The notes beneath the pieces were generated by a model. That model was given only the letters and a program-made list of their open reading frames with translations, was not told the origin of the DNA and ran no database searches. Shown here piece after piece: positions 1-64,000 of a stretch of 64,000 nucleotides of DNA. Origin of the DNA: Botryllus schlosseri. Lineage: Eukaryota. Position 1 is the stretch's first letter. Each line of letters begins with the position of its first letter. Both the position numbers and the translations under genes were made by a program. The stretch is taken from the NCBI GenBank assembly GCA_051294905.1, contig CM119372.1, forward strand, positions 16,866,001 to 16,930,000. Direction: 5' to 3'.

Positions 1-327
1 CGAGATTGATAAGGGGACGATGAGTCATAAAGGTTGGAAACTACTGATCTACATCATGATGGAACCAAGAAAGGAGAACAGAAATCCAAATTAAATCAAG
101 TATCATCGCCAAGAATTGTACCGATACTCGAACCATGAAGGCAAAAAGCAATTTGAGTTTGAAATGTTCATGTTAGTACTCAAACTCTTACAAAAGTTTG
201 TGTTCACACGTACAAGAACCACGAGAGCCATCCCTACATGAGCAATTGAGCATACTCCAGTAAGCGAGATAGGAATCTGCCACAACACCACAACGATGCC
301 AGTTTGGCAAGTCCGTGCAAGACATAC

Positions 328-3300
328 CTTTTTCTTCATCTCGATTTGCTTCAAAATTCCAGTCGCACCCCATCGAGCGTAGACCACGCTCTCGTAATCG
401 TAAGACGGAAAGAAACAAACGATGCCGCCCGGGATTACGTTGCACAAGTTGCACAGAGACCGTCCGAGTTCGTCGATCTACGACAAATATATTTTATACA
501 TATTTCTTTCATCGCGACAGCCATTACCTTTATTACTTGAGTGCCTCTTTTCGAGAGTTATAGGCACACTAACGGGTACAGTACAACATAACAAGCATAA
601 TTACGGACCATGAAATTGGTCTTGCACGACAAACATACAAGTATGCAAGGATGGCATTAATTAGGATTTGAGAAAACTGTAGCTAGATCGAATTTGGACT
701 TTTTTCAAGTTGGATTTGGCATATGACATAAATTTATTAGCAATTTACAATTTATACGAGACTTAAGAATAAAATTTCTGTTGTTACCGGACTTACCCAC
801 GACCCGACACTAGGATTTGAACTTCAAACCCGGACCAGGTACTATATTTGAAAACATTGAACCCGCTCGTATCTGGTATATTGTATAAAAGTTTGTTGTT
901 TCCATTCTTCAAATGCTAATTTCCTGGTTTGTAATTTCAGTTGTTATATCATATCTCATAATGTCGGTTTCACTTTTGAATCTGTTTCAATGCCTTTCGT
1001 GTCCCGATAACTCTCAATGAGAGACACCCGAAAAGTTATGATAAATGCATTCTCGCAATGGATGGATGTCGAGATGAAACCAATCTTCCAGTTATGCACC
1101 CATGATCCAGCTTTGAAACAGCCACATATTTATTGAGAAAGCAAACAGACGTTACCCACCAATTTTGTGCTCTTCCTCTGCGCGAACGTGAATTCGAATT
1201 CCGTACCTGCCGGACCCTGCGACAGGGTAACCGGCAACAACTGATCTTTATCGATAACGTGACCGCACGAGAATTGAAATATTCTATCGTCCCGCACCGC
1301 AAGAGGAGTTAGCAACTGGTTGATGAAACTGGAACAGGGTTGCATGGTTCCACCCGCGACGATCACAGCCCTGCAATCCTGAAGTTGCAAACATAATCAA
1401 TTTAAACTCTGTATTTTGCTAACAGGTCTTCGTGTCCAGAATATGCCTTATTCCTCGTGTGACTGCGAGAAAAAACGGACGAGACTGACCAATACGATGC
1501 ATTTACTTACTGCAAGCTGGGAAGTGTTAAGAGCAAATTCAGGATGTAAATTATGAATGTTGTGTGAAAGTAATACTGTAATTTTATAGTCAATTACATG
1601 AAGTTATGTAAGGTTACCAAATTTTGGAAATCTGAAAAGAGGACACTTTTTCAAAATTTTCAGGCATACATAACCGAGTAAAATCCGGAAAAAATGGTAA
1701 AAATTTTGCCCGACTTTGTGGTTGGTTGACTAAGAAAAAGTTGTGGTTGGTTGACTAAGAAAAAGTAGGTCAACTCTCCAGCTCCACTCCCGAAATGCCC
1801 GCTGGAACGTTACTTGAGTAGTGATATCCTGCATCTCAGTCCAGTTTTAGCTTATATTTAACCAAAATTCTCAAAAATGAGGACAAAATCTCAAAAAAGA
1901 GGACATTTGGGCGTCCTCCGGGGACGCTTTCAAAAAAGTCAAAAAAGAGGACTAATCCTCTTAAAAGAGGACGTATGGAAACCCAAAGTATTAGTGATTT
2001 CCGAGACATGTCAAACCACTTGAAGAAGAAACAGAAAATGGAGGCCTGAAAAATATTGAAGTAAGAAGCAGGGTTGTAATGACTTGCCCTGACTAGATTC
2101 ATTCTCTCAAAATACGGAAATGACTTGACTCGAGTCAACCTGTGCATTGAATGATTGATTCGACTTGGACTCGAGCCATTGCGCACGACTCGAACCAAGT
2201 CATATGACTCGAGACACGGACGGCCAAGACCGACATTTCATTGTAATTTCGAAGAATAGTAAATTATAACCACACTGTTGGGATTTCGTCTATTGGTACT
2301 TGTACTTGGAAATGCGACCATAAACTACACCATAAGTGAGTAAAATTAGTATATTATAAATGCGAACTATTCAATATCACCAAACAGAGTTCTAAAAAGT
2401 GGGTCGAACAATACTTCGACTGAAAACTGAGCAGTAGGGCTCTTCAAAAATGACTTTTTTTCTCAAATCGTACTGGCTACTTGATAAAATTGTTAGGTTA
2501 CCTAATTTAAGCCTACACACAAAATTTGGTTCAATTCCAGCCAGTAACCGCTTTGCTATAGGAGAAGAAAGTTTCTAATTATTATATAAAAATAAATAAT
2601 AAAAAATTTGAAAATTTTCTGCTCACCCCATGAAAGTGTTAGGCTGTCTATAGAAACGATCCTCACCAAATTTGGTTCAATTCCAACCAGTGGATGCGGA
2701 GTTATTGCCGTCGAAAACTTTGGATTCGAATAAAATAGTATTTACGGTGAGCACGACTATAATAAATAAACAAAGAATCGGTCACCGTAAATACTATTTT
2801 ATTCAAATCCAAATTTTTCGACGGCAATATCTCCGCTTCCACTGGTTGGAATTGAACCAAATTTGGTGAGCATGGTTTGTATAGACAGCCCAACACTTTC
2901 ATGGGGTGAACAGAAAATTTTCAAATTTTTTATTGTTTATTTTTATATAATAAATATGAACTTTCTTCTCCTATAGCAAAGCGGTTACTAGCTGGAATTG
3001 AACCAAATTTTGTGTGTAGGCTTAAATTAGGTAACCTAACAATTTTATCAAGTAACCAGTACGATTTGAGAAAAAAAGTCATTTTTGAAGAGCCCTACTG
3101 AGCAGTCAACACAATGACTCGGACTCGACCCTCATTTCTGACTTGGACTCGGACTTGACTCGGTGGCGAATCGAAAATGACTCGACTCAAAACTATAAAT
3201 GTGAGATTGACTTGTGACTCGGAGCCTTGTGATTTGGTTACAACCTTGGTAAGAAGTTTGAAAAACCAAAAGCAGATTTGATCGAGGAGTATGGGGTAAC

Positions 3301-6300
3301 AGGCGTCATTAATGACGAGCTCTTCAGAGAATACTGTCAGATATATCAAAATCTGAAGGTGTAACTGCTATGTAACACGCTACAGGAGTCGGTAGACATT
3401 CAATGCTTACGCGGCAACTAGCAGTAAACTCACTTTACCTCGACTATATCTTTAAAATGTTGGGCGGGATTCAGAAGCAAAAACTTGATTGATGCGGCGC
3501 CTCGAAGCTGAGAAGGCGAAACGTCCGACGAATTTTTTACGCTGGTTACCGCAATTCTGCCGTCATCATTGGCGGACGTCAGCGATAATAAAAAGCTTTC
3601 GATGTGCATCAAAGGCGATCTCATTGTCGACTGTGAAGTAACGTCGGCCATTGCCGGAAGCGATTTGATATCTGCTGTGAATAACATTGTTGTGAAAGGC
3701 TTCGATAACAAGCTTGGACAACTTCAAAAAACTTCAACGACACATCAATTTTCACCTGGTATAGCATTTACGCATTTCTTTGCGCGACAGAACTGTACTA
3801 TAGTTCCTATGATTTGAGTACAAGGCTACAATTATAATGCCAATATTGAGTTTGTACACAATGAGCACAAAGACCTGTCATAATGGAAGGCAATGCAACC
3901 TTTATTTTAATTGTTATAGTCATGATATATCTACGATACACAATCCCCAACAAATACATTCACAGAAACAAGGCAATATTAGAAATAATAGCAACCAGTT
4001 AAAATTCATTGGAAATTCTCTGAAAATATCGCCGGGCGGTATTTTTCAGTTAATGTATGCACACCTGTTTCGTTGGCACTTGCCAAGAAGTTGGACACCA
4101 ACGTGTTTTCTTTCTTGGAGTTGACAACACCCGTCTCAGCGTATCTCTCGACGAAGCCATTCAATTTCTTGGAAATAAGACTTCTTTCGCAATAGCGCAG
4201 TACCTAACATCAGAATGAGAAATATTTCAATAGGGCTGACTTCTCAACAGTTCCTACGAATACCTTTCCATTTAACGTTGACAGCAATAATAAATAATAA
4301 ATTGTCTCACACTTTTACCCACAGAGAAGTATAGAGACGAATTTTGTTTTCAGCAATGTACAAATTTCGGGATCATGTTATGAAACACAAGTCTGATGAT
4401 CCTACTCCCAACCAGTGAAGTGCGATGGTCTTCAATCCACTTGGATCACTGTAGGCCGTCTAGTTATTAGATTCCGACGAGTTGCATAAATTCCTACCTT
4501 GAACAAGTTCAAATTATCCAAATTGGTTTTGAAGAGGAAATCATTGATCTTCATCAAACAGGTCTCCGTTACCGTGGTTCCGGGGAGGCGTTCTTTTGAA
4601 CATTGAATTTCTAAGCAACATAAGAGATCAAAACTTCCAGACAGAAACTACAAGATATTTCAAGCGTGAACCATACCAACCTGCAGTCTGCGCGTGTCGT
4701 TTCTCAAGCCCCATCGCCGCTAAAAATTTCCGCAAAATATACAATATCCTTTTGACGTACATCAAATTTTCCGCTTTCAACCTTTTGCTGAACTTGCGAA
4801 CGTACTGCTCCAGCTGGTTGTGTGCTTTTTGAACTTGGGAGAAAGTGACCTAAAAATGGAGCCAGCGATCCAAACTTGAAGCCGGTCAGGAACTGATTTT
4901 TAGTTACCTCCACGCTGTGAATATTAGCGATCGTGTCAACGAGGTTGTGCGCTTCATCGATGATAACGACGGAATCTTTTAATTTTATTCCGGACGCCTT
5001 TCTTGTGGCGCTATGCATCAGAATTTGATAAGGCACTACAATTATTTGCGCGAATGCGGCAGCGCGCCTGTTAAAACGAACGTTAATTCAAATTACATCA
5101 ATTAGAACAGAAAAGTCAAGCCACGTAAGTGCCAGCACCTAATAGAAAGATTAATTATTACAAGTTCGCGTTTACCTGGCTGCGTAATACGGACAAGCTT
5201 TACTTTCTTTTCCATGACCGACCAGTTCTTCGATGTCCTGTATTTTACCGATGATTTGATCGCTAAGATTCTCGATAGCACTCGCGCTTTTGAAGCAACA
5301 TGACGATTGTTTCTTCTTACTAATTTTCTTGCTTTTGACTGCAGCGAAAGCAGATCGTCATATACCAATGATTATTACATGGAAAACAAAGATCACAAGA
5401 TTTTTTCAGTAGCTTAATGGTTGATCATGATTGTGAAGCGAAGGTGGCTGTGATGAAAAATTCCATCATCTATTCAAGCACTATTGCTATCTGGATCATA
5501 GATGAAGATTGATTTTGGTACAGGAAATGTAATTGTGAGATCCAGTGTTTAGATGTTTAGACAGAGGATATAAACATAAAGTAATATTGTCAAACATTTT
5601 ACAGAAATAATTTCAACTGCACATATGAAGAACGCAGAATGTGGTCATCAGGGTTCACTGACACCATGACTGAAACACATTTCAGAAATCCGAGGTAGAC
5701 TTCAATGCTAACGTTGTTTCATAGCTGAACAAAAGTGCTGAATTAAACAATGGATATAAGTGAGCAGCGTGCCTGTCTTTGTCTCTTCATTGCTCTTCTG
5801 CAAATCCAAACATCTATCGTTCATTTGTTGCACGGACGCTAGCCTCCTGACAGATTCGTTGATGCAAAGGCTCTGACGCGAGGCAAGTGCGGCGACGGTC
5901 ACAAAGAATTCTGTGAAATACATCGCGCTCATATCTCGTCACAACTGTTTTTTATTAGCGTTATCCATACCGTCAGCCACGGAGTTATTGAACGATGATT
6001 TTTGGATTTCCTTTATAAATTGAGTCAATTGGGAATGCGTCCGACTGCAGTAATATACCTGCAAAACAAAACAAACCAACTTCGATACAGTAGAAATACA
6101 GCAAAAAGATATCAAACTCCCATTTTAGGAACCGGTACGCAAGTGATAAAACTAAGTAAGATGCGAACACAAAAATAATTATTCGATCGTAAGAGAGCTT
6201 CAAGTGCATAAATTTCCAAGATTCAACACAACATCGAGAGTTCAGATTCATAAATTAGGCGTGGACCAGAGATGAGCAGATTTGATACTATACCTCAAAA

Positions 6301-9300
6301 TCATGTTCTAGATTTCAGATTCAAATCCAAGTCCTTATCCGGCAAAAACTGAGATTTTTATCAAGTTGTTGAATTAAGTTTTTTATTATATTCTTTATTC
6401 ACAGTAGAACTGGTAAATACACACATAATCCGGGAAGCAACCTGCCCCCAAAGGCAAATGGCAAGATTGGAGTAAATTTTTAAAATTTCAGTAATACAGT
6501 CAAATTGTTATTCCTATGCAATACATGAAGAAGTCAGATTACAGTATTGCAGTAGATCAGAGGTCTCAAACACGCGGCCCGCCAGAGCATTTTGTGCGGC
6601 CCGCGACGTCATTTTAGATTTGTATTAATTTGACAATATATAAGTGTCACATATATCTTTTCAGGTTATAAAGTGAAAATTCCCTCTTAAATTGCTCCGA
6701 AAGCCTGAAACGCTACCATGCGGTGGAAGATTCACTATTTCGCCACAGTTCCAATTCATGATGACAAAACCTGACCCTTAGACGATTCGTGACTGAAATT
6801 TGTGAGTTGGACTTGGACGCGACCTTTCTTAGAATTACTCAGATTCGGGCTAACTCGATACAAAATGAAAATGACTCGAGTGGTCTGGGAGTAACTCGGA
6901 ATGCAGTGAATTTGTTATAACCATGGACGTAACGAACTAATCGCGTATCAGGGAAAAAGTAATAGATCAGAACGTCGCAGCTTGGTATTTCGCTAACTAA
7001 GCAAGTAGTTATGGCAACCATTGGCAATCTTGTTAGTTACATCTTTGGTCGCTAAACCATGTTATTAAGGCCACTTAAAGGTACCGAGTACCGTAGTGGT
7101 ACGCTCCAACGATGTAACAACAATGGGCCGTTCGGCGTTCCGACATTTCAATCATTAGGACACATTCATTAACATAGTTATATTTATATTTTTTCTGCTC
7201 CTATATTTGAAGATATTTGGCCATGAGATTAATAGTCTACTTATCAGAAGTATACCCGAATCCTGGATTGGAATTACAATGCCCAACCTAAAAATGTTTT
7301 GATTTCAGATCAATCTCTATTATCAATCTGTTAAATTCAAAATATTCATAGTAGCTGCAAAATTATAACCCGATAGCTTTTATGATGGCATCATACATTT
7401 GTCCGCCCATATGGTGTCTATATCTTATAATTGTTATATATCAAGTACAACAATAATTCTATTCAAATAGTTATAAATGTGATGATTCTTTTCGTGCCAG
7501 GCCTAAATTGATACAAGAGTAAATCACATTTTGACGATGTGTGTTTACTGTCAGTCTGCTTAATCGGCTCACTTTCAATAGGACAATTCATTCACGCCAA
7601 ATAAGGCCTACTTGGAAAGACATAGAATACCCCTATAAATGCTGCGGCCCGCGGCCTCATCAAAACTGGAAAACTGGCCCGCGAGCACATTTGAGTTTGA
7701 GACCTCTGCAGTAGATGAAGAATTGGCAAGGGTTACAGAGCAGAGGTAGAGATGATTGAAAATGAAGAATCGAAATTACAGAAATTATGCTGTGATTCAC
7801 AAGTGTAATTTTAGTCCAGTGGTGCATTCAAGGCCTTCCGAAGAATATGCACAGTGCCCAATAGCGTGATCTTTTGGATCATGTCAAATCGAACGTTACC
7901 CGGAATCTGTTGGATATGTCTCATGAGTTTTTTGCTTACGACCCCTGTAGCCCCAATGACTATCGGTACAATGTTTATTTTGCATCTCCACATTTTCTCG
8001 CATTCCCTTTTGAGGTCTGCATATTTCGGCTGTTTTTCTGATCCTTTTTGCATTATATTGTGATCAGCTGGGACAGCCAGTTCAATGAACAAGCATTCTC
8101 TAGTCTTTTTTAGTTTGATTATCATATCCGGGCGGTTGCTCCTGATTTCGCGGTCAATTGTAACTGGTACATCCCACAGAATTTTTACTTGGTCGTTTTC
8201 TGTCACTGGTGCTGGGTTGTAGTCATACCAATTTTTGTCGAAGTGTTGATGTTAAAATGTTTGCATAATTCAAGATGACTGTAGTGACCAATCCTATTGT
8301 GTCTCCATGTGTATTCGGTAGCTGCAAGTGCACCACAACCGGACATGAGATGTGCTACAGTTTCATTTTAGTTGTGGCACATTCTGCATTTGCCGTCCGT
8401 GTTTTGCTTCAGAATTCTTTTGCGATAGTATTTTGTAGGAAACGATTGGTCTTGTGCTGCGAAAATGAATCCTTCGCTTGCCGGTTTCAGGCCAGAGCTG
8501 GATAGCCAGGTCCATGAAAGCTCGTCTACATGGGGCTGTGAAGTTAACTTCTTGTGCTGTCCATGAAGAGGCATCGACTCCCATATCGTTTCTCTCATTT
8601 TGAGCGTAGCATTTTTGTATTGAACTCGTGCTGCTTTTGCTATTGTTGTGGGTTTGGCAACGGTGTTTTCAGCAGTGTACAGGTTAGCTGTTTCCATGTT
8701 GACTTCTCTGACATACTTGTCGTGACGATAGCTCAGAGATTTTGTTTTGCGCTGTTTGTCTTCCTGTGCAATGAGTTTGCAGTAAATGTTATCGCTGTTG
8801 TTGATGTACTGTGACAAGCCGATGATTTCTGTTTTGAAAGTTTGTTCAATTTCTTGTAGTCCTCGACCACCTTTTTTTCTGGGGATGTACAGTCTTTGTG
8901 TATCAGATTTTGGGTGATGCATGTGGTGCATTGTCATCAGTTTTCTTGTCTTTGTGTCCAATTTTTTAATTTCATCTTTGTGCGCCAGTTCACCACACCA
9001 TTATTATTATTATTACTACTAAGAAGTCACACGAAAACTGTAAATTTTAATAAAATGCCTGCAAAATGTCAATTCCAAACCCGGCTTAGAGTATCGTAAT
9101 TCCAAATTCTATCCAAGTCTGGCCAAAATCTTCAAATCCAGTTTTATCGAATCCAAATCGGGCAGGCAATAACGTAAACACTCAACAATGAGTTACCATA
9201 TAATCCATGGAGGTCCGCATTTAAAACAAGAAAATTTACGGATGTACGTAGGGCGTAGGCCCACACTGCAGCGTAAAAACAGCGCTCAGTGTGCATATAA

Positions 9301-12014
9301 AATCACCGGAGTGACAAAATTACGTTGCGACTTTCCATCGATATTTTTACTAACTCGAATGACTGTATCATCTGCATCTTCTTCGTTGTCGACACATGCA
9401 TGACGAGACGTGGCACTACTTTCATCGTCACTTTCATAATCTGCCAGCAACAAATCGAGGTCCGCTTCATTGTCGCAACACCCTACGTGAGCAACAGAAT
9501 TAAAACAGAATTCAAACACGTAGGACAACATCTTCGGTACTTTCTGTAAGGCTGCATACCAATGTTACCTGATGGATCGTTGTCCCGTCGATCAAGCTCG
9601 CGTTTTGCTTGTTCAAGAAGCAATAATGTTCTGTCTTCCTTCTAAATGCAATGAAAAGGTAAAGACTTTCAGACAACTTTTTCCAGAAGTCGGACTGCCA
9701 GATGCAAATATTTGAAATGCTCATCTTCTTCAAAAATCCACTCATTTTCTTGAATTACATTCATTTTGTTGGCCTTGGACGCTATCACATCTGCTACTAC
9801 AGTGGCGAGCAGAGGCAGTCAAACTAGTCAGCGTTGCTACTGAACTAACAGTAATGTCTCAAGTTTTTACTTTAGTGAAAACTAAGCCTACTTCAAGTGG
9901 AAGTAACAAATCAAATATGATTCTTTGTGACTAATGCAAAACGCCTAATGACACTACACTCTACACAAAGGTACAATATTCAAATATATATTTAGTCACC
10001 TCGATACAGGAGTTGCTTACGCTAAAACTCAGGGTAACGGCTAATACTAAAGATAAAGTATTTCAACTTTTCAAACTCCAAGTTGTAAAAGGTAAGTAAG
10101 TTTTGCCCAAACAATTGCTCCACATAGAAGTGGATGTAGTCCAAAAACATAACCACAAGACCATTGAGTAAGTGATTCAAGTTTTCAAAAGGTACTTGAG
10201 TCCTCGGAAAAGTAAAAGTACTTTGTTACTGACCACTTCTGGTAGCAACACTTGAGAAGAGTATCACTACGAGCTGGAAATTACAAACAATATACTGAAG
10301 ACGACGTAATATCTATGGACAAGAGCAAATATCTACCCGCAAATCAGAATATTTGGCGCGTTTTCTTGACGGCTCAAGAGAATCCACACTCGACTTTTCG
10401 ATGATCTTTTTCAGTTTTTCTTCTCGGCGAGCAATATCTTCAAGAAGTTTTTTCGCTTTTAATTGTTCGTCTTGATTGTCTCGTTTCTGAAAGAACTCTG
10501 ACATCCAATCGGTTTCCGTTTGTTCCGATTTCACTTCCATCTTGAACAGCAAAATTTAATTAATACTTTTTTGCTGGTCTAATTCTATTTAACTATTAGA
10601 CAGCAAGCAAAGACGCATCTGAAATCTTAATTCAAGTCTTCATCACTGCATATATTCCTGCATTGAGTAGTCTACAACTGTGTGAACAATTTTACAATTG
10701 CGTGACAGACATGCCCACTGTTCAAGTCGCCAGAAGTCCTTGATACAATCATGTGGAACTGCAATATAATAAGAGCGACGAAGCAGTAGTCTGCCAACTA
10801 AAAATTATAAATAAATCACGACGTATTCGGAACCTCTGAAATCTATGTGCTATTTCAGATGTCCAACATTAAATGTTGCTGGTCAAATTACAACATGCAT
10901 GCAAGTCTTTTGTGGAGCTCATTGAATTGTATAATATACCGTTATATAAAAGCTAGACTTGCACAGATAGCCTTATCAACTAGACATAAACTAGTATTGA
11001 AGCCTCACTTGGAAAGGTCGGTTGTAACTTAATAAAGTGTAGGTAATATGATTTGTGGTTCTGTTTCTCCCGTACCCTATTATAACAAGCTGTCAGCAAT
11101 TTCAGTCGATAGCTGTGATTCAAAACTAGCCCGCTAATGAAATTTTCCATAAATACCTCGGCAGTGGTTTGCTGCTTCAATCGTTCTTTGCGATTTCTCT
11201 CATAATCTCGTAGCCACGTAAGTGTTCCACAGATAAGACTCATGGACTTCCCCGTACCTGAAATACAGGCTTAGAGTAGTTCTATAGAAATACTCATAAA
11301 TCAGGCAATAATATAAATCAATTACAACAGTTGAACAATTTCCAAATTTTTATCAATCATGTTTCTGAAAATAAAATACTCATAGCAATCAATCATGTTT
11401 CATATTTTATTCCAGCAAGATGACAAATACTCTGTCTGCATACACACTGTAAGGTTCACACCGGCACATTAATCATGGTAGCCTATAGTTAGCTGATCAT
11501 TCTAAAGATTTCAAAGGGGATTCAAAACACTTGAATTTTGCCTCAGTTATGATTAAGATTATGCTTCAATTTGTATCATTAGCAGCTCAAATTCAAGCAG
11601 CGATACAGATGCATCCGTCATGAATGGATCATACGCTATGAAAAACGAAACAACAGTATACTGTACAGGGATATCTAGAAGTTCTAGATATCCCTGATAC
11701 TGTATATTGTAAAACGGTGCCAAATACCGCAACATCGTACCGTAAAATAACAAAACCTGATACCAGACAAATTATATAACGTTGAAGATGTCAGCATCAT
11801 CACTACTGCATATCTGTAAATTGTGAACAGCTGGAACATGCAAACTTACTCGCTTCAGGAAAGTGAGGAATATGGTAGTTTCAAGTTTCATACCTGTGGG
11901 ACTTTCAAATATACCAATCTTTCCATTCTCCAGAGCTTGATAAAGATTTTTCATGAAATCTATTTGTATTTTATATGGAACGAATGGAAAAGGAAACTCC
12001 TCCGGAGACTCCAT
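328..12014 (-). CDS. DDX11: ATP-dependent DNA helicase DDX11/ChlR1 (XPD-family Fe-S helicase), multi-exon, 3' part continues beyond window start
   Basis: Frame-consistent exons: 12014-11894, 11257-11157, 10540-10337, 9641-9569, 9482-9355, 6058-5971, 5910-5773 (donor uncertain, probably GC), 5338-5176, 5067-4908, 4849-4681, 4610-4498, 4203-4065, 3671/3674-3439, 1378-1160, 477-328. Motifs: FPFVPYKIQ (Q motif), ESPTGTGKS (Walker A), YCSRTHSQL, Fe-S cysteines (LCIN, DRCL, SCCF, ACPYY), [32 protein letters not shown]. Confidence 0.95.
1609..1985. mobile_element. Non-autonomous hAT (Blackjack-like) MITE, GGTTACCA...TGGTAACC family
   Basis: Termini AGGTTACC.../...GGAAACCC with repeated AAAAGAGGAC subterminal motifs. 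Clearly homologous to copies at 15496-15756, 49430-49849 and 50903-51341. Confidence 0.75.
2069..3248. mobile_element. hAT-type MITE with GACTC/GACTT-rich subterminal repeats, hosting a nested foldback element
   Basis: TIR CAGGGTTGTAA...TTACAACCTTG; perfect 8-bp TSD GTAAGAAG at 2061-2068 and 3249-3256. A partial inverted copy of its right end is at ~42347-42510. Confidence 0.85.
2435..3097. mobile_element. 663-bp foldback (whole-length palindromic) MITE
   Basis: The left ~315 bp is a near-perfect reverse complement of the right ~315 bp (TAGGGCTCTTC...GAAGAGCCCTA). Perfect TSD CTGAGCAG at 2427-2434 and 3098-3105. Confidence 0.92.
6385..9000 (-). mobile_element. 5'-truncated, decayed non-LTR retrotransposon with restriction-like endonuclease (R4/Dong-like clade)
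   Basis: ORFs 8961-8368 and 8206-7811 give the RT C-terminus ([12 protein letters not shown]), a CCHC knuckle ([17 protein letters not shown], in-frame stop), RHN and the REL motif RPDMII...FIELAVP...K..KY. A frameshift lies near 8240. The putative 3'UTR, interrupted by the MITE at 6558-7708, ends near an AATAAA at ~6394-6399. The 3' boundary is approximate. Confidence 0.85.
6558..7708. mobile_element. hAT Charlie/Buster-type MITE
   Basis: TIR CAGAGGTCTCAAAC, GCGGCCC subterminal motifs, perfect TSD CAGTAGAT at 6550-6557 and 7709-7716. A related short copy is at 12645-12920. Confidence 0.9.
11666..11696. mobile_element. 31-bp perfect palindrome flanked by an 8-bp direct repeat (micro-MITE or TE remnant)
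   Basis: CAGGGATATCTAGAA-G-TTCTAGATATCCCTG, with ATACTGTA at both 11658-11665 and 11697-11704. Confidence 0.75.
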
Positions 12015-12168
12015 GGCCTATAACTAGGTATAGTGAGCACAACGCGTACTATACAACAGCGAAGACAAACACGATTCGCTTCGCTGTCTTACCTTTTCGC
12101 ACAACTCACAATCTGTGGGATACATGGAGTGCTATTTGCAAATATATGGGAATCCCCCTTTGTGAGAC

Positions 12169-12184
12169 TTTGAAATTTCCCGCG
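12169..12184 (-). promoter_or_regulatory. CDE/E2F-CHR cell-cycle element upstream of DDX11
   Basis: Minus strand reads CGCGGG-AAAT-TTCAAA (GC box, 4-nt spacer, TTYRAA) and overlaps an E2F site (TTTCCCGC on +). It lies ~80 bp upstream of a likely 5'UTR donor (AAG|GTAAGA at 12092). Confidence 0.55.
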
Positions 12185-12299
12185 CGACAACTGTCACTCA
12201 GTGGATTTTAGGGATCAGGGGTCAGAGCAATGATATCATTGGTCAGAGTTAGGGTCATTTTATTGAAGTTATCATCAAATCACAATATCAGAAGTTTGT

Positions 12300-12622
12300 G
12301 ACGGATTAAAAATATAAAAGGGTTTCGAAACGACTTGAAGTCGTCTTTTTATAGAACACTACTAGTCAGCCTTCAGGATTACCGGACCGCGACCTAACAT
12401 ATCGATCTCGCCGTCCGCCACATGTCACCTCGTTTTGTCGCTTGTCTTTTATATTATCTGCTTTACTTTCTGATTCAGTATGAATGCCTCTTCTCTACTT
12501 CGCCTAGGCCAAGGTGGGTGTCTGATTTCAAAGACTACTCCAAATCGTTTCGACACCTTCCTATCTTTTCATTGTATCGCAGTTTTGTGGTGTTTTGAAA
12601 CGATGAAAATATTAATAAACTG
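12300..12622 (+). mobile_element. LINE (L2/CR1 group) 3' end, copy 1
   Basis: About 250 bp clearly homologous to the 3'UTR at 16195-16445 (shared CAAGGTGGGTGTCTGATT...CGACACC), preceded by a degenerate ORF end, and ending at AATAAA. Boundaries are approximate. Confidence 0.65.
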
Positions 12623-12949
12623 ATACTACTCACTTGGCCTAGAGCAGGGGTCTCAAACTCAAATTTGCCCGCGAGCAAAACTCCTAGTTTTGATGACGTC
12701 GCGGGCCACAGCATCGCTAATAGGGGTATTCAATGTCTTTCCAAGTAGGCAGGCCTTATTTGACGGTACCTTACAGAATGACATTTACCAACACCATCGT
12801 CAAAATTTGAATTACGCTTGGCACGAAAAAAAATCTTATTTCAAAATCTTTGAATAAAATTATTGTTGTACTTATGCTTTCGCACAACAAAACGTTCTCG
12901 CGGGCCGTATTCAACCCCTGACTTAAAGCACGTAAATATGAGGAGCATA

Positions 12950-14246
12950 CAGAGGTGGTCAGTAACGAAGTATACTTCTACTTTTTGGAAGTACTCAACT
13001 AGTTTTCCTCTACTTCTGGTACTTATTCGAGTAGATCTGATTTTCTCTACTTCTACTTCCACTGCGTAATATTTTGTGATCTATACTTATTACTTATACT
13101 TTTCGCTATTTTCAGTTTCTCAAGTAGAAGTAGTTTTATCCCCCAATACGAAAGATAGCCTGAGAAATTTCGGGACTGTTTTCACGGAGTACCAACATTT
13201 AATATTCGTAAAAGTCAAGTAGCCCAGAAATTTTGTTGCGCTTCGCGCACTGTAGTTATGGAGTGGCAAATATGTTTTCACGTAAGTATCAGTGAATATC
13301 ATTTAGGTACTGGATTGCTTGATTACGCTCACACCGCATTGTCGCCCATGTCAAATTTTTCATCACAGTAAATATGGCCCACCATGGGATATGAAACTAC
13401 TGTTTCGCTATCTAGCAATTATACCTATCATATCGTAATCTAGCAGCCATGATGCGTCCTGCTAATCTGGAGAATCCGGATTTTTTTAGCGTTACACTTG
13501 TTTTAGCAGATCACCTTGGAAGCTTTAGTGACGAAAGACATGAAATATATTTTCCGCTTTTTAGAAGTGGTATTTATATTTCACTTTCAATTCCGAGTAT
13601 CATACTTTGAGTTCTAATTACTTTCAGTTCTTTCTTCTGCAGAACATACATGTTGAAACATAAAAACAAGTGCAGTAATGCCTCTATTTTCAGAAAATAA
13701 ATCTACACTAAATATAAATTTTACGATCCACAATATTTGTTATCAACGTATACTAATCGCGCAAAGAGTTGAAACCGTATCCGATACAACTTCTCCGTAT
13801 TGCTCTTCGCCTAAACGTGGGGCATTATAATATGGGACAGGGCATACCATGCCATGATATTCTCTAAAACGGGGTATTCTAGTGAACAAAGGGTTTATAG
13901 GTAACGCATTTTCATATCAATACTATAGTTTGCATCCCACGATGCGAAAGAATGCTTATTCTGTCGAAAATTGATACCTTCTGGGATGCATCAATACGAA
14001 TCAAGCTATCTGCACCTTCCGTATATCTCAATTTGCAGCTATTGACAGTCCATGCGAACGAATTAAGAGTGTTTTCAAAACTACTTCCTAACTTGAGTAG
14101 ATTTAAAGTCAGTCAATTCTACTACTACGTCAAGTAGTTTTAGGTTGCTTATGGAAGAAGTACTCCTACTGGTACTTGAGTAGATTTTTTCTCCGCTACA
14201 TCTACTTCTACTTGAGTAGCTTTTTTGACTACTTTGACCGCCTCTG
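12950..14246. mobile_element. MITE with TACTT/AAGTA-rich subterminal repeats
   Basis: TIR CAGAGGTGGTCA...TGACCGCCTCTG. Related copies at ~9810-10241 and ~23240-23716. Confidence 0.65.
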
Positions 14247-14396
14247 GACATATATATAGGTCTAGCTCTGTCTGCGTTCAGACTAAGAGCACCATCACCG
14301 AGATGATGGAAGTAGGCCTATATCCATCGAAAACAGAGATCATTGCAGATTTCAATTTCTAACGCGTGAAAGTGCTGTGTTCGAGATTATTCTGAT

Positions 14397-14882
14397 CAGT
14401 GATGAGCATTTGACGGACTCGGATAGAGTTTTGGGTCTGGATTTTGAGACAATTTTGAGACAGTCGGATCGGATTCGGATTCTATTACATACTTTTTTTC
14501 GGATAGTTGTAACTTCTGCTTCGGATATTTTTGGATTACCAGACGTAATTTTGATTTTAATTTCAAGTCAAAAGAAATATTCTTCCGCTCAACAACCAAG
14601 CACGGACAGTAAACTCATTCTATTAAGACTGCTAGCACTATAAATTTGTTCTGTCAATGGCCAAGTAAATATAAATCAGCTTACCCTAACCTTAGCCTTT
14701 GTAATGACGACTCTGCCCAGATGTACAAATACATGAATCATCGGAAAAGTTAATCGATGCAGATTATTCGGATTCGCATGGATTTTTGGTTGAGATTGTT
14801 CGAATTCGGACGGATAGTTTCTCAGGAACTCGCGATGTCGCACGGATTCGGATTCTCAGAAAGCAATATCCGCTCATCACTG
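14397..14882. mobile_element. MITE with GGATT-rich subterminal repeats
   Basis: TIR CAGTGATGAGC...GCTCATCACTG; imperfect TSD ATTCTGAT/GTCCTGAT. Related to 33464-33879. Confidence 0.7.
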
Positions 14883-15495
14883 GTCCTGATGTCTATGTCG
14901 TTCCTCTTAAAGACATATCAGCGTTGCATACGGTCTTCCTCTTCGTTCTCGTTTCATCTTGAAAGGTTATTGACTTCACGACACTGTCATTGGATTTTCG
15001 AATTATTTGTGCAAGAAATTTAGCTTGGTGGTGATCAATGAATGATGAGAGCATAGCAGTGAAATTTCCAAATCCCCCGTATAATAAATGCTACTTACCT
15101 TGTGTGATTTGTAATTGCCGTCTTTTTCGAATATCAAAATATGATAACCCTACATAAGCCTACCTACTTAGACACGTCGAAATTTCATGTATAGGGCCCG
15201 AAGCAGTTTACAGCAGTGCTGTAAACGACTCAAAAATGCTCAAAGTATTCAAAATATGACTTCCACGAGAATAAATGAAAGACGAAATTGCAATATAAAA
15301 CAATAAATCAGTTACAAGACATAGGCTACAGGTAAATCTCGATACTTGAATTCTTAAGCTCGCGGTCATTCGGGAGTAGAATTGCAAGAATCTACACATC
15401 AATTGATTCTTGCGATTTTTGCGATTACACTTCCGAATGACCCGTTGATTGATTGATTCTTGCGATTACACTCCGGAACGACCCGTTGGTAGGGT

Positions 15496-15756
15496 TAGGC
15501 TACCATACGTCATCTTTTAAGAGGATTGGTCCTCTTTTTGACTTTTTTGAAATCGACTTATATACCGTAAATCAGCACCGAAGTACGCTGCGACGGGTAT
15601 TTAGGGAGTTAAGCCGGAAAGAAAACCTTTTTCTTAGTCAACCGACCACGAAGTGGGAAAAAATTACCATTCTTTCAGGATGTTCCTCCGGTTTTTCGAG
15701 TCTCAAAATTCCGGAAAAGTGTCCTCTTTTCAGATTTCCGAAATATGGTAACCCTA
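15496..15756. mobile_element. Blackjack-like MITE (inverted relative to the 1609-1985 copy)
   Basis: TAGGCTACCATACGTC...ATATGGTAACCCTA with GTCCTCTTTT motifs. Confidence 0.7.
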
Positions 15757-15859
15757 CCCGTTGGCGAATTTTTTAGTCAACCTTGCTATCCAAATCCGGT
15801 TTTCCATTTAGATTTCGCCATTTTTAGTTGTTTCTGTACGATCGCCTGGCTCTCGAAGC

Positions 15860-16445
15860 TGTAAAGTCGCTGCTGAAGATATTCGGTGTTCTAAACATAG
15901 AAGATGTGCGGAAACTTGAAATCGCCAAGTTTATGTATCAGTTCCACTGCGGTCATTGCCCCGAATAGTTCAATGACTTCTTTACCTCGGGATCAAAAGC
16001 GCACAAGTACAATACACGCGCGTCCACGTCGTCCAAATATCATATGATAGACAGAAAAAAATCATCGCACTATCAAATATGCCGATCCTGACGTTTGGAA
16101 CAGTATCCCGCAGGCCATCCGTCAGTCGACGAGCTTGTCCACATTCAAGTCAAAATACAAACAATTACTACTACATGAATACTAGTCCATCCTCAAGATT
16201 ACCGGACCACGACCTGACCTATCGAACTCGCCTTCCATGACATTCAACCCCATTTTTGTCGCTTGCCTTTTCTCTACTATCATCTTTTACGTTTCATTCA
16301 GTGTGCATGCCTCCTCTTTACATTGCCTAGGCCAAGGTGGGTGTCTGATTCCATAAACTACTCCAAGTCGCTTCGACACCTTCCCTATCCTTTCATTGTA
16401 TCGCATTTTGTGGTGTATTGAACTGATAAAATTGCTAATAGACCA
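15860..16445 (+). mobile_element. LINE (L2/CR1 group, Crack/Daphne-like) 3' fragment, copy 2
   Basis: Degenerate ORF2 C-terminus: VLNIEDVRKLEIAKFMYQFHCGHCPE*FNDFF...HKYNTR...VWNSIPQAIRQSTSLSTFKSKYKQLLLHEY*, followed by the 3'UTR shared with 12370-12622. Confidence 0.75.
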
Positions 16446-16767
16446 ATGATTATGATGATGAACACAGGACATTTTACATTTCCTGAAAAAGGAGGACAAA
16501 TCCTACTACATAAGGACATGTGGTAACCCTGCGTTATTCGATATTTTATTGAATAGTAATAGTAATAGTATTGAATATCTATTGACCACAGTCGCCATAC
16601 TGATTCTATGATACCTTCAAATACACCAAAGAGGTCATCACTAGGTGGCTGACAGAACCTACGTTCTGCTTGCTGATCTCTTGACCGGTGTCGTCGAACA
16701 GGGTTCGTTAGTTGGCCGCAGATGTAAAGTGTTTCCTCAGTACAATATAGCAAACTACCGATAAAAA

Positions 16768-17571
16768 ATGCTTCCTCACATCAGCAGGGTGGTCGCCACC
16801 AACTCAGGTCTGTCGCATACCGTTCAAGTAATCGCCCGTAAGCCCTTAGCTGCACCGGCGGTCTTGAAGGCAAATATCCCCGATGTCGTCCCGGTAAAAC
16901 CCAAGTCATCAATGCCGACAGGAATACCAAGCGCAACCGTTTCGATGTTCGGATCTTCCTCTGTAAGATACGCCCATTCCGATATCACCGTGCCCGATTA
17001 CAGCGCTTACAGAGTGGCGAAACAGGAGACTGGCAAAAATTTCCGTCAGCAAGAAGACGAAAGGAAGCTCAGAACGAAGACGTTTAATTACGCTGTTTCC
17101 GCCGGACTATGGATGGGAGGCGCGTATGCTGCCAAAAATATTGTCACCACCTTCTTGAAGTCTATGAGTGCATCCGCGGATGTCTTAGCTCTGGCGTCGA
17201 TCGAAATCCCGATGTCTGATGTCCCAGAAGGAAAAAGCGTTACTTTCAAATGGAGAGGAAAACCGTTGTTTGTGCGGCACAGGACACCGGAGGAAATCGA
17301 ACAGGAGAGATCGGTCGCTCTTGGCGAATTGAGAGATCCACAGCACGATTCGGAAAGAGTTCAATTGCCTAACTTTCTCGTAGTTATCGGTGTTTGTACG
17401 CATTTGGGATGCGTGCCTATTGCGAATGCTGGAGATTTTGGTGGTTATTATTGTCCGTGTCATGGGTCGCATTATGACGCGTCTGGCCGAATTCGAAAAG
17501 GTCCGGCCCCCTTAAATTTAGAAGTCCCGGAATACAGCATTATGAACGATGAAATCCTCAAAGTCGGTTAA
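16768..17571 (+). CDS. UQCRFS1: Cytochrome b-c1 complex Rieske iron-sulfur subunit, mitochondrial precursor (single coding exon)
   Basis: Intact 267-aa ORF with a basic presequence, TM helix, SASADVLA hinge, Rieske boxes CTHLGC and CPCHGS, and GPAPLNL. Confidence 0.98.
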
Positions 17572-17899
17572 TGTTTGCCTGTTTAATAGTGCTGTTTAGA
17601 AAAATGTTTAATTGGCATGACTGAAATTGGTATTTATGTCGGTCTGAAAAATTTGGCCATCGATTTCATTGACATGAAATATTTCATGTTTGGATATGGT
17701 TTGAATTCATTTACACAGTTGATTTTCATGCATTTTACGCTATGATCTCCCTCTCTTGTTAAAAAACACTGGCGAAATTCAATGTCCATTCGCATTGTTA
17801 TATTGCGATTGACCGATAACAATTTTGTGATGTTGAAATATATATGTATACATTGCAGATATAGTCTTAGGTCTTTTTTACCGTAGATAGGCGTGTGTC

Positions 17900-20800
17900 A
17901 TGTCTCTTTACGACGGTATTGGACTGGATGGAAATCAAAATGCAAAGGCTTCTGGATGGTCCTCCAGTTTTACCATGCTGAAATCGCAGCTGGAAGCAAA
18001 GAAAGCTGCTTTGACCAAAGCGAAACACGCAAAGCATCGTCAAAGCAATCCTGTCATTGCTCCTGTGATTAATTTGAACTCGGCGATTAAGTTGGAAGAC
18101 AAAACTGACAGCACCAAGACAGACACCGCACCGGTTAGCAATGAGTTTGAATGTAATACTATTATTCGACCCATGACTAATTGCCGAGCTACTGAATCAA
18201 CCATATGGAATCCTGGCTCGTGGTATCACAAGCATGTTGTCAACAATTACGTGCAGTGGGCAGACAGCCCAATTGAAAAAGATAATGTCGTCTGGCCCCC
18301 ACAATTCACTTATATTGTATAGTTACTTGTGGTTGTATATATTGTTGATATATTTCAGTCGTCTCAGTCACTATGCATTGGTGCTGTAGGCTACTGCCAA
18401 GAGTCTTTGGTTCGTCTGTTGAGGCTCTAGGTTTACTTGCATTGCTAATGAAATAGCACTAGCACTCACATCCTTGCACAGCAGTTTGCCAATAACGGCG
18501 AAATGCATACAGCAAAACCCGATCTGTCCCGGGTGCTAGTCCTGCCACATCGTAAAATCAAACCTGGCACTTGATCAAAGTTCTCTTGAGCAATTAATTG
18601 AAAAAATAGCACATTGATTCTGGTACCGAATAGTCGTGTACTCGTGTTTTTCAAGTGTGACATGAAATAGAAGGGTGCAGTGATGATGTTGTTGCTTGCA
18701 ACCTATCATTGTTATGCTATTGTTCTGCTCGGCTAAGAAGCTTCATTCTCGATTTCGGAATGTAGCGACTGCTGTGTGCCGGTACGCTCGTTTTCGATCG
18801 CTTGACGGTTACTGTTGATGACACGTTGGCTTGCATTTATTTTCTCGTCAAAACAGGCAATCTAAAACCTGGATCTGTAGGTTTTCTTGGAATTGAAACA
18901 GAGGAGTTCTTTAAATTTAAATCTGTTCATAAAAGTTGGTCATCACTTGCTCCTTCAGTCCGAACTTGGTAATTATAACATAACGAACGACGTCTCGCTG
19001 TGTGAGAATACTAGACTCTCCACTTTACAGGGCTGTGATGTTGAAAGTTACTATCGTTATATTTTTTGTGATCCAGGCCGAGCCCCCAACGACTCAGTAC
19101 ATCGCCGGCGAGAATTTAGATCTTTTCGAAGACGAGTACGACCCTCGCTATCCGAACGAGTACGAAAAAGTGCTCAAGAAAATGGCGGAAAAGCAGCGGG
19201 AGAAGGACAGGGTAGAGAAGGAAAAGGAGGAGGAGGAACGGCGGAAAAGGAGAGAATCGAGACACGCCGAGAGAGACCGTGAAAGGGACCGGAGAGGGAG
19301 GGAAGATCGGAAATCTTTCGGTTTGTAGTTATTTACAAAATCTCATATATTTGTTCGGAAATTGGAAGCCATGGGACTGGAACTATGTTTGAAATATATT
19401 CATGCTCTTAAGATGGATCTTATGGAAGAATCAAAATTGTCACAACAAATTTGTACGTACGTCAAAGTTGAGTGCACTGTATTTTGCGATCGCAGCCGGC
19501 TAGACTAGACTTTTGCAAAATTGTTTGCCTGTTCATCTCAAATTTATTGTCGGAAAATATCTCGTCCGAGAAGTATTCACGATCTCTTCCGTCTCATCTA
19601 ATGTCTTGTAACTCTATTTTAATCGATCAAAGTATGTCACCAAGAACCTATCGAAGTATATCATTCTTACATCGACGTATCACAGTTGAAGTCGTTTCAT
19701 TTGTTCGCCAACAGTCTACTTAAAACTTGCATGCTTGCAGGGGGGCCAGGCAGTGGCTTCTCAAGACGCCCTCCTTCCGACGACGAAGAAGAAGACGATT
19801 ACGAGAGGCAGAAAAGGATGCGCATGTCTGCCGCTAATAAAGCGGCGATCGCCCCGCCTACGAATCTCATCGAGGAAGACAAAAAAGCGGAGATGCCCGC
19901 GCCTCAATTATCAGGTCTGTCTCTCGATGTCTTTGTGAGATCTTGCAAATTTTACCGTTGAACGCTGTGCATGGTCGGCAATTCGCGCTATTAGCTGGTA
20001 TTCCTGTACGCAGTGGGGAAAACACGGTCCTTTAAAATTGACACTACTCATATATTTAAATGCTGATTCTATCTTCAATATTTAATAGCTCATTTACAAT
20101 TCATCGATTTGTAGCACGCTGGTGCGTTTCGTTCATAATAAAATGGGATGCGGTGTAATCAATTTCCATGTATCGGCTAATACGCACATTTTGCTCAATT
20201 TTTTGTCCTAAAATCAGGGTTGCGTATTATACATGGGTACAAGAGTTTTAAAAAGATTTCCCCCGACATAAAACTTGCAATTACACCTTTCCCCTTGTTT
20301 GTTGTCAATCGCGCATCACATCGTGCCTTGACTCGGATGGCAATGGATGGCAATCTGATTACCGCACCTATTTTCCACATCTGATAGGTATAATTGACTT
20401 GTTTTCACCCATTAAAAGGGTGTTGAAGTATCGTTTGCCTGGTTTACAACTAGGGCTGGGCAAAATCGAGTACCTGAGTGATTCGATTCTGAATCACGTA
20501 AAATGCTTCGAGTCGAGTCGAGTATTCGAGTATCACTCATTATGATGTCACAACAGAATGTACTATGCCAAAGTTCAAATATCTACCTTTTATGCCACCA
20601 CGCAGAACATAATGCCTGCTACCCGTCACATTAAATATACTTTGGTAATTTTTCAACCATACCGACTTCATTGCCCTTCTTGACAATGTCGTGGAACGAT
20701 CATGACTTCGGAAATGTGTTATTTCCAGTCATGATCGTAGCTTTGTACTATGTCTATTATGCTACGACACGGCCAATCAAGGTTTCAAGGCTTCCTCAGT

Positions 20801-23800
20801 GGAAAATATTATCAAAAATAGAATTCTCGTTAGTTAATTAACTTTCAGTTGCGAGGAGCGTATATTTTCAGTACTCGAAAAAATCGTCTTTTACTACTCG
20901 ACTCGAATCATTAAAATTAATACTCGATTCAGATTCGAGTACTCGAATCATTGTGCCCAGCCCTATTTACAACCCACGCTATGGTGGACGTGGAAATATA
21001 GTTAATACACATAGATTTCCAGTTGTACATCTTTCTTCTCTGCTGCTTCGAACACACTCCATACGAACACAATGCTCTCGCATCAGACGCTTTCTCTATC
21101 ACCTGCTCGAGTGCTCGTACAGGGGGTGCGTAATATACATACATGGGTACAGGAGTTTTTTCCCGTTTATCATGCCATTTTAATGGTACAGCTTCTTGGA
21201 GGTACAGAACTTCAATATACAATTGAATAGTATATTCATATTGAAATAAACCCGAATATTTTCGGCTGACACTCGTCAGGGGTAATCGTCAGCAACTAGT
21301 AGAGAATTGGAAAGAACATTGTATCACAAAATATGACGTCACCAGCATGAAAGAGAGAGCGTTCAATTTACTATTTTTAGGGGGTACACGAACTCATTTT
21401 ATTGACAGAGTTTGGATTGGTGTATTTTGATAAGAGTTGACTCCTAGGCACACAAATGGAAGTGTGAACAGCCCGTCCCAACGACGCGAAATCTGTCATC
21501 TCAATCGATCTGTCATCGCGTCGTTGAGAGGGGCTGACTAGTTGCTGACGATTACCCCTGACGAGTGTCAGCCGAAAATATTCAGGTATATTTCAATATG
21601 AATATACTATTCAATTGTACATTTGAAGGGTGCGTATTATACATGGAAAATTACGGCATTTCTTTTGCGACGGGTGTCAGTTCTGCCGGTTAGTTAGAAT
21701 CACTGAGTACGCGTCTGCGTGTATTTGTCGTGATGTCAATTTTTCGTGATCGAGACATATATATTTGCCCCACGCATTCGTTTTGACTCTGACTGTTCGT
21801 TCAGGCGGCGCAGGCACCCAGTTTGCTCACAACCTCGCCGGTTCCGTCGCCCACAAAATCATGTCTCGCTACGGCTTCAAGGAAGGTCAAGGGCTTGGCA
21901 AGGGCAACAGAGGCATCAGCCATGCGCTGCAGGTATTTCGAAGGATCGCGCAGTGCTCGAGGGTGCAGCCCTGATGTCGGTGTTGGCGTGCGATTCAGGT
22001 GGAGAAGACTAGCAAGCGTGGCGGGAAGATCATATCGAGCGCGCAAATCGAGAAGCAGATCGAGGACGAGAAGAGGAAGGAGCAGGAGGAACGGGAGAGC
22101 GTCGCCAACCTGTTGAAGAATCCGACCAAGGTACTGTGCCATTGGTTGTCAGTGCATTCAGCACTTGGTGAATTTGGCATTAGAAATGAATGACTATAAT
22201 TATATGAAAGTGATGCATAAATATTATTATTAAATCAGAAAATGAATGTTTCACCGAGTGTGACCGTGAATTTTGGTGGCCAGCACTTGGTGTTTATATA
22301 TCAATGTATTCGGGTACGGGTAGGTAGGAGTAGGTGGGGATTAGGATTAGGGGTCGACAAGTGTCTAATTCAGCAAATGCTGGATTCTCTAGTAATCTTG
22401 GCGTTAATTGCGGCTGCTAGCCAAACAGGGAATGCGCAATTTGACAAACGCTTAAGCGATTTAAGCATTGCCGATGTTTCTGTGATGCACAGGACAGGAT
22501 GCTGTTCAAATCTCTCGAAAGCAAGCGGGGTTGCTCAAAGTGCACTGAGTAGCGAGTACTGTTAAAAAGTATACGGTGGAAAATACGTCTCGTGGTCTGA
22601 TTAGTTTAAATTGGCTTGCGATAAGTTGAAAAATTCTAGGCTCTATCCCCGTGACGAACTATTGCATGCGTTTTTTACGTTCTATTCTGAAGCTATGTTC
22701 GGCTTGTGATTAAGGACCTGCTGTCCGTTACTCTTTCACAAATATGAGAACTATGTGCGAACAGATGTGTTTTGACATGTAAAAGATGGCCCTGAGTAGT
22801 TTGTCATCAAATGGTGCGCCATAGTGGAAAAATTGTACTTCCTTTCTCTGAAAATGTGCGTCCTCATTACCAATTCAGTATTCAGTGTGACGCCTGGATA
22901 AGAGGTTGCCAGTAACCAAATGTTTACACTTGGCAATTCGAAAAATATAAAGATATTTTTGCATACGTTTTTATCACCTTTTTGAGTGGACGGCTGCGTG
23001 AAATAGGCTCTGAATATTTATTTCTCATGTCTGATTATTTGTTTCAATCATGTTTTTCGAAGATTGTACCTATTAGCGATAGTAGTTATTAGTCATTTAG
23101 TGCTAGTCGCAACTGTGCGTCTTGCAATCTCGAATAGAGCAACCACCGATGAACCGCTACAAGGATGAGACGACGTGACTGCAACATGCGACAACTACAC
23201 ATTTAAACACCTACTCGATTAATTTTCAAGACTTCGTATTCTACTTCTACTTCAGTGGTTTCCAACCTTTTTCGACTCGTCACGCCCTCACCTATCTCGA
23301 CACAAGTTTTCGCCCCCCCCCCCCATATTTATGGATCCGAAAAAGAAGACGTTTAGACGGGAAATTTATTGACCTAACTCTGATCGCTGGTGAATTTACT
23401 AAAAACGGGCCATTTTTTCGAAGTGTTGTGTGCTCGGGAAACCGGTTTGCATGCCCACTTTCCTTTGAGTTGACCTTTTTTTCTCGCTATATGCAGAATA
23501 AGCCATCTTCACATGCATTTTTTGGTAATGGCAGTTTAAACATTTTCGCCCCCTTGTTTCTCAAAATCGGTTGGGGTGCGATATCGTTCATGTTGGGAAC
23601 CACCGTTCTACTGGATTTAGTTTTGGCATGTCTCGGTAGCCACTACTTATGATGGAGTTGAAATTCAGACATTACTTTTAATCGAGTAGCAAAGCTGAAT
23701 ACTTTGACCACCATCTGTTCGTCAGTGATCACTGATCACCTCAGTCGACCAAACATCACAATAGATTTCGAAGAAATGACAGGTTCACGGTTTCAGTGTG

Positions 23801-24229
23801 TGCACGAAGACAATGCCCATAGGATTGTATCAACAAATTTTATAGGCCGTCACCTTGACAAAGCGTTTTTATGGCCACAGGTAGTGGTTCTGCGCAATAT
23901 GGTCGGTCCGGGCGAGGTGGACGAGGAGCTGCAGGTGGAGACTTCGGAAGAATGCCGGAAATACGGCGAAGTGAAAAAGTACGACAGCCCCGACACCGTT
24001 CGCAACACGTTTCGTAACATGTTGTCTTCTCAGGTGTTTGATCTACGAGATGGTCGGGCAACGGGAAGAGGAAGAAGCTGTACGCATCTTCATCGAATTC
24101 GAACGGATGGAGTCTGCGATCAAAGCAGTGGTGGACCTCAACGGCCGCTACTTTGGCGGTCGTACAGTGCGCGCCTGCTTCTACGAGCCCAGCAAATTTC
24201 ACGATTTCCTTCTCGGGGATCCGCTCTGA
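17900..24229 (+). CDS. RBM17: Splicing factor 45 / RBM17 (G-patch + UHM)
   Basis: Exons 17900-18133, 19077-19320, 19741-19914, 21805-21932, 21999-22130, 23881-23978, 24034-24229, all GT-AG and phase-consistent. Motifs: MSLYD N-terminus, DEYDPRYPNEYEK, AAIAPP, G-patch (KIMSRYGFKEGQGLGK), UHM (LRNMVGPGEVD...LNGRYFGGRTV). Confidence 0.96.
20451..20965. mobile_element. hAT-type MITE (TAGGGCTGGGCA TIR)
   Basis: Perfect TSD TTTACAAC at 20443-20450 and 20966-20973. An inverted homolog is at 38558-39061. It sits inside an older Tc2/pogo-like relic (~20155-21656). Confidence 0.9.
21249..21284 (-). ncRNA. Candidate minimal type I hammerhead ribozyme (inverted copy)
   Basis: Minus strand TACCC-CTGACGA-GTGTCAGCC-GAAA-ATAT-TC-GGGTT; stem I ACCC/GGGT is perfectly paired. 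Confidence 0.6.
21553..21588 (+). ncRNA. Candidate minimal type I hammerhead ribozyme
   Basis: TACCC-CTGACGA-GTGTCAGCC-GAAA-ATAT-TC-AGGTA: conserved CUGANGA/GAAA/UH core, stem I TACC/GGTA with one C.A mismatch, palindromic ATAT loop III. Predicted cleavage after C21583. Confidence 0.55.
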
Positions 24230-25387
24230 TAACGCGAGGCGAAGGTCGGCGGCGTCGGCCGTTCGTTAGCCTGGAATGTGCAATGCGCCGATCGCGCGAC
24301 GAGTTCCGGAAAGTGACAAGATGTCGACCGCATTTGTTGGCGTGTGGCGATAGGTTGTGATTGCGTCAGCCGCATTTATGCGTTTTCTATTTCTGTCTTG
24401 TTTTCTGCGTTTTGTTCGCATCGCGCGTTTTGTTATCGCGCTGGCAGCACGATTGTGGAAAGGTGCGCGTTCCCGTGATGTTAGTCGCGGGTCGGATGAC
24501 GATAATCGTTATCGCTTATCGTTACGTAAATATGGTTGATGGAGGCCGGACCTTCGAGGTATTTAATTCTATTTCGAACCTTCTAATCATCGGTCAGCAA
24601 CTCGCCAACGGTTCATACCTCTGCTGCTTACTCTACCGCTTGTGAAAATAATAATTATTATGCACTCTTGTCGCTCTCGAGTTTCCGACGTTGCCACGGA
24701 CGGACTGTTCATTCAACAAGGTTTGCAATCGAGTTACTTTTTGAATCGGTGCGATCTTTATAGCAGCTCCTGCGGAGCTTCATATCAACTAAATCGACGG
24801 AGAATGAGTTATATGCAACTCTCGGAAACTATTACTTCTATCAAAAATGAGTTCTAATCAAAGTAAAATGGCGAGTGGCCGTACATCTGGAAAGAAGTCG
24901 AAACATCAACCTATTTAGTAACAATAAGACCTTTACGTCCCCTCTGTTCTAAAAATGAATCTAACGTTGCATTGTGAACAGTCCAAGCGCGTCTATTGGA
25001 CATGATTTGAGAGGCATATCGCTCAACACACTTACAGTTTAGTTTTCCACGAGTTCGTTTTCTCTGCGGGCACAGTTTGTTCAGGCACTTTGCCTGACGA
25101 AGTAATCTATTAGTGTTGACCCTGTGTTAGTTACGTCAGATGCACGATTCATTGTGCGTGGGAATAGGCAGTTGCTTGTAGTGACGCGCGTTTATATTTG
25201 GCTGGAATGGAGTCTTGGGCCCATATCTGTATTGGGTGCCGTAACAGTCTGTTGCCATCATGATGCGAATGAATGCAGTGTTGCTTGTCTTGGCTTTGGG
25301 AGTGCATTCCGCCGGTGAGTATTGTACTGTTATACTAGTAGTTCTGAACGTTTTCAGCCTGTGCAGACGGACAGGGTTTGGAAGAAA

Positions 25388-25720
25388 ACCGACAAGATAG
25401 CGTAATGGTGAAGCGTCCGGCTTCTTGATCGGTAGGTCGTGATCCCCGGCCGGGTTAGACCAAAGACCTGATTAGTAACACTGGTATCCATGACTTCCCT
25501 GATTGGCGCTCATGCGTTACTGGGATAGCATGGAGTGGAGGGGTGGTGCATGACTTAGAAAGCCGTAAGGCTATATCTGCACTGCCTTGTCCGGCGGCGT
25601 ATGCACTCATGGTATACATAGCCTATGCACAGATCGTGCTGCATGCGTATCATGAATCGGTGTATAAATGCCGCAAAAAACATCAAGGACAAAAATATAC
25701 TACGTCCTTCTCCTTCCTTG
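25388..25720 (+). mobile_element. tRNA-derived SINE, copy A
   Basis: A box TAGCGTAATGG, B box partly deleted, core GGGTTAGACCAAAGAC...GGCGCTCA shared with copy B, CCTT-like tail. The 3' end is approximate. Confidence 0.75.
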
Positions 25721-25749
25721 CTCACCGTGAGCTTCCTGATTCTTCCCAG

Positions 25750-26015
25750 GATAGAGAGAGAGAGAGAGATATGATATTCTTTCTCGCCTGCACCATCGAG
25801 ATGCTTTGGCGACGGAGTTGCGATACGGCCCCATGAGGTCATCTAGTCTGCGCCCCCGTTTTTTTTCTCCTCCATGCTATCCGTGATTGCTGAGCGCCTA
25901 GCAGGATAGCTGCGGATACCATTTTCGAGTCTTTGGTATGACCCGGCCGGGGATCGAACCCACGACCTACCGCTCGAGAAGCCGGACGCATAACCATTAC
26001 ACTATCTTGCTCGGT
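25750..26015 (-). mobile_element. tRNA-derived SINE, copy B
   Basis: Minus strand: A box TAGTGTAATGG, B box GGTTCGATCC, core GGTCATACCAAAGACTCGAAAATGGTATCC...GGCGCTCAGCA, ending in a (TC)n tail. Confidence 0.85.
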
Positions 26016-26789
26016 AGGATAGAATTATGCGTTACACCTGTTACGCGTGTTTGCATTGAAGGTCCTGCAAGGCAAATTCCTGTCATAACCGCCTGCTCCA
26101 TTTTGACTGATTAGTTTCATTCCAAAGAGATGACTACTTTTAACGAGTTTGTTACGTGACGTAGAAGTGGAAAGTAGACCATTAACTACACGAAGTCTAA
26201 TTGCGTTCTAGAAATCTAGATCGTTTGAAATATGATGTGCTATTTTTCCAATTGATGAACAAGCCTTCAAATTAGATTTTGCTATTAAAATACATTTGGT
26301 GGGTCGGTTACACAAGTTGTCGCGGTGCAACGGCCTATCCAGGAACTTGCCTTAATTATAGATAACTAACCTACGGATAGATACGCGACACCGGTCGTCA
26401 CGCTTGCTTGCCCGAAGGAAATTACTGCTCAGCAGTCTGCACGCAACATAATTGCTAATCCCATATCTGACGACCCGCGTGCTCAAATTCAACAAAGTTG
26501 ATCTTATTTGAAAGCTACTGTCGCACTGATTCCGAAAATATACATTAAAATCTAATCAGGGCAATGGAACCCCCTTGAAATACACCTCAAAAGTCTGAAA
26601 ATCGGCAATGCGTGATCAAGTTTGATGAAGGCTTGGTTGAAAACTTGATTTTTTTTGGTATTGTTGCAACAAGCCTCGGTACTGGTCAGAGATTTAAAAA
26701 ACTTTGACCGTGGTGTAGGAAACGGTTCAGCACAGGTTTCAGAAGAGTTTATTTGCTGTTCGTCCATTTTTGAAATATTTAGTTTAGCA

Positions 26790-27102
26790 CACTGGTTCTC
26801 TAACTTTTTTTAGAAACACCCCCTTATATGACAGTAAATATTTCGTGCCCTCCTTATCGTCATAGCACACAATGAAACCAGAAAGTTAGCGATCCTTACA
26901 TATAGTTTGATGGTATGGAAGAGTATGGCTGTTGATGGGAGACTTCTAAAATACGAAATTCAGACTATACACCGAGCAACAACCATAAAACGGAGATGAA
27001 TCGGGCCAAGCGCGGAAAAGATTTTAGTTCACTGGAGCGTCGCGCCCCGTTCAGATGCTTTCACGCCGCCCAAGGGGACACGCTCCAGTTTGAGAACCAC
27101 TG
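26790..27102. mobile_element. hAT Charlie-like MITE
   Basis: TIR CACTGGTTCTC...GAGAACCACTG; TSD GTTTAGCA/GTTTAGCC. Homologs at ~31294-31603 and 43747-44217. Confidence 0.8.
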
Positions 27103-28478
27103 GTTTAGCCTATATTGTAATTCACAAAGTTTTCTGTTGCTACTGAAGTATGGGAAACAGTTTAGCGTGACTGAATTATACAGTTATAACGCAGCACGCA
27201 TAGGACGCCGATGTAAATAGGCTAATTATTACATCTGGTGACTGTTTACCAAGGCCTTAAGGCCCATCATCGTCATCCTGGTTCGTACCGGATTTTCACT
27301 GGTGCGACGAATAAATGATTGATTAAATGATTATTTTATGTTATGATTGTCAGGTTTCCATGAAAATGTAATTGAGATTGTAATTGAGAAAAATTTTGAT
27401 CAAATTAATATTACACAAAATAGAAATGCTTCAATTACAATTACATGAAAAAATGTAATAATTACATTCAGCTCAATTACAAATTACAATTGATTCAACT
27501 CTGATTCCGACACATTGTCTGATGCATCGGCCAGTCACATTTTGGTAGATCTACGTACATTCCAATAAAGTAGAAGTTTTGCGGTAGATTTATCTAGAGT
27601 AAAAATCTTCTTCATGATTCGCGCAATATGTTGTCACTAGATTTCTTGCTTTGGTACCCCTCCTGAAAATGAAGAAAAAAACGCCTGGTGTACCAGATTA
27701 AGTTTAACTATATTCGCAATTACGAGAGAAATTTTCGCCCAACATGCTACTAAGCTTGCATTTGCGCTCACAGAAAAACCGTCGACGATGAAACCTAGGC
27801 ACAAAATGATTTGACGCATTTCGGCCCAAGCTTTCGATATTTCCAGACGCCGAGTAGTCCTGTCCTTGTAAACTGAGCCCAAAATTTTCGCGCCTCACGC
27901 GGCTAGTGGTCCGCGCAATGGTTCGTTAATTGCATGTGGCCATTTGACCGAAAAGATTGGCCACCCCTGATTTTAGTTCCTATTTATTTATCCGGGCTAT
28001 TTCTCGTCGCGGGATTCCATTCCAATATACGAATCCTCGTGTAATCAACGGTATAAACTTCCCTACGTCACATATAGGCTACCAGTGCTACAAACCGGTT
28101 CTGCCACTGCTCGCTCGAGCAGTGTATCGGTGCTGCTGGATAAGATAGCAAATTGCAGTTTAAAACATGATTTCATGACCCAAAATCCCCGACTTTATTC
28201 ATGTAAATGTCGTTGCGATTCTAACTTGAGAATTCTCTTTGGTTTTCCTTTTCCTGTCAATTTTGGCTGTGGGTTTGACTCAATTTGGTAGCTTTAAATG
28301 CAAGGCTGAGCTATTTTCAGTTTTGGGTACGATAGAATTCATTTGGCATATCTTGACGGAGGGTCTGGCGTCTGCTCGGTTCATGTGACGGAGTCCTCCA
28401 GATGCTGCCTGGTGAACCGCAGAATACCTCGAGAGCCGCGATGTATTCGACTTATGAACGAATAATTACGCATTTCAG

Positions 28479-31400
28479 TGTCCGACAGTTGCCTAGGAAG
28501 ATGCCTGGACAAACTCGATACCAGCTACACTTGCCAATGCAATGATGACTGTTATCTTTATGGGGACTGTTGTGGTGATATCGAAGATCATTGTGACTTT
28601 ATGTAAGTACAAGTAGGCTGGGTCCGAGAGACGAAAAGCGTAGAATTTGAGAAACCCGGAGCTGCCTGCACTCGGTACACATTGGATAAGGGCGGGGTGG
28701 ATCCTATCCTGTCAGCTAAACTAGCTAGATTGACATCCGGATTGTTAATCGAAAATCCTGATTATGTACGTTGCGAACAGAGAAGTTATATCGTATTGCA
28801 CAAATATTAAACAATCACACGGATATCGCTCATAGTGTCCGTTATCAGGCGGTATGCTCTAACAGTTTTACTGGCTGAGTACATATACTCCGCTAAGGAC
28901 CTAATAAGGATGGAGTAAACATTGGAAAATGGGGTATATATTTTACAATAATTGCTATAAATTCGTTGCCGACCAACAGTTGTTAAATTCCTGATCAGAG
29001 GATCATCATACCCAATGGCGGAGGCAACTTACGCACAATTTAATACGATTACCATATTTTGGAATCGGGAAAGGAGGACACTTTATCAGACCGAAAACTG
29101 GCCGATTTCACTATTTTTGCAGTAAAACTTGGTGAGTTGACTAAAAAAAGTCGTCACTGTCGATCTAACCACGAATTTCCCGCTCGAACGTTCGTCTTTT
29201 CTATTTAGCGTCATTTATGCTCATTTTCACTCGAATCTCTCTAATATCGTAGCTGTAAAAGCTGTAAAGGAGGACGAATTGTCAAGAAGGGGGACATTTA
29301 TATTTAGGCGTCCTCGGTGGGCATTTTTAAAAAACTGAAAAAGGAGGACATCAGTGCGACATTAGCTTGCGATTAAGACCATACATGTCAAATTTGGATC
29401 GCCAGCTATACTATCAATTATGCTGCTTTAGCCGGCTCAGTGCCATGCGTGTCTGCGCATTCAACCGTGAGTCACGTGCGGCGCGTCTGTCCGCGGGTTG
29501 AACGCGAACATGAACACGAATTTATGACGTCATAATGTTAATTATGAACTTATTAATAGAGTAATATTTCTATAGTAATATACACGATACCTCGCGACAA
29601 CTCCGGTCACATCATTCAACAATGCTGAAGTGCATACTTTTAAGCGTCACCAAATGCATCAGCTGGAACAATCACATGCTATAATACTTCCATGAAATCA
29701 ATATCTTCCATCGCTTTGCTAACAATTACGACTTAACGGTCTCGGCTAGATAGGACAATGTATTTTTAAGATCAGAGTGATGATATTGATGATATTGATC
29801 ACAGTGAAAAACCGTTTCCCTTGCTTGTGACATAGGCTATTAACTAAGTCAAAAAAGTTATGCTGTAGAAAACATGCCAATCTGGCGGATTTAGATTTTT
29901 ATGATACATGAGCATAACAAATCAAGATAGATTTTTCACATTAAACAACGATGCATTCTTTATAACAGTTTGATTGAAGATTGGTTGATTACGCCCAATT
30001 ATAACTGACTAACCACATGCAGCGTATTTCGTTCTTGCTATTGTGCGATTGTGGATAAAGCTCACAGTAGTCACTAAATATTCGTAAACGGAAAACTGCA
30101 TATTTAATGCAAACTTCTAACAAAGAAGATAATTTTTTGAAATTGGCAAGGCACTTGCTCGTTTAGTTCTGTGTGTTCCTTTCACGCTGCCAGCGCCATG
30201 TGCATAGTGGTCCGAAGTTGAAATGCGAAGAATTTCAACCAAATATGTTATAATGACGTGAAAATTGTAATATATGGAAAAAGGTTCTCAGTGCAGAACC
30301 TACCAAGGTTCGTTTGCGAACGCGAACCTCCAACATTTCAAGGCTCACATACGTGAATCCCACATTCACACCACTATCCTAAATCCCTACCATGAAAACC
30401 GCAACAATGTGTATAGCTTGCGTCTAATTTTACGAGAAAAACGCGTTATACTTGCATAGCACAGTAAAAAGTTAGGCCTGCATACAACGCTGAAAGTCGG
30501 CCCGGGTCGTGTTCGTGCTCGAAAGGATCACTCGACTAATCAATGGCTGGTTCGGGATGCAATTTACCCCATGTGTAAGGTCGATTACACCTCTGACTGG
30601 AGGGTGATCAACGCTACGAACCTGGACTTTCGTTTGTTACTAATTTATGCGTGGTTGATCTGTACGAATTCATTCTCAGGAATACTTGCGTCGGAAGAAG
30701 CTGTGACACCTATTACCCTGGATACCCATGCCAATGCAACGACGAATGTCTGCAATACGGTAACTGCTGCAGCGATCGTTACGATATTTGGTAAGCGCAT
30801 AAGCCAAGATAAACAGATACTGAATATTACACAGGGCAACAATTTTTTTCTCCAAAAAACATGATATGTGAGATCGAACTAGGGTTATAATGGAGGCGCT
30901 GAGTCCGACAATGGCATCACTTTCACCGAATTGGCTCTATTTTTTGAGATATTGCCTCTTCCTACATATGCCATGAAAAATATTATGTCTGTGTGATACA
31001 GTATATACAGCAGGGGTGGGCAATTATTTTCCTCCGCGGGCCAAATGAGAAATAGAAAATACGTTGGCGGGCCGAGTGAAATTTTTTAGCTATATTCTCC
31101 AGCGTATTTTAATTTTAGTTCTAAATTACATTGTTAATATAAGCTGCTCAGTGAATGTGTTCAGGTCAGGTAACGAGAAGGGGACGGTAAATTTAAAAAA
31201 TATATATTTGCCGTCATGATTCGAAATAATGTTAAACATGATACATTTTAACTCTTTATACCCCTATCCACGTTCCTCTATTAAAATTCTAAAACAGAGG
31301 TTCTCAAACTTTTTTAGGCACGCCTACCTTTATGATAGTGAAAATTGCGTGCCCCTTATCATGATATTACTAAATTTAAAAAAGTGCTATAAGAATGCTA

Positions 31401-34400
31401 GCAATCCCAACGGATAGTTTGATGACATGGAAGTTTATGGCTGTTGATGAGATAATTCTTAATTATCAAAGTCGGACAATTACACAGAGCAATATAACCG
31501 TAAGCTGGGGATAAATCGCGCGAAGCGCGAAAAAAAAATTCTTAAACTTCGGCTTCGCGCCTACTACTGACGCTTTCACGCCCCCCCAGTTCGACAACCC
31601 CTGCACTGAATGGTATATGCAATAGAGTACGAAGCTTGTTTTCTTGGTCGCTGCCTTCCTAGCAGTGTGCACTGTGCTGCTTTAGTAGCCTTGATGTTGA
31701 GCGAAGCTTGCAGTATTTCTGAACTCTGCCCTCCATTGACCGAGTGCTTCGTCTTTTTTTTTATCATAAGACCGACAATAATGAAAATCTCTAATCGCGG
31801 CAACATGCTCTGCAAGCACTAGAAGGGAGGTCGTACCCCTGCCTTCAACAAACAAATATTTAGTCCTTCGAAGTCTAAACCTTCTTTGAATGTCAGTTTG
31901 CGAGTTTCTTTTTTGGCATGCTCGTTAATCCATTATGGGCGATAGATATAATGAGTCATATAGTAATCGCGAGCACTAATTGACTTGTTTCACGAATTAG
32001 GGATTTGGAAACGTATCACGTAACAATTTGAAACACATGCCTTATAACTACAGGAAAAGAGTGATTTCTTGCAACTCCAATCGCTACTCGTATTTTGCCA
32101 TAATGCCTTTATTTGGAATTTGGATTACGCATGCGAGGTAGCCTACGTATAGGCAGCGTAATCGTGGCATATTAATGAACAGGCTTCAAAGTAAACTAAT
32201 TTCCTGTTAAGTTGATACAGCCTAGGGTTTTAGTCATTCAAAAAGCATGTTTTATGTCTTCAATTCCAAGTAACACTTCGCGGGCCGCACAGAATGGCTT
32301 CGCGGGCCGCATGTGGCCCGCGGGCCGCACTTTGCCCAGGTCTGATATACAGGGTTACCATCGACACGGACCCTAAAATAAGGACAGTCGAAAATTAGAT
32401 TAGCATGAAAAAGCGTTTTTGAACATACTTTGTATTTATACGAGCCGTGGCATATCACATTCCATACCTGTCGCCAGAAACAATCGCTCAAGCAACTCGT
32501 TGTTATTAGAATGTGCTTCATGGATCTCACGACAGCTCAGGTCTAGGTTTACCTTCACTCTGGGCCGAAACAGCACTTCGTCAGCCCACACCACTTCATC
32601 AGCCCCCCCCCCCGCCCCATACGGTGATGAACCAAACCTCTTCACCTCTTTGTGATTATAGAAGCGTCAACCAAGATGAAAAAAGGCCGTACACCAAGTT
32701 TAGACAAAATCATTTTTGAGCGTATTGAGCAAGAACTCCAGTAACATGCTTGTAGTATTGGTCCTGGCCGTAGAAAACTTATTTGCGATGTTTGAATCGG
32801 GGAATATTGCTTTGAACAATTGCGACGTGCAATCCTTGGTGAGGAATCATTGCTGGTGTTTGACAGTATGGAATGCCCAGGTTCCCTCTGCAGCAGCTGC
32901 CTTGTGGTCGTTGGTGCTGATCGACTAGTGGAAAAATTATTCATCGACTGGCTCAAATTAATCATTATGACACATTTCTCGTGTTTTGGGGTATCAATGT
33001 GAGATGAAATAGCGGTGTTTTCTATGGCCTCCAGGTTAATGTCACAATTTCAGATATTGCAATGTGCGAAACACTCGCTCTTCAAGCTTCGTTGGATACC
33101 TTGGAATGCCGTTTTTTGCCTGCAATACCGTTTTTACGCCTGCTCATTTTACCTAATCAGATTTGACCTTATTAGTAGCTAAAACTATGTTCGCAAGTGG
33201 AAAATAATTTAGAAAAATTTATCAATGAGTAATAGCTTTACTACTTTTTAACCAATGTGTCGACTGCACTGCGCCTTTTTTCATTACGCAATGAATGCTG
33301 CCTTCCCCACAGCTTGAGCTTATTCTGCTGTAGACCAAATAGCAGGAACCTGGTACTGCTGTTTACTGCTAAAATGACGTCCGCCGTGGTAGCTTGGTAC
33401 AGACGAAACAACTCACTGCCCTAGCTATCTCACCACTTGGAAGTCAAATCTTATGGTGTGTACCAGAGATGAGCGGATTTGAAATTTCTATGTTCTAATC
33501 CAATCCAAATCCGAACTATCAAATCCAAATCCAAATCCGAATCCATCACTCATTCATATTCAAGTCCATGTCCAATCCTAATCCGATTCCAACTGGAAAT
33601 TCTGAAAAAATACTAATTTATGCAATGGAGGGATTCGAAAATTGTCTTGATTCACTTGATCCAAGACAACTTAGTAACCATAAGTACATTATTAACTGAT
33701 CCGAATAAAGTTTGTCGCCATTCGCCACACGACATTTTAATCTCCCAGAAAATAGGTAAATCCAATCCAAATCCTAATCCGTTCCGAAAAAAATGTCTAA
33801 TCCAAATCCAATCCAAATCCGACAAAATGTCACAAATCCTGTTTTTTCAAAACCTAATCCTAATCCATGCTCATCTCTGGTGTGTACGTGTACGTCACGA
33901 GAGTTCCTTTCCTTTATGATGTCATAACATCTCGACGCAAAACCATAATTTTAGAATATTATGCAACACAGATACCAGAGGAAATCGAAGTTCTGTAGTG
34001 GTTGAAAATAAGACAAAATAAGTACATTTCTTAGAAATAAGGACAGCTGAGTTTTCTAAGTCGTGGCCCTTCAAAATAAGGACAAATCTTAGAAATAAGG
34101 ACGGTATGGCAACCCTGGATATATAGGTGAACTCGTACTTAAGTAGATTAGTTTATATCATATCCCATCTAGTACTAACATGTGCGTTGTAGTGCACTGA
34201 TGGGCAACAGTTGGTTTTATCCTAAAAATTATCATTTGGAGACTATTTTCCGATGAAAATACGAATAAATGGGATATTTTTGTGTTCGTTATGTGGAAAT
34301 GAATAGATTTATGCAACGCAGTTTCGTTCCGCCGGTCTAATTGTGTTTTACATTTCTCACATTCTCGTGGTTTCAGTACGAACGGACCTACTAAAACATT

Positions 34401-37400
34401 TAATATAGGCTGTTAGGATAGGTTATTCCATACCGGTAGACAACGGGGACCGGATTCCAAAAGCTTTTACACTGGGTATTTGCGGCCGTTTACAAATGTT
34501 TTCCCAGCCATTGAATGCTTATAGAGTTCAGCACCGTCCTCAATATCTCTAGGAGTCTAAATACACTATCGTCAAGTATAGTTTTTAAACCATTACGATG
34601 ATTGTTTGCTTTTTTAGCAATCGTTCTGTTGTAGGCTCTGCGTAACGAATGAATGCGAAAGTCTGCTATGGTTTGTCTGTTGTATTTGCCTGAAACTATA
34701 GTAACAGCGGTGGACATCGCATGGTCAGATTTTTCACTTCAATAATGAACGTGAAATGACCTTCACTTTCCTTAATTTCTGAAGTGATCAAACTAGTCAG
34801 CGTTACTATTCATATACAAGTTGCAGTAGAAACTTCAAGAAAATGTCAAAACTACTTCAAGTAGAGGTAGAAAATGAGGACCTGAAAAGTAGCCTACTGA
34901 TGTAAGAAATTTCAAAACGTAGATTTGATCAATGGGTTGCATACTTTTAGCAGTTGATTGGAGGTAGCCACCTGGTCATGCACTGTCGAAATTTGAGGGT
35001 GCGTTATCTCGACCAACTCTAAATTACTAATATACAAATAGGCAGCCTCACCATACGATCTCCTTTAGAGGGATTTGTCCTCCTTTTTAGCCTAAAATGC
35101 TCAAATAGACCACGGAAGACTTTAAATTTTTACCTAAAGGATAGACGATGGGTTATGCGAGAGTTAAATCTAAAAAAATGACCTATTTTTAGACAACCCA
35201 AGGAAATTGGTTGTATAAATATGGTTTTCTACTGCGCTTCAGTCATTTTTGGATCCCTTGAAAAGTGTCCTTCTTTCCCAATCTCAAAATATGGTAACCC
35301 TACGTGTAGGTGAAATTATCAGAAATACATTCAATTAGCGTCATACAAGGGCTCTTCCGCCCAATCGCTATGACAGTTTCACTCATGAAAGTATCACAAG
35401 CATATCCCAACACTACTTTCTGCTATACAAATGTAGGTTTTTCAAAGTAGAAATTATGTAGTGCAAATATGTAAAACGTACTTGATCACTCGGGAAAAAG
35501 TAGACGTATGCTGTTTGTTTACTGGCCGATTCTGCTTGATTTTCACTTACCTCGAACATGCAGAGTATCAGGTGGTAGATCAAATGAAAAAATAATGAAG
35601 GAAGATATCCACTTAATCTCTTTCTCTCAATCATTCAGCGTTTCACCATTTGAAAGCTGCAGCGGGCGTTGCGATTCTAACTACGACGCGTCGCTGGCTT
35701 GCCAGTGTAATACAGAATGCCCAAATTATGGAAATTGCTGTTCCGACTTCGCAACTGTGTGCGGATCCGGTGGAACAGGTGGATCTACCACATGCAGCGG
35801 ACGATGCGATCAAGTTTATGATGCGACTCAAAGTTGTCAATGTGACGCCGACTGTAGCAACAACGGCGATTGTTGCTCAGACTACACAGATTTGTGTGGA
35901 AGCACTGCTGCGCCTTCTTGTACTGGACGATGCGGTCAAACGCACGATTCATCGCAAAGCTGCCAATGCAATGATGCATGTGTAAACTATGGGGATTGTT
36001 GCGATGACTATTCATCGGTATGTTCATCTGGTGGAACCGGAGGTACCGGTGGAACTGGGGATTGTGGTAAGAGAATCAGTAGTCAGTACGTAGGCCTACG
36101 CCATACATGTAGAAAAAGCAAATGAGATCAGTTTCTGCAACGCCTGTCTTGGGAAAAGTGGTATAGTGAATTCCATACATCATCGAAATTAGGTTATGCG
36201 TATAGTTACTGTGACGCACTTGAACACCGACAGTATCGAATCCTGAAGCAAACGAATTACAAAAGAAGTTGTTCAAATAATTGGTGACGTATATCACTCG
36301 AAACGTATCGCTCAGCATCAGCACTTGAACAATTTTGCCGCATCACAGCGTTATGAGACCACCTATATACGTACTCGATTCTTCTCCCTGTCTACAGCTC
36401 TAAATTTCTCATCACAACATATGTTATGGCATTGCGATTTTAGCCTGGATTTCATCGACGAACGCCGAGTTGGAGACCGTTTCAAGGGACATGTGGCTTC
36501 TTGACGATAATTTTGTTCCCGAATCCGAAGTTCAATACGACATACAAAGCCAGACCACGCAGTCAGCCACTAATGATGTCGCCCCCAACCCGTAAGCAGC
36601 TTATGTTTTTATTCGAAAAATTTTATATGTTACATGTGTACAAACCCTAGTTCTAAATCTGCTGCAGATTCTTTGTTTACGTCAACCAAAGCCGTTTCGA
36701 TTATGGCACTTACAAGCTGCTCCGAGACCTGCAGGATAACTACATCAGAACTCAAGGATACACCGAAGTTGTGACGGAACAAGAACTGCAAGAGAATTCT
36801 GATTTCCTCGATGCCGTGTTGTCGACATCCGTCGGACAGAAACTGTACGAATATCTGGACAGCAAAAGTAAAATATGATCTTTGGCATTAAGTATCTTGG
36901 ATTAATGTAACGATGATATCGAATCAACTAGACCTGGCCGGCTGCAGCGGGATCGAAGGATTCAAGGTGATTCTGAACGATATCTGGTTCGGGATGTATG
37001 ACCGTAAAGCCCCGGATGATACAAGCGGGTATTTTATGCATAATATATTTCCAAATAAGCGATTCGTGCGAGAATATGTGTGTCTGTTGCGCCTGCAAGT
37101 TCAAGAACACAAAATGCACCGTTGGTCACTTTGCGCAATGGAGTAGCACACCACGGATCAGAATCACAAAAATTGCAACTATCAACATCATACGTACTGT
37201 GTTTGACAACCCCACAAGATCTTTATGCCTATCGCTTCCATGTCAAGTTTATTGAATAATCATATTAATACTTATGGCGTCAAATCCAACCGGTGCCATG
37301 TACGCTAATGTGGTCAATTCATGTCAGATTGGGATCAACTGATTTTATTTGGGACTCTACAACACTAACTTACCTCTGTCATGGAAGATTTCATGATAGT

Positions 37401-40072
37401 AGGCAACGTGCTTATAATCTCACTATTACGACTAACTTCAATTACGTAGTGAGTCTCCCAGTTGTCAACACAAACCACAGCCAAAAACACACACTTTATA
37501 TCCTTCAATATATTCGTTGACCAAAGCCAATGCGCATGAATCTTTTTGTAGTAGTGGAAATACGGAAGTGATATGGTGAAAGGTCATTAAATACCACCAA
37601 ATATACTAACATACTTCGTCCTATCTAACGATGCAAATCTTACCAATTTATCCCGGCAACAACCCTACACTAATATCATTGATCTTAATTACTAATTACG
37701 ACTGCAGAAAGGTAAACAATTACTAAATAGGCCAATTAATCAACAGCAAACAATAGACCAAGTACAAGACTTAAATCTGGAACACACTGCGCGCATGGCC
37801 TGGGTATATGCTATCGTTCAACTCACATTGCCATTTTAGTTTCGAACACGCATTTGTCGGTGAAATCAAAGGCAGTGGCGTCTCCGGATTCCACAACTGG
37901 GTGTATTTCTACGAGCAAGAACTGATTGGCGAGTTCAATTATCAAGGATACCTGAGCAACCAGGAGCCGCGGATGGTGGGAATGAGGCACACTTGGTACG
38001 GCGCTACGAAGCCAATCAACGGGTTCACGATAGGAACAAGCCCCGAGATTGAGTTCGCTTTGTTCTCACTCTGCCATCTGTCCAGACCCAACTCCAGGCG
38101 AGTAAATACTCTCTGTTTATACAAAATATATAATTCGCCCACGTCTCAAATGCATCGATGATCGATCTCGGTTGTGAGTTACTGGTAAGTGCGTCAGTCC
38201 AGTATACGACGCCGAAGTCAAACACTATGGCCGATGTAGAAAATTCGATTAATTAATGACATGACATACGACTTCTTATTTCTGTCTGACACGATACTCA
38301 GAAGCACCTGGTAATATGTGATTCGTTTGTTCGCCTATGTTCGCGAGGCATACCTGTTAATACTCTACATCGGTGCTGTCAACATCTTGGGCATACCATC
38401 CGCACTTTTCGTGCAAATAAGATTCATCCGCAAAAAAATAATCAAAAACTGTTAACTTAAAAGTACAGATAGCAGATAAATAACCGTAAAGCAGTGCTGG
38501 TTCTTATATTGTTATACTGTTGTGACCCAACTATCAGTTTTAATGGCATCTCGCGACTAGGGCTGGGCACAATGATTCGAGTACTCGAATCTGAATCGAG
38601 TAGTAATTTTAATGATTCGAGTCGAGTAGTAAAAGACGATTTTTTCGAGTACTGAAATTATAAGGTCCTCACAACTGAAAGTTAATTTACTGACGAGAAT
38701 TATAGTTGTGATACTATTTTCCACGGAGGAAGCGTTGAAACCTTGATAGGTCGTGTCTCAGCATACCAGACACAGTACAAAGCTGCGAACGTTACTGGAA
38801 ATAACACATTTCCGAAGTCATGATCATCCCACAACAGTGCCATGAAATCGATATGGTCGAGAAAATACCAAATATCTTTAATGCGACAGATAACAGGCAT
38901 TACGTTCTTTGTGGTGGCATAAAAGGTACATGTTTGGACTTCAACATAGTACATTTTGTTGTGACGTCATAATGAGTGATACTCGATTACTCGACTCGAC
39001 TCGAAGCAAATTACGTGATTCAGAATCGAATCACTCAGGTACTCGATTTTGCCCAGCCCTACTCGCGACCTAAGCCCCACACATCAAAAAGAATACGCTG
39101 ACCTCGGATACGTACGAACCATCCAAAGAATATAGCGCTCGCGCGCGATGAAATTTTCCCGTTGCAAGAAATTCAACAAATATTACACACATATTAAAAG
39201 ATCGCTCTCATGCAGCCGTGACCCAAAATTTGCATTACAGTAACTTGTTGCAAATATGAGTCTGTAATGTTGGTATTTACTACTATCTTCATGCCTCGTG
39301 CCATTCGAACCGTTATCATGAAATTAAGATGATTGCTGAAAGAAAGCAAAAAGTAAAATTTACGTCGCTTTCCCCGCGTGTCGTACGTTCTAGCGTGCTA
39401 ATTCAGTGTATACATGGTGCATGCCTTAACACTCGCTTCGATTAAGACTTATGATTACGGAATAATAATAGTGCGTAACATATTAATTCACTTCGGCTGG
39501 TGCGAGATGAAGTTATTGTAAAAGCTATGATTGGTAGTGCGTCGTAAGTCAAAAGATTTCTTACAAATGAGTCACAACGACAAAAGTTATGCACGTAAAC
39601 CATCAATTAATTTTATTAAAATCATTCCACGTCTGAAAAAGTAACAAATATGTACGATGTTCATCTGCACTCATCAGCACCACGTTAATTATCCGCACTA
39701 AGAAAAAAATCCATCCGCAGAAGTGCTTATAACATCCCACAGGCTAAAAAGCAATGCGTTCTAGCTAATTAGGCTACATAAATAACGTGTAACGTGTAAC
39801 GTGTGTACAAGCCATTGATGTAGGTTTCATCTATACGGCATGAAATTTGGGCGAGCATATGGTTATGCAATTAGATCAATTATGAAATTGCAAAATCGCA
39901 TACAACGATTTCATATGACTAACTCGGTTTTTCAATTTTATATAGATGCCCAATCAGTTTGGTGGACTCTGCTGGAAATACCGTGTACAGAGAGATCCAA
40001 ACGTACACCTGGAGTGGTCAATCGGCACCCAACGGACAATCTTATATCGCATCCGCTTATTTCTTGACATAA
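28479..40072 (+). CDS. ENDOU: EndoU-family endoribonuclease with 4 somatomedin-B domains (paralog 1); first coding exon unresolved
   Basis: Exons 28479-28602 (SMB), 35639-36066 (3 SMB with GGTGG linkers), 36444-36591, 36668-36867, 36932-37028, 37840-38097 (GC donor), 39946-40072. Motifs: TSGFEHAFVGE, GFHNW, TKP, GTSPEIEFAL, IASAYF. Confidence 0.9.
31011..32344. mobile_element. hAT Charlie/Buster-type non-autonomous element containing a nested MITE (~31294-31603)
   Basis: TIR CAGGGGTGGGCAA...TTGCCCAGGTCTG, GCGGGCC motifs, perfect TSD ATATACAG at 31003-31010 and 32345-32352. Confidence 0.85.
32350..34117 (-). mobile_element. Internally deleted hAT (Blackjack-like) transposon with transposase relic
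   Basis: TIR CAGGGTTACCAT...ATGGCAACCCTG with AAATAAGGAC repeats. Minus-strand ~33110-32660 translates to a BED-finger-like stretch (AHCNI*NCDIN...AISSHIDTPKHEK), then AAAEGTWAFHTVKHQQ*FLTKDCTSQLFKAIFPDSNIANKFSTART and FILVDAS. Confidence 0.8.
33464..33879. mobile_element. MITE with AATCC-rich subterminal repeats
   Basis: TIR CAGAGATGAGC; perfect TSD GTGTGTAC at 33456-33463 and 33880-33887. Confidence 0.9.
38558..39061. mobile_element. hAT-type MITE, same family as 20451-20965
   Basis: TIR TAGGGCTGGGCA; perfect TSD CTCGCGAC at 38550-38557 and 39062-39069. Confidence 0.9.
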
Positions 40073-41822
40073 ATAATCGCAATATACCATAAAACGAATG
40101 CTTTATATGACTTGTTCTGATCGAGAGGTATATTTTGGTGATTTTCTCTCATTATAATTGAATCTGCAATTCGTCGTTTCATTTAACTTTAGAGGCACAC
40201 CTAGCTAGGAATTGCGTTTTCTCAAGTATTAATCAGTGTTGAGTTGTGCCACCAACTCTATTCGCGATCGGAATATATAGTTGGACTCGCAACGAGTCGC
40301 ACAATCAGGATTACATCACGGTGATTGGAAACGTGATTGTTTTCCTTCATGTAAAATGTCTCGGCGTCAGCTGCATGTCCATGTCCATCCGCTGGGAAGA
40401 TCGTATCGATCGCTATACAGTACAGCCTATTCATCGCAATCCCATTCGCTTAATCCAGACCTGGGCATTGTACGGCCCGCGACACGATTCTGGCTGGCCC
40501 GTAAAGAGCTCATTGGAATTTAGACGGCAATTTTTTTAATAATGTTAATGCGTGGACTACAACTATAGGCTGTATAAACTGAGCCTACGTGTGTCTTGCC
40601 ATGAGTATTGAGTAATCCTAATTCAAAATAAAGCCAATATACCAAAGTGTGCCGTAACAATCAAAGTTAAAGTAACAAGTCATTGTTTCTATCAGATCTT
40701 GTTTCTGGAAATTGTTACATGACGAATTACAAGATCTGTACTTTAAACTGTTACGTTTCCCAATCTAATTCGCAAAATAATGCCATCAGTGCACGTGATT
40801 AGTGGTCATCCTTATTCTTAAACGACGATATGTCAAGCAATGAAAGTGCGGTATCTTTTGATTGTGATCATAGCGAGCAAGTAGCAATAGCGGCGTTTAG
40901 ACTATAATTCGAGTCAGCATTATATTGACGGCATCATGTGAAAAATCACGCAGTGAAATACATATACAGCTGGCTTATGTCGAAGACCTGCTAGCGAAGC
41001 CCACCCATGGCATAAGCGGTGTCTTACGAAATCCAATAACGAGAATGGTTCGAGAGCTCTGGAATCATAAAAAATCAACCGCTTGGTGTAAAATGGCCAT
41101 AGATGCCGAAACACCATGAGATTTACACAACAACTATGAACTACAGAATATAGGTAAAGCAGACGTGGTTAGAACCAAACATGAGTTCCCCGTTATTTGG
41201 AATCCTCGTCGATTACGATTTCAGTATTGTCAAGCAATCGATTACATTCGACTGATCTGATGTATAATCGTGACTCTGGAGTAAATTTTGTTGTTGTAAA
41301 AGAACGACGTGGATAAAAAGCTTAGGGGCGAGCAATCGTCATCTGTGCAGTTTGGCAATGTTTTTAGTGAACAATCGAACGCTGTCCTATTTTAAAATAG
41401 AATTGTTCTCTCTGAGGCATTCATGTCGCAATCGTGATTATATTGTCAGTCAATAAATGTTCAAGGAAGCAAAATAAGTCTAAATGTGCTGGTTACTTTT
41501 TCATGTAATCGCAATCGACGGAGCTATATTCGATATAATGCTGCGATCACCATGGGTCCCTTCCATGTTTCCAGAGTCACTAGATGCTTAGCTTTCCAAT
41601 TATATTTTGTAATCGATAACATATTTGTTGGCAAGCGACGCGCGACTGCGCAAGACCAACCGCTGTGCGTCACTGCAATTGGATTGGAATGATGTCCTGC
41701 ACGATGCATTTGTTTCAACCGAGTGTTGTGCAATATTGCGTGTAATTACGAGCAAAAGTATAATGGATTTATGGTGAGCCAAAAGAGAGCCAGCTTCTTC
41801 AGCGCTAAAAACTTTCGCAACT

Positions 41823-44800
41823 ATGGAGAAGACTAGCTGCTGGTTGCTTATTGTGGTGTTCGGGATACATCATGTCAGTAAGTGCAACTTTACGAGCTAA
41901 AGTATGCTGCAATTGCTAGCGGTAGCCTTGTCAGGCTTGGAAAATATACTAAGTCGCGTGCCTAGAGGACATTCATTTCGTGTAACTACAAATAAAATTT
42001 GAGTGGTAAATTATGCGAATACACGTTCGTCTTTGCTCATGGTACGGAATATAGTAGACATATTAGTAGTCTCGTCGAATATTCATCAACACTTACATCC
42101 GCCCGGCTCCATTCTGAAAAGTGCACAGCACAGTGCACATTCTATAGCAGAGTTTCTCAACCGAGGGCCCGCGAAACATTTTAAAGACGCCCGCAATCCT
42201 CAAAATTTGGAATATCATTGTTAACCTAATTTTTGATTTTCTAAGTCAGCTTTCATTACTGCTGACCGCACTTCAGGCTCACATCAGCAGAATGACGTTT
42301 GAGAATAAATATCATTCTGTGCGAACTCATATTAATTGCCTGTACAAGGGTTGTAACCGAGTCACAAGGTTCCGATTCACAAGTCAATTTGATATTTATG
42401 GTCATTTTCAATTCACCAGCGAGTCAAGTCCGAGTCCAAGGCAGGGAGCGGCGGGTCGAGTCCAAGTCATAGTGTTTACTGTTCAGTACCGAGTTCAAGT
42501 CAGGCTCAACTCACCTCTGTAAAACTCTTGGGGGATATATGAAAGGCCTCGGATTCATAATAATATACTACGTTTTTCTCACTCTCGAACGCGTATTTCA
42601 AGACTTTATTCTAACATGTGCTTCGAATAAGGCTGGAAAACGGATGTTCTCAATCATGCGTGAATCTAGATCTATATTTGGGGATGTCATGATATACCTA
42701 CACGACCTATGTACGTACGTAGCTGTCGCGAGGCTATCGCCATGACAAGATGGCTAATACTGTAGTTATCCCAACACCCCAAGTTATTACCAACAGACCT
42801 ACCATGCCTGTTAGCTTAATTGAGGCGGACGAAATTATAGGTAATAAAAGCCTACTATACAGTTTTCGGACTTGCATAAATATAGCGAGTATTTATGAGC
42901 CCGCGTAAATTCGGGCAGACTATGATTTGCTTGACAGGCTTACCACTGTTAGCCTATACATCTCTATGAGTCTGTGCTACTTCACATAAATTGTGTCTCA
43001 ACCCTGAAATATGTGTGTACTTGTCAGACTCGGAAAGTTGTCTCGGAAGGTGCTTCATGCCATTCTCAAAAAGCTATAGTTGTCATTGCAACTATGCTTG
43101 CGTTAGAAAAAATGATTGCTGTTCGGATTACAATACTCAGTGCAATGGAAAGTGAGTAAATAACTACATACGTTATACTATTGTAGTTGATCCAGAAGCG
43201 TAGCTAGAAGGTGTTAAAATCTATGGTTTTAAATGTGCGGGTATGGGAAACTGCGAAGCACGTGTAGATGCTCCCTCCTCCAAGATATTGGACATAACAC
43301 GTCCTTTCGATTCCTCAAATTTCTTTGCTTTACAACCTCTACTGTTATGTAGTGACTCCTATTGTGATACTGAGACGCCCATATATATGTATATCAAAGA
43401 AATATTCAGAATCATAGCGAGTAGACCAGTGGTTCCCAACCTTTTATCACCCACGTACCATTTCGAGGTTTTATGCAGTGCTCGCGTACCACCTACATAA
43501 GTTACGCGCGCCGAAGGCGGTCAAAAATGTTCCCGTCATTTATGACGTCATAATCACATATTTGACCTATGCGAGGCGTAATAGCATATGCTATTAAACT
43601 AGGCATTATCAGCCAGGGTTGATGGGATGCATGGAATTGATTTTTCACCACCAGTCACACGAAGAATAACATAATGAAATAACAGCAAACAACAAACGTT
43701 AATTTATTTTAATGCGATGGCTGCATTTGTTTATTTTCCCCCAGCTCAGCGGTTCTCAAACTGATTTAGACACGCCCCCTTTTATGATAGTGAAAAATTT
43801 CGCGCCCCCTTATCGTCATATCACAAAATGCAACCAAAATACTAGCAATGCCCGCGAATAATATGATGGCAGGGGACGTTATGACCAATGTTCCCTCTAA
43901 GCTGCGCACGTGCGCCAATGCGCAGTACTTTCACGGTCTCTGCGCACAGAAAATCCAAGTTGCGCACAAAAAATCAGAAGTGATGACCGTTTTTTAGTCG
44001 TTACGCACTGTTTTTCAAGGGCCTGCGCAGTGAGTTGGTGAGTGCGCGCAGACCCATCAAAAATTAGAGGGAACATCGGTTATGACAGTTGATAAGAGAA
44101 TTCTCAAATATGCAATTAGGACTAGCAAAAAACAATGAAATGGAGGTAAATCGCGCGGAGCGAGAAAATTTTTTTCAGTTGGCTGCAGCTTCGCGCCTTC
44201 CACTCTTAGAACCACTGCACTAGCTGATCGATGCGTGGCATATGTTTTCTCACAGCGCATCGAAAGTCAGGCATGGGCGCAACAAGTCGGTTTCGATTCT
44301 TCGACTTGATAGTCATCAGAGATGAAAATCGTTGGTCACACTCCTACGTAGAACGGAAAATTAGCAGCTGAGAGATAACGTGAGAAGCTACAGTCGAGCA
44401 CGCGGAGGCCATGCTAAGCCTGAAGTTTATTGGAGAACATTCTTTGTGTCCCACCCCACCTGAACTAATAACTCCATTCGGTCAAAAAAAAACAGAATCC
44501 ACTCGCGTACCACTTGGAAGACCTTCGCGTACCACTAGTGGTACGCGTACCACAGGTTGGGAACCACTGGAGTAGACCTAATACTAATGGCTCTCAGTTA
44601 GGATATATCAGTTGCATGAGGGAACCGTGTTTTACCACATTTACTTGATTTAGCGTCTCCGGAAGCTGTAGCGGAAGATGTGCCCAAACGCGAGTGGATC
44701 GGACAAGACCCTGTCAATGTAATAGCCACTGTTCCAGTTATGGCAATTGCTGTCCCGACTTCGAGATAGAATGCGAAAGAAGGACAAGAAGAGATTCTAA

Positions 44801-47800
44801 TAATTGCCGTGAGTATATAGTCGAACCATTTGTGAAAATGATAATTCGCACTCACGTTCATGTGTTCTATAGGTGCAAGATATGTTACTGACAACGATCT
44901 CGAGAATATTTCATATGAGTTGTGGCGTCTTGACACCAATTCGTTCACAGAGTCCGCTCTTCGGTACAACGTACAGAATCGGGCGTCTCGATCAACGTGG
45001 AATGACGTCACTCCAAATCGGTTGAGTATTTAAATCGCGTACACAGCAGTGGCAACTGGGGTTGAACAAAATCGAGTACCCGGGTCATGCGATGTCGCAT
45101 CGAGTATTAATATTCGAATCGTACCGATTATTCGAGTACTTCTCCTTATTACGTCATGAGTTGATGTGTGTAGGTATATTATCATAACAAGTGTCAATCG
45201 AAATTGTAAAATTCTAATTTTATGAATACTAACCTTATAGGTAAATTAAATACGTATGTAATTGATATATTCACTACCTATGATTTTTAACAATGCGACA
45301 GGGCAATCATTACTTCATCATTCAATCATTGGGGATGTCGTTTCCATGAACGCATCGTGCTACATGCTTTGAGCGATAGATATTATATGATGTAATAAGG
45401 TCAATCGAGGCCCATATGGCCATAAGAAATATCGAAACGATTATTGTCGTCCATTAAATATATCAGATTGTCATAGTGCAGTGTTTCCCAATCACTTGTG
45501 GCGAATTCAGGGGTTTCTGGCGGGAACAGACGCAGTTGCAAAATAAATACATACATTATGAACTTATATAGGGAGGCATACTGCCAACACGATTACGCGG
45601 TTACCAGTTCACTGTCCAAGACTGTAACAGTCGCTAACTTTATCACGTTTTGTTCATAAAAACCAATTTTTTGATTATGGATAACCAATATAGTGGTCAG
45701 AAACACGAGCAGCATGACGTACAATAAAGCTTTTGCATAATTTGGCGATTTTTGTACACAAGAAGTTTCATGTTGCAGTAAAATGCAATTGTATATGTCT
45801 ACTGTCAGACGTCATATCGATACCGGATGTACTCAAATAAGCCAATAGTTTGTCCGTGATATCCGGCAAATCACTCTGGTGAGTTTACAGTTTGATAAAA
45901 CGTATAATGACAAAAGGTAGAAGAGAATGTGACTCGACTCCGGATTCACGTTTGTTCAGAAAAAATGACGAGCATCTGCCACAATCATTCTCTACAGTAC
46001 AGGGTCGTCACTATGAATCCTGGGTCGTCTTAACTTTCACCAATAGAAAGTCTTTATGAAACAAGGTATTACCAAATTTTATTGGGGAAGCGTGTTTAAG
46101 GGTTAAATAGAGGGATTTTAGGTTGTGGGGAATGAAGACCCCCCAAAAAATAATTCAAAAGAGGTGAATGAATGAAAATAAGGTTGGGAACCACTGCTAT
46201 AGTGACAATAGGTGAATAAATTCGGTTATCCAAAACATCGACTTTCACTACTCGATCTGAATCAACAAATTGATACTCGATCCCGATTTGAGTACTCGAA
46301 TAGTTATACCTAGCAATACATTTGCAAGATTAGAAACCCCTTCGTGATTTTACAAAACCACATATTGAACAGCAATCCGCAGTTAGCATGCGAAAGGTCG
46401 AGGACTACTTTTATTCTTCGACCTCATGTTATTTACTATCGCAGTAATCTGTGACAGGTTAGTTGCTATAGCTAGCTATCGTCTGCCTGTCTATTGCCGG
46501 CACAAGCTAGCCAGAAACCACATGTCAAACAAATCGCACTATGACATCAAACCGACTTATAATACAGGGGTGCATGAGGTCACTTTTTGTGATTAGGCAA
46601 TATTGTCGTGGCAAGTTATCTTCACAAGCCACTTATTGGCTAGTTCGCATCACAGCGGACTTGACATGTACCAAATATCCATGGAAGAAACCGACGAAAG
46701 CGTGACGAAATGTATTTCTCAAGAAACTTTGCGAATATTGCATACAATGAACCACGGGCGTCCAACCTGTGGGGCACACCATGTGACTTTCTGGGATGTT
46801 CTGAGAGACCCAAAAGGTTTTTAGAAAAGAATTATATTATCAACTTAATCGCCCTAATTTATGACGAATTTACAATTTTAAGAATTGACATATATTGTTT
46901 GTTTTCCAGAGAGATACGCAACAAAATAATACAATGAGGCATTACGCCAGTTGGCATTTATAGAATGTTGGTGTGAGTGCTTGAATTAAAAATAATTGTA
47001 AAACAACGAGTTCTAAGTTTACAAATTAGCACTTACTAACTGCATGTGGCCTTTGGTCCTGAATTCTCCGATCGTTTCGTGCGACCGCGCCTTAACCTTA
47101 TGGCCATGCTTACAAAAACACTGGCCTGCAGACCATATTTCACCGAGGCTAATGCCATGTATGATGTCACAGATTTTTTACGAGTGTCAACGAAAGTTTT
47201 TTCGCCGCTGAGACGTATCAGAAACTGATAGCTTTACAAGACAACTACATCTACGCTCAAGGACGCACCGAGAGAGTCACACGCGACGAACTAGAAGAAA
47301 ACGACGCGTTTCTAACCGCTGTAATAGCGACATCGGTTGGGAAACGTCTTTTCGAGTTTCTGGATGGAAAAAGTAACAAGTGGGGTTCTATTCGCGAGCT
47401 GTTTACAGGAAATAAATATTGGATTCAGATTTGGCGGGTTGCTCTGGGCTACATGGTTTTAAGGCACTGCTAAAAAACATATGGTTTGAAATGTACAATA
47501 GAAAAGCACGGCATGATACGAGCGGGTAAGTTCTTACTTGCTACGGCGATATAGGTGAATAAGATAGCACTTGCTCTTGCTCCCTGAAACAATAGGATAT
47601 CCGGCATCCGGGAAAAATAACTAGGGATTCAAATCAGCTACGCATTTAAAATAGCGAGTATCAGGACGTTGTACAATTATGCGCTCGTTGTACCCACTCA
47701 CTCTACGTAGATATAGGTTGTGTATTTGTGCGTATATACATTATACTCATCACGTTGTTTCCATCAACATTTGTAGCTTCGAACACTCATTCGTTGGAGA

Positions 47801-48394
47801 AACGAAACGTAACGAAGTTTCGGGTTTCCATAACTGGGTGGCATTTTACAAGCAAGAAGGTTTAGGCAACGTTAACTATCTCGGATACGTCTACAAGAAG
47901 AATCCTCGCTTTGTGGCAATAAAACACACGTGGTTTGGAGCTAAGAAACCGATGGGGGGATTTACCATCGGAACAAGTCCGGAAATCGAGTTCGCTTTGT
48001 ACACGCTTTGTTTCCTCTCGAGACCAAATTCGTTGTGAGTATGTACGCCTCCTTCCGTCAAACAGTATCGACGAAGGTTTTGGGCTGATTAGTATACTTA
48101 CAGCATGCTAGTGTGACTATGTTTGATTCGGTACAGCGTATTCTATGTGTCTTTCCTCCTCCTTCTCTCTCTCTCTCTCTCTCTCTCTTGCCATCATAGA
48201 GGAATTCATGGTAAATTTCATTCATTCTCGCAGTCCACAGCCGCAGAAATCACATTACGTCGTCGATTTATTTCAGTTGTCCAATCAAGGTGACCAATCA
48301 ACGGGGAAATTCCGTGATGAGAGGTATTCAGACGTATATGTGGAGGGCACGGTACGGACAATCCTACGTTGCATCTGCATACTTTGTCGGCTAA
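41823..48394 (+). CDS. ENDOU: Secreted EndoU-family endoribonuclease with 2 somatomedin-B domains (paralog 2)
   Basis: Exons 41823-41877 (signal peptide MEKTSCWLLIVVFGIHHV), 43028-43151, 44654-44808, 44873-45020, 47173-47372, 47429-47525, 47777-48034, 48277-48394, all GT-AG and in frame. Motifs: SGFEHSFVGE, GFHNW, KKP, GTSPEIEFAL, VASAYF. Confidence 0.93.
43427..44569. mobile_element. hAT Charlie-like MITE with two further MITEs nested inside (43747-44217 and 43886-44078)
   Basis: Outer TIR CAGTGGTTCCCAACC with perfect TSD GAGTAGAC. Innermost TIR CAATGTTCCCTCTAA with perfect TSD GTTATGAC. Confidence 0.9.
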
Positions 48395-49429
48395 CCCTGA
48401 CCTCGAACTCCCAACCACTATCAGATCATGACTGGGAATCATTTGGCCTATATATCTCTTGTATAGTTGTCTAGTATTTATATATCCTGTAAACTGAATC
48501 TTAATTGGCGCAGATGCCTATAAATTTTGCCTTTACGACCCCATGCATGCTAAATTTGAAGGCTTAACTTTTATGTCTAATTTGTGTGTGATATGTGTGT
48601 GAACCTTACACCTATCCACGAAGAAACGTAAGCCTACACACCCTTAGAAGACAATGAATTATGCGATATTGTTGGGGTCGTGTGAACCCTCGAAAGGTTC
48701 CGGTTCGTGACAGCATGAGCTTACAACTTATATATAATGAAGGTTTTAGTGAGCACAAACCTACGACGTGCGTCGCGTCGCTCATTCCTCAAATGAAATT
48801 TCTACAGGTTAGTGGCTCCCAATCGTGTGTCCCGTTGTTACTTGTTACCTTGCATATTATTTTACCTCTCGTGACCCATATCTGAAATTAAATGTGGCAA
48901 TTCAGCATATGCATGTTGTTGCGTTTTTGTGTCTTCCTTTGGCCCTGAGATCAGCTGGAACTCACTAAACAAGGCTAAAAACTATTGATGCGTTTTAACT
49001 AGCTTCATTTACGTCAAAGGGAATAGTATGCATATGCAACCAAAGTCAAACAATGTAGTTATATTTCTGGAATTGCGGCAACCATCCGCGCGTCATATCT
49101 ATATCTATTTTGTCTTCATAATGTATGCCACGGTAGCAGATGGATATTCTCACATCTAGAATACATATTTGCGAGTGCATCAGGTTGTACTAGTTAATAC
49201 CAGTTGGTACGAGTTGGTACCTTCTTGCATGGTCATTGGTCATTGGTCATGCGCCGCGCTGCCGTTTTGTGCACGAGTACATCATTGTCTGTCTACGTAT
49301 CCATCATACGGTGTATAGTAAAATTACACTAATATCTCCTGTGGTGCATATGGCCGTCACCCAATCCATCTGGTAAACTGCTTCGCTATGTACTTAGCGT
49401 CGTTTGTAAATCTTGTAGGCTCGTAATAT

Positions 49430-49849
49430 TAGGGTTACCATATTTCGGGGATCTGAAAAGAGGACACTTTTTACAAATTTCCAAACCTACAATACCGGAG
49501 TAAAATCCGGAAAAATCGTAAATTTATTGCGAGTTTGGGGTTGGTTGACTAAAAAAGGGCATTTTCCGACTCGATCCCTGAAATTACACACTTTCATCAA
49601 GTGTTAAGTTGATTGACTGAAAAATAAAGGTCAGCTTTCCGGCTCAACTCCCGAAAGACCCGTCGGACCGTTACTTGAGTACTGATTTCCTATATCTCAG
49701 TTGAATGTTTACATACATTTAACCTAAATTCCCGAAAAAGAGGACATATTCTAAAAAAGTGGACATTTGGGCGTCCTCCGAGGACACTTTCAAAAAATGT
49801 CAAAAAAGAGGACAAATCCTCTTAAGAAAGGACTATGGTGGTAACCCTA
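49430..49849. mobile_element. Blackjack-like MITE
   Basis: TAGGGTTACCA...TGGTAACCCTA; homologous to 1609-1985. Confidence 0.8.
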
Positions 49850-50902
49850 CTAATATGCCGCTCCCTTTGACTTTATATTAACATACTTAACATAGTTAAC
49901 ATAATTATTGTACATGTGGACATACAAATCGCCGGCGCAAAACGGGGAGCACACCTAATTTGGGGTTGGCATTGACCTGCCAATCAATGGTGTAAAATGA
50001 TTAGGAGAATTGCAGCCTACGATTCTGCAACACCTACCCCTGAAATAATTGTAATATATCGAAACACAAATCAGCTTTGTTTTATGTTTGTTCCCAATTC
50101 TTAGCCAAGGGCGCAGATGCGGATATTTACTTGCCCAGGCCCACGGAGCCGCTAAGGTTAACATTACATTGGACATCCGGGTATTGACAGAATGGTTATT
50201 TACGAGACTGTAAAACAGAAAACGACTGCATCTATTTCAACCGAAAGATAGCTGAGCGAGAAAGGAAATCAAGTAACAGGATTAGTCGAGACGTTTCTGT
50301 TTCATATTCAAATGAGTCTTATCTCATTAATTTTTCCATGTTCTATCGTGTCCAACGATGCGTCATATTTATAAAAAAAAATAAACACATGATTCACGGC
50401 GGCTCGTTTGTCAAACTAGATAGCCTTTGCAAAATTGTAGTTGTGACTGCAATTTGTTCATTAAATTGCATCTATCGATGTATGGTGGGCCACAATACAT
50501 CCCCCGTTCTCTTTATTGATGCTCAATTTCTGATGCTTGGAAATTAGAAATCATAATCGTGATTTCAACCAACGTAATTGTGCAGTTATTCCCTGAACAC
50601 TAGTGATCTCACAAACCTATGATATCGTATGATTTCTTGAAATAAATAATAAGTAGGTATAGCGCAATTAATTTGTCATCCATAGGCTTTCGGGGCATCA
50701 AATGTACAATCTAATATTACCTATATATTCATGGTCTCATCACCGAAATAATAGCTAGGCCTACATAGAAAAGATTTCATCTTTTCAAGTGATCAAAGCT
50801 TCAGGACAAAATCAGCACGTCTGATGACAGACACTTTATGTTGAAGACCATAATAGTTTTACAATATATGCCAAGGGTGACGTTTCATCTGTGAGAATAT
50901 TG

Positions 50903-51341
50903 TAGGCTTACCATATTCTGGAAATCTAAAAAGAGGACACTTTTTCAGAAAGTTCAGACATGCAAAATCGGAGAAGAATTCTCAAAAACTGGTAAATTTT
51001 TCCCACTTCGTGATCGGTTGACTAAAAAAAAAAGGTCATCACTTCCGCTCAGAGCTCAAAATACCGTTTTTTTCTCCACATTGCCAGGTGGATGACTAAA
51101 AAAAAGGTCATCTTTCGCTCAGAGCTAAAATCACCGTTTTTCACTCCGAAATACCCGCCGGTGCTTAACTTCTGTGCTAATTTGCGGCATATCACTCGCA
51201 ATTTCCTCTAAATCTGACCTAAATTTTCAAAAAAGAGGACAAAATCTCAAAAAAGAGGACAAAAGGGCGTCCTCGAGGACACTTTCAAAAAAGTCAAAAA
51301 AGAGGACAAATCCTCTTAAAAGAGGACGTATGGTAAGCCTA
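50903..51341. mobile_element. Blackjack-like MITE
   Basis: TIR TAGGCTTACCATA; perfect TSD GAATATTG at 50895-50902 and 51342-51349. Confidence 0.88.
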
Positions 51342-51427
51342 GAATATTGTATTGACATCTTTCTCCTGCTGAGCATAGAGTGGTCAGACAATTTGAAATG
51401 TTTGTCAAATTTCTTTCATGTATATAT

Positions 51428-52394
51428 AGGTGTTGGGATGACTCGAGTCATGACTTGACTCGAGTCAGACTCGAGTCACCTTTTTTGTATGACTTGACTT
51501 GACTCGAGTCACTTTGCTAAAATGACTTGACTTGACTTGACTCGGCGTATCAAAAATGTGGATTGACTCGTGACTCGGAGCAAAATCCACGAGTCAATTT
51601 CAAGTCATCAAGTAATCGGTGTCGATAAAAATCACTGTATCTTGCATATGTTCGGATTGCTCGCGAAACGCTGGCGTAACCCGTGAGAGCGACCAACCAT
51701 TCAATGATCGTGCGTTTGACTGAGCCTCCATTGTTCTCTCACAAATAAATTGACCGCAAACTAAGTGGTCGAAGCTTACAGCTTACGTTGTCGTAAACTA
51801 GTAGTAAAGTAATTTAATAGCAAATTTCTGTTCTATGTTCTTACCTTAACCAAACCTATTGTTTTATTGAAATTGAATTTGAATATAGTTTATATACCCA
51901 TCAACCATTGGCGCAGGTTCGAATTGTATCATATCAATATGTAAATGAGTAATGTATTGCATCTTGTCAATTCATTTATCTATTCTCTATTTGGCTGATA
52001 ATTATAAACTGAGGCTAAGCAATTACTTACGTAGTTTAACAGTTCTATACGCATATGTGAGCTATACAGCGCCTTATTAGGTGTATATTCAACTGTATAT
52101 TCGTTCATCGGCTCAGAATCAATGACCACTCAATCTGTATATCAGACAGCTAGAAAAATGCAATGGCGTTATTATGCCTCATACTTCGAAAATGCAACTT
52201 GACTTGAATTGTGACTTGACTCGTGACTTGACTTGACTTGACTCGACTTGACTCGAGTCACCTTCAAAAATCGAGTGACTTGACTTGACTCGAGTCACCT
52301 TCGAAAATCGATTGACTTGACTTGACTCGAGTCAAAATATGCAATGACTCGAAATGACTCGTGACTCGAAGGTGGTGACTTGATCCCAACACTG
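51428..52394. mobile_element. MITE with GACTT/GACTCGAGTC subterminal arrays
   Basis: TIR GTGTTGGGAT...ATCCCAACAC; flanking direct repeat GTATATAT. Confidence 0.75.
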
Positions 52395-53762
52395 GTATAT
52401 ATAGGCTATTTCGGTTGATGTTGCATACTGAAAGAATTTTTCTTTGAGTGAATAGCTATAACTGGATGTACGACTGTTCGTTCGGTTCGAAAATGCATAA
52501 AGTACGTATTCTTTAATCACCAGTTTCATATTATTTGTAATTAATTCGATATTACAGATTGAAATTCGACCATGAGTTAAATATAAATTTCCCTATTTAT
52601 GACGTGACAATGACCTTATAGCGTTTTCCGCACCGTTCTTGAAGTTACAGATCACCGGTGACATATGAGTCCAGTGATTGTCATCGTATATTTAGGGCGA
52701 GATAAGTTTAACCAATAGGTCAAAATGACGAAGTTTCTTCAGATCAATTGGCAATCGAGAACACAAACACTCGACGCCTTCGTCGATTCTCACGCTATGG
52801 CATTTCACCGCTTCAACGAAACGATATTATGTACTACTTATTAATGATCACACATTTGCAAATGCAAACAGACGCAGCAGCAAAATTATGAGCTATCGAA
52901 TTTGATTGTATTATTAATATATCATTAATACATTACTATATTATTGTCTTGCAACCTACAAATTCTTCACTACTGTTCGGGGACAAGAATTTAGTGGCGC
53001 GATTTGAGTAGCCTATACTGAATAAACGATTATACTGATATTATGTTTTGGTGGTGAACGATGAAAGAATGTTCTTCTGCGTAATAAATTACTTCACCCA
53101 CATGGTATTCAGAGGCATTTTCAACAACCCAATTACGTCTCTAATCAATTTCAATGTACGAACGGATCTGGCTATCGCATTTGCGAATATGGTGAAAAGT
53201 GGCAAGGCCTTAAATTCAGCGATGAGACCATCACCCACTCGCACAATGCATACATACAATCAGCGGACTGTACAGTTGACAGGTGTTTATTTTTCGATCT
53301 TCATATGTATAGAATGACAATGGCGTAGGGCGTAGCACGAAAAAAAAACTCAGCTAAGAATTCAATAGACGGTCGTGTAAGGCCCTACCATGCTTTCCCG
53401 GTGTCCAAACCCTTAGTTGTTACAGGTGCAGAAGCGGTTCGGTGCCCGATCGAAATTTCCCAATTTTATAGAAATAGGCCTCACCATCGATATTGTGATG
53501 TCAGATACACCCTGAAACTATCTCCGTCACTGAGAGTTACTTGGTTTCGCCAACAGGATCGTGATGTAGTCGTGATGACCTTGTGGTCTTATTCGGTAAC
53601 TGGTGGAAATCGTTGTTATCGCTCGTTATCCGCAATTGCGTCATCATTCAGCCGTATATATTTGCGAGCAGTCTACATCTAGCGGAATTTAAAAGGAACT
53701 AGCTTGGCCTGATATCTTAGTAGCGATATCTCAGTACGAGCACTATATACGCGAGTCACGTG

Positions 53763-55654
53763 ATGATTTTTGTTACCGTTCTCTGCATTGCATTGAGCAT
53801 ATCGGCTGTCCGTAAGTACTCGTTACTCTTGTATTGTGAGCAAAATGGATTTCCTGTGAGTTTAATCGCGTGATCGAGCACGGTGGTCTCATGTATGGTG
53901 ATAAAACATAAATTGAATATTCGACTAATGTAGACGAGCGCTATAGGATGTTCTTTCTTTTGAAATCGCCTTCCCAGGCTCGGATAGTTGTCAAGGAAGA
54001 TGTTCCGATCCCTTCGACAACAGTCTGAGTTGTCAATGCAACGACGCGTGCACTACTAATAATGACTGCTGCTCTGACTATGATTTGTACTGCAATAATC
54101 AGTAAGTATAGCCTACACGTGAATGAATTACTAATAAGATTTTGAGCGATCGTACCATTGTCGTTCTTATTGGTCATCATGGTGTTTCGAGATCAGATTC
54201 AGAGGTCCTTACACAGCTGGATGATATTCATACTTGTTATTCCTGAACTGCCAACTTGTAGCATGGCCCACTTTCATTGTAGGCTCTTGTGAGATTCCGC
54301 TACGATGATGGCTTTGAGCAGTGAGCATGAGCATCGATCAGCCCAGATCAGTGGTTCTCAACCGGGGGTCCTCGAAGCCTCTAAATTTGAAAAGTGATTG
54401 TTAACCTCATTTACAAGTGTTTTTTTTAAACAAGGGAAGTCACGAGGCAGTTCTGCTTCATAACTGTTAAAACTTCAGGACTCACAGCAATAGAATTGCC
54501 GTCTAGGATGAAATATTCTACTCTGTAAATTAATTTCAATTTCCTAATTGCCAATAGTCTACTGATACTGATACAAACATATTGCTGGTTAAACATGTTT
54601 CATGGGGGTCTGTGGGTGAAAAATAAAAGTTGCAGTCAGTCAGACTTCGAAATGTTTGCATAGAATTTTGGATTCGACGTTATCAACTCAGCAGATTAGT
54701 GACAGTCGTTTTAAATAGAAATTAAAACCTCGCCGCGTAATCCATTTTCTCTTGTGATATACATATCCTCTATTCCAGAATAACTTCACGATGAGCTGGT
54801 TGATGGAAATGGCTCGGCTACGTGATATATTCAGTAACAAATCAGTTTCTCAATTTGGTGGCATTCATGTTGTGATCATAACCGATGGTGTCGTTCAAAG
54901 CGTTATATTACGCTCACCACCACCTATCATTGCGGGGATGTATTTTCGGCACTCGCCCATATCAAATGGGTTTTCACTGTTACTCCAAGAAACACAGCTG
55001 TAGAATTCGCTTTGGAATAATAAAAGTCTAACCAATTTCTGCATTTAGTATGATGTTATTTTCAGGATAACTCATTTTTTGCTGTTTATCACTAGCCTAC
55101 AGTTAATATCAGCACAAGACAGATGGCGGTTGCACGGTAATTGAGTTATATCTCAACTTGAACTTGTGGGGGTCGCGGGGGTCCGTGGCGGTCCAAAAGG
55201 GGTCCACGAAGAAAAAAAGGTTGAGAACCACTGGCCTAGATATTAGTCTAGCACGTGGACAGGATGCCAAGGGACACGGCGATGTTAGCAAGTCAAGTCG
55301 CAACTAAACCATGATACAAATAAAATTGCAATGACATATGATTTATTCCAAAAGTAATTCTGTATCATCTTGTTGGCTTCAAGTTTCGACTGTTTCTAAA
55401 GTATGGATGATTTTGACCATGCGGACATTGACTTATGTTTGTTCAGGGAGACATGTGTTGGCAGAGACTGTACTCAATACATATCATCTCTGCCTTGCCA
55501 ATGCAATGACGAGTGTGAAAACTATGGGAACTGCTGCCCTGATCGCTATGCAGTATGGTGAGTAGATATATAGGTAGGCAATTTCTCCAGTCCTCCAGGT
55601 GTCTCGAAGTCAGCATAAATTCTCATCAGAGTTAGTTGTACGCACGCATATACG

Positions 55655-55715
<61 letters not shown>

Positions 55716-58700
55716 ACACACACACACACATACACACATACACACACATACACACACTTACATACATACATACATAGACACACTAACATGAACTTAAACA
55801 TATGGATAATTGCCTATACAATACAATACAATCTTACACGCACTCCTGATGAAGATCCGGACGCAGCTGACATGGAATCAGCCAACAATTACCACCAGCA
55901 TCAAAAGCGTCCATAGCGAATGTATAGCCTTTGTAAGTTGTTTCCAAGTCATTCATATGTACATAGATTGGGGGATTTTCACAAATCGTAGGGTATTGTA
56001 ACCAATCACAACTATTCGCCCGTTCAGTTCTGCCGATACCTGCAGTGGTCGCTGCGGTCAGTCAGTCGATAGCACCAAGAGTTGCCAGTGTAACGAACAA
56101 TGTGCGAGCTACGGAGATTGCTGCCCGGACTATGTGACTCAGTGTAACAGTGGAGGTGGCAACTGCGGTATGTTGACTCGGCTTACAGTGGTACGAAATG
56201 AGTATGTATAGCAGGGGCGGGCAACTTCTCCATCCTGCGGGCCGGATAGGGAAACATGAATATGAGGCGGGCCAGATTCCTGATTTTTTTTATGAGTTTA
56301 CGGGAACTCCCCCTTTGAGAACTCGCCACAGATCCGTCCATCTACCATGCATTACCCTTTGTACATACAATTCAGAGACGCACACATTTCTGCAGTTGCG
56401 TAGTATATCTGGATTGGGCGACCGGTTCACGGGCGAGTTCAAATTACAGATATAAATGTGATCAAAAATCAGAGAATATATTGCTTCTAGTCGCGCAAAG
56501 CGCGAAAATTTTTTGCGTAAATGAATGAATTTGATCAATGATATTGGTGAGTGTATGAGCAAGTGGTTTCTTCGAAAATTTACAGCACGTATAATTATAA
56601 TTTTGAACATTGACCATGGCATAAGAATATTCATGAGCTTATCGCAGAATATTCACTTCGGGCGGGTTCTTTGTTATTGATTACTTTGTTGGAGACCCGG
56701 ACTATTCTAGTGTATCTATGATACTGTATTCTCACAATCAAGTCACGTACGTAGAGACACTAAATCGCGCCATGCGCGGGATTTTTTTTTAGTTTGAATC
56801 CATCTACCCGAAAATATTCCACTACTTATAAATATTACGATTATTCTCGAAAAATTTGGTAATGGCATGGTCCCATTCGCCCCTGGCTACGTCAATGCAG
56901 TGAACATCAGTTGTATTGGATCTTCGCTTTGTCTTGCTCATGTTCATGCTCGATAATGTTTGCGCATTAATGCCTGTAGACGGTGACGCGGGCCTCATCA
57001 TCACGTAAGACCGAAAACTGTCGGCGGGCCGCACAAAATCCAGTTGCGGGTCGGATCCGGCCCGCCGGCCGTATGTTGCCCGTCCCTGATGTATACTATC
57101 ATTCTCGGAGATGAGCATGAAATTGGATGTTAATTTATTGCATTTGGGATATTTACTAAACAGGATTTGGGTCTAGGCTTATAGGTAGCAATGGAATTTC
57201 CAATAATCTTGGTATTCTTTGTGGCATTTGAGTTTGAGTCATTATTGGATTGGGACTTCAGCGAGATATAACCATCAGGAATTTTTAGATTTCTAGAAAT
57301 CCGTGGATGTAACATGGACTGATGATGATGAGGATAGCACTGTTATTTATACGGTTAAGGCTTGCTTAAATTGGGAATATAGCAGGGATGATGATGATAT
57401 ACAGTGGTTAAGGTTACCATCTTCATAGTCCTGGTGTTCTTGATCATTGTACATCAGTAATAGTGAGTACCTAAAAGAAGTATAAAGCTCGATACCTTCA
57501 TAATTGGATTAAATGTTAGGTATGCACATTTTTATCATCAGTCACGCCGTTGTGAAAGACTTCCGAATTTGAGGCGACGATGTATTTTATATAGCCTAGC
57601 CGTGAAATGATTTTGAATCAATGTAATTAATGAGCATACGCTACTCCTGTAGCGTACGACCCGAAAGTGTTGGGAGTAGTGCTTATGAATTCATGTCCAA
57701 AGTCATGTTAGGATGATTTTCCACATAGGAAACCTCCCACGTGCCGTGGCCCAGAGCTAGATAGCCTACTGTTATGGTGATATCCCAAATTTGACAGACG
57801 CGATTTCTGTTACCGACAACGAGTTGGAGGCAATCTCATATGAGCTGTGGAATCTCGACAGCAACTCGTTCCCGAGCTATGCCGTCCAATATGACACGCA
57901 AGGATCGACAACAACTTCAGCGACAAATGACGCTGCTCCTGGTCCGTGAGTATTTGTCTACTGCAAACTATTTAATGTAATCTGCTGATCTGTCAAGACT
58001 TAACGAACGACTCTCAGATTTTTTACGTACGTGGATTCAAGTCGTTTTTCCGGCGATACCTATCAAAAACTCATCGCTTTGCAAGACAACTACATCCGGA
58101 CTCAAGGATATACCGAAGTGGTCCCAGACGAGGAATTGGATGAAAACTCAGCTTTTCTGGACGCCGTTTTGTCGACTTCAGTTGGACAGAGCCTTTACCA
58201 ATTTTTGGATAGCAAAAGTATCTTGCTCTATACTTTAAAACTGTGATACCGTTGGCTATTCATTCTGTATATAATCAGACTTAGCAGGATGTGCCGGTAT
58301 CAACGGATTCAAAGTCATCCTCAATGACATTTGGTTCGGAATGTACGACAGACAAGCAACGCGCGATACTAGCGGGTATGTATGTAATGTATCTATAATG
58401 CATTACATTTGCATATCTGTGTATACGTAGTTGCGATGAATACGACGATTGTATGGTTTCTGCAACGTACGCTTGGATGACGAGAGAGGTGCGGGGTCAA
58501 TATGTTTGGCTATCAACTTTAAACATCCGACTATTTATCCAATAAGCAACTAACGCATATCTCTGATATTCAGAGATATCTTCTTGAAATATGCCTAAAT
58601 CAGCATATCTCTTGCGGGTATATACATTATACATACATATACCATGGACAGCTAAATATCTGTGAAGTGCATTGACTATCATCTGCAAAATGCAACATCT

Positions 58701-61624
58701 ATCCAATGGTCGGGAACCTTTTTCATCAAAGCATACATATTGTCCCGATATTTTCAATTGTAATTCGCAGGTAACCAAAAAACAATTGCAATCAAGTGTG
58801 ATGTCACATTTGAAGAGTCATGACGTCATCGTGTCACGGGATTCGTCGTGTACGCCATATTGTCGGTGTTAAAAACGGACGCGACTTTATAAAACCCAAA
58901 TTAATCAAGTCATGTGTAAAGTCGGACTTCGTGGTGTCGCGGTTTGACCGTTACCTGAATACTTGACTATCACAAATCCATGCACGACATACTAAACAGT
59001 TAAAATTTCGATCCCTGTGCTCTCATAACTGTCTTCTCGTTAGTTATTCTTGATTTGAATAACGAGTTGACTTGTAGGCCTACTATCGAAAGTACTGATT
59101 ATCACCGATATTCAAGGGGGGAATGCAAATCCTGGATCAGTTTACCCAACGGCTAGTTTGCCACAATAGCAGATCTCAGTTCTGATGAAATAATAAATAT
59201 ATTTGATTTCACGGAATCGCCTGATAACTACATTATTCGAAAATTTACAGAGTTACATCGGTCGATTTAGATGTGAGCCCTGCATTCCCTAACGTAGTAG
59301 TAACGTTGTAGGGCAGAAGATTGCAAATAAAGAGCCATTCTTCAGAAAGGAAACGCTATAGTTAGCCAGACAGTTGTGTCAGTAAATCTCATTCAACGGT
59401 AATTATTATTGTTATTATTATTAGTATGGTAAAAAGTAGTAGTGGCGCTGATCTCCCGTAATGGTCTGGTGCGCCACGGTCTGCAATTATCTTCTGGTGT
59501 AATAAGTTACTTTGAAATGTAATTAATCCTCGGCTATATACCGATCAAAGATTAAAGGATTCTACGAGATGATATCACGAATTCAGCCACAGGGGCTAAT
59601 AGCTCGGGTTGGACCAAGATTCAACGGTAGTAGAAAATACTGATTTCGTTTCCAGATTTGAGCATTCCTTCGTCGGTGAAATAAAAGGTAGCGGTGTTTC
59701 CGGTTTTCACAACTGGGTATACTTTTACCACCAAGAGCTCGCGGGCACTTTCAACTATCAGGGATATATTAGCCAGCAAGAACCGCGTATGGTAGGAATG
59801 AGACACACTTGGTATGGCGCCAACAAGAAGATGAATGGATTCACGATCGGTACAAGTCCCGAAATCGAGCTGGCATTGTATTCACTCTGTCATCTTTCAA
59901 GGCCCAACTCTGTGTAAGTATAGCCCAGTGACTGTAGCGTTTTCAGTAGACGCGTCATGCATTGCAATTGGTGCAGTGTTTCATGAACCAGTATTCTCGA
60001 ACCCCTTGGGTGTCCAGACCATAATACAGTGACAGGGAGAATATTAGAAATTGACGGGATCAAAATAATTTCACGTGGGTATAACCCTAAGCAGCAACTC
60101 ATATAGGTATCACCAATTGTATCGCATTCTATTATTTCCATATTTTACTATAGCCATAGTGATTTTAATAGTTTTCCAGGTGACAGGCTCGGCGGTTTAA
60201 TTAATATTTTAAATATTTTCAGTCAGTTAGTTGTACGTCGTGGAAATTTAGGAGTATGAGACTGAATAAAGATTACGAACCCCTGAGTTGGACGATATAA
60301 AAGAATATCTCCGTTTATTTATATAAGTCCATATATATGACAAGCTTATAGGTACAGGGAAAGTTTATATTGCACTAAAATCCCGAGAAAGTTGTAGCCT
60401 ACTTAATTTTAACTAAAGTTGAAGTAAAAAGTTGCATTTATAATATTTTTAAATTATTAGGGTATGGTATACTCCAAAGAATCCGTTGTACAACCAAACA
60501 GTTTGAGATTTGCAGGGTGTCTGCTTCCTCGGTTTGAAACCCACGTGATAGCATTTCGCTGTCACCTCCTACAAAGCTGCCAAATTTGTCTCTTTCCTAT
60601 TCACGGACGGTCTGACGAAACCGCAGAAAATAACATTTATTACCAGTACGCAGCAAGGAGATAACGCAATGCGGAAATAATTTTCCCCCAAAAAAGACAA
60701 ACAGCATAGCGATAACCCATGCACCCCCTCCTCCCCCAAAAACAAGTCAAATACCACCCGCCACACCAAATCCCCGAGGTCTACAAACTTGACCTAAGGC
60801 ATTGCAGCAAAACATAGTGTTGGCGACTTTAACAAAATCAATATCCTTAAAAATTAGACCCAGTGAAAATGTAATGTAGGACTGTCTCGCACTGGAGTCC
60901 GTGAAATGGGAAACTACCTCAAATTGAAACGACCGAGAATTATTCAAGCAATCTATTTCGTGTCTATCGGGCACGGTCGTGCTTGGATGGGTATAGTTGA
61001 ACTTTTGGCTTGCAAGCAATTGCGTCATAGATAACATTGAGATGCAGCCAATCCATCACATAGCTCTTTGTTATGTAAATCAAATAGAGTAGAATCATAC
61101 CAGAAATAGTTTTATAGCATGTTTTTTAAATCATTTCTTTACATTTTTGCGCAATAGTTGATAAAGGTTGCAGTAAAAATTTGCATGAATAATAGTGAAA
61201 GGTTACAACATAAAATTCCTCCAAACGCAGCTTAAAACATCTTACTACGTAAATTCTGAGTATCTAGGAAGCTGTAAAAAGGTTGCCAAAACTTGCGCTA
61301 CTTATGAGTGCTCACTACTTCGCAATGAATCAATGACATCATGTCATTGCAAAACATTTCGTCTCCTGCCCTTATCTACACCACATCTTGCCTGCCCCTC
61401 ATATACGGGGTGATACGAATTTCTGCCAACCAACTCAATACATGAGAGGGGTGGAAAAGTTAATTAGGTTAATGATGATTTCTATCTTTTGTTGCAGATG
61501 CCCGATCAAATTGTCTGACTCCTACGGCAACACCTTGTACAGAGACATTCAGACTTATAGCTGGACTTCCCAATCCGCGCCTAACGGACAATCCTACATA
61601 GCTTCAGCCTTCTTTTTGAGCTAA
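53763..61624 (+). CDS. ENDOU: Secreted EndoU-family endoribonuclease with 3 somatomedin-B domains (paralog 3)
   Basis: Exons 53763-53811 (signal peptide MIFVTVLCIALSISAV), 53978-54101, 55447-55557, 56028-56167, 57798-57945, 58018-58217, 58279-58375, 59656-59913, 61498-61624, all GT-AG and in frame. Motifs: SGFEHSFVGE, GFHNW, NKK, GTSPEIELAL, IASAFF. Confidence 0.93.
54349..55233. mobile_element. hAT Charlie-like MITE
   Basis: TIR CAGTGGTTCTCAACC; TSD GCCCAGAT/GCCTAGAT. Confidence 0.8.
55659..55776. repeat. (CA)n microsatellite degenerating into CATA repeats
   Basis: Pure CA run to ~55710, then interrupted; lies in an intron of ENDOU paralog 3. Confidence 0.95.
56212..57088. mobile_element. 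hAT Charlie/Buster-type MITE
   Basis: TIR CAGGGGCGGGCAAC...GTTGCCCGTCCCTG; TSD ATGTATAG/ATGTATAC; GCGGGCC motifs. Confidence 0.8.
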
Positions 61625-61982
61625 ATATAGCGTAGGCTATAGTGGTAACTACACAGCTAGTATCGCTGAAATACACCACGATTGTGCATTATCCAATTCT
61701 CAAGTGTCCTGGAAATGGTGTGATTCAATTTATAAATCGAAAGGAAGAAACGTTGCTATTATACATAAATGATATATTTGGCAACAATGACAATGCTAGC
61801 AAGTACGGTCACCACAACATAAGCGTTAGCGGAGTTGACAGGACAAGTTTCTGAGGACATAAGACTGATATTCAGGTATTTCCATGAAAGGCGCGGTGAT
61901 ACTGAGTGGAATAACATCGATACATCCGCTCATTTTCGAACTTCACATCGTTGTATTTGATGCAACTCTAGGCAGTTTCGAA

Positions 61983-63949
61983 TCAAGTGCGCACCGACCA
62001 GGGCGTTTTTCCGTCATCGAGTTTCTGCTTTATTGTGGCCTGAAAAAATTGTGATCCGATATGCTTAGTTTTTAATTAAAACTATACGCAATCATTCTCA
62101 CTTAACCACATTCACATTGTTGGTATTGTTCACAGAAAGGGGCCTTACGCTATAGCCAACAGTCGGAAATGTCAATAAAGTAAACGGAACATTGAAATTA
62201 GTAAGACCCAAACAGCATCCTGTCGTGACAAAAAGGGAAAGTAACGGTTTTTATCAGTTTTCATTTGGAGTTGTGTACCTCACTCCTGTCATCTCATCAT
62301 TGCGGAGCAGAGACACGGTTGTGTAGCACCGAATGTGTAAGCCAAGGGATTAAATTAATCAGTGGGATCATGTCATCCGTGTCCAATCTGCATAACAATA
62401 ATGCTTACCAAGTTCGTGAATTTATCTTGGCACGCAACTCGAATACGTTCCGCGGTCGCGGGACTGTCCAGTCGGAATGGTCCGGTCACACCGGCGTCCA
62501 ATCGGGCGCTTTTGATTCCATCTTTAATCGCGCAAAGCACGGCGGTTCCAAGTAGTAGTGGAGGCTCTCCAACAGCCTGAAAGTATTGTCCAATTAGATC
62601 GATTCTGATTTCATGACCCTGATTTGTATCATTTGAAACTATATTGGTGCAGTTGCAACTGAGTCTCACGTCGATAGGTTCAGGTTCAAACATGTGTCTT
62701 GATCTCACCACTGGGTTAGTATGTATTTGAGTCTAGGGTATGTTCAAAATTGTCTAGGACTCAGGTATCAGTTCTGTAGTATGACTGCGGTGCGTTCAAG
62801 TTTGTCTAGCGCTCAGGGGTCGTGTGTGGGGTGTGCAAGGAGTTCGAAATTGAGACCACGTAATTTTGAAATGCCGATTCAATCTCCCATATCTATTATA
62901 GTTCATTTGGAATTAGCCAATTGGTATATCTCGCTATTGTGTTTCGCACAAACAATAAGATGGTACTTTCGAGTTGAAGCCTCGCATTCTGGAACTGATC
63001 TCCGAAAGGGAACAGCAGTGTCACATTGGCTATAAACGTTAAAAAAACACTGGTGTCGAGGCTCCTCGCCGCGAATGCAGGGTATACATATGCCCACGCA
63101 AATCACAATGGGTAATCATGACGCCATGCACTCTTCACTAATTCCAATTTAAGACACATTCTAATAGTCAACTCCATGTACTTTGGGTAAAAGATTACCG
63201 CTGTAATTCGGTAGATGCATTAAATGTTTTGACTACAATTTCCGCGAAATAACTTGAAAACAATTAATATCGAGCCGCATTGTCAGTGGCACTGAATACA
63301 TTCTGGTACACGACCGTTCATGAGACATGCATTTAGCTTACGCGGGACGAGTAAACGGCCTTATCGTTTGGTGAGTTACGCAGGAAATGTATGTTGAATT
63401 GTCGCGGTGTGTCACTCAACCCGGGTATTTTGTAAGATCCCGGTCCCACGGTCCATAGCTGTCCGGACGATGAGTGTAACGGCTCTTCCATAGTCATCAT
63501 TCCGTAACCTTGAGTGAATGCTCCTTCGACCTAACAATTTTTGAATGGTGAATGAACCCAGCGAAACAGATCATATTGGAAACGATACATATAATGATTA
63601 GTGTAAGTCGGAAAAAGCAAATACCATATTTTCTCAATAAAAAATCTTTTGGCGACACACTTCTCAAATAACAAAATATTTCGACAATTCATAGTCAGCA
63701 TCACGGTTCCTTATTGTAATTGCATCATATAAATGCTCGTGTGAAATATAGACCACCTGTCCGATATCGATTGCTGGATTGAGACTTCTACCAAGATCGA
63801 CTACTATGTCGGTCCTCAAAATTGCATGGTGTCCTGTTAATACATCGATCTCCACCATACTTGTCGCCGCTCCGCTCGCTTGGTAGCTGCTCCATTCGCC
63901 GATGGATGTGCCGGTTTTGCGATCCCATTCGTTAACGAGGTTGGGTACC
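61983..63949 (-). CDS. XDH: Xanthine dehydrogenase/aldehyde oxidase family molybdoflavoenzyme, last four exons (5' part outside window)
   Basis: Exons 63949-63757 (VEIDVLTG...[14 protein letters not shown]), 63530-63342 ([10 protein letters not shown]...GPGSYKIPG...AVYSSR), 62576-62409 (AVGEPP with the catalytic Glu, [14 protein letters not shown]), 62039-61983 (PWSVRT*). XDH versus AOX cannot be settled from this fragment. Confidence 0.88.
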
Positions 63950-64000
63950 CTGGTTGTAAAGAAGGTTTAAATCGGATTGGCCTATCGCGACACTGTGAGT

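Follow-up and report, generated by a model that had tools for sequence, protein, structure and literature searches.

The insertion in an intron of RBM17

The analysed window was a stretch of 64,000 nucleotides from Botryllus schlosseri (contig CM119372.1), in which an inverted pair of hammerhead ribozyme motifs had been predicted in the third intron of RBM17. The host gene was identified by its last exon, which matched splicing factor 45 (SPF45/RBM17) in the PDB with an E of about 7e-22; it was located on the + strand, and the intron bearing the insert was the third according to our own reading of the exons. RNA reads gave thin coverage over the exons flanking this intron. Another exon (window 17000-17570), which ended some 330 bp upstream of the start codon of RBM17, had a motif that we took to be Rieske iron-sulfur-like.

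The insert was surrounded by an older repeat (20163-21656), presumably a Tc1/mariner-like MITE, which had 15 paralogues and whose terminal inverted repeats (20163-20187 and 21630-21649) matched imperfectly. A second high-copy element at 20437-20979, bounded by inverted ends of 30 nt (80%) and containing a further inverted pair of 17 nt, also lay within this older repeat, and thus the RBM17 intron was a nest of three elements.

The two inverted arms of 83 bp were borne out: 21218-21300 and 21537-21619 differed by exactly two mismatches (21249/21588 and 21253/21584), and repeat comparison gave an inverted pair of 87 nt at 97%. However, the bounds 21218..21619 were too narrow, since the inserted Penelope-like element (PLE) sequence actually covered 21190-21619 and its left copy was 28 nt longer. 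Nor was the spacer neutral: 21301-21505 was element sequence that included a remnant of the GIY-YIG C-terminus. The reference for the insert alignment was a natural full-length tandem unit (L096), and the resulting features are listed in Table 1. Namely, the left copy, read from 21505 to 21190 on the minus strand, contained the end of the ORF, the 3' non-coding part, the hammerhead, the start of the next ORF and the tail.

Table 1. Features of the insert and its borders (window positions; hammerheads and their pairings are predicted)
Feature	Position	Strand	Remarks
Left target-site duplication copy CATTTTAA	21176-21183	+	15 uninterrupted host-repeat paralogues compared
6 extra bases between duplication and element tail	21184-21189	+	
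Left 5'-truncated PLE copy	21190-21505	-	292/338 identical, 22 gap columns, versus tandem unit L096
Tail extension, left arm only	21190-21217	-	28 nt; 18/19 family inverted pairs had one short and one long end
Element ORF ATG (MNILFNC...)	21237-21239	-	14 nt past predicted cut site; frame truncated here
Hammerhead, majority form, antisense to RBM17	21250-21293	-	leader 21293-21288, core from 21279, C17 21254
Decayed GIY-YIG C-terminal 44 codons, two stops	21369-21500	-	tblastn 77%, P0001 804-847, E 1e-14
31-nt junction filler	21506-21536	+	copied from adjacent element DNA: 21469-21489 inverted (21 nt), 21491-21500 repeated directly (10 nt)
Right 5'-truncated PLE copy, tail-less, sense to RBM17 pre-mRNA	21537-21619	+	alignment to L096
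Sense hammerhead	21544-21587	+	core from 21558; helix II G21565-C21573; palindrome AATATT 21577-21582; C17 21583
Leader GCTGAC	21544-21549	+	predicted partner: loop II GTCAGC 21567-21572
Right target-site duplication copy CATTTGAA	21620-21627	+	1 mismatch

Of the 15 host-repeat paralogues that were uninterrupted, most read ...CATTTTAAGGGTGC and had the target once. Since they carried a single target, and CATTTTAA and CATTTGAA flanked the insert, the duplication was 8 bp and not TA. This bore on the reading of the insert as a Tc1/mariner-type MITE with 83-bp terminal inverted repeats, a TA duplication and a hammerhead pattern arisen by chance. The TA at both ends of the interval first delimited and the arms that were 97.6% alike would agree with such an element, but the left end ran 28 nt past the TA, the partner ORF encoded a reverse transcriptase (RT) plus GIY-YIG, and the motif covaried. 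TA duplications together with a Tc1/mariner partner had been named in the original prediction as evidence against it; the duplication was instead 8 bp, fixed terminal inverted repeats with TA were not found, and this reading was refuted here and retains next to no probability.

The parent retrotransposon family

The 26-nt hammerhead core had 4,294 exact matches in the genome and its reversed control had none, so the match was not due to chance. A DNA search gave 2,365 candidates, of which 40 were scored. At 30 loci the 3' end was fixed and the other end was staggered by 5' truncation. In the longest copies, frames for RT and GIY-YIG were found that shared the strand of the hammerhead motif, and intact open frames of 857-860 codons were present in tandem arrays of ~2.7-kb units, each with one hammerhead motif directly before the ATG. 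The Penelope partner that had been sought was thus found in intact tandem units as an 848-aa ORF (P0001) with RVT_1, DKG at 270, YVDD at 519 and VVYEYRCHCDCGYVG at 725.

The GIY-YIG motif of P0001 contained two Cys between GIY and YIG, and its Pfam match was weak (E 0.004 on a fragment, below the cut-off, and none on the full protein). According to the available text of PMC8557442, a CX2-5CxxC linker finger marks Neptune, and there was no CxxC anywhere in P0001. By the criteria in that text, the two Cys and the missing CxxC linker therefore pointed to the Penelope/Poseidon type. We provisionally regard the parent as an EN+ PLE of this type, with a clade name given by motif criteria. Its layout was that of EN+ PLEs: tandem pLTR units, 5' truncation, an inverted copy, a one-ended tail and a variable duplication.

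The matches listed contained at least 120 protein relatives. The several PLE subfamilies with intact ORFs suggested that more than one lineage had recently been active. Multiple intact ORFs per subfamily were arranged in tandem or head-to-head at G000 C16:20.95 Mb, C12:24.29-24.32 Mb, C7:8.98-9.00 Mb and other places. The RNA reads from the pLTR came almost all from truncated copies, with a depth that fell from hundreds to ~0-2 past the tail.

Head-to-head insertion as the ordinary product

The inverted head-to-head pair was the ordinary insertion product of this family. Among the first 100 matches listed, neighbours within 5 kb were head-to-head (divergent) in 13 cases and tail-to-tail (convergent) in none. 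The 3' ends were bimodal, 36 of 71 falling at +54..70 and 32 at +90..107, with three between. Nineteen inverted pairs were present at 60 loci; 18 of them combined a short end with a tailed one, and a target duplication of at least 10 nt (up to 4 element bases included) was seen in 11. The inverted partial repeat previously likened to Penelope insertions was, accordingly, a pair of head-to-head 5'-truncated copies, one of them tailed. None of the 38 pair ends was truncated at the cut site (+27), a count whose ascertainment was biased against such short copies.

The original prediction of a non-autonomous ribozyme-bearing retroelement was right about the retroelement; the insert was, however, a truncated copy of an autonomous PLE rather than a member of a discrete family. 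The many small palindromic copies in the genome could suggest a discrete non-autonomous element, retrozyme-like or PLE-derived and MITE-like, that amplified in inverted form, and the available part of bioRxiv 10.64898/2026.07.22.740005 describes non-autonomous PLE derivatives. But the 19 pairs varied in junctions and arm lengths, only two other loci among the 40 scored of 2,365 aligned over the whole 402 bp (at 83%), and there were no short tandem monomers. Since the truncation points varied by copy and the interior was ORF sequence from the 3' end of the autonomous element, we consider such a family very improbable. A non-LTR retrozyme, made of short non-coding head-to-tail monomers, was also rejected: the tandem unit was coding and ~2.7 kb long, and the window copy was head-to-head.

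A likely route to such pairs is suggested by the available text of PMC11167929: the PLE protein would nick two strands at an AT-rich site and begin reverse transcription at two internal RNA sites. Priming on both nicked target strands would yield two fixed 3' ends about 35 nt apart, and hence the tail, and if both cDNAs ended early and were then joined, head-to-head 5'-truncated copies would result. In the tandem source elements the ribozyme would separate the units of the precursor RNA by a cut 14 nt upstream of the ATG, and this cutting would probably be slow or assisted by protein. Overall, we are highly confident that an autonomous PLE left two 5'-truncated copies here, inserted head-to-head, probably by two-strand priming, and now dead, and that each arm carried a predicted pseudoknotted hammerhead that would cut only as a dimer.

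The hammerhead motif at the locus

Both arms read CTGACGA-G-TGTCAGC-C-GAAA-ATAT-TC. As originally proposed, each held a complete CUGANGA/GAAA/UH core, with C17 at 21583 (+) and 21254 (-); the core nucleotides, the 3-8 pair, G10.1-C11.1 and an NUH site were all present. Helix II had 1 bp instead of the several bp of the published PLE consensus. The 5-bp stem I (TACCC/GGGTA) was wrong because it mixed a family base with an A that occurred in only 2 of 45 family matches; the actual stem was 4 bp (ACCC/GGGT). It was intact in the minus copy. In the plus copy the C.A mismatch beside the cleavage site was confirmed, as a G-to-A change at 21584 broke the first pair of stem I. The change, which is of CpG type, was also found in 38 other copies. 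Counted as 44-mers, the majority form of the minus copy occurred 2,539 times in the genome and the plus variant 39 times.

The Rfam check of the arms gave four irrelevant matches and no hammerhead up to E=10, and the hammerhead call therefore rests on motif and covariation. The original assignment to type I minimal hammerheads of PLEs was upheld. An upstream CTGACGA (21545) was rejected as the catalytic core: it paired with loop II throughout, and the second copy varied as C3-G8/U3-A8.

Covariation across subfamilies

The DNA before the ATG was collected from 20 further copies with 48-70% protein identity to the N-terminus of subfamily B. A recognisable hammerhead motif was found in 19 of them; L115 was truncated and two were decayed. 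Near-duplicate, truncated or decayed copies (L101, L108, L110-112, L114-116 and L118-120) stayed outside the counts. In nine subfamily representatives 94% of 72 cells were paired, compared to 16-44% in slid controls; these sequences, which are related to one another, served both to derive the structure and to count its pairs, and the control percentages are not probabilities. Within these nine, four of the six pairs of the predicted pseudoknot, which joins loop II to a run of six bases upstream of stem I, were compensatory, the 3-8 core pair was C3-G8 in four, U3-A8 in four and U3-G8 in one, and G10.1-C11.1 was held in eight. One representative (L117) fitted the predicted structure poorly.

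A metagenome scan added two loci of another source, with 51-53% protein identity, that kept the design with further changes. In the seven rows of equal helix III length, which included these two loci, 105 of 105 cells were paired and 7 of 15 pairs were compensatory, spanning the knot, stem I, the core and the palindrome. Across subfamilies the predicted pseudoknot had 4-7 bp and changed from GCTGAC/GTCAGC to CGTGCC/GGCACG and ACTAAC/GTTAGT; paired changes of this type would be hard to obtain by chance. Stem I covariation, which had been sought, was seen as compensatory changes in 11 representatives with stems of 3-8 bp. In 11 of 11 representatives the ATG was 9-24 nt past the predicted cut. 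The claim that the palindromic helix III (AATATT) suits dimers was supported by 6/6 pairs in six of the 11, 6/7 or 6/8 in four and 4/6 in one, with a weak predicted duplex in the window family (-0.2 kcal/mol).

Judged by comparison across subfamilies and with a second organism, the predicted hammerhead is well supported. The original caveat that helix II was a single G-C pair was correct in itself and was largely answered, since a covarying pseudoknot formed by the leader with loop II would explain so short a helix. Selective conservation of the core among genomic copies of the window family, on the other hand, gave no signal: core and flanks were similarly mutated (16/621 versus 88/2723 in 45 family matches). 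This is expected because the copies were dead, and lends no support either. The occurrence of the covarying motif in several subfamilies with intact ORFs shows selection on the predicted RNA fold in transposing lineages.

Two features of the subfamilies were also observed. One subfamily (L113 and L114), with open frames of 875-876 codons, had a UCGAUAA core that combined U3-A8 with a C at position 4. In L096, L098, L104 and L109, which belong to families A and B, helix II began with a GTG that was in frame with the ORF, which recalls the anole element with its ORF start at stem II; this frame was lost in several other subfamilies.

Comparison with known systems

Short-stem-III PLE hammerheads were reportedly described by Lunse, Weinberg and Breaker in 2017 and may include a knotted form. 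Both inverted pairs of pLTRs and hammerheads in PLEs have been published before, and only the 1-bp helix II with its predicted knot is somewhat unusual. The inverted-copy layout has been described for Penelope (PMC3846280 and PMC8557442, available parts), as have dual opposite-strand minimal hammerheads 100-700 bp apart (PMC4209133). As presented in the available parts of PMC3846280 and PMC8557442, the insertion units of Pen2a_Av-type EN+ PLEs have, like the insert, an inverted 5'-truncated copy and a 30-40 nt tail on one arm, and share with the window family a duplication of 8-10 bp and a pLTR that overlaps the first codons of the ~840-aa ORF. Unlike these units, both halves in the window were short stumps, leaving no ORF, and their joint contained a 31-nt templated filler.

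The PLE minimal hammerheads of PMC4209133 likewise have the CUGANGA/GAAA/UH core, G10.1-C11.1, a short stem I, a palindromic helix III, a U3-A8 variant and the opposite-strand pairs mentioned above. However, helix II is at least 3 bp in all 56 aligned examples, for which the descriptor demanded a stem, whereas the window motif had 1 bp, a predicted pairing of loop II with the leader and no extra base between A9 and G10.1. In the available text of PMC3088659, a hammerhead with a 1-bp stem II and a 6-bp knot cut at >1.2 per min. There, as predicted for the window motif, the pseudoknot fixes stems I and II, but that ribozyme is a metagenomic type II, while ours is a type I from an animal-type retroelement with a dimer-type helix III. 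Hammerheads with a knot-less 1-bp helix II are slow according to the available part of PMC13725137.

The green anole Poseidon (Frangieh et al. 2024, PMC11167929, available part) likewise has two internal RT starts that define the tail, an AT-rich target and a hammerhead at the junction of pLTR and ORF; its ATG is 26 nt before the cut, compared to 9-24 nt after it in the window family. A pseudoknotted PLE hammerhead with a 1-bp helix II was not found among literature titles and abstract openings, and the supplementary data published with Frangieh 2024, Craig 2021 and Perreault 2011 may bear on this.

Possible role of the motif

What PLE hammerheads do is treated as an open question in the available parts of PMC8557442 and PMC11167929. 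One rather doubtful possibility would be that a PLE clade swapped the long helix II for the leader-loop II knot and thereby gained a fast, dimer-gated cut a few bases before the ATG, producing an uncapped 5' end of the mRNA. Short-helix-II hammerheads make RNA 5' ends before the ORFs of some fungal RNA viruses (PMC13725137, available part). If this were true, the PLE hammerhead would take part in translation, and the idea can be tested because a single genome contains many covarying subfamilies. Moreover, PLE families considered free of hammerheads may hide the knotted form, since standard searches miss it, as seen from the absent Rfam match and from descriptors that demand helix II.

State of the RBM17 copy

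The locus itself was ordinary, being one of thousands of dead Penelope stumps, and the family motif is its useful part. Energy folding of single arms, with a model that excludes pseudoknots, gave z of about -0.9 to -1.5 and did not predict the hammerhead fold; the monomer favoured an inactive hairpin of core and loop, with P 0.83 when the leader was included and 0.96 when it was left off. Neither starts nor ends of reads piled up at the cut site in four RNA runs, of each of which 3-6% was read, and ordinary libraries rarely show such ends.

The energy model agreed with the original prediction that the plus copy would be sequestered by the antisense arm, as the predicted 83-bp duplex buried the sense core with P=0.999. 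Masking by this arm, which is transcribed first, is physically plausible. It had been further proposed that masking explained the tolerance of the insert, in other words that the inverted arm was retained because it silenced a sense ribozyme that would be harmful within the pre-mRNA of RBM17. Such an explanation is unnecessary and, in our judgement, highly unlikely: head-to-head pairing was how these PLEs inserted (the 13 versus 0 neighbours among the first 100 matches listed, and the 19 pairs), so that masking needs no selection, and the sense copy was single, with a stem I broken by a change common to 38 other copies. A same-strand partner for the sense motif was absent from the window. As the intact motif was antisense, and the sense motif was single, broken in stem I and placed in an 83-bp duplex, presumably nothing cuts here, and the RBM17 copy is likely inert.

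The insertion may also vary between individuals. In run X16, from another sample, a 764-nt contig spanned 21638-22187 and ran on for 182 nt, and variants at 21105-21106 occurred at equal depth (85.8) in the region 21025-21190, both of which hint at an allele without the insertion.
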